64,000 nt of DNA, taken from assembly GCA_963847705.1 (NCBI GenBank), contig CAWKBC010000030.1, forward strand, positions 384,001 to 448,000, given 5' to 3'. Source of the DNA: an uncultured Pseudomonadota bacterium. GTDB lineage: Bacteria > Myxococcota_A > Polyangia > Fen-1088. Below, piece by piece: positions 1 through 64,000 of the stretch. Made by a program: the position numbers and the translations under genes. Numbering within the stretch: position 1 is the first letter of the stretch; every line of letters begins with the position of its first letter. Under the pieces are notes generated by a model. That model was not told where the DNA came from and searched no databases. It saw only the letters and a program-made list of their open reading frames with translations.

Positions 1-64
1 GGGGATTGAACCCGCAACCCTCGGTGCCACAGACCGATGCTCTACCAATTGAGCTACACCCACC
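1..64 (-). tRNA. tRNA-His(GTG), 3' end cut off by the window edge
   Basis: Reverse complement reads G-GTGGGTG-TA-GCTC-AATTGGTA-GAGC-A-TCGGT-CT-GTG-GC-ACCGA-GGGTT-GCGGG-TTCAATC-CCC; cloverleaf arms, GTG anticodon and the extra G(-1) typical of tRNA-His. Confidence 0.93.
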
Positions 65-120
65 AGGTGTCGATATTCAGTTTTCATTCAACACTGCGTC
101 GCCGCGGTGTTTTGCGGCGG

Positions 121-194
121 CGCGCCCGGCAGGAGTCGAACCTGCGACCCTCGGCTTAGAAGGCCGATGCTCTATCCAGTTGAGCTACGGGCGC
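121..194 (-). tRNA. tRNA-Arg(TCT)
   Basis: Reverse complement GCGCCCG-TAGCTCAACTGGATAGAGCA-TCGGC-CT-TCT-AA-GCCGA-GGGTC-GCAGG-TTCGACT-CCTGC-CGGGCGC-G; followed by CCG, so CCA is not encoded. Confidence 0.95.
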
Positions 195-255
195 ATGCTT
201 ATGCCTGGGGAGTTTACCCGTCAAGCCAGATTCCTTCGACGGCCTATTCGATTTC

Positions 256-1443
256 CTATTCGACCTCTTGCAGCTCGCGCGCCGAAAGGCCCAAAAGATA
301 GAGGATGGCGTCGAGGCCGGCGCCCGAAATACTGGTGTCGGCCCGCTCGCGCAGCTTGGCCTTGGCGTGGAAGGCGATCCCCAGTCCGGCGCGCTCCAGC
401 ATGAGCGCGTCGTTGGCGCCGTCGCCGACGGCGATCACCTGGTCGAGGAGCACCCCCTCGGCCTGGGCGATGGTCTCCAGGAGCTCGGCCTTGCGCTGGG
501 CGTTGACGATCGGTCCCATCACCCGGCCGGTCAGCTTGCCCCCCACGACCTCCAGGTTGTTCGAGTAGGCGTAGTCGAGCTCGAGCCGGCGCTTGAGGGC
601 GTCGGCGGCGCGCGAGAAGCCGCCGCTGATGACGGCGATCTTGTAGCCGAGGCGCTTGAGGACGCGGACCATCCGCTCGGCGCCCTCGGTGAGCGGGAGA
701 TCGGAGGCGATCTGATCGAGCACCTTCACGTCCAGCCCGGCCAGCAGTGAGACGCGCTGGCGCAGCGACTCGTCGTAGTCCATCTCCCCCGCCATGGCGC
801 GCTCGGTGATGCGCGAGACCTCGGGGCCGACGCCGGCGGCGCGCGCCAGCTCGTCGATCACCTCGATCCGGATCAGCGTCGAGTCCATGTCGAGGACGAC
901 GAGGCGCTTCGAGCGCCGGAAGAGGCTCTCCGGCTGCAGCGAGACGTCGAAGCCGGTGGTGGTCGCCACCTGGAGCAGCGCCCGCTTCAGCGGCTCGCTG
1001 TCCTTGTCGGGCGGCAAGAGCGCGTGGATCTCCACCGAGGCCAGCGTGTTTTCCGACAGGCGCCCGATCTTCTCGATGTTGGCCCCCTCGGCGGCGAGCG
1101 TGGTGGCGATGGCGTGCAGGTGCGATGCCCCCAGCGTCGGTCCGATCGCGGTGATGACGTAGCGCCGCCCCTCGGGCGGAGGCTCGGGCGCCGCCTGGTC
1201 GGCGGGGACCGGCTTGAAGTCGAGCTCCATCTCCAGCTGCTTGGCCGCGAAGAGCAGCTCCTTCAGCACGTCGCGCGTCTCGGGGACGCCGATCAGCAGA
1301 CAGAGGGTGAGCTGACCCTGAACCACGACCTGCTCGATGTCGTGCAAGGTTGCGCCTTGCTGCGACAGGATGCCGGTCAGGGTGGCGGTGACGCCGGTGC
1401 GATCGGGGCCGGTGACGGTGACGAGGACGCGGTCGGATGCCAA
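256..1443 (-). CDS. serB: Phosphoserine phosphatase SerB (two ACT domains + HAD domain)
   Basis: VLVTVTGPDRTGV ACT start; HAD motifs DMDSTLI, ISGGF, K, GDGAND; start moved to TTG at 1443 (MASDRVLV), 9 nt after TATGCT. Confidence 0.92.
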   Translation of the reverse strand: MASDRVLVTVTGPDRTGVTATLTGILSQQGATLHDIEQVVVQGQLTLCLLIGVPETRDVLKELLFAAKQLEMELDFKPVPADQAAPEPPPEGRRYVITAIGPTLGASHLHAIATTLAAEGANIEKIGRLSENTLASVEIHALLPPDKDSEPLKRALLQVATTTGFDVSLQPESLFRRSKRLVVLDMDSTLIRIEVIDELARAAGVGPEVSRITERAMAGEMDYDESLRQRVSLLAGLDVKVLDQIASDLPLTEGAERMVRVLKRLGYKIAVISGGFSRAADALKRRLELDYAYSNNLEVVGGKLTGRVMGPIVNAQRKAELLETIAQAEGVLLDQVIAVGDGANDALMLERAGLGIAFHAKAKLRERADTSISGAGLDAILYLLGLSARELQEVE

Positions 1444-1477
1444 AGCGGCGGCAGCATAGCAGGATATACTTCCGCGC

Positions 1478-1900
1478 ATGGCCCCTCCGGACGACAGCGA
1501 AAAAGTGGAGAAGACCGACGCCGAGTGGCGCGCAGCGCTGAGCCGCGACGAGTACGAGGTGCTGCGGCGCAAGGGGACCGAGCGGGCCTTCTCGGGGGCC
1601 TACTGGAACGCCCACGGCGACGCCGCGTATCTGTGCGCCGGGTGCGGCGCCCAGCTTTTTTCGTCGGAGGCCAAGTTCGACTCGGGGACCGGCTGGCCCA
1701 GCTTCACCGCGCCGGCCGACCCCGGGGCCGTCGCCACCGAGACCGACAGCTCGCACGGGATGCTGCGCACCGAGGTCACCTGCAGCCGTTGCGGCGGCCA
1801 CCTGGGCCACCTCTTCAACGACGGGCCCGCCCCGACCGGCCAGCGCTACTGCATCAACTCGATCTCGCTCAAGGCCAAGCCGAGCAAGACCGAGAAGTAG
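1478..1900 (+). CDS. msrB: Peptide-methionine (R)-S-oxide reductase MsrB
   Basis: GTERAF, CxxC, KFDSGTGWPSF, RTEVTCSRCGGHLGHLFNDGP, RYCINS motifs. Confidence 0.96.
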   Translation: MAPPDDSEKVEKTDAEWRAALSRDEYEVLRRKGTERAFSGAYWNAHGDAAYLCAGCGAQLFSSEAKFDSGTGWPSFTAPADPGAVATETDSSHGMLRTEVTCSRCGGHLGHLFNDGPAPTGQRYCINSISLKAKPSKTEK

Positions 1901-1925
1901 CCGGCCGAGCGGGGGCGCCTAGGAA

Positions 1926-2006
1926 GGGCGTCGCCGAAAGGCGACGGTGAGCGAAGCGGACGATGGACACTGGCCCGACGACGTGCCGCCCGGTAGGCGG
2001 CCTCAG
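1926..2006. repeat. Structured intergenic repeat, family B copy 1
   Basis: GTCGCC-GAAA-GGCGAC-GGTGAGCGAAGCGGACGATG...CGACGTGCCGCCCGGTAGGCGGCC; similar sequence at 52583-52651. Confidence 0.65.
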
Positions 2007-2011
2007 GCGGC

Positions 2012-2182
2012 CTAAGCCCCGGCGGCGGCCGCGGTGCCCACGTAGAGCGTGGGGTCGGCGACGAACTGCTCGTGGCAGGCCTCCGAGCAGAAGAAATAGA
2101 CCGTCCCGTGGTAGTCGACCGCCGCCGCAGCGTCGGCGCGCTTCAGCTCCCGGCCGCAGACCGGGTCGATTGCGGAAGCCAT
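2012..2182 (-). CDS. YHS domain protein (small metal-binding)
   Basis: MASAIDPVCG...YHGTVYFFCSEACHEQFVADPTLY; GGAGG SD upstream of ATG at 2182. Confidence 0.88.
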   Translation of the reverse strand: MASAIDPVCGRELKRADAAAAVDYHGTVYFFCSEACHEQFVADPTLYVGTAAAAGA

Positions 2183-2319
2183 CTCGATCTCCTCCCGGTC
2201 ACCGAAGGCGATCCGGCCATTGTCCAACGAGTCCGTCACGCGGGTCATGGGCGCCAAACTGATCACCCGACGGACAAAGTCCACTGGTGGTGGGCCATGG
2301 TCCGGCTATATTCCCACGC

Positions 2320-2712
2320 ATGAGCCACGAGGGTTACCACGAGTCGGCCGACCTCTTGCCCGAGGCGACCAAGGACTTTCACCGCGCCATTGAATCTCTG
2401 ATCGAGGAGCTCGAGGCGGTCGACTGGTATCAGCAGCGCGCCGACGCCACCAAGGAAGAGACCTTGCGGGCGGTGCTGCTCCACAACCGCAACGAAGAGG
2501 TCGAGCACGCCATGATGACGCTGGAATGGTTGCGCCGCCGCGACGCCAAGATCGACGAGACCGCCCGGATGTTCCTGTTCGCCGAGGGGGAGATCACCGA
2601 GATCGAGGCGGCCAAGAAGGCGGCCCTGGCTGGTTCGGGTGGAGGCTCGCCCGCGCCGTCGGCCCCGTCGTCCTCGCCGTCGCTCGGTATCGGAAGCCTG
2701 AGGAGCCGATAA
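2320..2712 (+). CDS. Encapsulin-associated ferritin-like protein (Flp/EncFtn) with C-terminal targeting peptide
   Basis: HRAIESLIEELEAVDWYQQR and NEEVEHAMMTLEWLRR ferroxidase motifs; flexible linker then SLGIGSLR cargo-loading peptide. Confidence 0.93.
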   Translation: MSHEGYHESADLLPEATKDFHRAIESLIEELEAVDWYQQRADATKEETLRAVLLHNRNEEVEHAMMTLEWLRRRDAKIDETARMFLFAEGEITEIEAAKKAALAGSGGGSPAPSAPSSSPSLGIGSLRSR

Positions 2713-3521
2713 TGGCCGCCGATCTGCTGAAGCGAAATCACGCCCCGGTCACGGCGGACGCGCTCGGCGCCATCGATGCCGAGGCCGCCCGCGTGTTGAA
2801 GCTGAACCTGGCGGGGCGCCGTCTGGTCGACTTCAAGGGCCCGTTCGGCTGGCACGACGCCGCCGTCAACACCGGGCGCCTCGCGCCCATTGGCGGCGGG
2901 AAGACGCCGGCCGTCGAGCTGATGCTGCGGCAGGTCCAGCCGCTGATCGAATTGCGCGTTCCGATGCAGCTCTCGCTGGCCGAGCTGGACGCCATCCCGC
3001 GTGGCGCTGCCGACCCCGACCTGAATCCCGTCGTCGAAGCCGCGGAGCGGGCCGCTCACGCCGAGGACTCCGCGATCTTCAACGGCCTGGAGTCGGCGGG
3101 CATCAAGGGGATCATCCCCTCGAGCCCGCACAAGCCGCACCAGATGCCGGCCGACGTGCGCCAGCTCCCGGCCGCCATCCTGGCGGCGCGGGAGACGCTG
3201 CGCGAGGCGGGGATCAGCGGTCCCTACGCGCTGGCGCTCTCCACGCCGATCTACGCGCAGGTGCTGGCCGCGGCGGAGGACGGCTACCCGCTGGCCAAGC
3301 GGCTCACCCAGCAGGTGCTGGACGGACCGCTGGTGCGCGCGCCGGCCATCGATGGCGGCGTCTTGCTGTCACTTCGCGGCGGTGACTACGAGCTGCACGT
3401 CGGACAGGATCTCTCGGTCGGCTACGCCGGTCACGATCAGAAGACGGTGGAGTTCTTCATCACCGAGTCGTTCACGTTCCGGACGCTGGAGCCGGCAGCG
3501 GCGGTGGCGCTTCTCCGCTGA
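2712..3521 (+). CDS. Family 1 encapsulin shell protein (Linocin M18-like)
   Basis: DLLKRNHAP...AGRRLVDFKGPFGW, AEDSAIFNG, ELHVGQDLSVGY, ESFTFRTLEP; TAATG overlap with the cargo gene. Confidence 0.94.
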   Translation: MAADLLKRNHAPVTADALGAIDAEAARVLKLNLAGRRLVDFKGPFGWHDAAVNTGRLAPIGGGKTPAVELMLRQVQPLIELRVPMQLSLAELDAIPRGAADPDLNPVVEAAERAAHAEDSAIFNGLESAGIKGIIPSSPHKPHQMPADVRQLPAAILAARETLREAGISGPYALALSTPIYAQVLAAAEDGYPLAKRLTQQVLDGPLVRAPAIDGGVLLSLRGGDYELHVGQDLSVGYAGHDQKTVEFFITESFTFRTLEPAAAVALLR

Positions 3522-3927
3522 GCAGCGCACGCAGCACCTTCGGAAGCCGCGCGGCCTTCCCGCGCGCGTCGATGCAGGCGTGCACCGTGTGGCCCGAGGC
3601 CAGCTCTTCTCCGTCGGGCAGGCGGCGGATCTCGTAGACGAAGCGCGCCGTCGCGCCGGTCACCACCGGCACGGCGGCGAAGATCCCCAGCTCGTCGTCG
3701 TAGCGCGCCGGCCGCCGGTAATGAACCGTCGCCTCGATGACCGGGAGGCGCAACCCGTGCGTCTCCTCGAAGGCGCGGTAAGGGGCGCCGGCGCGGCGCA
3801 GGAGCTCGTTGCGCGCGATCTCGAAGTAACGCAGGTAGTTGCCGTAATAGACCATCCCCATCTGATCGGTGTCGCCGTAGATCACGCGCACGCGCGCCAC
3901 CTCGGAGAGCTCGGCCGTACTCGACAT
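3472..3927 (-). CDS. Acyl-CoA thioesterase (4HBT/YbgC-like)
   Basis: RVIYGDTDQMGMVYYGNYLRYFEIAR and YRRPARYDD hotdog-fold motifs; 3' end overlaps the encapsulin by 50 bp. Confidence 0.9.
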   Translation of the reverse strand: MSSTAELSEVARVRVIYGDTDQMGMVYYGNYLRYFEIARNELLRRAGAPYRAFEETHGLRLPVIEATVHYRRPARYDDELGIFAAVPVVTGATARFVYEIRRLPDGEELASGHTVHACIDARGKAARLPKVLRALLSGEAPPPLPAPASGT

Positions 3928-4030
3928 CGCCCCAGCTTAGACCAAGTTGGACCGTCAGCCCGACCGTGGCGCCATTGTTGGATTTGGCTTTTTTTCCCCT
4001 CCGTTCTGGGCCTCCGTTTAGGATGCGCGC

Positions 4031-5386
4031 ATGCCCCCCTCGATCCCTCTGACCGGCGACGCCGCGGCGACGGTCGAACTGGAAGCCGCCCCGCCGACCT
4101 ACAAGAACCCGTTCCTCTGGGTTCCCTCGAGCTACCTGACGATGGGGCTCATCTACGTCGCGGTCGGCACCGTCGCCAACATCATGTTCCGCAACATGGG
4201 GATGGAGAACGACAAGGCGGCGTTCTGGTCGTCGATCCTCGGCTTCCCCTACACGTTCAAGTTTCTCTGGGCGCCGGCGCTGGAGCTCTACAAGACGAAG
4301 AAGTTCTTCGTCGTCCTCATGCAGTTCGCCATCTCGGCGGCGTTGGTCGGGATTGCGCTCGGTCTTCGCCTGCCGGGCACGAGCTGGGTCGGCCCGGTGC
4401 TGACGCTGGTGGCGATCACCGCGGTCCTCGGCGCCACGCAGGACATCGGCACCGACGGTGTCTACGTGACCACGCTGTCGCCCAAGGAGCAGGCCAAGTA
4501 CCTGGGCTTCCAGAGCATGTGCTGGAACGGGGGCGCGCTGCTCGCCAAGGGGCCGTTCGTGCGCATCAGCGGCGTGCTGCACGAGAGCACGCAGAGCTGG
4601 GCCAACGCCTGGATGATCATCATGCTGGCCATGGGTGGGCTGGTCTTCCTGGCCGGCTTCTGGCACAGCCGGATCCTGCCGCCGGGCGCGAAGGCGAAAG
4701 AAGCGCCCAAGAGCTTCGGCGACGCGATGCGGACCTTCGGGGACGCGCTCTCCACGTTCCGCCTCAAGAAGGACATCGGCCGCCTGGTCGCCTTCGCGTT
4801 CTTCTACCGGTTCGCCTACGGGCTGCTCGACAAGATGGGCCCGCTGTTCCTGATCGACAGCCGCGCCAACCACGGCCTGGGCCTCTCGAACCAGGCGATC
4901 GGCGACGTCTACGGCACGTTCGGCACGGGCGCCTTCATCATCGGATCGCTGGTGGGCGGCTGGATCGTGTCGCGCGCCGGGCTCAAGAAGACGCTGCTGC
5001 TGCTCTGTTTCTGCATCAACGTCCCCAACGTGACGTTCCTCTTCCTCAGCCAGACGATGCCGACCAGCATGGCCCTCATCACCGTCGTCGTGACCGTCGA
5101 GCAGCTCGGCTGGGGGATCGGCGCGGTCGGTCACATGATCTACATGATGCAGCAGATCGCGCCGGGTCCTTACAAGACCGCGCACTACACCTTCGCCACG
5201 GCGCTCATGGGGGCCTGCATGATGTCGACGGGCGCGGTCAGCGGCTACGTCCAGAAGGCGGTCGGCTACCAGTGGTTCTTCATCATCGTGCTGCTGGCGG
5301 CCGCCCCGTCGCTTCTGGCCACGATCCTGGCGCCGTTCCACAATCCCGACGTCACCAAGCAGAAGACCGCCCAAGCGACCGCCTGA
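4031..5386 (+). CDS. AmpG-like MFS permease (possible muropeptide uptake)
   Basis: About 12 hydrophobic segments; PYTFKFLWAP and GATQDIGTDGVY signatures of the AmpG/PAT family. Confidence 0.8.
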   Translation: MPPSIPLTGDAAATVELEAAPPTYKNPFLWVPSSYLTMGLIYVAVGTVANIMFRNMGMENDKAAFWSSILGFPYTFKFLWAPALELYKTKKFFVVLMQFAISAALVGIALGLRLPGTSWVGPVLTLVAITAVLGATQDIGTDGVYVTTLSPKEQAKYLGFQSMCWNGGALLAKGPFVRISGVLHESTQSWANAWMIIMLAMGGLVFLAGFWHSRILPPGAKAKEAPKSFGDAMRTFGDALSTFRLKKDIGRLVAFAFFYRFAYGLLDKMGPLFLIDSRANHGLGLSNQAIGDVYGTFGTGAFIIGSLVGGWIVSRAGLKKTLLLLCFCINVPNVTFLFLSQTMPTSMALITVVVTVEQLGWGIGAVGHMIYMMQQIAPGPYKTAHYTFATALMGACMMSTGAVSGYVQKAVGYQWFFIIVLLAAAPSLLATILAPFHNPDVTKQKTAQATA

Positions 5387-5425
5387 GTCGCCATCGTCCA
5401 CCTCGGTCGCCGGCCAGGCCGGAGA

Positions 5426-6241
5426 TCAGGCGCGGAACGTTCCGGTGATGACCAGGCGGCAGGTGCCGCCGAGGCGGACGCGCTCGCCGTCGAGCGCGCA
5501 GGAGAGCTCCCCCGCCCGGCGGCTCACCTGGCGCGCGCGCAGGCGCTGCTTGCCGAGGCGCGCGGCCCAGTAGGGGGCGAGCGTGCAGTGCGCGGAGCCG
5601 GTCACCGGATCCTCGGGGATGCCGTGCGCCGGCGCGAAGAACCGCGAGACGAAGTCGACGGCAGGCGCTTCGTCTGCGCCGGTCGCGGTGACGCAGACGC
5701 CGGTCCCCAAGGCGGCCACCGCGGCGAAATCCGGTGTCACGGCGCGCACCGCCGCCGCGCTCTCCAGCTCCGCAAAGTAGGCCGATTTGCCGAGGACCAC
5801 CTGGCGCGGCTCGACGCCGATCGCCCGCGCGACGCGGCTCTTGATCTCGACGCCGACCGGCTGCGGCGCCGAGAGGGGGAGATCCAGAACCATCTCGCCC
5901 CTCTCGCCGCGCTCGACGGACAAGAGGCCGCTGCGGGTCCGGAAGGTCACCTTGGCGCGGGCCGGAGCGATCTCGGTGAGAAGCACGAACCCGGAGGCGA
6001 GCGTGGCGTGCCCGCAGAGCTCGACCTCCACCGTCGGCGTGAACCAGCGAAGGCCGAGGACCTCTTCGCCGCTGCCGCGCCCGACGTCGATGAAGGCGGT
6101 CTCGGAGAGGTTGTTCTCCGCGGCGATCGCCTGCATGACGGCGTCGGGGAGGGGCGCCTCCACCAGGCAGACCGCGGCGGGGTTTCCGGCGAAGGGCCGG
6201 TCGGCAAAAGCGTCGACTTGATAGAGGGGGAGGTTCGGCAC
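5426..6241 (-). CDS. PhzF-family isomerase
   Basis: QVDAFADRPFAGNPAAV, NLSETAF, LRWFTPTVEVELCGHATLA, EDPVTGSAH. Confidence 0.92.
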   Translation of the reverse strand: MPNLPLYQVDAFADRPFAGNPAAVCLVEAPLPDAVMQAIAAENNLSETAFIDVGRGSGEEVLGLRWFTPTVEVELCGHATLASGFVLLTEIAPARAKVTFRTRSGLLSVERGERGEMVLDLPLSAPQPVGVEIKSRVARAIGVEPRQVVLGKSAYFAELESAAAVRAVTPDFAAVAALGTGVCVTATGADEAPAVDFVSRFFAPAHGIPEDPVTGSAHCTLAPYWAARLGKQRLRARQVSRRAGELSCALDGERVRLGGTCRLVITGTFRA

Positions 6242-6296
6242 GCCTCGAGGATATCTCAGCCGGCTCGGTCGAGCCGGCTCGCGAACTTCGCGTCAG

Positions 6297-7305
6297 CTAC
6301 CAGAGATCGAGATCGCGAAACCCCGTGCCGAGCCCGCCGGTCGTGCCGGGCGGGGGGATGGTCGGCGGTGCCGGCGGGGCCATGGCGCCGGGGCCCGCGC
6401 TGCCGCCAGTGCCCGCGCTGCCGCCAGTGCCCGCGCTGCCGCCGGTGCCCGGCGTGCTGCCGCTGGTGCCGCCCGTCGCCGAGGTGGTGCCGCTCTGGCG
6501 CCACACGGTGACCGGGTTGTTCCAGCCGGCGCAGGCCTTGAAGCCATCGGCCGAGTACGGGTTGTCGGCCTTTGTGCAATTGCTGGCGGCGCTGCAGAGG
6601 GCGTACTGGCTGCCGAACGCGTTGACGTAGGGCGGGCTCGTCTGCGCCGAGCCGAGGCGTCCCGTCGGCGGGTTGGTCTTCACCTGCGGCCCCGCGCAGT
6701 AGTACATCGGGTAGGTGCCCTGGGCGGCGCCGTGGGCGCCGGTCGTGAAGATGTTGCCGAAGAACGTCGCCTCCTCGTTCGGGTAGGAGGGATCGAGACC
6801 CCAGCCGACGGCGGTGTTCGGAGACACCAGCCAGAGCGGGATGTGGACGCCGGAGGTGTTGACGTGGGCCAGCATGCAGGCCGAGACATTCTCCTGGCAG
6901 GTCGCGTCACAAGAGCCGTTCTCCCACTGCGGGGCCATCCCGAGGAGGCCGGTGAACGTGTAGCTGGTCCCGGTCGCATCCGTCTTCACGATCGACGCGC
7001 CCTCCGGAAGCGCGCAGCGGACGAGATAGGCGATTCTGAGTGCGACCGGCGGCGGTCGTCATCAGGCCGTTGACGGTGCTGAGGCCGTTGACGGTGCTGA
7101 GGCCGTTGACGGTGCTGAGGCCGTTGACGGTGCTGAGGCCGTTGACGGTGCTGAGGCCGTTCGTCGACGCCAGGTCGGCGGTGACCGTGGTCGTCCCCAC
7201 ATCGTCCTCACCCGGCTCGCCGCACCCCACCAGGGGGATGACCAGGGCGGCCCCGAAATAAAGCGGGAGCCACTTCCATTCTGAACACCGCGTCTCAGCT
7301 CGCAT
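6297..7305 (-). CDS. Lipoprotein with STVNGL repeats and a Cys-containing domain; +1 frameshift at 7034-7035 (probably a sequencing error)
   Basis: Lipobox LVGC, (STVNGL)x5, then MTTAAGRTQ continues as IAYLVRCALPEGASIVKTDATG if one base is removed from CAGAATCG; joins ORFs 6907-7305 and 6297-6989. Confidence 0.75.
7063..7161. repeat. 18-bp tandem repeat, about 5.5 copies (encodes STVNGL)
   Basis: GAGGCCGTTGACGGTGCT repeated with DNA-level identity and no spacers. Confidence 0.95.
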
Positions 7306-7668
7306 CGCTTAGACACGACTGCAATAGGTATGCTAGTTCACCAAATTAATCCGTCTTAAGGATTTCGGTCAGTTGCCTGGAAGGCCAAGAAAGGCTCACG
7401 TGTAGGGCTGTTGACGTCGGGGCGTCAGTCTCGTTGTACGGGCCGCAACAAGCTGCGGGGTCTGGGCCCCGGAATGTCGGCGAAACCGCCCGTTCGTCCG
7501 GTGGAAAACTGGTTGGGGTTTTGATGGCGCCTGTGTACGATAGCCACCGCATTTCGGCCCCGCGCTCGACACGATGTCTGCGGCCAGTTGGAGCGCAGCG
7601 ACGTCAAGGTCGCGGTCGTCCCCAGCGCGTGTTCGGCGCTCCGAATCCCCCCATAAGGAGTCTTGAAG

Positions 7669-10023
7669 ATGCTTGCACGTAACGCCTCTCCCTTCGCCTT
7701 GGTCACTGTCCTCGGATCCGCATTGTTCGTGGTTGGCTGCGCCCAGCCCGCCACCAGTCCCGGCGGCGGGACCGGTGGTAGCGGCAATGGGACCGGCGGC
7801 AGCGGCAATGGGACCGGTGGCAGCGGCAATGGGACCGGTGGCAATGGCAACGGTACTGGCGGAAGCGGCACGGGCACGGGCGGCAACAGCACGGGGACCG
7901 GCGGTACCAACACGGGGACCGGCGGCCGGGTCACGGGGACCGGCGGGAACAGCACCGGCACTGGCGGGACTGGGACTGGCGGGACCGGGACTGGGACCGG
8001 CGGGACCGGCACCGGCACCGGCGGGACCGGCACGGGCACGGGCGGAACCGGCACGGGCACGGGGGGCACGGGCGCCGGCACCGGCGGTGGCGGCGGATCC
8101 CGCCCCTCGGGTTGCCCTGCGGATCCCAACACCATCTCTGATTTCGAAGAGGGAACAACCGGCGTCGTCATCCCGCAGGGGGGGCGCACCGGCTGGTGGT
8201 ACGTGTTCTCGGACGCCACCAACAACGGCGGGATGTCCCCGGCGGCGAGCTCGACCGGACCGATCACCTCCACGATGCTCCCGTCGAGCGATCCCAACTC
8301 CGGCACCTGCGACAAGTGGGACATGGAGGTCAAGACGACCGCCGCCCACACCACGTGGGGCGCCGGGTTCGGCACGTCGCTCGACCAGATCATTCCGCCA
8401 CCGACCAGCACGACGGCCAAGACGAAGAACCCCTACGACGTGAGCGCGTACAGCGGGATCAGCTTCAACATCAAGTCGGCCTCGGGCACGGCGCCGCCCG
8501 TCTGGTTCGAGCTGGCGACGCTCAACAACCAGCCGGTGCCGGACGGAAGCATCAAGACCTCCGACGGGACCTCGGGCGGGACGGCCTCGGCCCCCAGCAG
8601 CAACGGCACCGACGAGTACAACACCCGCGGCCAGTTGATCAAAAACATCGGGACCAGCTGGACGAAGGTCTACGTTCCGTTCGGGACGCTCGGGCCCCGC
8701 TATCTTCCCGCTTCCACCGCCTCGGTCTGCTCGAACAGCGCCGTCAAGTGCGAGGCGCCTCCGTTCAAGGCGACCGACGTCCTGGGCCTGCAGTTCGCGG
8801 GCTACACCCAGTTCGCGACGGCCGCCGGAACCTTCGACCTGGTCGTCGACGACGTCGCCTTCTACACGGGCAGCAACGGCCTGGCGGCGTTCACGCCCGG
8901 CATGCTCGCCAAGGACGGCGCAGATCTGGGGTCGTGCAAGAAGCCGACGGGCGCCACCATGGACCAGCTCACCAACATGTACGCCAACTGGAAGTCGACC
9001 TTCGTCACCCCCTGCGGAGGCAACTGTGTCATGCGCCCGGAGAATGCGAACGACGTCGTCTCCGAGGGGATCGGTTACGGCATGTTGATCGCCGTCAACA
9101 TGAACGACAAGACGCTGTTTGATGCCCTGTGGTCCTACGAGCAGGGGCACAAGGCAGCGGGCAACCTGATGACCTGGTGCCTCGGCAGCGCGAAGTCGGG
9201 TGGCATGGGCTCGGCCTGCAGCCAGTCGGGCGGCTCCGCGACCGACGCCGACGAGGATATGGCCTTCGCTCTGCTCGTGGCCGACAAGCAGTGGGGCGGG
9301 ACCTACAAGTCGACGGCCACGTCGGTCATCAGCGACATCTGGTCGCACGACATCGACACCTCGTCGATGTTGCCGACTGGTGGCAGCAACTACGGCAACA
9401 CCAGCAGCAAACCGACCGATCCATCGTACTTCGCCCCCTCCTACTACCGCATCTTCGCGACCGTCGACTCGTCGCACGCCTGGGGTACGGTGGCGACCAA
9501 CGTCTACACCGCGATCAACAAAGTGGCGACGAGCTCGGGTCTGGTCCCGGCCTGGTGCAGCAACAACTGCTCGGCGGTTGGCAGCAACGGTGGCAGCGAC
9601 GACGGCATCTACCAGTACGACTCGCACCGGGTGCCGTGGCGGCTCGGCCTGGACGCTTGCTGGAACGGTACGACCACCGGAAGCACGTTCCTGACGAACA
9701 ATGCCAAGTTCTTCCAGAACATCGCTTCTCCCGCGAGCGGTGGCGGCGGTGTCGGACGTATTCAGGACATCTACACGCTCTCCGGCGCCGTCAACGGCGA
9801 CGCCGCACCGAACTCCATGTCGATCATCGGGACCGCGGGCTTCGGCGCGATGGCGGTGGGCAACGCCTTCGCCAGCACGGCGTACCAGTTCGTCCTGGAT
9901 GCGTCGTACTCGCCCGCCTCGACCATCCCCGACACGAACGGCAGAGTGTCGTACTCCTATTTCAACGCGACCGTCGGCCTGCTGACCGCGCTCACCATGA
10001 GCGGCAACTTCAACCACCCGTAA
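7669..10023 (+). CDS. GH8 glycoside hydrolase lipoprotein with Gly/Thr linker and a CBM11-like beta-sandwich
   Basis: TAAGGAG SD; lipobox VVGC; long GTGG linker; YDVSAYSGISF...VDDVAFY carbohydrate-binding-like domain; GH8 motifs VSEGIGYGML, ATDADEDMAFALL, DPSYFAP, YDSHRVPWR. Confidence 0.88.
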   Translation: MLARNASPFALVTVLGSALFVVGCAQPATSPGGGTGGSGNGTGGSGNGTGGSGNGTGGNGNGTGGSGTGTGGNSTGTGGTNTGTGGRVTGTGGNSTGTGGTGTGGTGTGTGGTGTGTGGTGTGTGGTGTGTGGTGAGTGGGGGSRPSGCPADPNTISDFEEGTTGVVIPQGGRTGWWYVFSDATNNGGMSPAASSTGPITSTMLPSSDPNSGTCDKWDMEVKTTAAHTTWGAGFGTSLDQIIPPPTSTTAKTKNPYDVSAYSGISFNIKSASGTAPPVWFELATLNNQPVPDGSIKTSDGTSGGTASAPSSNGTDEYNTRGQLIKNIGTSWTKVYVPFGTLGPRYLPASTASVCSNSAVKCEAPPFKATDVLGLQFAGYTQFATAAGTFDLVVDDVAFYTGSNGLAAFTPGMLAKDGADLGSCKKPTGATMDQLTNMYANWKSTFVTPCGGNCVMRPENANDVVSEGIGYGMLIAVNMNDKTLFDALWSYEQGHKAAGNLMTWCLGSAKSGGMGSACSQSGGSATDADEDMAFALLVADKQWGGTYKSTATSVISDIWSHDIDTSSMLPTGGSNYGNTSSKPTDPSYFAPSYYRIFATVDSSHAWGTVATNVYTAINKVATSSGLVPAWCSNNCSAVGSNGGSDDGIYQYDSHRVPWRLGLDACWNGTTTGSTFLTNNAKFFQNIASPASGGGGVGRIQDIYTLSGAVNGDAAPNSMSIIGTAGFGAMAVGNAFASTAYQFVLDASYSPASTIPDTNGRVSYSYFNATVGLLTALTMSGNFNHP

Positions 10024-10149
10024 ATCGAGCGGCGCCTAATGTGGGCGGTGGCCGGGGCGCGGTGTCTGACCCACACCGCGCCGGTCGGCCCTCGGAGGGG
10101 CATATACTGGCCGAGAACACCGGACCTCACCAACGAGGTCGGAGGGCCT

Positions 10150-10481
10150 TCATAGCCAAGCTCGCTCTCCGGGGTCGGCTGGCGCGATTGGTTTTCCTGT
10201 CGGCGATCGCGACCGGCGGCAGTGGAGGCCACTCGCGGATCGGCGGTGGCGCGTCGGGGGGCGCCGCGCCGGCCGGCCGCACAGGTTTCCCGCGAGCTCG
10301 GCGATCTACCAGGACATCTCGGGCGCGGCGGTCGATGCGGAGTCGACCGCGATCATGAGCGCGCTCGATGCGTCGGGGTGAGGGAGCGGGCTCGGGGATC
10401 GATGTCTCGTTCACCATTCTCACTGCAGACGCCAGCGTCACGCGGCGCACGTTCACCTCGAGCGGCGATGAACCCGACTGC
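10150..10481 (+). pseudogene. Decayed 5' fragment of a secreted protein gene
   Basis: FPASSAIYQDISGAAVDAESTAIMSALDASG then TGA at 10379-10381 (probably Trp), GSGLG, +1 shift in GGGG at 10394-10397, IDVSFTILTADASVTRRTFTSSGDEPDC, then abrupt end; 5' boundary approximate. Confidence 0.6.
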
Positions 10482-10526
10482 CGTCGACGTGGAGAACGTG
10501 ATCGCCACGTCGTCGCCCCGAGTAAC

Positions 10527-10799
10527 ATGGCAACTCCTTCGTCGCCCCGTTTCACCGACACCCAGGGCCAGTACCTGGCCTTCATCCACGCCTACGCCTT
10601 GGTCAACGGCCGCCCGCCCGCCGAGGCCGATATCCAGCGCTTCTTCGCTGTCACGCCTCCCAGCGTCCACAACATGATCAAAGAGCTGGAACGACGCGGT
10701 CTCATCACCCGCGTCCCTCGCAGCATCGCTCTTTCGGTACCGGAGGACGAGCTACCCCGTCTCCGGCGACCGATCAAAATCACTGTGGAAAGGTACTAG
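10527..10799 (+). CDS. Small winged-helix DNA-binding protein (LexA N-terminal/MarR-like), no peptidase domain
   Basis: FTDTQGQYLAFIHAY..NGRPPAEADIQRFFAVTPPSVHNMIKELERRGLITR. Confidence 0.75.
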   Translation: MATPSSPRFTDTQGQYLAFIHAYALVNGRPPAEADIQRFFAVTPPSVHNMIKELERRGLITRVPRSIALSVPEDELPRLRRPIKITVERY

Positions 10800-12205
10800 T
10801 ACGGCATGCCGGGGATCGGCATCGTCAGCTTGAAGACGCCCTTGCTCGGGGCGGAGCCGCCGAGAGTCCCTTGTGCGGTGATGTAGAGGGTCTTGTGGTC
10901 GCTGCCGCCGAAGGCGGAGTTCGTGAGCTGCCCGCCGCCGGGGATCCCCGTGATGGTGGTGAGGTGGGTGCCGGCCGCGGTGGGGCTCGGGTGGGCGCTG
11001 CCGAAGCTGACCACGTCGATGTCATGCTGGTTCACGCGGACGATGTAGAGATCCCCCGCGCAGTCGATGGACATCCCGTCGGTGGCGTTGTTGTTCAGGT
11101 TGGCGCCGTCGATGGCCGTGGCGGTGGTGACGATCGTGCCGTCCGCGTTGACGGCGTAGGCGTTCACGCCTCCACCGTATCCGACGTAGAGCGTCTTCTC
11201 GTCGAGCGACAGCGTGATGCCGTTCGGACCGCTGAGCGTGCTGATGAGCTCCGTGGCGGTCGAGGCGTTCGGCGGGACCATGTAGACGCCCGTGTTGGGT
11301 TGGGTCGGGCTCGACGTCTGGAAGGAGGGGTCGGTGAAGTAGATCGTCCCGTCGCTGCGGATGGTCAGATCGTTGGGCGAGTTGAATCGCTTGCCGTTGA
11401 ACGAGTCGATGACCGTCGTCTTCACCCCGCCGGGCACGGTGAATCGGACGATGCCGCCCACACCGTGGTTGGCCGTGACGAGGTTTCCGTTCGGGTCGAC
11501 GGCGTTGCCGTTCGATCCGGAGTCCCCGCCGCTGCCCGGCGGATAGAACTGGGTGACGGCGTCGCTCGAATCGATCTTGAGGAGGCGTGACGGCGGCGGG
11601 TTGGGAGAGCCGAGCATCTCCGAGAAGTAGAGCGCGTTGCCGATCCAGACGGGACCCTCGACGTTGGTGAAGCCGTTGCCCTGACTGCCGTCGAAGCTGT
11701 CCATGGGGGGCGCTCCGGCAATCCGGGTCGCCGTGCTGCCGGCGGGGATCGCGCTCGCGGCCGGGCTGGTCATGCCGGACGGGCAGGCGTACGGCGTGAA
11801 ACCTGAGCCGCTGCCGGCCGCGCCGCCGCTGCCGCCGGCCTGCCCCCCGCTGCCGGTCGCGCCACCGGTGGCCGACCCGCCGGTGCCGCTGCCGCCGGAG
11901 CCGGTGACGCCGCCGGTGCCGCTGCCGCCCGAGCCGGTGACGCCGCCCGTGCTGGTGCTGCCGCCGGTGCCGGAGTTGGAGCCGCCCGTGCCGGTCGAGC
12001 CGCCGGTCCCGGTGTTGGAACCGCCGGTGCCAGGGTGGGAGCCGCCGCTTCCGGTGTTCCCGCCGCTGCTGCCGCCAGTGCCGGTCGCGCCCTGGCCCCC
12101 GGTGCCGCCGCCACTGCCGCCGGCGCAGGCCAGAAAGGCGACTGAGCAGGCGAGTGGAATGAAGGAAGAGCGCAGACGAATCTTACGAGTGGGGGCGATA
12201 AACAT
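10796..12205 (-). CDS. SMP-30/gluconolactonase family lipoprotein with Gly/Ser/Thr linker
   Basis: Lipobox FLAC; EGPVW, SNG, RFNSPNDLTIRSDGTIYFTDP, PNGITLSLDEKTLYV, DGM, TNSAFGG propeller motifs. Confidence 0.88.
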   Translation of the reverse strand: MFIAPTRKIRLRSSFIPLACSVAFLACAGGSGGGTGGQGATGTGGSSGGNTGSGGSHPGTGGSNTGTGGSTGTGGSNSGTGGSTSTGGVTGSGGSGTGGVTGSGGSGTGGSATGGATGSGGQAGGSGGAAGSGSGFTPYACPSGMTSPAASAIPAGSTATRIAGAPPMDSFDGSQGNGFTNVEGPVWIGNALYFSEMLGSPNPPPSRLLKIDSSDAVTQFYPPGSGGDSGSNGNAVDPNGNLVTANHGVGGIVRFTVPGGVKTTVIDSFNGKRFNSPNDLTIRSDGTIYFTDPSFQTSSPTQPNTGVYMVPPNASTATELISTLSGPNGITLSLDEKTLYVGYGGGVNAYAVNADGTIVTTATAIDGANLNNNATDGMSIDCAGDLYIVRVNQHDIDVVSFGSAHPSPTAAGTHLTTITGIPGGGQLTNSAFGGSDHKTLYITAQGTLGGSAPSKGVFKLTMPIPGMPY

Positions 12206-12304
12206 TTCGGGAATCTATCACGGCCCGGGGGCCCGGATCCGTGCGCCAGGCACGCTTCCGTGCTGCCACCGGGCCCCGAAATCATGTTATGAAACCGGGG
12301 CCTC

Positions 12305-12379
12305 GGTGCCGTGGCCAAGTGGTAAGGCAAGGGTCTGCAAAACCCTCATTCCCCGGTTCAAATCCGGGCGGCACCTCCA
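12305..12379 (+). tRNA. tRNA-Cys(GCA)
   Basis: GGTGCCG acceptor, AGGGT-CT-GCA-AA-ACCCT anticodon arm, GGTTCAAATCC T-arm, CGGCACC-T-CCA end. Confidence 0.96.
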
Positions 12380-12447
12380 AGACTTTCTGACTTCACCCTC
12401 TGGCGCCCAGAGGTCTCGAGCTGATCGCGTCGCTCTGCTCGCGCGAG

Positions 12448-12483
12448 CCCATCGCGGGGGCGCGGGACCCTCCCAGGGTCCCG
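12448..12483 (-). repeat. Palindromic intergenic repeat, family A copy 1
   Basis: CGGGACCCT-CCC-AGGGTCCCG perfect 9-bp stem; reverse complement continues CGCCCCCGCGATGG as in copy 2. Confidence 0.75.
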
Positions 12484-12484
12484 A

Positions 12485-13654
12485 CTAGAACGACAATTTT
12501 CCCAGGACGCGGGGGCCGGCGGCGCCGGTGACGGCCGGGATGTTGCCGGCGGCGCCGAACAGCGTCTGGTTGGCGAGGACGGCGAAGGCGATCGCCTCCT
12601 TCGCCTCGGGGTCGACGCCCAGGGCGGCCAGGCTCTGCACGGGGATCGGCGCCAGCAACTCGACCAGGTGGCGCATGAGGGTCGGGTTGAGCGCGCCGCC
12701 GCCCGAGACGTAGACCTCGTCGGGCATGGCGGGGAGCGCCTCGCGATAGCTGCGGGCGATCGCCTCGGCGGAAAAGCGGGTCAGCGTCGCCAGCAGATCG
12801 TCCTTGCAGTCGCCGAAGCGGGTGAGGAGCGGGTAGACGAACTCCCTGCCGAAGTCCTCGCGCCCGGTGCTCTTGGGCGGCGGCTGCGACAGGAAGGGAT
12901 GGCGGTGCAGCTCGGTCAAGAGCGCGTCGTCGATCTTTCCGCGGGCCGCGCGGATGCCGTCGCGGTCGAACGCCTCGACGCCGTCGGAGGCGGCGCGGGC
13001 CACGGTGTCGAGCGGCATGTTGCCGGGGGCGTTGTCGAAGGCGACCAGATCGGCGAGGCGCTCGCTCACCAGCGTGACGTTGGCGATGCCGCCGATGTTC
13101 TGCATGGCGCGCCGGCGGCCGGGCGCGCGGAACAGGAGGTGGTCGGCCAGCGGCACCAGCGGCGCCCCTTCGCCGCCAGCCGCGACGTCGCGGACCCGGA
13201 AGTCGCTCACCACCGGGCAGCCGGTCCGCTCGGCGATGACCGCCGCCTCGCCGATCTGCAGCGTGGCGCCGACGCGTCCGGCGGAGCGGGGGTGGTGCAC
13301 GGCGGTCTGGCCGTGCGAGCCGATGAGGTCGACGTCGCCGAGCGGCACGCCGGCCGCCGCCGCCACGGCGATGGCCGCCTCGGCGAAGGACTCACCGAGC
13401 AACACGTCGAGGTCGCACAGCTCGGAGGCGTTGGCCTCCGCCAGGCGGAAGATCCTTTCGCGCAGCGGGCGGGCGAACGGGGTGCTGACGAAGCCGCGCA
13501 CCGTGCAGCGGGTGGTGTCGTCGACCCCCTCGATGGCGCAGAGCGCGGCGTCGGTCCCGTCGGCGCTGGTCCCCGACAGCAGGCCGATCACCAGCCGCTC
13601 GGGGCGGGCGCGGGCAGCCTGAAGGCGCGCCAGCGGCGCGCGCGCGACGTTCAT
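12485..13654 (-). CDS. anmK: Anhydro-N-acetylmuramic acid kinase
   Basis: IGLLSGTSADGTD, IGSHGQT, DFRVRDVAAGGEGAPLVP, NIGGIAN, PKSTGREDFG, KEAIAFA. Confidence 0.95.
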   Translation of the reverse strand: MNVARAPLARLQAARARPERLVIGLLSGTSADGTDAALCAIEGVDDTTRCTVRGFVSTPFARPLRERIFRLAEANASELCDLDVLLGESFAEAAIAVAAAAGVPLGDVDLIGSHGQTAVHHPRSAGRVGATLQIGEAAVIAERTGCPVVSDFRVRDVAAGGEGAPLVPLADHLLFRAPGRRRAMQNIGGIANVTLVSERLADLVAFDNAPGNMPLDTVARAASDGVEAFDRDGIRAARGKIDDALLTELHRHPFLSQPPPKSTGREDFGREFVYPLLTRFGDCKDDLLATLTRFSAEAIARSYREALPAMPDEVYVSGGGALNPTLMRHLVELLAPIPVQSLAALGVDPEAKEAIAFAVLANQTLFGAAGNIPAVTGAAGPRVLGKLSF

Positions 13655-13656
13655 GT

Positions 13657-13756
13657 GCGGGAACCCTGGGAGGGTTCCCGCCCCTCCCGCGATGGACGAC
13701 AAACCACTCCGCGAAGGAGGACCTTCGCAGGGACCCCAGGCTGGGCAAAGCCCAGC
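13657..13756 (+). repeat. Palindromic intergenic repeat, family A copy 2 (three hairpins)
   Basis: GCGGGAACCCT-GGG-AGGGTTCCCGC, then GCGAAGG-AGGA-CCTTCGC and GCTGGGC-AAA-GCCCAGC. Confidence 0.75.
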
Positions 13757-13772
13757 TTCGTCCGCGCGGCTG

Positions 13773-14717
13773 TCATACCACCTCGGTCGGCGCGCGGACC
13801 GGCAGATCGCCGACGATCGCCCGCAGCGAACCCTTGTGCGTCACCAGCAGCTCACGCGCGCGCGGCGCCGAGACCCCGGCGTGGTGCATGACGAGCGCGA
13901 CCTTGGCCCGACCTCCGGCCTTCTCGATCAGCTTGCGCGCCGTGGCCTCGTCCAGCCCCGAGAGGGAGCGAACGATCCGGATGGCGCGCGCCCAGAGCTT
14001 GGCGTTGGTGGGCCGGACGTCGACCATCAGCCCGGCGTAGGTCTTCCCCAGCAGCACGAACGCCGTGGTGGAGATGGCGTTCAGCGCCACCTTGGTGGCG
14101 GTCCCCGCCTTGAGCCGCGTCGAGCCGGCGATCACCTCGGGGCCGGTGTCGAGCGCCACGACCACGTCGGCCGGCATGTCGCCGCCGCTCGCCGCGCAGG
14201 TCACGAAGATGGTGGCCGCCCGGCGGAAGCGGGCGTACTCGAGGGCGGCGCGTACGAACGGCGTCACGCCCGAGGCCGCCACGCCGCACACCACATCGGC
14301 CGGTCCCACCGCCACGCGCCGCATCCGCTGCTCGGCGTCGCGGGTGTTGTCCTCGGCGCCTTCGACGGAGCGGGTGAGCGCGGAGGGGCCGCCGGCGATG
14401 ATGGCGACTAGGCGCGAGGGCGGGACGCCGAAGGTGGGGACGCACTCGACCGCGTCGAGCGTGCCGAGGCGTCCGGAGGTCCCGGCGCCGACGTAGACCA
14501 GCCGCCCCCCGGCCCCCAGCTTGTCCGCCGCCAGCCGTGCCGCCCGCCCGATCGCGTCGGCCTGCGTTCGCGCGGAAGCGATCGCCTTGGCCTCCTCGGA
14601 CAGCATCAGGGCGGCGATCGCCTCGGGCGCCAGCGTGTCCAGCCGGGTGGCGCGGGGATGCACGGCCTCCGTGGCAAGCCGCGCGAAGTCCGACGCCGTT
14701 CGGCGAGGTCCGGGCAC
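13773..14717 (-). CDS. murQ: N-acetylmuramic acid 6-phosphate etherase
   Basis: TEAVHP, GGRLVYVGAGTSGRLGTLDAVECVPTFG, VEGAED, TGPEVIAGSTRLKAGTATK, LMVDVRPTNAKL. Confidence 0.95.
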   Translation of the reverse strand: MPGPRRTASDFARLATEAVHPRATRLDTLAPEAIAALMLSEEAKAIASARTQADAIGRAARLAADKLGAGGRLVYVGAGTSGRLGTLDAVECVPTFGVPPSRLVAIIAGGPSALTRSVEGAEDNTRDAEQRMRRVAVGPADVVCGVAASGVTPFVRAALEYARFRRAATIFVTCAASGGDMPADVVVALDTGPEVIAGSTRLKAGTATKVALNAISTTAFVLLGKTYAGLMVDVRPTNAKLWARAIRIVRSLSGLDEATARKLIEKAGGRAKVALVMHHAGVSAPRARELLVTHKGSLRAIVGDLPVRAPTEVV

Positions 14718-14749
14718 GGTGTCTATCTTACCGCGTGGACGGCGCCGGG

Positions 14750-15583
14750 CTAAGCCCGGTGCTGTCCTTCGCGGGAGGAGGCGAGGCCCAGTACGGCGCG
14801 CATGTCGTGGAGCCCCGGCTCGCGGCCGGCGACCCAGAGCGCGGCACGCACGGCGCCGACCGCGAAGGTGTCGCGCGTGGAGGCGCGGTGGGTGATCTCC
14901 AGCCGGTCGCCGTTGCCCAGGAAGAAGACGGTGTGGTCGCCGACCACGTCGCCGCCCCGAATCGTCTGCACGCCGATCTCGCTCGCCGCCCGCGGACCGA
15001 TGTCGCCGTGGCGGGCATAGCGGCCGGCGCTGGCCAGCTTGCGCCCGGTGGCATTGGCCAGCGTCTCGGCCAGGGTCAGCGCCGTCCCCGAGGGCGCGTC
15101 CTGCTTGGCCCGATGGTGCGCCTCGACGATCTCCAGATCGTAGCCGGGGCCGAGCGCGCGGGCCGCGTCGGCGATCAGCTTGAGCATGACGTTGATGCCG
15201 ACGGAGTAGTTGGAGGCGAAGACGATCGGGATCTTCAGCGCGGCGAAGTCGATGGCCGCGCGGGCATGGGTGCCGACCCCCGTCGTGCCGATCACCAGGG
15301 CCGTGCCGGCGGCGGTCGCGGCCACGGCGACCGCCTCGGTGGCGCTGGCGTTGGTGAAGTCGATCCAGACGTCGGCAACGCCCCGGGCCGGCAGCGCCGA
15401 GTCGATGAGGACGCCCGTCGCTTCGATCCCGGCGCGCAGACCGGCGTCCGCTCCGATCGCAGCCGCGCCGGCCCGCTCGGAGGCGGCGGTCAGCACGGCC
15501 TCGCTCCCGGCGGCTTTCACGGCGCGGGTGAGCGCGCGTCCCATCCGCCCGTCGGCTCCGAGAACGGCGATCCGGACCGGCAT
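14750..15583 (-). CDS. dapB: 4-hydroxy-tetrahydrodipicolinate reductase
   Basis: GADGRMG, IDFT, IGTTG, NYSVGIN, EAHHRAKQDAPSGTA, RGGDVVGDHTV; start 2 nt after the dapA stop. Confidence 0.95.
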   Translation of the reverse strand: MPVRIAVLGADGRMGRALTRAVKAAGSEAVLTAASERAGAAAIGADAGLRAGIEATGVLIDSALPARGVADVWIDFTNASATEAVAVAATAAGTALVIGTTGVGTHARAAIDFAALKIPIVFASNYSVGINVMLKLIADAARALGPGYDLEIVEAHHRAKQDAPSGTALTLAETLANATGRKLASAGRYARHGDIGPRAASEIGVQTIRGGDVVGDHTVFFLGNGDRLEITHRASTRDTFAVGAVRAALWVAGREPGLHDMRAVLGLASSREGQHRA

Positions 15584-15585
15584 GG

Positions 15586-16467
15586 CTAAAGGACGCCGAG
15601 CTCTTGCAGCTGTGCCCGGAGCTTCTCGCGGTGCTGCGGCGCCAGCGGATAGAGCGGCGGGCGGATCTCGTCGGCGATTCGCCCCATCATCGCCATCGCG
15701 GTCTTGACCGGGATCGGGTTGGCCTCGACGAAGAGCCCCTCGCCGAGCGGCAGCAGCCGGTAGTGCAGCTCCCGCGCCTTCTTCCAGTCGCCGGCGGCGG
15801 CGGCGTCCCACATCGCGCTCATCTGCTTCGGCGCGACGTTGCTGACGACCGAGATGACCCCGCGCGCGCCCAGCGCGAACAGCGGGAAGGCGGTGGCGTC
15901 GTCGCCCGAGAGCAGCGCCACCTGGTCGTTCTTGCCGCCGAGCTGGGCCAGGATCTGCGACGCGCGCAGCGCCGAGCCGGTGGCCTCCTTGACGCCGACG
16001 ACCTGGGGGAGCTCGGCGAGCCGCACGATCGTCTCGGGGAGGAGATCGCAGGCCGTCCGGCCGGGGACGTTGTAGAGCACGCTCGGCAACGGCACCGCCT
16101 CCACCACCGCCTTGAAGTGGCGGTAGAGGTGCTCCTGTCCGGGACGGTTGTAGTAAGGGGTGACCAGCAGCAGGCCGTCGGCGCCGACCCTGCGCGCGGC
16201 CGCCGACATCTCGATCGTCTCGCGCGTCGAGTTCGAGCCCGTCCCGGCGATCACCGGAACGCGCTTCTTGGTCGCCTCGACCACGAGCTGGATCACCCGC
16301 AGGTGCTCCTCGTTGGTGAGGGTGGGCGACTCGCCCGTGGTGCCGACGGGGACCAGCCCGTCGACGCCGCTGGCGATCTGCTCGTCGACCAGGCGGCGCA
16401 GCGCCTCTTCGTCGACGGCGTCGCCCCGCAGGGGCGTCACGAGCGCGGTGATGACTCCGGTGAACAT
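15586..16467 (-). CDS. dapA: 4-hydroxy-tetrahydrodipicolinate synthase
   Basis: GTTGESPTL, TPYYN, LYNVPGRT, GVKEATG, NPIPVK. Confidence 0.96.
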   Translation of the reverse strand: MFTGVITALVTPLRGDAVDEEALRRLVDEQIASGVDGLVPVGTTGESPTLTNEEHLRVIQLVVEATKKRVPVIAGTGSNSTRETIEMSAAARRVGADGLLLVTPYYNRPGQEHLYRHFKAVVEAVPLPSVLYNVPGRTACDLLPETIVRLAELPQVVGVKEATGSALRASQILAQLGGKNDQVALLSGDDATAFPLFALGARGVISVVSNVAPKQMSAMWDAAAAGDWKKARELHYRLLPLGEGLFVEANPIPVKTAMAMMGRIADEIRPPLYPLAPQHREKLRAQLQELGVL

Positions 16468-16528
16468 AGTTCACCTTCTATAACACGCGACCTCGCGGTC
16501 GGATCGCGCGCGTGAGGCGATTCGGACG

Positions 16529-16969
16529 TCAAGCGATTCGATCGGGAAACCGGACCAGCGGGACGAAGGCGCCGCCGACCAGGCGGCCAGCCGCCGCGCG
16601 GACGCCGCACAGGTTGGCCATGGCGAAGACGGTTCGGCCGTGGGGCGCCGCCAGCGTCAGCGAGCGCGGGTCGGTCTCGATCCCGTCGGGTCCGCGCCGC
16701 ATGAGCAGCACCTGAAGGGTGGGCGTCGGCGTCTCGGGCGCCAGGCGCCACTCGATCTCGACGGTGTCGTCCTTCTCCGTCACGCGCAGCCCCGGGACCT
16801 CGATGGGGGCGAGGGAGGGATTCTGCGCCAGCTCGGAGATGCGCGTCTCGTACCGCAGTCGAATGCCGGCGTCGTCGGCCCCCTCGGCCAGCCGCCGGAA
16901 GATCCCGATGGCCTGATCGATCAGGCCCTGGCGAACGCACAGCTCGGCCATCGTCTCGGTGTCGAACAC
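16529..16969 (-). CDS. Hypothetical protein with an N-terminal TPR-like helix pair
   Basis: TETMAELCVRQGLIDQAIGIFRRL; starts 1 nt after the ribF stop, co-oriented. Confidence 0.65.
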   Translation of the reverse strand: MFDTETMAELCVRQGLIDQAIGIFRRLAEGADDAGIRLRYETRISELAQNPSLAPIEVPGLRVTEKDDTVEIEWRLAPETPTPTLQVLLMRRGPDGIETDPRSLTLAAPHGRTVFAMANLCGVRAAAGRLVGGAFVPLVRFPDRIA

Positions 16970-16970
16970 C

Positions 16971-17957
16971 TCAGGACTCTAACGCCCGCACACGGGCCAC
17001 GTCTGCAGTGATCTGCGCGATCAGCGCATCGATCGACTCGAAGCGTTGCTCGTCGCGCAGGCGGTCGAGGATCTCCAGGCGCACGCGACGCTCGTAGAGA
17101 TCGCCGTCGAAGTCGAGCAGGTGGGCCTCGACGGTCACCGGCGCCCCGCTGCCTGCACCGGTGAAGGTCGGATTTCGGCCGATGCTGAGCGCCGTCTGAT
17201 GCACGGCGCCAGCCTCCGGGCCGTCGAGGAGCCTGGTCCGCGCCGCGTAAATCCCCAGCTTCGGCACCAGCTCCCCTTCGGGGACGACGTTGGCGGTCGG
17301 GAAGCCCAGCGCCCGGCCGCGCGCGGCGCCACGCACGACACGCCCCTCGAGCTCCACCGGACGGGAGAGCAGCGCGGCGGCCCCCCGGACCTCCCCCTCC
17401 GCGCACAGCTCGCGCACCCGCGTCGACGAACAGGGGATCCCGTCGATGGTGACGGGCGGAATCACCGCCACCCCCAGGCCGAGCTCGGCGCCGAGCGCCG
17501 TCAACCGGGCGACGTTCCCGGCGCGGCCGCGCCCGAAGCTGAAATCGTAGCCGACCACCAGATCGCCGGCGGCAAGATCCTGCGCGAGCACCCGGCGAAC
17601 GAATTCGTCGGCCTCCACGGCCGCGAAGGCGGGGGTGAACGCCTCGACGATGGCGACGTCGATCCCCGCCTCCGCGAAGAGCTCCAGGCGGCGCTCGAGC
17701 GACATGATGAGCGGCGGTGCCTTGGTGGGCGCGAACAGGCGCGCGGGGTGAGGCGCGAAGGTCAGCACCGCCGAAGGTCCCCCCCGGCGCCGGGCGCGGG
17801 CCCGCGCCTCGTCCAGCAGCGCCTGGTGCCCGCGGTGCACGCCGTCGAAATTGCCGATGGCCACCGCCATCGGGGCCGTCGCCGAACGGGCCGCTCCACG
17901 GATGACCTCGGCGGCGCGTGCGACGGCGAAGGCGGCCGCGCCGGGGAGGATCTTCAC
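16971..17957 (-). CDS. ribF: Bifunctional riboflavin kinase/FAD synthetase
   Basis: IGNFDGVHRGH, TFAPHP, VGYDFSFG, SSTRVR, GRALGFPTAN, RNPTF, EAHLLDF. Confidence 0.96.
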   Translation of the reverse strand: MKILPGAAAFAVARAAEVIRGAARSATAPMAVAIGNFDGVHRGHQALLDEARARARRRGGPSAVLTFAPHPARLFAPTKAPPLIMSLERRLELFAEAGIDVAIVEAFTPAFAAVEADEFVRRVLAQDLAAGDLVVGYDFSFGRGRAGNVARLTALGAELGLGVAVIPPVTIDGIPCSSTRVRELCAEGEVRGAAALLSRPVELEGRVVRGAARGRALGFPTANVVPEGELVPKLGIYAARTRLLDGPEAGAVHQTALSIGRNPTFTGAGSGAPVTVEAHLLDFDGDLYERRVRLEILDRLRDEQRFESIDALIAQITADVARVRALES

Positions 17958-18337
17958 GGCCCCTCGCCCGGGCGCGAGGGAAGCATCGTGCTCACCAGGT
18001 CGATGAGCATCTCCAGCTCGAACGGCTTCTCCAGGATCCTCGCGTGCGTCACCCCCAGCGCGGCGCGGCGGTTGCGCGGGACGCCGGTCATCAGCGCCAC
18101 CGGTGCGTCGGGGAAGATGGCGGCCAGCTCGGCGGGCAGCCGATCGGGACCGGCCGAGCCCGCCACCATCAGATCGCTGAGCACGGCCGCCGGGCGATTC
18201 CCTTCCGCGACCCAGATCTGCGCGGCGCGCACGTCGCGGACCAGCGCGGGCGCATGGCCGGCCTCGCGCAACACCTGGGCCACGAGGCCTCCGATATGAA
18301 CGTCGTCTTCGATGATGAGGATGACTGCGCCGGACAT
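17954..18337 (-). CDS. Single-domain response regulator receiver
   Basis: ILIIEDD, VLSDL (phosphoacceptor), LMTG, EKPF; GTGA overlap with ribF. Confidence 0.8.
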   Translation of the reverse strand: MSGAVILIIEDDVHIGGLVAQVLREAGHAPALVRDVRAAQIWVAEGNRPAAVLSDLMVAGSAGPDRLPAELAAIFPDAPVALMTGVPRNRRAALGVTHARILEKPFELEMLIDLVSTMLPSRPGEGP

Positions 18338-18342
18338 TTTAA

Positions 18343-18415
18343 CGGGAACCCTCAAAGGGTTCCCGCGCCCTCCCAAGGCAAAGACGAAGACGGGCTTCGC
18401 CGAGCAGAGCTCGGC
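18343..18415 (+). repeat. Palindromic intergenic repeat, family A copy 3
   Basis: CGGGAACCCT-CAA-AGGGTTCCCG-CGCCCTCCC plus GCCGAGC-AGA-GCTCGGC hairpin. Confidence 0.7.
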
Positions 18416-18446
18416 TCCGCTCCACGCGTTTCGCCTTCGGTTGTGA

Positions 18447-20261
<1,815 letters not shown>

Positions 20262-20356
20262 AAAAGTCCGGGTAATTTCGAGTGGTTACGTCTTAGACGC
20301 ACCGCCGGGCGTGTCTGTGTGTGCGGGTATGTGCAATTCGTGTACCAGAATGCCCA

Positions 20357-20385
20357 TTGACGCTTGTCGGTGACGACCTATAGGT
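20357..20385 (+). promoter_or_regulatory. Putative sigma70 promoter of the rpoN operon
   Basis: TTGACG-N16-TATAGGT in a locally AT-richer gap. Confidence 0.4.
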
Positions 20386-20406
20386 GTAAAAACGATCGGG
20401 AGCGGA

Positions 20407-21900
20407 ATGGCCATCGAGATTAAGCAGCACCTCAAGCTTCAGCAGCAGCTGGTGATGACGCCCCAGCTGCAGCAGGCGATCAAGCTGTTGCAGCTTTCCC
20501 GTATGGAGCTGGCCGACACCATCCGGGACGAGATCCTCGAGAACCCGATCCTCGAGGACGCCGTCGACACCGCCAGCGAGGAGCCGAATGGGAAGACCGC
20601 CGAGGCGGCCGACGGCGCCGACGTCGAGCACGTGGGCGAGACCGAGACGCCGGTGATCGAGATCCGCGAGGACAAGATCGACACCACCGCCGAGGTGAAG
20701 GCGGACAGCAACTCGAACGACGCGGTCAACGACTTCGACTGGGAGGGCTACCTGGACAACCAGGCGGCGGCCGCGCCGATGCCCTCCTACAAGTCGAACA
20801 ACGAGGACCTGCCGTCGCTCGAGTCGACGCTGACCCGGGGGACGTCGCTCTTCGACCACCTCGAGTGGCAGTTGAAGCTCAGTCCGTTCTCGCACGAAGA
20901 GGATGGGATCGGGATGCTGATCATCGGCAACCTGACCCCCGACGGTTATCTCGAGGAGCCGCTCGGCGATCTGGCCGAAGAGGCGTCCGTCAGCCTGGAG
21001 GTCGCCGAGTCCGTGCTGAAGCGGATCCAGGAGTTCGACCCGATCGGCGTCGGCGCCCGCTCGCTGGGAGAGTGCCTGCTGATCCAGGCGCGCCACATCG
21101 GCGCGGACGACGAGGTGGTGGTCGGGATCATCGAGAAGCACCTCTCGAACCTGGAGAAGAAGAACTACCAGGCGATCGCCAAGGACCTGGGCCAGCCGGT
21201 CGACGAGATCTACGAGGCGGCCAAGGTGGTCAAGGGCTTCGACCCCAAGCCGGGGCGGCAGTACACCTCCGAGGAGCCGACCTACATCACCCCGGACGTC
21301 TACGTCCACAAGATCGGCGACAAGTACTTCGTGGTCGCCAACGACGACGGGCTCCCCAAGCTGAAGATCTCCGACTTCTACCGGACGGCGCTGGCGGGGG
21401 GACCGAAGGCGCGCGAGTACATTCAGGAGAAGCTGCGCAGCGCGCAGTGGTTGATCCGCTCCATCCAGCAGCGGCAGCGGACCATCGGCCGCGTCACCGA
21501 GTCGATCCTCAAGTTCCAGCGTGAGTTCTTCGACAAGGGGACGGCCCACCTCAAGCCGCTCATCCTGCGCGACGTGGCCGAGGACATCGGCATGCACGAG
21601 TCGACGGTCTCGCGGGTGACCACCAACAAGTACGTCCACACGCCCCAGGGCATCTATGAACTTAAGTACTTTTTCAACTCGGGGATCTCGCGAACCGACG
21701 GTGACGACCTGGCCTCCGAGGCGGTCAAGCTGAAGATCAAGCAGATCATCGGCTCGGAGAGTCCGAAAAACCCGCATTCGGACCAGCGCATCGTCGAGCT
21801 GCTCAAGGATCAGAACATCGAAATCGCCCGCCGGACCGTGGCGAAGTACCGCGAGCAACTTCGCATCTTGTCGAGCTCGAAACGGCGCCAAGTTTTCTAG
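20407..21900 (+). CDS. rpoN: RNA polymerase sigma-54 factor
   Basis: QQQLVMTPQLQQAIKLLQL region I, HESTVSR, RpoN box ARRTVAKYR. Confidence 0.97.
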   Translation: MAIEIKQHLKLQQQLVMTPQLQQAIKLLQLSRMELADTIRDEILENPILEDAVDTASEEPNGKTAEAADGADVEHVGETETPVIEIREDKIDTTAEVKADSNSNDAVNDFDWEGYLDNQAAAAPMPSYKSNNEDLPSLESTLTRGTSLFDHLEWQLKLSPFSHEEDGIGMLIIGNLTPDGYLEEPLGDLAEEASVSLEVAESVLKRIQEFDPIGVGARSLGECLLIQARHIGADDEVVVGIIEKHLSNLEKKNYQAIAKDLGQPVDEIYEAAKVVKGFDPKPGRQYTSEEPTYITPDVYVHKIGDKYFVVANDDGLPKLKISDFYRTALAGGPKAREYIQEKLRSAQWLIRSIQQRQRTIGRVTESILKFQREFFDKGTAHLKPLILRDVAEDIGMHESTVSRVTTNKYVHTPQGIYELKYFFNSGISRTDGDDLASEAVKLKIKQIIGSESPKNPHSDQRIVELLKDQNIEIARRTVAKYREQLRILSSSKRRQVF

Positions 21901-21976
21901 AGCAGCGACTCGCGCTCAATTCCTTACACCCGACGGGGAAATGGGGTAGAACGCGCGTCGCAGACAGGAGCGCCAG

Positions 21977-22600
21977 ATGCAGCTGTCGACGACGTTTCGG
22001 CATATGGATGGTTCGCAAGCCGTGCGGGAGTACACGGCCGAGCGATTGGACAAGATCAAGAAATACTTCCACAAGGGGCCGATCTCGGCCCATGCCGTCT
22101 TCTCGGTGGAGCGAGGGTTCCACCACGTTGCCGATCTGAGCATCACGCTCCCGAACGGCATCGCCATCAACGCCAAGGAGACGACCGAGGACATGTACTC
22201 CTCGATCGATCTCGCTGCCGCCCGCATCGAGCGGCAAGTGCGCAAATGGAAGGAGAAGATTCGCGACCACAAGCCGCACGGCGGTCCCGCCGGGACGGTG
22301 CGCGAGCTGGTCATCCTGGCCGAGGAGATCGAGCCCCGACCGGCCACCGAGCCACCGGAGGCGGCCTCGGCCGTCGCGCCGGGGGGGTACAAAATCATTA
22401 AAGATGAGCGCGTGACCGCCCGATCCATGACGGTCGAGGACGCGGCCATGCAGATGAACCTGCTCGGTGACGAGCACCTGATCTTCACCGACGCGGGGAC
22501 GGGCTCCACCTCCGTCCTCTACCGCCGGCGGGACGGCAACTACGGCCTCATCGAGACCGCCCAGAGTGAGTCGCTGACCGGGGGCAAAGCGCCGCGCTGA
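21977..22600 (+). CDS. hpf: Ribosome hibernation promoting factor (long HPF)
   Basis: DMYSSIDLAAARIERQVRKWKEK; C-terminal MTVEDAAMQM...VLYRRRDGNYGLIE. Confidence 0.92.
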   Translation: MQLSTTFRHMDGSQAVREYTAERLDKIKKYFHKGPISAHAVFSVERGFHHVADLSITLPNGIAINAKETTEDMYSSIDLAAARIERQVRKWKEKIRDHKPHGGPAGTVRELVILAEEIEPRPATEPPEAASAVAPGGYKIIKDERVTARSMTVEDAAMQMNLLGDEHLIFTDAGTGSTSVLYRRRDGNYGLIETAQSESLTGGKAPR

Positions 22601-22619
22601 CCGGGCGTCGCCAGGAGCC

Positions 22620-23081
22620 ATGCGAGTCATCGACTTTCTCCAGCCGAACTGCATCGTCGCCCGCCTGGGGGCGACCACCAAGCTGGGCGTGCTGGCGGAG
22701 TTGTCGGAGCAGCTGTCCAAGGCGGTCCCCGGCGTCGAGGCCGGGGCGCTGCGGCGCGTGCTCGAGGAGCGCGAGATGCTCGCCTCCACGGCGATCGGCG
22801 ACGGGATCGCCATCCCGCACGGCAAGCTGGACTCGGTCGGGCACCTGGTCGGCGCGCTCGGCCGTGCCGTCGAAGGAATCGAGTTCGAATCAATCGACGG
22901 CAAACCGACCAACCTGGTCTTCATGCTGGTGGCCCCGGCCAGCTCGACGGGCGTCCACCTCAAGGCGCTGGCGCGCCTCTCCCGGCTGTTTCGGGACGCC
23001 GACTTTCGCCAGCGCCTCCTCGCCGCCCCTTCGAGCGAGGCGATGTACCAGGTCATCGCCGAAGAAGACGCGAAATACTAA
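22620..23081 (+). CDS. ptsN: PTS EIIA (Ntr/fructose-mannitol family)
   Basis: REMLASTAIGDGIAIPHG, FESIDGKP, HLKALARLSRL. Confidence 0.9.
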   Translation: MRVIDFLQPNCIVARLGATTKLGVLAELSEQLSKAVPGVEAGALRRVLEEREMLASTAIGDGIAIPHGKLDSVGHLVGALGRAVEGIEFESIDGKPTNLVFMLVAPASSTGVHLKALARLSRLFRDADFRQRLLAAPSSEAMYQVIAEEDAKY

Positions 23082-23229
23082 CGCGCCTTCGGCGCTCGCA
23101 GGGGGGACCTCGTCCCCCCTACGGGACCCCCCTGCTCAGGTCGGCGCCGGCGTGGCGAAGCCACGCCTCCTGTTGCTTGGACCCGCTCGCGATGCTCGCT
23201 CCGGCACCTCTGATCCCCTTCGCCTCTCA

Positions 23230-23268
23230 TCCCCTCTCCCGCTTGCGGGAGAGGGTTAGGGTGAGGGC
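23230..23268 (+). repeat. REP-like palindrome, family C copy 1
   Basis: CCCTCTCCCGC-TT-GCGGGAGAGGG-TTAGGGTGAGGGC; further hairpins at 23098-23168. Confidence 0.7.
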
Positions 23269-23389
23269 AAGCCTTGCGCCGGGCGTGGCTCGTCAGCGTA
23301 GAGGGTGAGGGCAAGCCTTGCGACGGGCGTGGCTCGTCAGCGTACAGGGTGAGGGCAAGCCTTGCGACGGCCGGGCCCCGTCAGCGTAT
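23258..23389 (+). repeat. 44-bp tandem repeat, 3 copies
   Basis: AGGGTGAGGGCAAGCCTTGCG(C/A)CGGGCGTGGCTCGTCAGCGTA(G/C/T) starting at 23258, 23302 and 23346; third copy more diverged. Confidence 0.9.
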
Positions 23390-23398
23390 GATGGGCGG

Positions 23399-24361
23399 GT
23401 GACGCCGGCGCTGACGGTACGGTCGCTGCTCGAGGAGGGGGCGAGCCTGCATTTGACGCTGGTGGCGGGGGAGGCGGGCCTGGGCCGGCAGATCACCATT
23501 CACCGCATCCAGAAGCCGGGGCTGGCGCTGGCTGGTTACGTGCTGCAGGTCCACCCTGAGCGGGTGCAGGTTCTGGGCGCGACGGAGATCTCGTACCTGG
23601 AGACGCTGGGCGACGAGGCGGCGCGGAAGTCGGTCCAGGCCTTCTTCAGCCTGAACCCAGCCTGCGTGGTGGTGACCAAGGGGCTGGAGGCGAACGCGCT
23701 GCTGCGAGAGACCGCCGATCGGCTGGGGGTCCCGCTGCTGCGGACGCCGCTCGTCTCCTCGGTGGCGATCGAGCAGATTCAGAAGTACCTCGAGCTGCAG
23801 CTGGCGCCCACCGCCAGCATCCACGCCGTCCTGATGGACGTGCTCGGCATCGGCGTCCTCTTGCTGGGCAAGAGCGGCATCGGCAAGTCGGAGGCGGCGC
23901 TCGACCTCATCATGCGCGGCCACCGGCTGGTGGCGGACGATCTCGTCGAGGTGCGCCGCACCTCGGGCAATCTGCTGGTCGGGTGGGCCTCGGAGCTGAT
24001 CAAGCACCACATGGAGGTGCGCGGCCTCGGCATCATCAACATCAAGGACATGTTCGGCGTGGCGGCCGTGCGCGACGAGAAGCGGATCGAGCTGGTGCTG
24101 GAGCTGATTCGCTGGGACCAGAGCGAGACCCACGATCGCCTCGGGCTCGACGAGATGGTCTATCCCATCCTGGAGGTGCAGGTGCCGCTCCTGCGCATCC
24201 CGGTCAGCCCCGGGCGCAACGTGAGCTCGCTCATCGAGGTGGCCGCCCGCAATCGCCTGCTGCAGGTGCGCGGCCACCATTCGGCGCGCGAGTTTCAAGA
24301 GCGGCTCGATCGCGCGCTGGCCGACGCCCGCGAGCGGCGCTGGCGGGACGACGTCGAATGA
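23399..24361 (+). CDS. hprK: HPr kinase/phosphorylase
   Basis: IQKPGLALAG, GKSGIGKSE Walker A, HRLVADD, MEVRGLGII, PGRN; GTG start 6 nt after TATGAT. Confidence 0.95.
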   Translation: MTPALTVRSLLEEGASLHLTLVAGEAGLGRQITIHRIQKPGLALAGYVLQVHPERVQVLGATEISYLETLGDEAARKSVQAFFSLNPACVVVTKGLEANALLRETADRLGVPLLRTPLVSSVAIEQIQKYLELQLAPTASIHAVLMDVLGIGVLLLGKSGIGKSEAALDLIMRGHRLVADDLVEVRRTSGNLLVGWASELIKHHMEVRGLGIINIKDMFGVAAVRDEKRIELVLELIRWDQSETHDRLGLDEMVYPILEVQVPLLRIPVSPGRNVSSLIEVAARNRLLQVRGHHSAREFQERLDRALADARERRWRDDVE

Positions 24362-25209
24362 GGCTGGTGGTGGTCACCGGGGTGTCAGGGGCCGGGAAGT
24401 CGACGGCGCTGCGCGCGCTCGAGGATCTGGGCTTCTACGCCGTCGATAACCTGCCGTTGCCGCTGGTGCCGCAGTTCATCGAGCTCTTCGGCAGCCGGAC
24501 CGACATCGATCGCGCGGCGCTGGGGCTGGACGCGCGGGGCGGCAGCTTCCTGGTGGGCGTCTCCTCGGTGTTCGCGCACCTGCGCCAGGCGGGGCACACC
24601 GTGGAGGTGCTCTTCCTGGAGGCCTCCGACGAGATCCTGATCCGGCGCTTTTCTGAGACCCGGCGGCGGCACCCGCTGTCGGACACCGACATCCGGGCCG
24701 GCATCGCGGCCGAGCGCAAGGCGCTGGCCGATCTGCGCCGCGAGACCGACGCCCTGGTCGACACGGGCGGGCTGACGGTGCACGTGCTGCGGGCGCTGAT
24801 TCAGGAACGCTACGGCCGCGGCGAGGGCGAGCTCTCGGTCACACTGCTGTCGTTCGGGTTCAAGCACGGCATCCCGGCCGAGGCGGACATCGTCTTCGAC
24901 GTTCGCTTCCTGCCCAACCCCTTCTTCGTGCCCGATCTCTCGGCGCTGTCGGGCGAGGACGAGTCGGTGGCCCGCTTCGTCCTCGACGACCCGGCAGCCA
25001 AGAGCTACGTCGAGGAGGCGGAGAGGTTCCTCCGGCTGTCGGTCCAGGGGTTCCTGCGCGAGGGAAAGTCGTATGCCACCGTGGCCATCGGGTGCACCGG
25101 CGGACGTCACCGCTCGGTCACCATCGCCAAGGAGCTGGCGCGGCGAATGGCCGGGTCATTTTCGATCTCGGTTCGCCACCGCGACATCCAGCGCGGCAGC
25201 TCGGCCTGA
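24358..25209 (+). CDS. rapZ: RapZ/YvcJ P-loop nucleotide-binding protein
   Basis: VTGVSGAGKS, VDNLP, RRFSETRRRHPL, SFGFKHG, FDVRFLPNP, GCTGGRHRSV; ATGA overlap with hprK. Confidence 0.94.
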   Translation: MRLVVVTGVSGAGKSTALRALEDLGFYAVDNLPLPLVPQFIELFGSRTDIDRAALGLDARGGSFLVGVSSVFAHLRQAGHTVEVLFLEASDEILIRRFSETRRRHPLSDTDIRAGIAAERKALADLRRETDALVDTGGLTVHVLRALIQERYGRGEGELSVTLLSFGFKHGIPAEADIVFDVRFLPNPFFVPDLSALSGEDESVARFVLDDPAAKSYVEEAERFLRLSVQGFLREGKSYATVAIGCTGGRHRSVTIAKELARRMAGSFSISVRHRDIQRGSSA

Positions 25210-25254
25210 TCTCGGCCCGATCTCGGCCCGATCTCGGCCCCGATCTCGGCCCGA
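25200..25254 (+). repeat. 11-12 bp tandem repeat (GATCTCGGCCC) x4-5
   Basis: Starts at the rapZ stop: TCGGCCTGA TCTCGGCCCGA TCTCGGCCCGA TCTCGGCCCCGA TCTCGGCCCGA. Confidence 0.85.
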
Positions 25255-25335
25255 ATGTCAGCTGTCCGGGCGGTTTGAGGAGACCGAGCAGTCTGCGCGG
25301 CGCCGGCAGCGTGAGATGGTACACTGCAAGGCCCA

Positions 25336-25794
25336 ATGGCCGTCGCGCTCGACAATGGGGCCCTGGTGGGGCTCGTCATCGTCACCCATGGTGGCAGCGG
25401 CGAATGCCTGCTCGCTGCCGCCGAGGGGCTGGTGGGACCCCTGGCGGCGTCGGCGGCCGTTTCGGTCTCCCTCTCCGATCCGTTCGAGGAGATCGTCCGG
25501 CGGGTCGGGCAGGCCTGCGACATGGTCGATGCGGGCGCGGGCCTGGTCATCCTGACCGACGTGCACGGCTCGTCGCCGTTTCGGGCCTGCCTGATGATGC
25601 TCGACGGCACTCGGCCGGTCGAGATCGTGTGCGGTATAAATCTCCCCATGCTGATCAAAGTGGCTACAGTCGATCGTCGCGGCCAACGTCCAGTCGAGGT
25701 CGCGGAGATCATCAAAGAAGTCGGCAAACGATCGATCCGTCTCGGCTCCGAGCTGGCGGGAAAGATCGGGCAGCCGCGGGAAGAGCGTCACTAA
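25336..25794 (+). CDS. PTS EIIA, mannose/fructose family
   Basis: VGLVIVTHG phospho-His, LILTDVHGSSP-like motif, GINLPMLIK. Confidence 0.88.
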   Translation: MAVALDNGALVGLVIVTHGGSGECLLAAAEGLVGPLAASAAVSVSLSDPFEEIVRRVGQACDMVDAGAGLVILTDVHGSSPFRACLMMLDGTRPVEIVCGINLPMLIKVATVDRRGQRPVEVAEIIKEVGKRSIRLGSELAGKIGQPREERH

Positions 25795-25797
25795 ACG

Positions 25798-26079
25798 ATG
25801 TCGCGCGCCGAACGTGATGTGCAAGTGAGGAACCGCCTGGGCATGCACGCCCGCGCCGCCGTGCGCTTCGTGCAGAGCGCCAACGGATTCAAGAGCGAGG
25901 TCAAGGTCATCAAGGACGGGACCGAGGCCAACGGCAAGAGCATCATGGGCCTCCTCACCCTGGTGGCCGCCCACGGGGTCAGCATGAAGGTCGTCTGTGA
26001 GGGGGACGACGCCGAGGCTGCCGTCGCCGCCTTGGCCGATCTCGTCGCCAGTGGTTTTGGCGAAGGGATCGATCCTTGA
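25798..26079 (+). CDS. ptsH: Phosphocarrier protein HPr
   Basis: NRLGMHARAA (His15) and NGKSIMGLLTL (Ser46). Confidence 0.94.
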   Translation: MSRAERDVQVRNRLGMHARAAVRFVQSANGFKSEVKVIKDGTEANGKSIMGLLTLVAAHGVSMKVVCEGDDAEAAVAALADLVASGFGEGIDP

Positions 26080-26149
26080 GAGCTGCCTTGAGAGCTGCCT
26101 TGCGAGCTGCCTTGAGGGAGTTGCCTTGATGGAGCTGCCCTGATGGAGC
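26074..26149 (+). repeat. Degenerate 12-14 bp tandem repeat x6 spanning the ptsH stop to the ptsI start
   Basis: CCTTGAGAGCTG x2, CCTTGCGAGCTG, CCTTGAGGGAGTTG, CCTTGATGGAGCTG, CCCTGATGGAGC. Confidence 0.85.
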
Positions 26150-27915
26150 GCCTGGTCGGCGTCGGCGCGTCGCCCGGCATCGCCATCGGCGTCGCCCACG
26201 TCCTCGCCAGCCGCGTCGACATCCACGAACGCCGGATCGCCGCCGATCAGGTCGAGGTCGAGATCCAGCGCTTCGAGCAGGCGCTGCTGGACACTGACGA
26301 GCAGCTGGCCCGCATCCAGACCCAGCTGGCGGCGACCGAGGGGGACGATCACCAGTACCGCATCCTGGAGGCGCACCGGCTGATGCTGTCGGACGTCCAC
26401 CTGGTCGAGCGCGCCCGCCGCATGATCCGCGAGGAGAAGACGGCGGCCGAGTGGGCGGTGCGCAAGTCGCTCGACCAGATCCAGGCGGTGTTCGAGAAGA
26501 TCGAGGACCCCTACTTCCGCGACCGCAAGAGCGACGTGGCGCTGGTCGGAGAGCGCCTGCTGCGCACGCTGGTGGGGCGCCGGGAGTCGGTGTCGGCCGA
26601 GCACGCGCCCAAGGGGAGCATCGCCGTGGCGCACGAGCTGTCGCCGGCGGACGCCGCGCAGCTCGGTCGCGCCGAGGCCGCCGGCTTCTGCACCGAAGGG
26701 GGGGGCCGCACCTCCCACACCGCCATCGTGGCCCGGGCGCTGGGGCTCCCCTACGTCGTCGGCGTCGAGGGGCTCGGGCACAAGGTCTGGTCGGGGATGA
26801 CGATGGTCATCGACGGCCTCCGCGGGGAGGTGATTCTGGATCCCGACGCCGAGGCGTTGCGGCGGTACGAGGCGCGCGCCGACGTTCACCGGGCGCGGGC
26901 GCAGCGGCTGGCCGCGATCCGCGACGTCCCCTCCAACACCACCGACGGCACGGTGGTCCACCTGCACGCCAACGTGGAGATGCTGGAGGAGATCCCCATC
27001 GCCGTCGATCTGGGGGCCGAATCGGTGGGGCTGTTCCGCACCGAGTTCCTCTACCTCGAACGCAGCGAGCTGCCGTCGGAGGACGAGCAGTACGCGCACG
27101 CCGTGGCGGCGCTGCGCAGCGTGGGCGGCAGACCGATCACCTTCCGCACGCTGGATCTGGGCGGTGACAAGCTGCCCCCTTCGGTGCGCATGCCGGTGGG
27201 GACCAACCCGGCGATGGGGCTGCGGTCGATCCGCTACTCGCTCCGGCGCACCGACGTCTTCATGATCCAGCTCCGGGCGCTCCACCGCGCCGCCGCCGTG
27301 GGACCGATGCAGATCCTGCTGCCGCTGATCTCGGGCGTGGCGGAGCTGCGCGCCACCAAGCAGCTCTGCCTGCAGGCGGTCGAGGACCTGAAGCGCGAGG
27401 GGATCCCCCACGTGGCCAAGGTCCCGCTGGGCGTCATGATCGAGACGCCCAGCGCCGCGTTGATCGCCGATCTCCTGGCCGCCGAGTGCGACTTCCTCAG
27501 CATCGGCACCAACGATCTCATTCAGTACACGCTGGCCGCCGATCGCGAGGACGAGCACGTCGGTTACCTCTACCACCCGCTCCACCCGGCCATCCTGCGC
27601 GCGGTCCGCCAGACCGTGGTGGGCGCCGAGCGGATGGGCAAACCGGTGGCGATGTGCGGCGACATGGCGGGCGATCCGATCCTGGCCTGGGTTCTCATGG
27701 GGCTGGGCCTGCGCAACCTCTCGATGGCGCCGCGCCAGATCCCGGTCGTCAAGTCGATCATCCGCGCGACCCAGATCGCCGACGCCGAGCGGCTCCTGGC
27801 GCAGGCGCTCACCATGTCGACCGAGACCGAGATCGAGGAGCTGGTCTACGGCGCGATGAACCGTCGTTTCCCGCTGGAGCTGACCGACGGCGAAGAGGAC
27901 CAACCGGCCGGGTGA
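26143..27915 (+). CDS. ptsI: PTS enzyme I (PEP-protein phosphotransferase), no GAF domain
   Basis: GGRTSHTAIVAR, GLFRTEFL, RTLDLGGDK, MIETP, SIGTNDLIQY, MCGDMAG. Confidence 0.95.
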   Translation: MERLVGVGASPGIAIGVAHVLASRVDIHERRIAADQVEVEIQRFEQALLDTDEQLARIQTQLAATEGDDHQYRILEAHRLMLSDVHLVERARRMIREEKTAAEWAVRKSLDQIQAVFEKIEDPYFRDRKSDVALVGERLLRTLVGRRESVSAEHAPKGSIAVAHELSPADAAQLGRAEAAGFCTEGGGRTSHTAIVARALGLPYVVGVEGLGHKVWSGMTMVIDGLRGEVILDPDAEALRRYEARADVHRARAQRLAAIRDVPSNTTDGTVVHLHANVEMLEEIPIAVDLGAESVGLFRTEFLYLERSELPSEDEQYAHAVAALRSVGGRPITFRTLDLGGDKLPPSVRMPVGTNPAMGLRSIRYSLRRTDVFMIQLRALHRAAAVGPMQILLPLISGVAELRATKQLCLQAVEDLKREGIPHVAKVPLGVMIETPSAALIADLLAAECDFLSIGTNDLIQYTLAADREDEHVGYLYHPLHPAILRAVRQTVVGAERMGKPVAMCGDMAGDPILAWVLMGLGLRNLSMAPRQIPVVKSIIRATQIADAERLLAQALTMSTETEIEELVYGAMNRRFPLELTDGEEDQPAG

Positions 27916-28403
27916 GCCCTCCCGGGCAGGTCGCGGTGCGCGCGGCGCGCCCCGAGGACTGGCTGGCCGTCCAGTCCTTGCTGCGCGAGCTCGACGAGCT
28001 GCACGCCGAGCTGGTCCCGGCCTACTTCCGGCCAGCCACGCGCACCGAGCCCGAATGGCGGCGCCTGCTCGGCGATGCGGCGGCGCTGGCGCTGGTCGCC
28101 CTCGACGAGGTGGCCGGAAGCCCCGCGCCGGTCGGATTCCTGTCGCTGCGGGTCTACGACACGCCGACCGATCCGACGATGGTGCCGCGCCGGCGCGGCC
28201 ACGTCGAGACGCTGATCGTCGGCGCCCGCCAGCGCCGGCGCGGGATCGGACGGGGACTCCTCACCACCGCGGCCGAGTGGGCGCGCGCGCGCGGCGCGGC
28301 CGAGATGGTGCTGACCACCTGGGTCGGCAACGCGGAGGCCGACGCGTTCTACGAAAGGCTCGGCTACCGGGTCCTCTCGCGCGTGCTGCACGCCAAGCTC
28401 TGA
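27912..28403 (+). CDS. GNAT acetyltransferase
   Basis: RRRGIGRGLL acetyl-CoA motif, NAEADAFYERLGY; GTGA overlap with ptsI. Confidence 0.85.
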   Translation: MSPPGQVAVRAARPEDWLAVQSLLRELDELHAELVPAYFRPATRTEPEWRRLLGDAAALALVALDEVAGSPAPVGFLSLRVYDTPTDPTMVPRRRGHVETLIVGARQRRRGIGRGLLTTAAEWARARGAAEMVLTTWVGNAEADAFYERLGYRVLSRVLHAKL

Positions 28404-28421
28404 CGAAGGGCGGTCAGGCCT

Positions 28422-29228
28422 TCAGGCAGCGGGGGACGGGCGGCGGGCGGCGCCGGCGCGGCGGGCCCAGATGAGATAGAGCAGCGGTGCGCCGAGCAGC
28501 GAGTAGGAGAGGGCGTGACCGACGCGGCCGTCGGGCCCGAACAGCTCGGTCGCGTCGTGGAACGCTTGCGTCCCCTTGATGACGCCGCTCTCCGCCAGCT
28601 CGTGGACGCCGTAGATGACCAGCTGGAGAAGGAACAGACCGAGGAACAGCGCCGTCACCTTGAGGATCACGCCCAGGTTCAGGCGCCGCCCGTAACGCGT
28701 CCATCCCCAGGCGACCACCGCCGCGCAGATGAGGCCCAAGACGGCCCCGACCACCACCAGGATGGCCTGCGAACGCACCTCGGCGGCCCGCAGCGCCAGC
28801 GCCTGCACACCGAGGAAGAACACCGCCTCCAGCCCCTCCCGGGTGACCAGCAGCGCGGTCACCAGCGCCACGCCGGCGATCGCCCGCAGCGACGGCTGCG
28901 CGCCCGCCGCTCCTGGCCCGGTCATCCGGTCGACGCGCGCCTCGATCTCCGCGCGCATGTGGCGGCCGGCGCGCAGCATCTGCGCCAGCAAGAGGCCGAC
29001 CACCACGGCCGCGGTCAGTGCGGCGATCCCCTCGTAAAGCGGCTGGTTGGGGACCTGCAGCCAGAGCCAGGCGCCGGCCGTGCAGCTCACCAGCGAGAGC
29101 GCCAGTCCGATCTTCACCCCACGCACGAGGCCTGGGCGCTGGCTCTTCTTGAGGTAGGCGATCACCACGCCCACGATCAAGAACGATTCGATCCCTTCTC
29201 GGAAGGTGACCAGCAGCGCCTGCAGCAT
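28422..29228 (-). CDS. FTR1/EfeU-family iron permease
   Basis: Two REGxE motifs (REGIE, REGLE) in a multi-TM protein; GVHELAESG. Confidence 0.9.
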   Translation of the reverse strand: MLQALLVTFREGIESFLIVGVVIAYLKKSQRPGLVRGVKIGLALSLVSCTAGAWLWLQVPNQPLYEGIAALTAAVVVGLLLAQMLRAGRHMRAEIEARVDRMTGPGAAGAQPSLRAIAGVALVTALLVTREGLEAVFFLGVQALALRAAEVRSQAILVVVGAVLGLICAAVVAWGWTRYGRRLNLGVILKVTALFLGLFLLQLVIYGVHELAESGVIKGTQAFHDATELFGPDGRVGHALSYSLLGAPLLYLIWARRAGAARRPSPAA

Positions 29229-29255
29229 TCTCGGGGCGGACTATAGCACCTGATT

Positions 29256-29272
29256 TTGCGGTTCATTCTCAT
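29256..29272 (-). promoter_or_regulatory. Fur-box-like operator upstream of FTR1
   Basis: ATGAGAATGAACCGCAA, 12/17 identical to the box at 56772-56788; TATAGT -10 element just downstream. Confidence 0.5.
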
Positions 29273-29327
29273 TTCCGGCCCGGCGGGGAAGTCGCCGTGC
29301 GTGGTACTGTCGCGCCCAGGAGGTCGC

Positions 29328-30197
29328 ATGCGACGAACGACGGTGATCGCCGCGCTTGGGCTGGCGCTGCTGGGCTCCACGCCGGCGCGCGCCGACGAGG
29401 CCGCGGGGCACTACAACCTGGCGCTGCAGTACAAACGCGAAGGGAACACCACGGCCGCCATCGGCGAGTGCGAAACCGCCGTCAAGCTGCGCCCCGATTA
29501 TGCCGCGGCCCACTTCACGCTGGGCAACCTCTATCGCGCGCAGGGCGATTACGCCCGGGCGGCCGGCGAGTACGAGAAGACCGTCAAGCTGCAGCCCAAG
29601 GACGCGGACGCGCACGCCAACCTGGGCGCGGCCTACGCGCGGCTCAAGCGGCTCGACGAGGGGATCCGCGAGCTGGAGACGGCGCTCGACCTCAAGCCCG
29701 ACGACTACGAGGCCCAGCTGTCGCTCGGCTTCGCCTACAAGCAGCAGGGGGACTACAAGCACGCCATCGAACATCTGCAGAAGGCCACCGAGCTCAAGCC
29801 CGACGATCCCCAGGGCTGGACCAACCTGGGCGTCGCGAAGTCGAAGACCGACGACAAGGAGGGGGCGATCGTCGCGCTCAAGAAGGCGCTCGCGCTCAAG
29901 CCGGACGACGCCGACCTGCACTTCGATCTCGGCGTGGTCTACCGCCGGCAGCGGAACACCGACGCGGCGATCTCCGAGTACCAGGTCGCGGTCCAGAAGA
30001 ACCCCAAGCTGGCCAAGGCCTACTACGACCTGGGGATCATGTACTCCCAGGAGCGGAAGAATCCCGAGGCGCGGGCGGCGTTCGAGAAGTACCTCGAGTA
30101 CGGCTCGCAGGAGGACCCGGCCTCCCGCAAGGACGCCGAAGAACGCCTGAAGACCTACAAGGGCTACTCCGACGGCCAGGCCGCCCAGGACAAGTAG
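29328..30197 (+). CDS. Secreted TPR-repeat protein
   Basis: AGGAGG SD, signal peptide ending ARA, 7-8 consecutive 34-aa repeats (A.hNLG...A..LKPDD). Confidence 0.9.
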   Translation: MRRTTVIAALGLALLGSTPARADEAAGHYNLALQYKREGNTTAAIGECETAVKLRPDYAAAHFTLGNLYRAQGDYARAAGEYEKTVKLQPKDADAHANLGAAYARLKRLDEGIRELETALDLKPDDYEAQLSLGFAYKQQGDYKHAIEHLQKATELKPDDPQGWTNLGVAKSKTDDKEGAIVALKKALALKPDDADLHFDLGVVYRRQRNTDAAISEYQVAVQKNPKLAKAYYDLGIMYSQERKNPEARAAFEKYLEYGSQEDPASRKDAEERLKTYKGYSDGQAAQDK

Positions 30198-30255
30198 CCG
30201 CCCCTCCTGATCGAGGGTGGTGCTCGAAGCCGATCAGGGGCCAATCGAGGGGCGG
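30198..30255. terminator. Long bulged hairpin between convergent genes (possible bidirectional terminator or repeat)
   Basis: CCGCCCCTC/GAGGGGCGG outer stem and CTGATCG/CGATCAG inner stem; no U-tract. Confidence 0.4.
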
Positions 30256-30292
30256 TCCTGGGAGGTCGGGCGAACGGAGAGCCGGAGCGCTC

Positions 30293-32239
30293 TTAGAACT
30301 TCACGCCCATGGTGATCCTGAGGATCTGGGCGGCGCTGGCGTTGGCGGCGTCCTGGCCCCAGGTGGCCAGGGGGCGGTCGAGCGCGGCCAGCGGCCAGAA
30401 GACGCCCCAGGTGACGCCGGCGTAGAACCCCTCGGCGGTGTTGCGGTAACCGGCGCTCAGGTCGGTCTCGACGCCATAGAGGAGCGAGTCGCCCGGTGTC
30501 GAGACCTCAACTTGGGCCATGCTGAGGATGGCGCCACCGTTGATGCCGATCGCCCGCGTCCGCCCGAGGTCGAACCAGTAGGCCGCCTGCGGTTTGAAGT
30601 AGGTGGCGTTGGTGACGGTGCCGAGGATGTGCCGGAAGAAGATCTCGTCGACGTGGTAGTCGGGCGAGAAGTGAAAGTCGTTCATGCTGTTGTCGCCGTT
30701 CGGCTGTTGAACGAACCGCCAGCGATAGTTGAGGTACTGGCCCGGATCGTTCGCCTGATCGCCGGTGGCGCCGCCGACCTCGAAGCCGACGAAGAACGAG
30801 TCGTGGAACAGCCGCAGCTCGCTGGCCACCACCCAGCCCGCTTCCGCCAGCTTCAGCTCCGCGTTGTCCTCGGACAGCGCGCCAGGGTGCTGGATGCGCC
30901 CCAGGATGGCGATCCCTTCAGCCTCGATGGTGAGCGCCTTGTAGTAGAGCTTGAACCAGACGTCCGGCGTGAACGAGATGGCGCCGTAGGGAAGAGAGGT
31001 CGGGATCTGGTCGGGCATCAACGGCTGCGGCCCGAAGCCCATGCTGGTGTTGGCCGCGTTCGAGGTGGGGACCGCGTCGATGTTCCCCTGATTCCGGTAG
31101 ACCAACTGCAAGCCGTAGTTGACGACGACGTCGCCGCGATCGATCCGCTCGCGAAGATCGACCGGGTTCTCGATCCGCGCCACCGAGGCCATCAGCTCGA
31201 GGACGTCGTCATCCTGCGAAAGGTCGTAGGGGTAGCCGCTCGGATCGAGGCGGCCCAGCGAGAGCTGCTGGGTGGTGTCCCCCTGCGCGCCCAGGTCCCA
31301 GGCGAACTTCAGCTGGTGCCCGTAGATCGTGGTCATCGCCATGACCCGGTCGACCGTCGTGCCGACGTCGCAGTCGGCGCAGCTGCCGTCGTTGTAGAAG
31401 ATGCCGCGCCCCCAGTTCCAGGGCATCCGTCCGAAGTAGATCGAACCGAACTCGGTGTCGATCTCGGCCCAGGCGCGCTTGGCCACGATGCTGGAGGTGA
31501 AGCCGTTCTGCCCGATCTCGGGCGCATCCTGCGTCTGGGACAGGAAGCCCGAGGGGGCAACGCCCGGCAGCGAGGTGGGCGAGGGGGCCATGCCGTTCGT
31601 CATCGAGGGGGGCGGCGTGTTGAAGCCCTGAATGCCCGCCAGCGAGTCGGGCGTCGATCCCAGGATGGTGTTGTCGAGGACGTCGATCTGGGCGTGGATG
31701 CGCACCTGATCGGTCACGTTCAGCGTGGGCTCGAGGCGGAAGCGGAGGTTCGCGCCGCCGATGTTCTTGTTCCCGCAGTTCGCCGCCGGGGTGCCTGCGG
31801 TCCCGACCAGACCGACGGCGCCAGAGGTGTTCGCCGGCGACGGGCAATCGAGAGGGACGGGGAACGGCGGTAGGCCGTAGTTGGTGGTTCCGTTGACGAC
31901 CGACCCGCTCGGCACGTGCGAGTAGCCGAGGCCGAGGAAGAAGTCGTGCATGTAGTCGTCGCGCAGACGCAGATAGCCGTTGAGCTCGAAGATCTGCATC
32001 TTCTTCTTGTTCTGATCGGCGTAGCCGCTGAGCGGCTCGAGATCGGCGGGACGATTCTCCTCGGGCGCCTCTTCGGCGGGCCCCTCTTCCTTCTCGTTCT
32101 GGGAGGGGGGCGGCTGCATGCCACCACCGCCGGGCGCGCCGAAGCCGCCGGGGCTCATCTGCGCGGCGGCCGGGCGGGCCAGCAGCAACAGGGCGGCGCT
32201 CGCCAGCGCCAGCCGGAACCGGCCGTTGGAATCGCTCAC
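30293..32239 (-). CDS. TIGR04551-like myxobacterial outer-membrane beta-barrel protein
   Basis: Signal peptide; ANLRFRLEPTLNVTDQVRIHAQIDVLDN..LGSTP, FGRMPWNWGRG, FSPDYHVDEIFFR; C-terminal Phe. Confidence 0.78.
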   Translation of the reverse strand: MSDSNGRFRLALASAALLLLARPAAAQMSPGGFGAPGGGGMQPPPSQNEKEEGPAEEAPEENRPADLEPLSGYADQNKKKMQIFELNGYLRLRDDYMHDFFLGLGYSHVPSGSVVNGTTNYGLPPFPVPLDCPSPANTSGAVGLVGTAGTPAANCGNKNIGGANLRFRLEPTLNVTDQVRIHAQIDVLDNTILGSTPDSLAGIQGFNTPPPSMTNGMAPSPTSLPGVAPSGFLSQTQDAPEIGQNGFTSSIVAKRAWAEIDTEFGSIYFGRMPWNWGRGIFYNDGSCADCDVGTTVDRVMAMTTIYGHQLKFAWDLGAQGDTTQQLSLGRLDPSGYPYDLSQDDDVLELMASVARIENPVDLRERIDRGDVVVNYGLQLVYRNQGNIDAVPTSNAANTSMGFGPQPLMPDQIPTSLPYGAISFTPDVWFKLYYKALTIEAEGIAILGRIQHPGALSEDNAELKLAEAGWVVASELRLFHDSFFVGFEVGGATGDQANDPGQYLNYRWRFVQQPNGDNSMNDFHFSPDYHVDEIFFRHILGTVTNATYFKPQAAYWFDLGRTRAIGINGGAILSMAQVEVSTPGDSLLYGVETDLSAGYRNTAEGFYAGVTWGVFWPLAALDRPLATWGQDAANASAAQILRITMGVKF

Positions 32240-32670
32240 GCCTCGGACCCCGCGCAGAGCTCGAACAGCACGCCGCCGGTGGAGTCGGGGTGCAGGAAGG
32301 CGACGTCGTGCCCGCGCGCACCCGGGCGCGGCGTCTCGTCGATGAGGCGAACGCCGGCGGCCTTCAGCTCGGCGAGGGCGGCGGGGAGATCCTCCACCGC
32401 GAAGCAGACGTGGTGAAGGCCCGGCCCACGGCGCGCCAAGAAGCGCTCGAGCGCGGCGTTTCCGCGCGGCGCACAGAGCTCCAGCGCGGCGTCTGGCATC
32501 CCACTCTGTCCGCTGCCGTGCGGATGCAGGAAGGCGACGTCCGTGGCCTGGGAGGCGACGTGCTCGCGCGCGCCGGTGGTGAGGCCGAACAGCGCGCTCA
32601 GGCTGGCGGCGGCGGCGTCACGCTCCGCAACCGCGATGGCGACGTGATCGATGCGCTTGACCTTGATCAT
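32236..32670 (-). CDS. mce: Methylmalonyl-CoA epimerase (VOC family)
   Basis: IDHVAIAV, LEL, FLARRGPGLHHVCFAVED, VAFLHPDSTGGVLFEL. Confidence 0.85.
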   Translation of the reverse strand: MIKVKRIDHVAIAVAERDAAAASLSALFGLTTGAREHVASQATDVAFLHPHGSGQSGMPDAALELCAPRGNAALERFLARRGPGLHHVCFAVEDLPAALAELKAAGVRLIDETPRPGARGHDVAFLHPDSTGGVLFELCAGSEA

Positions 32671-32883
32671 CTGTTTGGCGAGGCGAGTTGCGACGTGGGG
32701 TGGCGAAAGGGCCCGCACCATATATCAGGGCGGCGCAAGATGGAAAGTGGATTGCGGGAACGGTGTCGATAAGATCCGGCGGATGCTTACGACCGCGGCT
32801 GCGGGTCTCTGGTTGCCCGACGCAAGAACGTCGCTCGGGTTGCCCGGGTCGAGAACGCCGCCCGGGTCGCCTGAAAGGCCGCT

Positions 32884-34005
32884 GTGACCGCGTCGCGCCT
32901 GCGCCAGCTCGCCGGGCAGCTCCTGTCGGTCGGTTTCGAGGGGACGGCGGCGCCCGCGGCGCTGCGGGCGCGTATCGCCGCGTCGGAGGTCGGTGGCGTG
33001 ATGCTGTTCCGCCCCAACATCGCAGATCCGGGTCAGGTGGCGGCGCTCGTGGCCTCGCTCCGGGGCGCCGCCCCGCCGGAGACGCCGCTCCTGGTTTCGA
33101 TCGATCAGGAGGGCGGGGTGGTGCAGCGGGTGCGGGCGCCCGCCACGGTCTGGCCGCCGATGCTGGCGGTCGGCGAGGCCGGCGACGGGGCGCGAACGAC
33201 CGCGGTCGGTCGGGCGCTGGGCGAGGAGCTGGCGGCGCTCGGTGTCGGGTGGGACTTCGCGCCGGTGCTCGACGTGCACACCAATCCAGCGAACCCGGTG
33301 ATCGGCAACCGCGCCTTCGGAACCACCCCCGAGGGGGTTTCGGTGCAGGCGCTGGCGTTCTGGCGGGGGTTGCGCGGCGCGGGGCTGGTCGGCTGCGGCA
33401 AGCACTTCCCCGGCCACGGCGACACCCGCACCGACTCGCACCACGAGCTGCCGGTCGTCCCCCACGATCTCGCTCGCCTGCGCCGGGTGGAGCTGGCGCC
33501 GTTCGCCGCCGCTGCCGCCGCCGGGATGGAGGCGTTCATGACCGCCCACGTTCTCTATCCGGCGCTCGATCCCGACCGTCCGGCGACGCTGTCACGCCGG
33601 ATCGCCACCGGGCTCTTGCGCGGTGAGCTGGGGTTTCGCGGCGTGCTGGTCTCCGACGATCTCGGGATGAAGGCCGTCGCCGATCGCTACCCGATCGAGG
33701 AGCTGGCGGTCGGCGCGATCGAGGCCGGTTGCGACCACCTCTTGATCCGCGAACCCGAGGCGCGCCAGCGCGCGGCCTTCGAGGCGATCGTTCGCGCTGC
33801 CGAGGCGCGGGCCGACTTTCGGGCCCGGGTCGAGGAGAGCGCCGCGCGCGTCGCCGCGCTGAAGGCCGCCTGCCGGGTCGCGCTCCCCGCGCCCGCGGCG
33901 ATGCTGCCCTCGCTGCTCGGCACGCCGGCACACCGGGCGCTGGCGGGATCGTTCGGCGCGGCGCCGCCTTCGGCGGCGGGCAGCTCGCCGGTCGCGACCG
34001 GGTAG
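32884..34005 (+). CDS. nagZ: Beta-N-acetylhexosaminidase NagZ (GH3)
   Basis: IDQEGGVVQRV, FAPVLD, KHFPGHGDTRTDSH, VSDDLGM. Confidence 0.92.
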   Translation: MTASRLRQLAGQLLSVGFEGTAAPAALRARIAASEVGGVMLFRPNIADPGQVAALVASLRGAAPPETPLLVSIDQEGGVVQRVRAPATVWPPMLAVGEAGDGARTTAVGRALGEELAALGVGWDFAPVLDVHTNPANPVIGNRAFGTTPEGVSVQALAFWRGLRGAGLVGCGKHFPGHGDTRTDSHHELPVVPHDLARLRRVELAPFAAAAAAGMEAFMTAHVLYPALDPDRPATLSRRIATGLLRGELGFRGVLVSDDLGMKAVADRYPIEELAVGAIEAGCDHLLIREPEARQRAAFEAIVRAAEARADFRARVEESAARVAALKAACRVALPAPAAMLPSLLGTPAHRALAGSFGAAPPSAAGSSPVATG

Positions 34006-34718
34006 CCCCTCGCGTTGGCCCTCTCGCCGCTTCGCGGGGCGAGGGGATCGGAACGAACTGAGATCTTCACGCCCATCGCCAGACCCTCGCCCGTCGGCAG
34101 GGGGGTGGCGCGGAAGCGCCCGCCGCGGGCCAGCTTCTCGTGCACCGCCTGCATCGCCCGGATGGAGGCGGCGCGCTCGCCGGCGGGCGTCTCGTGCAGG
34201 TGGCCGAACAGGAAGGCGTTGTCGAGCAGCACGAGACCGCCGGGACGCAGGTTGTCGGCGGCCCAGTCGAGGTAGCGCGGATATCCCTCTTTGTCCGCGT
34301 CGATGAAGACCAGATCGTAGGGCCCGCCTGCCACCAGGCGCGGCAAGATCTCCAGCGCGGGGCCGACGTGAACCCGGGCGCGCGCGCCGAAGCCGGCGCG
34401 GCGAAAGCTCTCGCGCGCCACCTCGGCGTGGCGTGGCTCGCTGTCGATCGTATCGAGCTCGCCCGTCACGCCCAGACCGCGCAGGATCGAGACACCCGAG
34501 TAACCGCCCAGCGTACCGATCTCCACGGCGCGTCGCGCACCGGCCGCGCGGGTCAACACCTCCAGATGGCGCGCGTCGAGCGCCGCAACCTGGATGTCGG
34601 GCAGCCCGGCCGCGGCGCTGCGGGCCCGGATCTCGGTGAGGACCTCGTCCTCGGGGGCGTACATTCGTTGCAGCCACGCGGCGACGTGGGCGTCGTCGCT
34701 CCCGAAGCCCTTGTTCAT
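33687..34718 (-). CDS. SAM-dependent O-methyltransferase (CCoAOMT-like); no stop at the expected end near 34060
   Basis: VEIGTLGGYS, YDLVFIDADK, LRPGGLVLLDN, PTGEGL; frame stays open to 33687 antisense over nagZ; ATGA overlap with the BatA gene. Confidence 0.8.
   Translation of the reverse strand: MNKGFGSDDAHVAAWLQRMYAPEDEVLTEIRARSAAAGLPDIQVAALDARHLEVLTRAAGARRAVEIGTLGGYSGVSILRGLGVTGELDTIDSEPRHAEVARESFRRAGFGARARVHVGPALEILPRLVAGGPYDLVFIDADKEGYPRYLDWAADNLRPGGLVLLDNAFLFGHLHETPAGERAASIRAMQAVHEKLARGGRFRATPLPTGEGLAMGVKISVRSDPLAPRSGERANARGYPVATGELPAAEGGAAPNDPASARCAGVPSSEGSIAAGAGSATRQAAFSAATRAALSSTRARKSARASAARTIASKAARWRASGSRIKRWSQPASIAPTASSSIG
34005..34047 (-). repeat. REP-like palindrome, family C copy 2
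   Basis: Reverse complement TCCCCTCGCCCCGC-GAA-GCGGCGAGAGGG-CCAACGCGAGGGGC resembles 23230-23268. Confidence 0.6.
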
Positions 34719-36856
34719 GCCTTGACCCTGCCGCGCCGAAACCGCAGGGTCAACAGCGACTCGAGCAGCACGAGCGCGATGGCGGCAGCGCCCAGCGCGT
34801 GCCACAGCTCGAGCCGCCGGCGCGGCGCCACCCCGGGGGTGGTGGACCCCGCGGTGCGATCGGGGCGCTTGTCCTCGGGGAGTCGCGCCGGATCCGACTC
34901 GTGCGGGTCGAGGTTGACGACGAAGGCAGCGTCGGGACGATCGGTGATGGTGCCGTCGCCGCGCGCCGCGCGCACGCGATAGAAGCCGGGCTCGTCGGTC
35001 TCCGCGAAGGTGAGGGTGCGGCGGGCGCGGGCGTCGCCGCTGCGTGCGGGTGGCGTCAGCCAGCGCGACTCGCCGGCGGGGGGCACGATCTCCACCCGGC
35101 GATCGTCGGGCTCGAGCGCGATCTCCCGCTTCTGTCCGACCGCGATGGCGGTGGCTGCCTCGCCGGACGGGGCGCCGGCCAGGTAGCGGGCGATCTCCTG
35201 AATCAGCGGCAGGAATCCCGGGCGGATCGGCAGGTCGGTCCATTCGCGGTCGACCGTGGTGGTGAGCAGGAGGACGCGTCCGCGACCGACCTCGGCTTCG
35301 ACCAGCGCCGGCGCGCCGCTCTCGTAGCGGAGCACGATCTGCCGTCCGGGCGCGTCCGGCTGCGGTGAGAGCAGCACGTACTGGAAGAAGCGCGCGGACG
35401 ACAACCCGTCGCCGTGCGCCGGAAAGGCCGACAGGAGCGGGTGGCGGCGATCGATCGGCGCCAGGCGCTCGGCCGGGCGGAGATCGACCGTCTCCCCCTC
35501 GGCGTGCGCGCCTGGCAGCGCGGCGGCGCTCCGTTTGAGGCCGAGCGGCTGCGGCAGGATCTCCTTGGCGGCCTGGTTCCAGGCGTCGGTGTCGACGCGG
35601 TCGCCGACCGAGATGAAGAGGCCCCCGCCCGCCTCGACGTAATGGATCAGCGCCGCGGCCACCGTCGGCGACGGGCGATTCACGTTGGCCACGAAGATGG
35701 CGCCGAAGGCGGAGAGGTCGCGGCCGGCGAGGTCGTCGGGGAGCGTGCTCGTGACCGAGAAGCCGCTCCCCCCCGCCCGCAGCGCCGCGTCGAGGAAGAA
35801 GGTCTCGTCCTCCGTCCGGACGGTGCGTGGATCTCCGTCGACGATCAGCACCCGCAGACCCCGTGAGGCCTCGACCAGGCAAGCCCGCCGATCGTCGAGC
35901 GGGAAGGCGTCCTTGTCGATCGCCACCTCGGCCTCGTGCGCGCTGCCGCCGGCGGTGGTGAGGACGAACCGCTTGCGGGCGCGACCAGCCGCGGGGACGT
36001 CGACGAAGCCACGCGCCACCTCGGCGCCGTCGAGCGCCAGCGTCACGCCGAGGTTCCGCACCGGCTCGGGCGAGAAGTTGGCGATCTCGGCGATGACCGC
36101 GATCCCCTGGGCCCCCTCCTCGGGCGCCGGCTCGGCGTCGAGCGCGAGCACCGCGCGGTTGGTCCAGGCAGCGCCCCCGCTGGCGTCGAGCAGGACGATC
36201 TGGGGAGCGCCCGGGCCGGTGGCGGGCTTGACGTCGTCCCACCCCGCCGCCTGCAGATCGGTGGCGACGTAGATCAGGCGATCGGCCCGGGTGGAGCCGG
36301 CCAGGATCTGCGTCGCGCGCCGAAGGGCGGCGGCAAAATCGGCGCGGCGGGCCGAGCTCGGGACCGCCTCGAGCGCGGCCACCACGCGCGCCCGATCGCT
36401 GGCCAGCTCGGCGATCGGCGCCGCCGAGCCCTCCGACGCCAGCACCAGCGCGACCTCCGAGTCGCCCGACAGATGCTCGATCACCGCCCGGGCCTTGGCA
36501 CGGGCGGCGTCGAACGGCGTTCCCCCCTCGGCCGCCCGCCGGCGCATGCTGGCCGAGTCGTCGAGGACCACCACCGCGCTCTGCGAACGGCCGGTCACCG
36601 CCGGCAGGTCCGACCGGACCTCGGCGAACGGGCGGGCGAAGGCCAGCGGCAGCGCCATCGCCAGGCCGGTGCGGGCGAACAGCAAGAGCGCGTCGCGCAG
36701 CCTCCGCCGCGCCGAGACCTCGTGCTCGGCGCGCAGCAGAAGCTCCATCGCCGCGAAGCGGATCGGCCGGGCATGGCGCCGCCCGATCCGGTGGATGATC
36801 GCCGGGAGGGCGGCGGCCAGGAGGCCGAGCAAGAGCGAGGGCGCGAGAAAATGCAT
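34715..36856 (-). CDS. BatA N-terminal + vWA + GATase-like domain membrane protein
   Basis: MHFLAPSLLLGLLAAALPAIIH..FAAMELL BatA motif; VVLDDSASM MIDAS; YVEAGGGLFI; C-terminal ELW..TM..LLES. Confidence 0.85.
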   Translation of the reverse strand: MHFLAPSLLLGLLAAALPAIIHRIGRRHARPIRFAAMELLLRAEHEVSARRRLRDALLLFARTGLAMALPLAFARPFAEVRSDLPAVTGRSQSAVVVLDDSASMRRRAAEGGTPFDAARAKARAVIEHLSGDSEVALVLASEGSAAPIAELASDRARVVAALEAVPSSARRADFAAALRRATQILAGSTRADRLIYVATDLQAAGWDDVKPATGPGAPQIVLLDASGGAAWTNRAVLALDAEPAPEEGAQGIAVIAEIANFSPEPVRNLGVTLALDGAEVARGFVDVPAAGRARKRFVLTTAGGSAHEAEVAIDKDAFPLDDRRACLVEASRGLRVLIVDGDPRTVRTEDETFFLDAALRAGGSGFSVTSTLPDDLAGRDLSAFGAIFVANVNRPSPTVAAALIHYVEAGGGLFISVGDRVDTDAWNQAAKEILPQPLGLKRSAAALPGAHAEGETVDLRPAERLAPIDRRHPLLSAFPAHGDGLSSARFFQYVLLSPQPDAPGRQIVLRYESGAPALVEAEVGRGRVLLLTTTVDREWTDLPIRPGFLPLIQEIARYLAGAPSGEAATAIAVGQKREIALEPDDRRVEIVPPAGESRWLTPPARSGDARARRTLTFAETDEPGFYRVRAARGDGTITDRPDAAFVVNLDPHESDPARLPEDKRPDRTAGSTTPGVAPRRRLELWHALGAAAIALVLLESLLTLRFRRGRVKA

Positions 36857-36859
36857 CGG

Positions 36860-37756
<897 letters not shown>

Positions 37757-37771
37757 GGCCCGGCCGCCCCC

Positions 37772-38803
<1,032 letters not shown>

Positions 38804-38960
38804 GCGCGGCCAGAATGCCATGCGGGGCGGGCGGTTGCCACGGCGTCACCCAAATGAACGGCGAAGCGGGCAGCGATCAGCAGATTCCTGACCTCCGGCT
38901 GTGGTGGCGGGCTCGGCCGTGCGGGGCGCTTCGTGTTATTGATGCCCCCAGGAGGCGGTC

Positions 38961-39431
38961 ATGCAGCGTGTGCGTCAATTCTTCCTGGTGGGACTTCTGG
39001 CGACGACGGTGTTCGGCGCCCTGACGCTGGCGCCCCGGGCCGCGGTCGCGGGCGGGCGGATCGTGGTGAGCGACGTCGAGTTCGGCTCCTTCGCCTCGGA
39101 GAAGGAGATGAACGCCGCCCTCAAGAAGCAGGGGAAGACGACCTTCAAGGGGGGCGGGTCCTGGACGCTCAACATGATGATCTTCCTGGGCGCCGGGGCC
39201 GGCGGCAACAAGATCAACGTCGTCTATTACGACGTCTCCAAGCATCCGCCCGACCAGGTCAACTTCACCGAGGTGGGCGTCAAGCCCGACCAGAAGATCG
39301 TCCAGCTCAACGGCCAGGCGATCTCGACCGACATGGGGTTCGTCAAAGGGCACAAGTACGAGGTGCGCGCCACCCGGGTGGTGGGCGGCAAAGAGAAGGT
39401 CTACGCCAAGACCACGATCACCTTGAAGTGA
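38961..39431 (+). CDS. Secreted hypothetical protein (probable beta-sandwich)
   Basis: AGGAGG SD, signal peptide ending AVA, typical codon usage, alternating beta-strand pattern. Confidence 0.75.
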   Translation: MQRVRQFFLVGLLATTVFGALTLAPRAAVAGGRIVVSDVEFGSFASEKEMNAALKKQGKTTFKGGGSWTLNMMIFLGAGAGGNKINVVYYDVSKHPPDQVNFTEVGVKPDQKIVQLNGQAISTDMGFVKGHKYEVRATRVVGGKEKVYAKTTITLK

Positions 39432-39438
39432 TCGCGCC

Positions 39439-41682
39439 TTGACCGTGATGGCGCCGAGGCCCGCGCGCGCCCTCGCGGTTGCGCTGCTGGCGATCGTGGC
39501 GTCGTCGTCGTTGACGGGTTGTGTCCGGGCGCCGCGCGGCGAGACTCCCGACAAGAACGCGCTCTACCTCGATCCACGCCGCCCGGCCCCCGAGCGGGCC
39601 GCGGATCTGGTGCGGCGGATGACCGTCGGCGAGAAGCTCGGGCAATTGATGACGTCGGCCCCAGAGATCCCGCGCCTCGGCGTCCCGGCCTACGACTGGT
39701 GGAGCGAGGCGCTGCACGGCGTGGCCCGCGCCGGCCGCGCCACGGTCTTCCCGCAGGCGATCGCGCTGGCGGCGACGTTCGACGCGCCGCTGGTTCGGGA
39801 GGTGGCGAGCGTCATCTCCGACGAGGCGCGCGCGAAGTTCAACCTCGCCCAGGCGCGCGGCGAGGGCGGCCGCTACCAGGGGCTGACGTTCTTCTCGCCC
39901 AACATCAACATCTTCCGCGATCCGCGCTGGGGACGCGGGCAGGAGACCTACGGCGAGGACCCGCTCTTGACCTCGCGGATGGGCGTCGCGTTCATCGAGG
40001 GGATGCAGGGGGAGGAGCAGGGCCGCGTTGACGACGCGGGTCTCCTCAAGACCGTCGCCACCGCCAAGCATTTCGCGGTGCACAGCGGACCGGAGGCCGA
40101 TCGCCATTCGTTCGACGCACGCCCGAGCGAGCACGATCTGGCCGACACCTACCTGCCGCAGTTCGAGGCCGCCGTGCGCGAGGCGCATGTCGGGTCGGTG
40201 ATGGCCGCCTACAACCGCGTCGACGGCGCGCCGGCCGCGGCCAGCCCGCGGCTGCTCGAGGAGACGCTGCGCAAGACCTGGGGGTTCGCCGGCTACGTGG
40301 TCGGCGACTGCGGCGCGGTGGACGACATCTTCGCCCGCCATCATGCAGCGCCCTCGCCCGAGGCGGCCGCGGCGATGGCGCTGCGCGCGGGGACCGATCT
40401 CGACTGCGGCCGGGCGTACGCCGCGCTGGGGCCGGCGCTGGCAGGTGGCCTCGTGACCCAGGCGGAGCTCGATCGCGCTCTGGTCCGTCTTTTCACCGCG
40501 CGCTTCCGGCTGGGGTTGTTCGATCCCGGGGTGGCGACGCCCTGGTCGGCGCTCGGTGAGGCGACGCTCGACTCGCCCGCGCACCGGCAGCTGGCCCGCG
40601 CGGCGGCGGCGCGGGCGGTGGTGTTGCTGGAGAATCGAGAGGGGGCCTTGCCGCTCGGACAGTCGGTGAAGCGGATCGCGGTGGTGGGACCGACGGCCGA
40701 CGACGAGGAGGTGTTGCTGGCCAACTACCACGGCACGCCCTCGCACGCGGTGACCCTGCTCGAAGGCATTCGCGCCGCCGCCCGCGCCCGCGGTGCGACG
40801 GTCCGTTACGCGCGCGGCGCCACGCTGGCGGGTTCCGGCGGCTCGAGCGCCCAGCTGCGCGAGGCGATCAGCGCCGCACGCAAGAGCGACGTCGTGGTCG
40901 CCGTCCTCGGGCTCGATCCGCGGCTCGAAGGGGAAGAGAACGACAGCGCGCTCAACCCCGCGGGCGATCGCCGCGCGCTGGGCCTGCCGGCCTCGCAGGA
41001 GAACCTGCTGGAGGCGCTGGTGGCCACCGGCAAGCCGGTGATCGTCGTGCTCACCGGCGGCAGCGCGCTCGCCGTCCCCTTCGCCGCGGCGCACGCCGCC
41101 GCGCTGCTCGAGGCCTGGTACCCGGGCGAGGAGGGGGGGGACGGCGTCGCGGACGTTCTCTTCGGTGAGGTGAATCCAGCCGGTCGGCTGCCGATCACCT
41201 TCTATCGCTCGCTGGCCGAGCTGCCGCCCTTCGCCGACTATGCGATGCGCGGGCGCACCTACCGCTACCTCACGCAGCCGCCGCTCTACCAGTTCGGCGA
41301 GGGCCTCTCGTACACCACGTTCGGGTACGCAAATCTGGTGGTCACGCCGGATCTCAAGACGATCTCCGTCGAGGTGGAGAATCGCGGCGGGCGGGCCGGC
41401 GACGAGGTGGTGGAGGTCTATCTGATCCCCCGAGACCCGCCCGCCTATGCACCGCGCCTCTGGCTGGCGGCCTTCGCGCGCGTTCCGCTCACGCCGGGGG
41501 AGCGACGGACCGTCTCGCTGGCGCTGCCTCCGGAGGCGCTGACGCTGGTCGACGAGCAGGGACAGCGGCGGCCGATCACGGGGACAGTCGACATCGCGGT
41601 CGGCGGCGCCCAGCCGGATCGCGAGGGGCGCTACGCCGACGGCGCCCGAGGCCTCACGACCTCGGTGCGCCTCGGAAACTGA
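39439..41682 (+). CDS. GH3 beta-xylosidase/glucosidase lipoprotein
   Basis: Lipobox LTGC; WWSEALHG, RDPRWGRGQETYGEDP, KHFAVH, VGDCGAV, WYPGEEGG, FGEGLSYT; start could be ATG 39448. Confidence 0.92.
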   Translation: MTVMAPRPARALAVALLAIVASSSLTGCVRAPRGETPDKNALYLDPRRPAPERAADLVRRMTVGEKLGQLMTSAPEIPRLGVPAYDWWSEALHGVARAGRATVFPQAIALAATFDAPLVREVASVISDEARAKFNLAQARGEGGRYQGLTFFSPNINIFRDPRWGRGQETYGEDPLLTSRMGVAFIEGMQGEEQGRVDDAGLLKTVATAKHFAVHSGPEADRHSFDARPSEHDLADTYLPQFEAAVREAHVGSVMAAYNRVDGAPAAASPRLLEETLRKTWGFAGYVVGDCGAVDDIFARHHAAPSPEAAAAMALRAGTDLDCGRAYAALGPALAGGLVTQAELDRALVRLFTARFRLGLFDPGVATPWSALGEATLDSPAHRQLARAAAARAVVLLENREGALPLGQSVKRIAVVGPTADDEEVLLANYHGTPSHAVTLLEGIRAAARARGATVRYARGATLAGSGGSSAQLREAISAARKSDVVVAVLGLDPRLEGEENDSALNPAGDRRALGLPASQENLLEALVATGKPVIVVLTGGSALAVPFAAAHAAALLEAWYPGEEGGDGVADVLFGEVNPAGRLPITFYRSLAELPPFADYAMRGRTYRYLTQPPLYQFGEGLSYTTFGYANLVVTPDLKTISVEVENRGGRAGDEVVEVYLIPRDPPAYAPRLWLAAFARVPLTPGERRTVSLALPPEALTLVDEQGQRRPITGTVDIAVGGAQPDREGRYADGARGLTTSVRLGN

Positions 41683-41684
41683 GG

Positions 41685-42257
41685 CTAACGGAAGAAGTAA
41701 ACGAACCCGAAGTCGTTGGCTTCCTGGCCGCCCAGCGAGAAGGTGGTGGCAGAGTTGTTGTCTCCGAAGGAGAGCGAGAAGCCGACGCGACCGAGAAGCG
41801 CGAAGTTGGGGGTCAGGAAGACGCGGGCTTCGACGCCAGGATCGAGCGAGAACAGCGTCCGCGAGTTACCGGGCCCGGGCGCCGACTGGTAAGCGAGGCC
41901 TACGCCGCCGCCAATTGAAAAGTCGGCGCTCGCGCCGCGGGCCAGGTGGTACCAACCGGAGCCCCCGACGTCGAAGTTCGTCGTCGAAGCCCCATTTTGC
42001 GACGCGGTGGAGAACCCGAGGACGGCCTCGATGTGAAAGATGGCGGCGTCATAGACGAAAAGGGCACCGGCGAGGCCAATCGGATCAAGGAAGGCAACCG
42101 CGCCGACGCCGATGCCGCCGCCGCCCAGGGAGGTCACCGGCGCCGCGTTCGGCGGTGGCGCGTTGGCGGGCGGGGGCGGCTCGGTCTGGGCGAAGGCGGG
42201 AGTGGCGGCGCAGAGCGCGAGGCCACCGAGGAGAGAGAGGAGTAGGGGCTTTTTCAT
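41685..42257 (-). CDS. Small outer-membrane beta-barrel protein
   Basis: GGAGG SD, signal peptide AFA-Q, about 8 amphipathic strands, terminal GFVYFFR. Confidence 0.75.
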   Translation of the reverse strand: MKKPLLLSLLGGLALCAATPAFAQTEPPPPANAPPPNAAPVTSLGGGGIGVGAVAFLDPIGLAGALFVYDAAIFHIEAVLGFSTASQNGASTTNFDVGGSGWYHLARGASADFSIGGGVGLAYQSAPGPGNSRTLFSLDPGVEARVFLTPNFALLGRVGFSLSFGDNNSATTFSLGGQEANDFGFVYFFR

Positions 42258-42363
42258 TCGAAACGACCTCCGTTTGTTTTTACGGACGTCCGGCATCTCG
42301 CCGACGCCAGCCCGGCCAGTATCGCTACCTATGCGAGGCCGTCAACTTCGCGCAGCCGCGCGG

Positions 42364-44020
42364 CTACTCGGCGCCCAGCTCTTTGCAGAGCTGCTGCTCG
42401 CGCGCGATCTCGGCGGCGGTCGCCCGCGCATCGGCGGGCAGTCTCCCGTACGCCGCGGCGAGCGCGCAGTGGACGCGCGGGTCGAACGGGTTGGTCGCCA
42501 GCGAGGCGCGCAGCGCGGTGACGGCGCCTGGCGCGTCGCCCAGCGCCAGGCGGGCCTCGCCGGCGATGAGGTTGGGCCAGGGGAGATCGGGGTAGAGCGC
42601 CTGCACCGGGGCCAGCGCCTTGAGCGCCCGCTCGGGCTCGCCGAGCGTCAGGTAGGTTCGCCCCAGCTTCACCGGGAAGATCCAGGTCGCCGAGGGATCG
42701 CTGCGCGTGCTGGCGGTGATGGCCTTCTGCCCCTTTTCGTATTCGGCGGCCGCCGCGCGCGGGTGATCGCGCCCGAGCAGCATGTTGCCGAGCCGCAGGT
42801 AACGAAACGGCGCGCTCGCCTTCAAGGCCGGCGACAGCGCGTCCTCCTCGGCGGGCTTGCGTCCGGAGGCGATGGCGTTCGGCTTGCGGATGTGGGTGGT
42901 GGCGATGTCGATGGCCGGGAAGGTCTTGTAGTGCTGCGCCACCATGAAGGCGCGCCAGCCGCGCTCGAACTCGGGCCACCCGCCGCCGGCGGCGGCCGCC
43001 ACCGCCTGGCGCGCGTCCTCGCCGTCGCCCACGCGCTTGATGGCCTCGCGCAGCGCTGCCATCCCGCCTTTTTCGTAGAGGTAGGCGATGGCGTTCTCGA
43101 CCTCGGCGAAGGCGAGGGTGGCGTCCTCGGCCGACGGCAGCTTGGCCATCGAGGGGTGCATCGCCTCGAAGCTGATGAGGTGGCCGGAGCGCAGCGCCTT
43201 GGCCAGCAGGTGCTCCATCGGCGGCGGGATGCGCCCCCCGGGCGGCTCGCGCCAGCGGCGTTCGAGGAACTTGGCCAGTCCTTCCTGGAACCAGACCGGC
43301 GCCCGGTCTTTCGTCAAGGTGGAGACCGCGTAGTGGACCAGCTCGTGGTTCATGCTGTCGAGCCAGGGGTAGCCGTAGGCCAGCGCGCGCGGGGTGGTGA
43401 CCATCAGGCGCGCCCACTTGCAGAGCGCGATCGTCCCGGTGCGCGCCACCTCGGCCACCGACAGCGAGGAGACCGCCGCCAGATCGGACGGGGCGCGATA
43501 GAACTCGACCCGGATCGGCTGCGCGAGCTCGAAGCCGAGATCGGCGTGCAGCGCGGCGTACGCCGCCTCGACGGTGTCGCGGGCGTAGGGGACGAGGGCG
43601 GCGTCCTCGGGCGCGTAGTGGATGATGGCGTGGGGCGAGCGCTCCTCGCGGAAGTCCTTGATGGCGTCGCGGGCGGCGGCGGCCAGGTCCTTGAGCGACT
43701 TCACCTCCCCGTTGGCCGGCTGCGCGTCGGAGGCCGCGGAGAGCGCCCGGACCGCGCCGTCGTAGTCGCCGGCCAGGAATTTCTGGTAGCCGTCCAGGAA
43801 GTTCGTGGTGGGCGCCCCGGGGGCGGCGGTCTTCAGCGTCGCCAGCGCGGCGGCGGCCTCCTTGAATTGCCAGGCGTCGAGGAGCGCGTCGACCTGCTTG
43901 GCGGCGGCGCCCAGAATCGGCCGGTGTGGCGGGCGCGGGCGCGCCATTGGCCGCCCGCGCCACGGACGCCCCCGCGAGCGAGAGCACGGCCAGGACGAGC
44001 GCCGTCGGACCGCGCCTCAT
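42364..44020 (-). CDS. Secreted TPR + gluzincin (peptidase MA) protein; +1 frameshift at 43915-43916 (probably a sequencing error)
   Basis: Signal peptide MRRGPTALVLAVLSLAGASVARA in one frame joins ADLGAAAKQVDALL after removing one base; HELVH and WFQEGLA zinc motifs; ATGA overlap with the upstream gene. Confidence 0.82.
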
Positions 44021-47000
44021 TTGACCAGCTCCTCGTAGTAGCGGCGGACCTCGTCGCGGTAGCGCTCGGGCGCCCGTTCCTTCATGGCGTCCAGCAGCTC
44101 CTGCCGCCAGGCGCGCGGCGCGCTCGACTCGTCGGCGCCCGGGATGCGCACCGGATCGTGGTGCTGCTCGCTGCCGCCCATCGACCGCTCCTGCATCGAG
44201 TCGCGCAGCTTCCCCAGCCGGTCGGCGGCGTCGCGCTCGGCCGTGGCGGCCGGCTTCGACTCGTCCCGCTTGAGCGACTCGCCCGCCTCCTTCATCCGCG
44301 CGCCGGCCCCCTTGAGCTCCCCTTCGGCCTTCTCCATTCCAGGCATCTTGCCGAGGCGCCGGGCCGCCTCTCCGGCCAGGTCCTCGGTGCGCTTTCCGAT
44401 GGCCGCCTGCTTCTCGGCCTGGCCGCGCGCCGCTTCGCGGTCGGCCGGCGTCAACGTCTCCGAGGGCTTGGGCATCACCTTCGACAAATCGTCGGCGATC
44501 TCCTGGGCCAGCCCGCGCGCCTCGCCGACCGCGTCCGCGCGCTTGTCGTGCTCCCCCTCGACGCCGCCGCGACGGGCGCGGCGCGCTTCGGCCATCTCGT
44601 CGAGGTGCTCGCCGGCGCGTTCCAGACTGCTCTCGGCCCGCTCGGCTTCCCCCTTGGCCTCGGCCAGATCGCGCTCGGTCAAGAGGCGCCGCATCTGCTT
44701 GGCGCTCTCGCGCGCGCGGCCGATCTCCTCGCTGAGCGCGCTCTCCGGATCGCCGGTGGGGACGCTGGCCAGCTTCTGCTTGAGCTGATCGATCTTTTCA
44801 CCTTCGCGCTTGAGCAGCTCGTCCATCTGCCCCTTCAGCCGCCGCTCGACCTCCGCCTCCTGCTTCTCGGAGATCGCCTGCGTCTCCTTTTGCAACGCGC
44901 GCTCGTCCCCTTCGATGTCGCCGATCTTCTTCATCAGATCGGCGACCACCCGGTTTTCCTGGGGGAACCGCTCGGCGCCGAACCCGTCCAGGTTCTGATC
45001 GAGCATCTTGCGCATGCCGCGCAGATCGTCGCCCAGCTGGGCCAGCGCCTTTTCCAGATCGGCGTCGTTCCCCTTCTCGATCATGTCGTCCAGCTTGCGG
45101 GCCTGCTCCTGCAGCCCCTTCATGTCCGGAAGGTTTCGCCACTCCTCGGAGACGTCGTTGCGCGCCTGCACCGCGGCGATCTTCTGCGCCAGATCGGCCA
45201 GGCGGGCGCGCAGGTCGCGGGCCTCACGCGCCAGCTGGCGCCGCAGCCCCTCGTCCTTGGTCTTCTTGTAGCGTTCCAGCAGATCGGCCAGCCGCTGATG
45301 CGCTTCGGTCAGCTCCTTGCCGAGGGTGGCGAGATCTTCCAGCCGCTGCCGGCCGATCAGATCGTCGAGCCGCAGCACGTCGCTCTCCAGCTCGGCGACC
45401 TGCTTGGCCGAGGCGGCCTCGAGGCGCGCGCGCCCGGCGCCGGGCCTGGTCTTCAGCGCCGACAGCGCCTGCCCCTCCTCGCGCAGGAGGTGCTCCAGCC
45501 GATCGGCGATCCCGGCCAGGGCCGCCCGCAGCGACTTGCCCAGAACCGCTTCGCGCCGATCTTCATCGAGCAGCCGCCCGAGGAGCGCCAGGTGCGCCTC
45601 CTCGGCCTCGTGCTCCGCGGCCAGCGCCGCCAACCGCTCGTCCGCGGCCGCCGCCGCGCTGATGCCCGGCGCGGGTGGCGGCGCCACCGCAGGGTCGCGC
45701 TCCAACCGCGCCGCCAGATCGCCCATCAGTTTTTCCAGCACGTCGCGCTGGCGTTCCAGGCGGTCCTCCAGATTCTGGTGCGGGTTCTGGATCACCACGT
45801 AGAGCGTTCGCGACGAGCCGACCTTCGGTCCTGCGATCTGATCGCGATCGTGCGCCTCGATCCGGTAAGCGATCCGCTCGGCGCCCACCAGGCCGGTGGT
45901 GGCCGGATCCCACACCGTCCGCCCCTGCACCGCGCGCCCGCCGGCCCCGTCGCGCAGCGGCACCCGCTGCTCCGGGCGATCGCCGATGCGATAGACCAGC
46001 TCGATGGCGCCCAGCCCGAAGTCGTCGCTGGCCGAGTAGCCGATCTCGATCGGCCGCGGCGTCGCCAGCTCCAGCCGATCGGCGGGCCCCAGGATCTCGA
46101 CGCGCGGCGGGGCGTCGGGCTCCGCGGTCAGGCGGTGGCTGCGCTCCTCGCGGATCGGGCGTCCGAACGGCGGCTCCAGCCAAAATCGATAGCTCCCGTC
46201 CTGGGTCAGCGTCAGCTCGGCGGTCAGCGTGTCGCCCGACAGCGCCACCGAGAGCTCGCCCGCCTCGCCCGCCTCGCCGAGCAGCAGGAGCGCGCGGTGG
46301 GCCGGGCGCAGCGGGTGGGTCTCGATCCGGACGTGCGTCCCCTTGACCGCCGCGATGTCGCCGGTGGACCCCTCGACCGTGCGGGCGGGAAGGCCGGTGT
46401 AGGCCGGATACTCGTAGGTGACGCGAACGTCGCCGACCAGCGGCACCGTGGAGATCGCGGCCCCTTCGAAGCGCGAGGGGCGGTGCACCAGCGTGTGGAG
46501 GCCCCGGGCCACCATCGGCCAGGTGGCCATCGCCGCGACCAACCCCGCCGCGATCAGCCCCGACACGGCCAGGGCGCGCACCGCCGGACCCAAGGAGACG
46601 AGGCCCCCCGGGGCGACCGGCGCCAGCGCCCCGGCCACCTGCTCGCGGAAGGCCTGCACCAGCGCCGGCGAAGCCGCGCCGCGCGCCTCGGCCGGCGCCG
46701 TCGCGAGCTCGGCCCCCGCGAGCTCCACCGCGGACAGCAGATCGCTGGCCATCGCCGGCAGGAGCGCGCCGGTGCGCCGGGCTGCCGCGCGATCGTCGCG
46801 CAGCGCGTGCGCGGGGACGAGCACCCCGCGCCCCAGCACCACCAGGGCCAAGGCGCCGGCGAAGCAGGCGGTCACCGTGGGCCAGAAATCAGCGGGACCG
46901 ACCACCGCCGCCGAAAGACCGAGCGCGAACAGCCCGACCCCCAGCGCCGCGGCGCCGTAGCCCGCCGCCTGCAGGCCCGCGCGCAGCAGGAGCCGCCGCC

Positions 47001-47043
47001 GCACCGCCGCCAGGAAGCTCTGAATTCCGTCCCGCTCGCTCAT
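44017..47043 (-). CDS. DUF4175-like membrane-anchored coiled-coil protein
   Basis: N-terminal TMs, YPAYTGLP, DAPPRV, ASDDFGL Ig-like region, long coiled coil, C-terminal PERYRDEVRRYYEEL. Confidence 0.8.
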   Translation of the reverse strand: MSERDGIQSFLAAVRRRLLLRAGLQAAGYGAAALGVGLFALGLSAAVVGPADFWPTVTACFAGALALVVLGRGVLVPAHALRDDRAAARRTGALLPAMASDLLSAVELAGAELATAPAEARGAASPALVQAFREQVAGALAPVAPGGLVSLGPAVRALAVSGLIAAGLVAAMATWPMVARGLHTLVHRPSRFEGAAISTVPLVGDVRVTYEYPAYTGLPARTVEGSTGDIAAVKGTHVRIETHPLRPAHRALLLLGEAGEAGELSVALSGDTLTAELTLTQDGSYRFWLEPPFGRPIREERSHRLTAEPDAPPRVEILGPADRLELATPRPIEIGYSASDDFGLGAIELVYRIGDRPEQRVPLRDGAGGRAVQGRTVWDPATTGLVGAERIAYRIEAHDRDQIAGPKVGSSRTLYVVIQNPHQNLEDRLERQRDVLEKLMGDLAARLERDPAVAPPPAPGISAAAAADERLAALAAEHEAEEAHLALLGRLLDEDRREAVLGKSLRAALAGIADRLEHLLREEGQALSALKTRPGAGRARLEAASAKQVAELESDVLRLDDLIGRQRLEDLATLGKELTEAHQRLADLLERYKKTKDEGLRRQLAREARDLRARLADLAQKIAAVQARNDVSEEWRNLPDMKGLQEQARKLDDMIEKGNDADLEKALAQLGDDLRGMRKMLDQNLDGFGAERFPQENRVVADLMKKIGDIEGDERALQKETQAISEKQEAEVERRLKGQMDELLKREGEKIDQLKQKLASVPTGDPESALSEEIGRARESAKQMRRLLTERDLAEAKGEAERAESSLERAGEHLDEMAEARRARRGGVEGEHDKRADAVGEARGLAQEIADDLSKVMPKPSETLTPADREAARGQAEKQAAIGKRTEDLAGEAARRLGKMPGMEKAEGELKGAGARMKEAGESLKRDESKPAATAERDAADRLGKLRDSMQERSMGGSEQHHDPVRIPGADESSAPRAWRQELLDAMKERAPERYRDEVRRYYEELVK

Positions 47044-47168
47044 CGCCTGCGCCGAATCGTATCAACTTCGGGGCGTCGCGGCCCCCCGAGTCGCCTTTGA
47101 CGCTTGAGCTTTCCATGAACGTCGGCGCACACCCGCCGGCGGCGCAGCCCTGGTAGTATTCGCGGGCC

Positions 47169-49631
47169 TTGCTGCCGCCGCCTCTCCCGCCCGGTCTGGG
47201 CGGTCCGCCGCGCCTCGAGCCCCCGGGGCCGGCCGAGCGCGCGCGGGCTGGCGCGCAGGCCTTCCTGGCGGCCCACCGCCGGGCCAGCATCGCCGGGGCT
47301 GTGGCGCTGGTCCTGCTGGTCTTCTACCCGTTCGTGATCGGCGCCCTGGCGGCCCACCTCTGTGAGAGCCGTCTGTCGGCGAAGCTCGGGCGGGCGGTCA
47401 CCGTGGCGCACGGCCGCGGCGGCTTCGGCCGGATCGTGCTCGAGGACGTCACCATCCCCGGGGCGGCCGGCGGGCCCCCGCTGGCGACGATCGCGCGCCT
47501 CTCGATTCCGTTCGGCGCGGCGCTCGGCCTGCGCAGCACGGTCGAGGTGAGCGGCCTGCGGGTCCACGCGGTGCGCGGCGGCGACGAGGACAACCTCGAC
47601 GCGATCCTGGCCACCCTCCGCGGCCACGGGCATCACGACGCCGCGGCCCCCGAGGACGGCGAAGCCCCGAGGTCCGAGGGCGGCGGCTCGCGTCTTCCTG
47701 ACATCACGCTGACCGGCGCCTCGATCGAGGCGCGCGACGAGGGGAGCCACCTGCACGTCGCCATCGCCAGCCTCGACGGCGAGATCCACCCGGGCGTGCG
47801 GATGGCGTTTCGCATGCACGCCGTGAACGGCGGCCTGGCCTTCGGCGGCGAGGGCGCCGGGCCGCGCTTCGGCGCCGAGGAGCTCGACGTGGAGACGCCG
47901 CTCGCCGGGATGCGCCCCACGGGAATCCCCTCGCTGCGGGTGGCCGGGGGCGAGACCTCGCCGCTGCCGCAGCTGGCGCTCACCGGGATCGCGGGGGTGA
48001 TCGGCCCGCCGCCGGCGGGCGTCTCCGGCGCGGCCGGCGGTCTGGTGATCGATCTGCGCGGCAGCTACGGGGGCGCGCACGAGGCGCTCTGGACGGCCAA
48101 GGGGCACGCCGATCCGGCGCACGGCACCGGCACGCTGGCCCTGCGCGCCGAGCAGTTCTCGCTGGGGCGCATCGCGGACGTGCTCCCCAAGTCGGTGCTG
48201 GCGCCCGAGAACACCACCCTCGACGCGGCGCTGGATCTCGACTGGCTGGGGGACGCCGTGAAGTTCGGGGGTGAGCTGGCGGTGGTGGGCCTGTCGCTGC
48301 AGAGCGACGCGCTGGCCGCCGATCCGGTCCAGAACGTCTCGCTGGGGATCACCATGCGCGGCACCGTCTATCCGGCGGCGCGCCGGCTGGAGCTGGAGCG
48401 GGCCGAGGCGCGGGTGCGCGACGTCACCGCGCGCCTGGCCGGGCACATCGCCATGCCGTCGGGGACGTTCCGCTTCACCAACGGCAAGTCGCTGAGCGTG
48501 GTCCCCGACATCGATCTGCACTTCTCGGTGCCGCGGGTGGCCTGCGCCAAGCTGCTCTCCAGCATCCCGAGCGCGCTGGTGCCGCGCCTGCAGGGGTTCG
48601 TGCTGCAGGGGTTCTTCGCCGCCGACGTCGGCGCGAAGATCGACTTCGCCCACCTCGACGACCTCGATCTGACCGGCAAGGTCGGCATCGACGGCTGCAA
48701 GGTGGTGAAGGCCCCCGACGACGTCAAGGCGCTGGCCAATCCGGAGACGCTGGTGATCAACGTCGACGTCCCCAAGCTGCCCGGCAGCCCGCCCGGCGAG
48801 ACCGACACCATCCCGGTGGTGGTCGGCCCCGACAACCCCGACTTCGCGCCCTACGATCAGATCTCGCCCTACCTGGTCGGCTCGATCATGACCACCGAGG
48901 ACAACGGGTTCTTCAAGCACCACGGCTGGGTCAGCTCGGAGTTCAAGAGCGCGCTGCGCCGCAACCTGCAGGGGGGCGGATTCCGGCTGGGGGCGTCGTC
49001 GATCACCATGCAGATGACGAAGAACGTCCTTCTGACCAAGGACAAGACGCTGTCGCGCAAGCTCCAGGAGCTGTTCTTGGTCTGGTACCTCGAACAGGAG
49101 CTGCCCAAGGAGCGGATCCTCGAGCTCTATTTCAACGCCATCGAGTTCGGACCGCGCATCTACGGCATCGGCGCCGCCACCCGGCACTACTTCGGCAAGA
49201 AGCCGGCCGATCTCACCCCGCTGGAGGCGGCCTTCTTCTCGTCGATCCTGCCGTCGCCCAAGCGGCGCTACGTCCAGTACTGCCACGGCTCCCTGTCCCC
49301 GCAGTGGGATCGCTACGTCCGGCGGATCCTGGGCAAGGTGCACGAGCGCGGGCGGATCACCGACGACGAGTACGCCGCGTATTCGGCGCAGCCGTTCGTG
49401 TTCGACCGGAGCGAGGCCAGCTTCACCGAGAAGCAGTGCCTCGATTGGGTCAAGAACATGGCGCCGCCCAAGACGGAGCCCGAGACGCCCCCCGATCTCG
49501 ACGAGGGTGACGCCGACCATGACGGCACCGGCTGGTCGCAGAAGAAGCTGGGGCGGCTGTTTTCACGCGCCGTCGCCCACCACACGCCGGCGGCGCCGGC
49601 GTCGAAACCGATCGTCGCGCGCACGCACTGA
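47169..49631 (+). CDS. Monofunctional peptidoglycan transglycosylase (GT51) with a long N-terminal beta-rich extension
   Basis: TM near the N-terminus; EDNGFFKHHG, GASSITMQMTKN, RKLQE, KERILELYFN; no transpeptidase domain; start uncertain. Confidence 0.85.
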   Translation: MLPPPLPPGLGGPPRLEPPGPAERARAGAQAFLAAHRRASIAGAVALVLLVFYPFVIGALAAHLCESRLSAKLGRAVTVAHGRGGFGRIVLEDVTIPGAAGGPPLATIARLSIPFGAALGLRSTVEVSGLRVHAVRGGDEDNLDAILATLRGHGHHDAAAPEDGEAPRSEGGGSRLPDITLTGASIEARDEGSHLHVAIASLDGEIHPGVRMAFRMHAVNGGLAFGGEGAGPRFGAEELDVETPLAGMRPTGIPSLRVAGGETSPLPQLALTGIAGVIGPPPAGVSGAAGGLVIDLRGSYGGAHEALWTAKGHADPAHGTGTLALRAEQFSLGRIADVLPKSVLAPENTTLDAALDLDWLGDAVKFGGELAVVGLSLQSDALAADPVQNVSLGITMRGTVYPAARRLELERAEARVRDVTARLAGHIAMPSGTFRFTNGKSLSVVPDIDLHFSVPRVACAKLLSSIPSALVPRLQGFVLQGFFAADVGAKIDFAHLDDLDLTGKVGIDGCKVVKAPDDVKALANPETLVINVDVPKLPGSPPGETDTIPVVVGPDNPDFAPYDQISPYLVGSIMTTEDNGFFKHHGWVSSEFKSALRRNLQGGGFRLGASSITMQMTKNVLLTKDKTLSRKLQELFLVWYLEQELPKERILELYFNAIEFGPRIYGIGAATRHYFGKKPADLTPLEAAFFSSILPSPKRRYVQYCHGSLSPQWDRYVRRILGKVHERGRITDDEYAAYSAQPFVFDRSEASFTEKQCLDWVKNMAPPKTEPETPPDLDEGDADHDGTGWSQKKLGRLFSRAVAHHTPAAPASKPIVARTH

Positions 49632-49694
49632 TCGCCGTCGGTTGGTTCTCCTGGTCACCGGGCGCCCTGCGATCGCGGTGCTAGGCTGGGGCGC

Positions 49695-50372
49695 ATGAGC
49701 GCATCCTCGGCACGCACAGCCCTGGTGGTGGGAGCCAACCGCGGCATCGGCCTGGCCCTCTGCAAGCGGTTCAAGGTCCTCGGGCGCGAGGTGATCGCCG
49801 CCGGCCGCCGCTCGTCGTCGGCGCTCGACGCGCTGGGCGCGCGCGTGGAGCTGGGCGTCGACGTCACCACGGACGCCGGCGTCGCCGCGCTGGCCCAGCG
49901 CCTGAAGGGGGTCGTGCTCGACGAGCTGGTCTGCAACGCGGGCATCCTGCGCGAGGACGATCTGGACGGCGTCCACCTCGACGACGTCCGGGCCCAGCTC
50001 GAGGTCAACGCGCTCGGTCCGTTGCGGGTGGTCAAGGCGCTGCGCAAAAACATCCGCCCTGGCGGCAAGCTGGCGCTCATCACCAGCCGCATGGGCTCGA
50101 TCGCCGACAACGGCTCGGGCGGCTACTACGGCTATCGGATGTCCAAGGCCGCGCTCAACGCCGCCGGCATGTCGCTGGCGCGCGATCTGCGCGGCGCCGG
50201 GATCGCGGTGGCGATTCTGCATCCCGGCTACGTGCGCACCGACATGACCGAGGGGAGCGGCACCGTCGACCCCGACACCGCCGCCAAGCAGCTGGTCGAC
50301 CGCCTCGACGCCCTCAGCCTGGAGACCACCGGCACGTTCTGGCACGCCAACGGCCAGATCCTCCCCTGGTAG
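49695..50372 (+). CDS. Short-chain dehydrogenase (C-factor/CsgA-like subfamily)
   Basis: GANRGIG, NAGI, TSRMGSI, YRMSKAALN, HPGYVRTDM. Confidence 0.88.
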   Translation: MSASSARTALVVGANRGIGLALCKRFKVLGREVIAAGRRSSSALDALGARVELGVDVTTDAGVAALAQRLKGVVLDELVCNAGILREDDLDGVHLDDVRAQLEVNALGPLRVVKALRKNIRPGGKLALITSRMGSIADNGSGGYYGYRMSKAALNAAGMSLARDLRGAGIAVAILHPGYVRTDMTEGSGTVDPDTAAKQLVDRLDALSLETTGTFWHANGQILPW

Positions 50373-50375
50373 GGC

Positions 50376-51563
50376 TCAGCGCGCGGTGAGCCGGACGATG
50401 AGCCAGATCGTGCCGAACAGGCCGATGAGGCCCGACCCGAGCTGAAGGCCCCAGCGCTCGAACGCCCGCGGGGCGCGGCGCGCGCAGGCGACGACGATCG
50501 GCAGCGCCAGGCCGACCACCAGCAGCTGGCCGAGCTCGACGCCGAGATTGAAAGAGAGCAGGGACAGCAGGAGGCCGCGGCGTGGCAAGCCGATCTGGCG
50601 CAGCACCGAGGCGAACCCCAGGCCGTGCACGAGGCCGAAGCCGAACACCAGCAGCCAGCGTCCGTATCTTGCTCGCGGCGCGCGCGGCACCAGGTTCTCG
50701 AAGCCGACGTAGGCGACCGAAAAAGCGATGGCCGGCTCGACCCAGCGGGTGGAGAGCCATCCCGGGCGGAGGACCTGCGTGATGAGCGTGAGCGAATGCG
50801 CGACGGTGAAGGCGCTGACGATCGCCACCGTGCCGCGCACCGCCTGGCGGGGCGTCGCCGCTTCCGCGACGGCGTTTCCGCGGGTCGACGTTCGCGTCCG
50901 GAGCCCGGCGGCCAGCAACAGCGCCATCAGGAACGACAGGTGATCGTAGCCGGTCAGGATGTGCGCCACGCCGAGCCGCAGATAGAGAAGCGCGCTCCGC
51001 CAGAGCGGCGCCGGGAGGCGCACGTCGACCGCGATCTCGTGCGCCAGATTGTGGAACACGATCGACGAATCCGAGGGGTCGTCGCTGCCGGCCGCCTCCC
51101 CCAAGAAGAGCCGCGTGTAGCTGGCGTGGTACGGATCGTGGTCGAAGAACAGGTCGTAGCGCAGGTGCAGCGTCCGCGCGTCCGGCCCGCAGGCGAAGCG
51201 CTCGACGAAGACGGAGATCGGCTCGGGCCCGTTCGACCCTGGTGGCAACGGGGGCGCCGTCGGGTCGGGGCCGAGCGCACTCAGCCGCGGCGTACAGAGG
51301 TGCGTCTCCCCCCCGGCACCGGTGGCCGCCACCCGCAGTCCGCCGCGCAGGATCTCCTCCCCGCGCGGCTGCCGATCGCCGAGCAGGCGGGCGAGCTCGA
51401 GCGTTCGAATGCGCAGGCGCCAGGTCAGATCGGCGCCGTCGGGGCTCGCGGCGGGATAGGCGATCTCGCCGAACGTCGTGGTCTGCTGGTGGGCGAGGGC
51501 GGGCGCGCTGCCACCGACGACCAGCCAGAGCGCGGCTGCAATCGCCGACGGCGCGCGTTTCAT
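50376..51563 (-). CDS. HupE/UreJ-2 family membrane protein
   Basis: Signal peptide ALA-H, LGVAHILTGYDHLSFL, AFTVAHSLTL, FGLVHGLGFA, FNLGVELGQ. Confidence 0.88.
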   Translation of the reverse strand: MKRAPSAIAAALWLVVGGSAPALAHQQTTTFGEIAYPAASPDGADLTWRLRIRTLELARLLGDRQPRGEEILRGGLRVAATGAGGETHLCTPRLSALGPDPTAPPLPPGSNGPEPISVFVERFACGPDARTLHLRYDLFFDHDPYHASYTRLFLGEAAGSDDPSDSSIVFHNLAHEIAVDVRLPAPLWRSALLYLRLGVAHILTGYDHLSFLMALLLAAGLRTRTSTRGNAVAEAATPRQAVRGTVAIVSAFTVAHSLTLITQVLRPGWLSTRWVEPAIAFSVAYVGFENLVPRAPRARYGRWLLVFGFGLVHGLGFASVLRQIGLPRRGLLLSLLSFNLGVELGQLLVVGLALPIVVACARRAPRAFERWGLQLGSGLIGLFGTIWLIVRLTAR

Positions 51564-51620
51564 CGCGGCCCATAGTAGCCGACAGTCGAGGGCCGGCGCC
51601 GCCGCTGGTCGCGCGGCCCG

Positions 51621-52397
51621 TTAGCCGGCGCGCGCGACCGGCGTGGCGCGGCGATGGCGCCGCGGCATCTGTATCACCAGGACGGTGGCGTCCTCGGTGG
51701 CGCGTGCGTCCGAGCCGAGCAGCGCGCCGCAGATGCTCTCCGAGCCGTGACGCGCCCGCGCCAGGCGCTCCAGGAGCGCGTGCTCTCCCAGCTGATCACC
51801 CGCGGTGGCCAGGCGATCGGTGATGCCGTCGGTGACCAGCACCAGCGCGTCCTCCGGCGCCAGCTCGACCGACGTCTCCTGATAGACCTGCGCCGACAGG
51901 ATCCCCAGCGCCAGCCCCACCGCGTGCGGGAGCTCTTCCGCGCCGCCGGCCGCGCGCTTGACGAAGGGACCGAGGTGCCCCGCGCTGGCGATCTCCGCCC
52001 GTCCGGTCACCACGTCGATGCGCACGCAGATGGCGGTCACGAAGCGATCGTCGATCCGCTGCGCGACGATCCAGTCGTTGAGCGCCGCCAGCACCGCGCC
52101 CGGCGCCTCGCCGCGCGCGATCGTCTGGCGCAAGATCCACCGCAGGCTGCTGACCGGCGCCGCCGCGCTCGGTCCGTTGCCGCAGACGTCCGCCATCACC
52201 ACGGTGACCCGTCCGTCGCGCTGCTGGATCACCTCGAAAAAGTCGCCGCCGTTCCCCGCCGGCGCTGATTGCTTGGCGGCGACGTTCAGCCGGCTCCAGG
52301 TCGGCAGATGAATCGGCGCACCGGCACGCGCCCCCTCGCGAACGACACCCGCCGCAGCCACCATGTTCCCCCTCCCCGCTTCTTCCATCTCAGCCAT
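51621..52397 (-). CDS. Stand-alone PP2C/SpoIIE-type Ser/Thr phosphatase
   Basis: GGDFFE, ADVCGNG, ASAGH, VTDGITD, EDATVLV; exact start uncertain. Confidence 0.85.
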   Translation of the reverse strand: MAEMEEAGRGNMVAAAGVVREGARAGAPIHLPTWSRLNVAAKQSAPAGNGGDFFEVIQQRDGRVTVVMADVCGNGPSAAAPVSSLRWILRQTIARGEAPGAVLAALNDWIVAQRIDDRFVTAICVRIDVVTGRAEIASAGHLGPFVKRAAGGAEELPHAVGLALGILSAQVYQETSVELAPEDALVLVTDGITDRLATAGDQLGEHALLERLARARHGSESICGALLGSDARATEDATVLVIQMPRRHRRATPVARAG

Positions 52398-52582
52398 AGA
52401 ACGCCTACCCCCCGCCAGAATTTCCGGTCCCAGCCGTCGTCACGATGCGTACAAGCTATCTCAACCATTTACAGGTTTAAAGACTAAAAAACTGTATTTT
52501 ACGTTAACATTTAATCAAGGCGAATTTGTTTCGGGCAGGCTGAGACCGAAACCGCAAGAGTATCCCCGGCTTCGCCCCGGAG

Positions 52583-52651
52583 AGCGGCGCCGTGAGGCGA
52601 CGGTGAGCGGAGCGAACCATGCCGGTCGACGTGGCGCCGGAGGCGGCCCAG
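52583..52651. repeat. Structured intergenic repeat, family B copy 2
   Basis: CGCC-GTGA-GGCGACGGTGAGCGGAGCGAACCATG...CGACGTGGCGCCGGAGGCGGCC; matches 1926-2006. Confidence 0.65.
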
Positions 52652-52695
52652 CCCAGGAGGGCGCGTGACGCCACGAGGTGGCGCCCAAAGGACGA

Positions 52696-55254
52696 CTACT
52701 TGAGGACGAGCTTGCCGCTGAGCTCGATCCTCTGGGAGGACGACCCCACCAGCAGCTCGAACGTTCCCGGTTCAGCCCGCCATGCTTTGGTCGCCACGTC
52801 GAAGTAGGACAGCGCGCGCCGGTCGAGCAGCAGCTGAACCCGCTTCGTCTCGCCGGGCGCGAGCTCGACCTTGGCGAACCCCTTGAGCTCCTTCGGCGGT
52901 CGAGGCACGGGCGCGTGGCGATCGCCGACGTAGAGCTGCGCGATCTCCGCGCCCCCGCGCCTGCCGATGTTGGTGACGTCGAAAGAGACCGTCACCGGCG
53001 CATCGCCGGCCATCGCCTCGGGAGTGATCTTCAGAGCGCCGTATTTGAAATGCGTGTACGAGAGGCCGTGGCCGAAGGGGAAGAGCGGCTTTCCGCCCGT
53101 CTTGTCGAAGTGCCGGTAGCCGAGAAAGACACCTTCTTTGTAGGCGATCCTCTTGTTGGCATCCGGGTAGTAGCTGGCGGCGACCGCGCTGTCTTCGAAC
53201 CGGCGCTCGAACGTGACCGGCAATTTCCCCGATGGGTTGACGTCGCCCAGAAGCACCTCGGCGAGCGCCGTGCCCCCTTCTTGACCGGGATACCAGCTCT
53301 CGATGACGGCCGGAACCTGGTCGATGAAGCGGGTCATGTCGACGCCGCCACCGGACGTCAGCGCGACGACCAGGCGCTTGTTGGCGGCGCGAACGGCGGC
53401 GATGAGCTCGTCCTGGCCCGCCGGGAGCTGAAAGGTCCGGTCGTACCCTTCGCTCTCGGTCATCGGCTCGAAACCGGCGGCCACCACCACCACGTCGGCG
53501 CGCGCGGCCAGGTCCTTCACCGCCGGATCGACGAAGGCGTCGGCGCGGCGCACGCCCAGGCCGACGCGCGCGTGGTGATCGCCGTGGAGGTACTCGAAAC
53601 GGATGGCGTAGGCCTGTCCCGCCCGGAGCGGCAGCGACGCAAAATTGATGGGCTGCGGCCCGCGCGCGCGATCGAGCAAGAGCTTGCCGTCGACGAAGAG
53701 CCGGTACTCGTCGAGACCGTAGCTGAAGGCGGCGAAGCGATACTCGCCCGAGGTCGGCGCAATGAACGCGCCGGTCCAGCGCGCCGACGATTGCTTGCGT
53801 GCGCCGGTCGGCCAGAAGTTGGGTTTGTCCCAGGCAAAGTTGACGTGCTCGTCGATGCGCGTGAGCACCGGCGCGCCCGCCAGCGCCGGATCGTCGAAGT
53901 ACTCGCCCTTGAGCCCGGGCTTCGCCCGCTTTCCGTCCTGGGTCGGGGCGGTGACGAACTCGGTCGTGTCGAAGATCTCCGCCAGCGTGGGGACGCCGTG
54001 GTGGACCAGCACGGTGGCGCTGCCGCGCAGCGCGTCTGCCAGCCCTTGCAGGAAGCTGGTCGCCGCCAGGGGCCGCACCTGCGCGCTGCCGCCGCCGACG
54101 GGGATTGCCGGGTAGGCGTTGGGGCCGATGAGCGCCACGGTCTTCAGCTTCTTCCTGTCGAGCGGCAGCAGCTCGCCGTCATTCTTGAGCAGCACCAGGC
54201 CGGCGCGGGCCGCCTCGAGCGCCACCGCGCGCCCCTCCTCGTTGTAGAGCGAGAGGCCGGGGTCGACGGCCGGGCGATCGAGCCAGCCGAAGCGAATCGC
54301 GGTGCGCAGGATCCGCCTGACCTTGTCGTCGATCGTCGCCTGCGAGACCTTGCCAGCCTTGATGGCTGGCAGCAGCGTCTCGCGGTTCATGAAGGTCGCC
54401 GAGGGCATCTCGAGGTCGAGGCCGGCGTTGGCGGCGGCGACGCCGTCGTAGGTGGCGTCCCAGTCGGACATGACGACGCCGTCGAAGCCCCACTCCTTCT
54501 TCACGAGGCCCTCGACGAGCGCGGCGTTCTCCGTCATGTGGAGGCCGTTCACCAGGTTGTACGAGGTCATGAGCGCGCCGACGTGCGCCTCTTTGACCGC
54601 GGCCTCGAAGGCCGGCAGATAGATCTCGCGCATCGTGCGCTCGTCGAGGTCGGAGCTGGTGTGGTGGCGATCGACCTCCGAGTTGTTGCCCAGGAAGTGC
54701 TTGATGGTGGCGCTCACCCCTTCGCCCTGCATCCCCTCGACGTACCCGACGGCCATCCGCGCCGCCAGGAACGGATCCTCCCCCAGGTATTCGAAGTTCC
54801 GGCCGCACATCGGGGCGCGGTAGATGTTCACGCCCGGCGCCAGCATGATCTGGACGCCGCGTGCGCGCGCGTCGCGCCCGATCATCGCGCCGACGCGGTG
54901 GGCGAGCGTCACGTCCCAGCTGGCGGCGAGGCCAATTCCAGCCGGATAGGCGGTCGAGGGGCCGACGTTGCGGACGCCGAACGGCCCGTCTGCCATCCGG
55001 AAGGCCGGCAGCCCCAGTCTTTTCACCGCCCGGATGTAGAAGCCGTCGGCGCCCCCCAGATAGTCGATCTTCTCGTCCAGCGTCATCTTGGCCAGCAACG
55101 CCTCGGCGCGCTCATCGATCTCGGCGGTGGTGGGGCTCGGGGTGGCGGTCACAGCGGCGGCTTTCGTCTGGAGGGCCCCGAGGTCGATGACGACGGCGAC
55201 GGCAACGGCGGTGGCGCTGCCGAGAACGATCGGCCACATCGGGCGGAAAATCAT
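52696..55254 (-). CDS. GH3 beta-glucosidase with PA14 insertion and Fn3-like C-terminus
   Basis: MADGPFGVR, GRNFEYLGEDP, KHFLGN, VMSDW, GLKGEYF PA14 start, ESEGYDR, FPFGHGLSYT. Confidence 0.92.
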   Translation of the reverse strand: MIFRPMWPIVLGSATAVAVAVVIDLGALQTKAAAVTATPSPTTAEIDERAEALLAKMTLDEKIDYLGGADGFYIRAVKRLGLPAFRMADGPFGVRNVGPSTAYPAGIGLAASWDVTLAHRVGAMIGRDARARGVQIMLAPGVNIYRAPMCGRNFEYLGEDPFLAARMAVGYVEGMQGEGVSATIKHFLGNNSEVDRHHTSSDLDERTMREIYLPAFEAAVKEAHVGALMTSYNLVNGLHMTENAALVEGLVKKEWGFDGVVMSDWDATYDGVAAANAGLDLEMPSATFMNRETLLPAIKAGKVSQATIDDKVRRILRTAIRFGWLDRPAVDPGLSLYNEEGRAVALEAARAGLVLLKNDGELLPLDRKKLKTVALIGPNAYPAIPVGGGSAQVRPLAATSFLQGLADALRGSATVLVHHGVPTLAEIFDTTEFVTAPTQDGKRAKPGLKGEYFDDPALAGAPVLTRIDEHVNFAWDKPNFWPTGARKQSSARWTGAFIAPTSGEYRFAAFSYGLDEYRLFVDGKLLLDRARGPQPINFASLPLRAGQAYAIRFEYLHGDHHARVGLGVRRADAFVDPAVKDLAARADVVVVAAGFEPMTESEGYDRTFQLPAGQDELIAAVRAANKRLVVALTSGGGVDMTRFIDQVPAVIESWYPGQEGGTALAEVLLGDVNPSGKLPVTFERRFEDSAVAASYYPDANKRIAYKEGVFLGYRHFDKTGGKPLFPFGHGLSYTHFKYGALKITPEAMAGDAPVTVSFDVTNIGRRGGAEIAQLYVGDRHAPVPRPPKELKGFAKVELAPGETKRVQLLLDRRALSYFDVATKAWRAEPGTFELLVGSSSQRIELSGKLVLK

Positions 55255-55545
55255 CGCCGCGAACGTAGCATGCAGATCACGCCGCGCGGGAGATCGTGGT
55301 GCTTCCGGTCGCGCGCCAAATCTTCGCCCCAAGGAATCAAATTTCGGTCTGGATTTGTCCCAACATTCGGATTCGTTCAGACCCAGCGTGCCAGGATGTA
55401 ACGAAGATCCCGTTTGGCGGACAACGACAGGCCACCCACCAGGGGGACCAGAACACAGGGATACTCGTTCACCTGCCGTTCTGCACGCGCCTCCGGCGGA
55501 CCCGTCCCCGAACGGGATTAAAAATGAAACGCGCGTCGGACCGCT

Positions 55546-55878
55546 TTACGCGGCTTTCTTCTGCTTCTTTGCGCGGCGGGCTTCGCGGTACTTCTTGATT
55601 TGGGCCTTGGGGATGTCCTTGTGCTTCGCACAAACCATTCCGAAGACCGGCGCAGCAGGGTTCTTGCATCCGGGAACCGGGCAGAGCTGCTTCGGTCCCT
55701 TCCTCCGGGGCTTCCTGCCCAGGTCGAGGCCAGCGGACAGCATCTTGGGTGGCCGGCCGGGTGAGCGTTTGCCCCCCAGCGCGTTCTCGACGGCCACGCG
55801 CGCGCGATCCAGCGCCTGACGTTCCATCAGGGAGCTGAGTTGATTGGCAAAATCTTCGATCAGAGTACGGATTGTCAT
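55546..55878 (-). CDS. Small basic protein with an AT-hook-like motif and C-x4-C-x11-C-x2-H
   Basis: MTIRTLIEDFANQLSSLMERQALDRARVAVENALG helix, KRSPGRPPK, CPVPGCKNPAAPVFGMVCAKH, Lys/Arg-rich tail. Confidence 0.8.
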   Translation of the reverse strand: MTIRTLIEDFANQLSSLMERQALDRARVAVENALGGKRSPGRPPKMLSAGLDLGRKPRRKGPKQLCPVPGCKNPAAPVFGMVCAKHKDIPKAQIKKYREARRAKKQKKAA

Positions 55879-56406
55879 CGGCGCGGATAATAGGCCCATA
55901 ATTTGGCAGCAAACAAGTGTTTGTAAAACGCAAGAGGGCGATTTTTAACTTCGGGCTCCCTCGTCACCGCCACTTGATCGTCGCCTTGGTCGGCATTTGC
56001 AGATTGCCAGCCGCACCGAATCGACGGAGATGTTGCGGTTCTCAGCGCCGAAATTGCGCTGTTTCCGCAGGTCCAGCGCTGTTGCGCGCAGAGGAGCGTG
56101 GACGTACGCAAATGTGAAAAAGTTTGCCTGTCCTTTCCGAATCAGGTTGCGCCTCAATCCGGTCTCGAATCGTACGAAACGACAACCTCACGCAATGAGC
56201 TATGGCGCGTTTCGGAGCGCGGGGGCTGGTGGTCGCAATTCGGTATGCATAAACGACCTGCATCAGATTTCTGATGTTCAACGCGCGCTTGACCGCCCCG
56301 GGCGCGGTCAACCGTCCCGATCGATCGCCGTCACGCCGATCCGATCGGCGGTGGCGCGCGCAGCGCAGGTGACGGCGATCAGTGCCCCGCCAACCCGCGC
56401 CCCCCG

Positions 56407-56732
56407 ATGGGGGGGAGGCGCTGGCGGCCTGCGTTCAGGCGATCGACAAGGCGCAGTTCTTGGTCGAGCCCGGCGCGCCGGCCGTCTCGGACCTGCTCCA
56501 GCGCGCGCGGCCGGATGAGGACCAGGCGAGCTCCGCGCTGGGGCTCGCCTGGTTTGGCGGTGGCAATCCCAAGGCCCGCTTCAACGCCGGCTACGGCGAT
56601 CGGCGGATGCCCTCCACCACCGACAGCACGGACATGACGAAATGGCAGAACGTGCCCACCGAATTCGACCAGAATCCCGAGGAGTTTCAGATTCTCTACG
56701 ACTGGGTGGCCCAGGGGGCGCTCGACAACTGA
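56407..56732 (+). pseudogene. 3' remnant of a larger gene (ends RRMP...LYDWVAQGALDN)
   Basis: Protein-like composition and codon usage up to TGA at 56732 but no credible start; the ending resembles C-termini of cytochrome-c-like domains. Confidence 0.5.
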
Positions 56733-56771
56733 CCCCGCGCGGCCCGCCTTGCCAGGGGCTTGCGAGGGGGG

Positions 56772-56788
56772 TTGAAAATGAATATCAA
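56772..56788 (+). promoter_or_regulatory. Fur-box-like operator
   Basis: TTGAAAATGAATATCAA, an AT-rich imperfect palindrome 35 nt upstream of ATG 56824. Confidence 0.6.
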
Positions 56789-56823
56789 TAGCGGTATCGA
56801 TTAGGACCGGTCAGGGAGCAGTC

Positions 56824-57171
56824 ATGCGCGGCAATTCGTCCATCACTCGCAGTCGATCGCCCGGGTCTCTCCACGCGTTCTTCCTGAGCGGGACCGCTGC
56901 GTTGGTCCTCAGCGCCACGGGATGCGGCACCCCCGGGGCGGTCAGCGGCGCGCCGGCAGGCGGCTTTACCGCCCAGGCTTCGGCCGCCACGCCCGAGCGC
57001 GCGCACATCCAGGCCGTCTACCAGAGCCATTGCGGCTCCTGCCACACGCCCGTCGCTCCGGGGAGCGAGCCGTCTGACCGGCTGGAAGCCGAGCTCGAAC
57101 GCCACCACAAGCGCACGCGGTTGACCGAGGCGGAGTGGGCCGGCCTCGACGCGTTTCTGGCCCGCCCGTAG
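56824..57171 (+). CDS. Small monoheme c-type cytochrome lipoprotein
   Basis: AGGGAG SD, hydrophobic signal with lipobox ATGC, CGSCH heme motif, distal HH. Confidence 0.72.
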   Translation: MRGNSSITRSRSPGSLHAFFLSGTAALVLSATGCGTPGAVSGAPAGGFTAQASAATPERAHIQAVYQSHCGSCHTPVAPGSEPSDRLEAELERHHKRTRLTEAEWAGLDAFLARP

Positions 57172-57229
57172 CCACGGCGGCCGGGCGAGCGGCGGCAACG
57201 CTGCGGCGCCCGCGCTAGGCTGAGCGTCG

Positions 57230-59125
<1,896 letters not shown>

Positions 59126-59378
59126 GTCGCCGTCAGCCCCGCGACCGGCGGCGCAGCTCCCTCTGCAGCGGCGCGGCTCCATCAAATGAGGAAGCGCCGC
59201 AGGCCATGCCCGCCCTTCACGAAGATGGCGAAAGGCCTTGAATCGCTTCGAACCTACATCTCCGTCGGTGTGTGAAGAACATGGGAGTGGAAGCGGGAGC
59301 GGCGGCAGGTGAACACCTTCGGCACGCAGCCGAACAGCGCGGACATCACCGGCCCGCTGCCGGGGCTGTAGTCCGCCT

Positions 59379-60039
59379 TCAAGCGGCTTTGGGCCCGCCG
59401 GCGAACAGGCTGTGCCGTTCGACCAGCTTGCGGACGAAGATCTCGGCGTAGTCGCCGGGGACGGTATGGACGATCGAGGGGCGCGGTGCCAGACGGCGCA
59501 CCAGCGCCTCGAACCGGGGCGTCGCCGACAGGAGCCGCGCGCCCAGCTCTTTCTCCACGACGGCGAAGCGCAGCGCCGACGACGCCAGCGCCAGGTGCCC
59601 GAGGCCGAACCCTTCGGCTGCGATCACGCCGGCGGCGATCGCCTCTTCGTAGCGGCCGGTGATCGCCGCCAGCGCCTCGGCCGCCGCCGCTTGCTCCTCC
59701 GGGGACGGCGCGATGAAGAGCCGGTACTGGGCGTTCGAGAGATCGTCGGCCACCGCCACCCAGGCCCGCTGGCGCGCGCGTTCGAAGGGATCGGTCCCCA
59801 GCAGCGACGGCGGGTGCGTCTCATCGAGGAACTCGATGATCGCCTGCGACTCGAACAGCGGCTGGCCGTCGACCAGCAGCACCGGCACCTTCCCGCGCGG
59901 CGAGAGGGCCAGGAACCAGTCGGGCTTGGCCCTTGAGATCGATGTAGCGCCGCTCGAAGGGGACGCCTTTTTCGTGCATCATCGCTGCCGCGCGGTGCAC
60001 GTAGGGGCAGAGCGTGTGGCTCACCAGCTCCAGCTTCAT
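59379..60039 (-). CDS. Glutathione S-transferase; +1 frameshift at 59930-59932 (probably a sequencing error)
   Basis: SHTLCPYVHR...IDLK then AKPDWFLALSPRGKVPVL..LFESQAIIEFLDE after removing one base from a G run. Confidence 0.85.
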
Positions 60040-60049
60040 GACGGCCAGT

Positions 60050-62317
60050 ATGACTCAGGCAGTGACTCGAGCCCGACGGCTCGTCGCCCCGCTGCTCGCG
60101 CTGGGGTTCGCGGCCTGTGCCCGGCAAGGCAGCGTCGCCGCCGGGGCCGACGTCTTGACCGAGCACAATGACGGCGCGCGCTCGGGCGCGACGCTGGTCG
60201 AGACCGCGCTCAAGCCGCCGCTCGTCGCGGGTGGCGCCTTCGGGCGGCTCTTCGAACGCGACGTCGAGGGCGGCATCGTCGCGCAGCCGCTGGTCCTGCA
60301 CGGGGTGCCGACCGCCGGCCAGGGCCGTCGCGATCTCCTGCTGGTGGCGACGGAGACCAACTGGGTCTATGCCTTCGATCTCGATGACACCAGCACCGAT
60401 CCGGCGACCCCGCCGGTCGCAAAGCGGCAACTGCAGCCCAGCGGGCGGGTCGTCCCCGCGATCTGCGGCGAGACCCCCTCGCAGCGGGTCGGCATCACCA
60501 GCACCCCCGTCGTCGACGCCGCCACGCGGACGCTCTACGCGGTCGCGCGCAACGCCGCCGATCACCAGTACTACCTGCACGCGCTCGATCTGACCGCCGA
60601 TCTGGGCGACCGGCGCCCGCCGGTCCGGATCGCGCCGGTCTACCGGAGCTCGCCGCAAGGCCCCGGCCTCAGGTTCAACGCCGACTGCCAGCGCAACCGG
60701 CCGGCGCTCCTTCTCTTGAACGGCGTCATCTACGTCGCCTTCGGCAGCCTGGCCTGCGACCGCGACTGCCCGGACGGCACCCCTTACCGCGGCTGGGTGG
60801 CCGGCTACCGAGCGGCCGATCTGGCCGAGGTGGCGGTCTTCTCGACGGGCGCCGATGGCGGGCGCGCCGGGATCTGGCAGGGGGGGAGCGGTCCCGTCGG
60901 CGTGGGCGATCGAATCTACGTCATGACCGGCAACGGCCCGGGCGCGCTCGGCGACGCCTTCGTCGCCCTTCAGGTCTCCGACGCGCCGCCAGGACTGGCG
61001 CTGGCGGCCGCGCATCAGCCGCCCAATCACGACACGCTCGATCGCACCGACAGCGATCTCGGCTCGGGCGGCCCGCTCTGGCTGCCCCCCGGCCTCGTCG
61101 TGGGCGGCGGCAAGGAGGGGCGTTACGAGGTGCTCGACGCGCGCACGCTCGCGCTCTCCCAGGATCAGTCGGCGCTCGACCAGGCCGAGGGCTTCCAGGC
61201 GTTCGTGAACTCGTACCACGCCGATCCGCGCGCACCCGCCTGCGCGACGCAGCCGCGCTCGCTCTTCCCCACGAACTGCGACACCGGCACCGTCCCCGGC
61301 TGCTACGTCGCCGGCACGCGCTACCAGAACGGCGAGGACTGCGGGCCCAACGTCAACGGCGGTCCCGTCTTCTGGTCGGCGGCTGGCCCCGGTTACGGGC
61401 TCGTCTATCAGATGGCGGGGCGTGACTATCTCAAGGCGTTTCGCTACGACAGCGCGACCCACCACCTCGCCGAGCGACCGTTCCTCACCTCGTCCGTCCG
61501 GGCGGTCGAAGGGATGTCGGGCGGGTTCAGCTCGCTCTCCGCCGACGGCGCGCGCGACGCCATCCTCTGGGTGTCGTACCCGCTCGGCGATGGACAGTGG
61601 CAGAACGTGCCGGGGCGGCTGGCGGCGTTCGACGCCGCCACGCTGGGCGAGCTGTGGCACGACGACGGCGGCTACCTGTTCGCCAAGTTCACGCCGCCGA
61701 CGATCGCCAGCGGGCGCGTCATCCGGGCGACGCTGTCGGGCAAGGTCGTGGTCTACGGCCTTCGCGCGGACGCCGCGCCTCGGTCGTTCGTCAGGCGCGC
61801 GTTCGACGGTCTGGCGGCGCTGTTCCGGCCGCGCCCGTTTGCGCTTCCCGCGCCGGTCGGGCGCGCCGCGGTCGACGATAAGTACCGGCTGTCGGGCGCC
61901 GAGAGCGGCTTCTTGGGCCGGCCGGAGTTCGACGCCCGCCCGGTTCAGGACGCCGCTGCCGGATGGTACCGGGACTTTCAGGGCGTCATCATCGGCGACG
62001 TGCCGTCGACGGTCTCCGTGCGACACTACCTGCGCGCGCCGTCACCGGTGCCGGGGCGGCATCCCTGGCTGGGGCTGGGGACGCCGTTCAGCTCGTCCAT
62101 CTACTGGTCGCCACCCACAGGTGCGCACATCGTGACCGGCGATATTCGCGACAGCTGGCTCGCCCAGGGCGGCCCGACCGGCCCCCTCGGCTATCCGGTC
62201 GCCGACGAAGAGCCGGCGCCCGGCGGTGGGCGGGTCGGCCGGTTCGCCGGCGGGACGATCACCTGGACGGTCGCATCGGGCGCGATCCTGCAGCTCGGCG
62301 CGGCAGGTCGGCGGTAG
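60050..62317 (+). CDS. Lipoprotein with PQQ-like beta-propeller and C-terminal LGFP repeat
   Basis: Lipobox FAAC; DVLTEHNDGARSG, GITSTPVVD, GIWQGGSG, DLGSGGP, AKFTPPTIA; SIYWSPPTGAH..GDIRDSW...GPLGYPVADE; start may be GTG 60062. Confidence 0.8.
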   Translation: MTQAVTRARRLVAPLLALGFAACARQGSVAAGADVLTEHNDGARSGATLVETALKPPLVAGGAFGRLFERDVEGGIVAQPLVLHGVPTAGQGRRDLLLVATETNWVYAFDLDDTSTDPATPPVAKRQLQPSGRVVPAICGETPSQRVGITSTPVVDAATRTLYAVARNAADHQYYLHALDLTADLGDRRPPVRIAPVYRSSPQGPGLRFNADCQRNRPALLLLNGVIYVAFGSLACDRDCPDGTPYRGWVAGYRAADLAEVAVFSTGADGGRAGIWQGGSGPVGVGDRIYVMTGNGPGALGDAFVALQVSDAPPGLALAAAHQPPNHDTLDRTDSDLGSGGPLWLPPGLVVGGGKEGRYEVLDARTLALSQDQSALDQAEGFQAFVNSYHADPRAPACATQPRSLFPTNCDTGTVPGCYVAGTRYQNGEDCGPNVNGGPVFWSAAGPGYGLVYQMAGRDYLKAFRYDSATHHLAERPFLTSSVRAVEGMSGGFSSLSADGARDAILWVSYPLGDGQWQNVPGRLAAFDAATLGELWHDDGGYLFAKFTPPTIASGRVIRATLSGKVVVYGLRADAAPRSFVRRAFDGLAALFRPRPFALPAPVGRAAVDDKYRLSGAESGFLGRPEFDARPVQDAAAGWYRDFQGVIIGDVPSTVSVRHYLRAPSPVPGRHPWLGLGTPFSSSIYWSPPTGAHIVTGDIRDSWLAQGGPTGPLGYPVADEEPAPGGGRVGRFAGGTITWTVASGAILQLGAAGRR

Positions 62318-62377
62318 CCAGATCGCCGAAGCTGGCAGGCGAGCCGCTGCCAGCCCCGCCGGACACCCATCTTCACG

Positions 62378-64000
62378 ATGGGTAAGTCGCGCGCCCCCCG
62401 AAGCCCGTTTCTCTCGGTCGTTTTCCTCTTCTTGCTGGCTGCCTGTGCGGGGGTCAAGCAGAAGGCGACCGGCACCGACGCCGCGGTGACGGGCACCGGA
62501 GGCGCTGGTCCCGCGACCTCGGGGAGCGGCGGTTCGGGGGCGACCGGGTCGGGCGGCTCCAGCGCGACGGGCGGGGCGATCGGCACCGACGCCGGCGCCT
62601 CGGACGCCGCGTGTGTCCCGACCGTCACCACCTGCACGCAGCCGGGCGGCACCTACTGCGGAAAGATCGGCAACGGATGTCCCGGCGGCTCGGTCGATTG
62701 CGGCGCTTGCCAGAGCGGCTACACCTGCACCAACGGGATCTGCATCGGCGGCGCGAGCTGCCCGGCGATCGCCTGCGGCGACTACTGCGGCAGCATCGGG
62801 GATGGCTGCGGGCGTGCGTTGACCTGTGGCAGCTGCTCGTCGAGCAACCAGTGCAACTCGGGGATCTGCGCTTCCCCCGGCTGCGTGCCGCTCACCTGCA
62901 ACCCATCCTCCGGGACACAGTACTGCGGCAAGATCGGCGACGGCTGCGGCGGGACCCTCGATTGCGGCGGCTGCCCGGGCGGCGCGGCCTGCGGCGCGGG
63001 CGGCGTCGCCAACCTCTGCGTCGATCCGAACTGCACGCCGGTCACCTGCAGCCCGATGGGGGGCCAGTACTGCGGGACGATCGGCGACGGCTGCGGCGGC
63101 GTGCTCAGCTGCGGCACCTGCAGCAACGGCATGACCTGCGGCGCCGGCGGAACGGCGAACGTCTGCCCCGGCTCGTCGACCGGCGGCGGCTGCACCGGGC
63201 TGCAATGCCAGGTCGCGACCTGCACCGGGACGGCGACCACCTCGCTCTCCGGCAAGGTGTACGACCCGGCCGGCAAGGTCCCGCTCTACAACGTCACCGT
63301 CTACGTCCCGAACGCGGCGCTCGACGCCATTCCGGAGGGCGTCTCCTGCGACAAGTGCAGCGCGCAGGTCTCGGGTCACCCCGTCGCCGCCGGGCTGACC
63401 GACGCGACGGGCGCCTTCCACCTGACCGGCGTCCCGTCGGGAACCAACATCCCGCTGGTCATGCAGGTCGGCAAGTGGCGGCGCCAGGTCACCGTCCCCA
63501 CCGTCACCTCCTGCGTCGACAACCCGCTCACCGACGTCAACTTGACGCGGCTGCCACGCACGCAGTCGGAGGGGCACATGCCCAAGATCGCCGTCACCAC
63601 CGGCGGCTCCGACGCCATCGAGTGCTTCCTGCGCGAGATTGGCATCGCCGACAGCGAGTTCACCACCGACGCGGGGAGCGGGCGGGTGAACCTCTACGTC
63701 GGCGGCGACGGCCCGGGGAACGGGCAAGGGACGGCCAGCTTCTCGGCCGCGCTCGGGGGCGCCGCCTTCCCGGACGCGCAGACGCTCTGGTCGAACACCA
63801 CCAAGCTGCTCGGTTACGACATCCTCATGCACTCCTGCGAGGGGGGGCAGTACCCCGACGCCAAGAAGCCCTACATCGCCAACATCAAGAAGTACGCCGA
63901 TTCGGGCGGGCGCCTCTTCAATTCCCACCTGCACTTCTACTGGCTTCGCAACGGGCCCACGCCCTGGCCGACGACGGCGGTCTATCTCGGGGCTCAGAAT
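62378..64000 (+). CDS. Cys-rich repeat lipoprotein with carboxypeptidase-regulatory-like domain; runs off the window
   Basis: Missing from the ORF track; own translation: MGKSRAPRSPFLSVVFLFLLAAC, Gly/Ser linker, four YCGxIG(N/D)GC repeats, SGKVYDPAGKVPLYNVTVYVP, QVGKWRRQV. Confidence 0.85.
   Translation, partial: MGKSRAPRSPFLSVVFLFLLAACAGVKQKATGTDAAVTGTGGAGPATSGSGGSGATGSGGSSATGGAIGTDAGASDAACVPTVTTCTQPGGTYCGKIGNGCPGGSVDCGACQSGYTCTNGICIGGASCPAIACGDYCGSIGDGCGRALTCGSCSSSNQCNSGICASPGCVPLTCNPSSGTQYCGKIGDGCGGTLDCGGCPGGAACGAGGVANLCVDPNCTPVTCSPMGGQYCGTIGDGCGGVLSCGTCSNGMTCGAGGTANVCPGSSTGGGCTGLQCQVATCTGTATTSLSGKVYDPAGKVPLYNVTVYVPNAALDAIPEGVSCDKCSAQVSGHPVAAGLTDATGAFHLTGVPSGTNIPLVMQVGKWRRQVTVPTVTSCVDNPLTDVNLTRLPRTQSEGHMPKIAVTTGGSDAIECFLREIGIADSEFTTDAGSGRVNLYVGGDGPGNGQGTASFSAALGGAAFPDAQTLWSNTTKLLGYDILMHSCEGGQYPDAKKPYIANIKKYADSGGRLFNSHLHFYWLRNGPTPWPTTAVYLGAQN

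Follow-up and report, generated by a model that had tools for sequence, protein, structure and literature searches.

Gene organization of the locus

The window, a stretch of 64,000 nt from the genome of an uncultured bacterium, carries on its minus strand anmK, a gene for a murQ-like SIS-domain etherase, the genes from ribF to dapB and a response regulator gene (Table 1). Three copies of a palindromic repeat and two partial ones stand beside these genes. As originally predicted, the hairpin of copy 1 ends 1 nt from the anmK TAG and that of copy 2 lies 2 nt from the anmK ATG; the hairpin of copy 3 is separated by 5 nt (UUAAA) from the ATG of the response regulator, and the GGGAGGG tract was confirmed on the minus strand at both copies 2 and 3. 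Copy 1 has partly lost its first hairpin, copy 2 has an additional internal hairpin of some 40 nt (inserted hairpin 13709-13730), and the TAA of the 28-codon ORF in copy 3, which has a weak upstream SD, lies 1 nt ahead of the response regulator ATG. The last codons of dapB and its TAG are provided by copy 4; at the same site in G001, the closest relative, the copy is longer and the dapB stop precedes it.

Table 1. Repeat copies and neighbouring features, with positions in the window
Feature	Position	Strand	Remarks
tRNA-Cys(GCA)	12305..12379	+	Neighbour of copy 1
Copy 1, internally shortened	12423..12484	+	Head GATCGCG, G-tract and a hairpin (12463-12483) that faces the anmK stop
anmK, anhydro-N-acetylmuramic acid kinase	12485..13654	-	Pfam PF03702, E 2.5e-95; own gene caller; present-day ATG at 13654 (13652-13654), TAG stop 12485-12487
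Copy 2	13655..13768	-	CGCG head at 13768, first hairpin, GGGAGGG 13682-13688, terminal hairpin 13658-13680 (13657-13681 counting an extra G-C pair)
Relay ORF, 41 codons	13651..13776	-	From the ancestral anmK start through copy 2; putative translation
Native SD-like GAGG	13781..13784	-	Lies within the 3' end of murQ and precedes the ancestral anmK start
murQ-like SIS-domain etherase	13773..14717	-	Pfam SIS/GKRP domains; GTG start context conserved
Partial copy 4	14725..14779	+	Terminal hairpin lost
ribF, hypothetical gene, dapA, dapB	14750..17957	-	Same operon direction; ribF by Pfam, dapA and dapB assigned by sequence alone
Single-domain response regulator	17954..18337	-	Pfam PF00072; ATG 18335-18337
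Copy 3	18338..18428	-	CGCGTG head at 18428, first hairpin, GGGAGGG 18368-18374, terminal hairpin 18343-18365, A/T-rich tail
28-codon ORF	18339..18425	-	From the repeat's own GTG to TAA; putative translation
Partial copy 5	18516..18566	+	pyrG leader; common to G001

A two-hairpin repeat dispersed in the genome

The three palindromes noticed at the outset are real, and their core pattern occurred three times in the window compared with once in total across 100 Markov-resampled windows. The unit had been taken to be of about 30 nt, but it was found to measure 72-84 nt and to fold into two hairpins comprising three helices. Likewise, the extra hairpins described next to the palindromes exist, but both they and the G-rich tract are integral to the unit, and GGGAGGG is a conserved piece of it whatever follows the copy. 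The genome-wide search detected 199 units at E<=1e-3 and none in the reversed genome. These units make up 145 loci, among which all 32 multi-unit arrays had a single orientation (32/32, head-to-tail), inverted dimers being absent. The array period was divisible by 3 in 19 of 28 arrays; period and subfamily are not independent in this count. Genes were called with our own codon model in this genome, which is 84.7% complete.

The proposed co-variation of the stem arms was borne out by 130 genome hits, in which the variable position was G-C in 67, A-T in 57 and mismatched in 6. Moreover, 93% of the cells in the alignment were paired (31-47% in slid controls), and two-sided changes were found in 15 of 26 pairs, as high a number appearing in 0 of 500 shuffles. 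Since G-T and A-C mismatches were about equally frequent, the stems bear no RNA-strand signal. The head of the repeat reads (G)ATCGCGTG, with CGTC in approximately one-fifth of 135 copies, and of 135 terminal copies, 76 had AT immediately ahead of the CGCG head; in copies from other genomes, AT was found at one fixed distance past the hairpin in 38 of 126. The tail is variable and A/T-rich in a genome of 69% GC, and often carries a stop codon or AT. Head and tail are not complementary and terminal inverted repeats are therefore absent. Open reading frames run through the copies. Searches of the copies against Rfam matched no family, and there was no match in the viral contigs searched.

Position of the copies relative to genes

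Placement close to gene ends, as first described, was confirmed, but the targeting of start codons was not, because the hairpin end mostly faces stops. Of the 71 stop-facing loci, 45 had it 0-9 nt from the stop, and of the 38 start-facing loci, 7 had it equally close to the start (p 7e-6, stop versus start). Among the 109 intact intergenic loci, a start within that distance was found at just 7. Copies from other genomes (n=126) included 30 that were stop-adjacent, 2 start-adjacent and 53 unclear. Convergent gaps were in excess (37 observed, 16 expected) and divergent ones in deficit (13 and 34, respectively), and the stops adjoining copies were TAG or TAA in 38 of 47 cases, compared with 2039 of 5015 genes. 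An ATG peak at a fixed distance in relatives' loci was also considered as a sign of start-codon targeting and rejected, gene starts looking likely for only 3 of the 28 ATGs.

Twenty-six loci were inside called genes, many of them mid-gene and several within Pfam domains. Both lipB and recR carry a net in-frame insert of +81 nt, which in lipB is absent from 3 of the 4 orthologues found and shared with G001, and in recR is absent from all five (5/5). The domain scan disclosed the repeat in frame also in birA, GH3 and S9 peptidase genes, and in G017 it lies in frame within murQ. The repeat alters protein sequences, with predicted 27-residue inserts in LipB, RecR and others, as well as gene ends and operon junctions, and it will mislead the annotation of start codons and SDs. 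Finally, because the loci cluster above chance (20 neighbouring pairs at less than 3.5 kb, compared with a mean of 10.9), random landing alone is insufficient to account for their distribution.

Variation among related genomes

Of 36 family genomes, 27 contain the repeat, a family-wide addition to what is known of this uncultured soil lineage. It turns over fast and its insertion sites are lineage-specific: 20 of the 23 sites of G000 that were compared were empty in its closest relative, G001, and 9 of 14 G001 sites were empty in G000. At the site of copy 1, 4 of 16 relatives have copies belonging to different subtypes and the closest one has none; copy 2 was absent in 17 of 17 relatives and copy 3 in 14 of 14. 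The relatives' metagenome contigs skip all three window copies, and the one RNA run held relatives' contigs only, at a small share. The same junctions were hit in different genomes, and the anmK stop site carries a copy in the same orientation in 5 of them. Repeated loss of old copies could mimic gain at some sites, such as this one. Most junctions were imprecise, with native bases replaced at many of them; target-site duplications of 2-8 nt showed no excess over shuffles, and a few empty/filled pairs fitted a duplication of AT or ATCG.

Search for a mobilising enzyme

There is no cognate transposase in the window, in agreement with the original prediction, and a PF01797 profile search of the genome that contains it found none at E<=0.001. 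By tblastn, three divergent Y1-like genes were found in this genome, each with its own short flanking repeats and at least 2.5 kb from the nearest copy. The 60 best-scoring Y1/RAYT-like loci of relatives (30 for PF01797 plus 30 for NF047646) held no full copy, and one held a lone hairpin. Similarly, no copy was found at the single reverse transcriptase locus or, clearly, at 30 IS110 loci, which gave two weak partial hits. Homologues of one small GIY-YIG gene, single-copy in the genome studied, had a copy in 2 of 30 loci (adjacent in one), and DUF559, absent from this genome, had a copy at 1 of 30 loci of relatives. The neighbours of 122 metagenome copies, scanned as 47 ORFs without a counterpart in the genome studied, included one IS110 fragment and otherwise no mobile genes. 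Since no mobilising enzyme was found, we infer transposition from the presence and absence of copies.

Comparison with known repeats

The literature searched, mostly the main texts of non-subscription papers, contained no description of this family, and the view that the repeat is a REP/MITE-like dispersed element, apparently undescribed, was upheld. It is apparently a new REP/RPE-like family in a comparison outside which stand the older myxobacterial repeats, that is, RepMx and the msDNA-like repeats of Nannocystis. Supplements to PMC3733652 list intragenic REPs and strains, and possibly bear on this novelty. Like the REPs with GTAG/CGTC tags and an associated RAYT/TnpA-REP (PMC3733652, PMC6006769), the repeat is palindromic and of high copy number, lies mostly in convergent or co-directional gaps near 3' ends, supplies stop codons from its ends, forms subfamilies with compensatory stems and has some copies in frame inside genes. 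However, REPs are single stem-loops of 20-40 nt, whereas the present unit has two hairpins in 72-84 nt, shows no constant terminal GTAG or CGTC tag, forms head-to-tail arrays only instead of the inverted dimers of BIMEs and REPINs, and was not found to flank a RAYT among the best-scoring loci or in this genome, at its 84.7% completeness.

Rickettsia palindromic elements (RPE) and other ORF-fused MITEs (PMC2229807, PMC3733652) are alike in features: they share palindromes, open frames and in-frame insertion into conserved protein genes (here lipB and recR and, by the domain scan, birA, GH3 and S9 peptidase genes), but our repeat is shorter, GC-rich, arranged in tandem arrays and devoid of a terminal inverted repeat. 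With Correia, ERIC, RUP and similar bacterial MITEs it has in common a non-coding nature, a size of about 80 nt, empty sites in relatives and an A/T dinucleotide near both ends, and it differs in lacking terminal inverted repeats, TA termini and a clear target duplication. The NTS/SRM repeats associated with Ssn GIY-YIG nucleases (PMC11893778) also consist of hundreds of oriented hairpins with non-palindromic flanks around core genes; their sequence is different, however, and the small GIY-YIG gene is not flanked by our repeat as a rule (2/30).

Origin and maintenance of the repeat

We believe that these results probably reflect a non-coding two-hairpin repeat, typically of about 75-81 nt and in about 200 copies, likely to be the passenger of an enzyme and likely to be kept where genes stay readable. 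The enzyme would act in trans, recognise hairpins and weakly prefer A/T-rich sites of short length, selection following. It seems unlikely that a mobilising enzyme actively aims at gene stops and starts and duplicates an AT dinucleotide: the AT before the CGCG head and at a fixed distance after the hairpin, the few site pairs compatible with AT or ATCG duplication and the same junctions hit across genomes would fit such aiming, but few ATGs at the preferred distance (3/28) are gene starts, duplications are not in excess, native bases are replaced at many junctions and the 26 intragenic loci are often mid-gene. We are also doubtful that the copies are kept for an action at mRNA 3' ends like that of E. 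coli REPs, by blocking exonucleases or stalling ribosomes before the stop. This is suggested by the strong stop polarity within 0-9 nt, the convergent-gap excess, the filled anmK stop site in 5 genomes and the lower translation caused by REPs up to 15 nt from the stop (Liang 2015, as quoted in PMC12306157); against it, for most sites there is no conservation, even with the closest relative, the balance of G-T and A-C mismatches gives no RNA-strand signal, and at 69% GC in the genome the A/T-rich tail could by itself yield stop adjacency without any function. Such an action would be compatible, as a side effect, with a passenger repeat.

The inverted copies abutting both ends of anmK had suggested a cassette-like layout, and a mobile or excisable cassette would explain it. 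We regard this as extremely improbable, as anmK comes after murQ in 17 relatives, all lacking the upstream copy, both copies are missing from the closest relative, copies 1 and 2 are of different subtypes, and about four single-gene brackets are expected by chance. A more elaborate and rather improbable reading is that of a translation-transparent mobile element, of a mobiliser class new to such repeats, with open frames on both strands, a codon-tuned length, a GTG in the head and stops and ATGs donated by the tail, which can insert into genes, behind stops or at starts and rebuilds coupling by relay ORFs. If true, it would keep supplying 27-residue protein inserts and novel translational couplings throughout a family of soil myxobacteria.

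Translation across the anmK junction

The question at anmK is how translation passes a very stable stem. The repeat had been thought to be inserted between the SD and the start codon, but at anmK the native SD and start stand together upstream of the insert; a repeat between a native AGAGG and its ATG was found at one exceptional locus (C27:891217). In 15 of 17 relatives the anmK start overlaps the murQ stop in frame, and GAGG or GGAG occupies the native-SD position in 15 of 17. In the window, the ancestral anmK start, in an ATGA overlap with the murQ stop, now opens the relay ORF, the TGA of which overlaps the new anmK ATG (ATGA).

According to the original prediction, the repeat may supply a structure-bridged ribosome-binding site or switch. 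The stem would fold out and bring GGGAGGG near the AUG, in the manner of T4 genes 25 and 38, where the effective spacings are 5-11 nt (PMC3014915). Copies 2 and 3 are similar to them in having an SD-like tract, a stem-loop and an AUG, GGAGG matches the canonical anti-SD of this genome (its 16S tail was found), the effective spacing at copy 3 (about 6-8 nt) is within the T4 range, and relatives have no clear SD upstream of the response regulator. A bridged SD at copy 3 is thus geometrically conceivable. Unlike in T4, however, the geometry comes from a mobile repeat and concerns a small minority of its copies. Such a design was not supported, as the tract is part of the repeat and is kept irrespective of what follows, and few copies are near starts (7/109 loci; in other genomes, 2/126 against 30 stop-adjacent). 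In addition, anmK has a spacing of just some 3 nt, the tract of copy 2 is predicted to be paired in a longer mRNA fold, and neither copy 2 nor copy 3 is conserved (absent in 17/17 and 14/14 relatives). We consider the bridged site very unlikely, and the likeness of GGGAGGG to an SD would be incidental.

The arrangement of the overlaps suggests instead that the relay ORF likely sustains translation of anmK, rather than a built-in ribosome-binding switch. The ribosome would restart at the old ATGA overlap, read 41 codons through copy 2, unwinding its 11-bp stem, and reinitiate at the new ATGA overlap, the present anmK start. For the response regulator this path is conceivable, although weaker. 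Termination-reinitiation at ATGA/TGATG overlaps (PMC6728339) is a close parallel, the relay ORF being flanked by ATGA overlaps, with the difference that here the upstream ORF is a putative one, created by a repeat insertion. The anmK locus offers a clean natural setting in which to distinguish a relay ORF, a bridged SD and an in-frame internal start, for which the TTG at 13702 is a candidate. As a general rule, relay translation is suggestive but not significant: such ORFs were found at 8 of 12 start-facing loci (two of the 12 added by eye), the frame-shifted controls giving 9 of 24 (p about 0.10). Against it, an insert of G017 at an equivalent junction terminates some 18 nt ahead of the start. 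In its favour, the upstream gene in G001 reads through an insert that precedes an ATGA overlap, and the overlap is preserved.

The repeat unit and its copies

The three hairpins and the GGGAGGG tracts of the original prediction were present in the window, and the hairpin spacing was also confirmed (1 nt from the anmK stop, 2 nt from the anmK ATG and 5 nt from the response-regulator ATG). This core pattern is far above chance, with three occurrences in the window versus one summed over 100 resampled windows, and an Rfam scan of the window yielded tRNAs only, with no match to the repeat. In the genome holding the window (6.1 Mb, 69% GC, 84.7% complete), the core hairpin had 120 matches, and a profile made from them detected 199 units at E<=1e-3, against zero when the genome was reversed. 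The unit runs from GATCGCGTG through a long first hairpin, whose internal loop is rich in purines, to TCGCGGGRGGG; after about three unpaired bases come the terminal hairpin GGG(A/G)ACCCT-NNN-AGGGT(T/C)CCC and an A/T-rich tail. Since this unit was seen genome-wide and across genomes, GGGAGGG belongs to the repeat itself and is not the host Shine-Dalgarno (SD) sequence that it had been taken for. Among 38 aligned copies from several genomes, pairing was present in 93% of cells and 15 of the 26 pairs displayed two-sided changes; none of 500 shuffles scored as high, and slid controls gave 31-47%, a lenient comparison because the structure was drawn from those same sequences. The repeat occupies 145 loci, including 32 head-to-tail arrays of 2-4 units each, and the array period was divisible by three in 19 of the 28 arrays with intact hairpins, these periods not being independent of subfamily.

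Distribution and turnover

The strict pattern was found in 27/36 genomes of the family and in 2/2 of one other family, and was absent from the remaining 212 genomes sampled from the class. Among the matches listed (80 GTDB records), the titles were Polyangia, Myxococcales or unclassified (delta)proteobacterial MAGs. In a comparison with some 800 kb of sequence from the closest relative (G001), 20 of 23 comparable sites were empty there, and 9 of the 14 G001 sites were empty in the genome under study. All three window copies were skipped by metagenome contigs of related organisms (85% likeness). The response-regulator leader was empty in 14/14 relatives and the murQ-anmK junction in 17/17. The anmK stop site was occupied in 4/16; the copies there differ in subtype and share one orientation. 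This occupancy does not bear out the cassette proposed around anmK, and the cassette-like layout arose by chance from two independent insertions, although loci are clustered, with 20 neighbouring pairs less than 3.5 kb apart versus a mean of 10.9 such pairs by chance. Insertion junctions were mostly imprecise and no excess of target duplications was found. The dinucleotide AT directly preceded the head in 76/135 copies and stood at one fixed distance past the hairpin in 38/126 copies from other genomes, which explains a striking ATG peak at that position; only 3 of 28 such ATGs looked like gene starts.

Placement relative to genes

With 5015 genes called by a purpose-built codon model, 109 intergenic loci carried an intact hairpin, 71 of them stop-facing and 38 start-facing. 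The hairpin lay 0-9 nt from the codon in 45/71 stop-facing versus 7/38 start-facing loci (p 7e-6). Convergent gaps were over-used (37 loci, 16 expected) and divergent ones under-used (13 loci, 34 expected), and the stops adjoining the repeat were TAG or TAA in 38/47 cases versus 41% of all genes. A further 26 loci were within called genes, the reading frame being unbroken, and the 14 scanned included several inserts inside Pfam domains (LipB, RecR, BirA, GH3 glycosidase, S9 peptidase and DUF790). Both lipB and recR showed a net gain of 81 nt over their orthologues; the lipB insert was common to G001 and absent from three others, and that of recR was absent from five. In another relative (G017, locus L019), a full copy lies in frame among the first murQ codons, adding about 26 residues. 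In the window, the native dapB stop has also been lost, and the gene now ends inside a partial copy that has no terminal hairpin, with about ten new residues.

Gene-end placement and donation of stop codons are REP-like features (described in PMC3733652), and residence in frame within genes is shared with both REPs and RPEs (PMC3733652; PMC2229807). Unlike REPs, the repeat does not have their size, tag or dimer form and, unlike MITEs, it has no terminal inverted repeats. The comparison also considered the RAYT classes (PMC6006769), the Ssn/SRM system (PMC11893778) and the stop-proximal REP effects reported in PMC12306157, there after Liang 2015. A literature search returned no description of the repeat; the family is real, belongs to a known kind and is apparently undescribed.

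Proposed translation across the repeat

In 15/17 relatives the anmK start is in frame and its codon overlaps the murQ stop, and GAGG or GGAG lies just 5' of the start, likewise in 15/17. This ancestral SD and its ATG remain intact together in the window and the repeat sits three codons downstream, so that at anmK it is not inserted between SD and start, as had been thought. Copy 2 shifts the frame, and therefore the old start opens a 41-codon ORF ending in a TGA that overlaps the present-day ATG, stop/start overlaps being presented as a hallmark of termination-reinitiation in PMC6728339. At the response regulator, a GTG of the repeat itself, with a weak SD, opens 28 codons that stop 1 nt short of the ATG. 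Such a relay ORF, a short frame between the upstream gene and the displaced start, is a good local explanation at anmK and a putative, unproven general rule: a translatable path was found at 8/12 start-facing loci versus 9/24 frame-shifted controls (p ~0.10), and one G001 locus fits this reading while one G017 locus does not. An in-frame TTG preceded by GGAG represents a third possible route for anmK. As to the ribosome-binding site bridged by the stem, T4 genes 25 and 38 provide a precedent (PMC3014915) and the copy 3 spacing fits, but the arrangement lacks conservation and few copies have it; it is not supported as the design of the family.

By sequence reading, the murQ-anmK junction of a further relative (G010, locus L023), which holds no repeat copy, carries two successive GTGA overlaps from short duplications, making two 4-codon relay ORFs.

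Search for a mobilising enzyme

No mobiliser was found among the best-scoring Y1/RAYT-like, reverse transcriptase, small GIY-YIG, DUF559 or IS110 loci of these incomplete genomes, or among the genes neighbouring metagenome copies of the repeat. In a single metagenome contig (L560), an IS110 transposase gene lies with its 3' end immediately against a truncated unit of a tandem repeat array, which suggests, for this one contig, that the repeat serves as an insertion target; REPs are described as targets of some IS elements (PMC1525189). A divergent Y1/HUH transposase-like gene that escaped detection by PF01797 is also present in three copies in this genome (G000), bordered on each side by short tandem repeats, and another relative (G008) contains 15-20 relatives of this gene.

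Other features of the window

Upstream of pyrG, a sigma-70-like promoter (TTGACT, 17 nt, AAGAAT) precedes about 45 nt that hardly vary across all of the 14 relatives compared; this is a candidate pyrG regulatory leader without Rfam match. A second repeat family displays a CCCCTCTCCC/GGGAGAGGG hairpin and then three 44-nt units starting AGGGTGAGGG, and resembles E. coli BoxC. A related motif (loose pattern, no control) was near 22/30 DUF559 nuclease loci in the family, and DUF559 is therefore a candidate partner of this second repeat.

Positions of the features discussed (window coordinates unless a contig is named)
Feature	Position	Strand	Remarks
Coding tandem repeats, 18-21 nt	7046-7179, 7718-8108, 11806-12109		Gly/Thr/Ser-rich linkers, secreted-looking proteins
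In-frame TTG of anmK	13702		
Partial copy at dapB end	14725-14779		
146-aa gene between ribF and dapA	16529-16969	-	No Pfam match
Candidate pyrG leader	18447-18516	+	
Second repeat family	23239-23389		
IS110 end and truncated unit	L560:1-386		
Divergent Y1/HUH-like gene	G000:C47:43847, C29:170185, C2:32135
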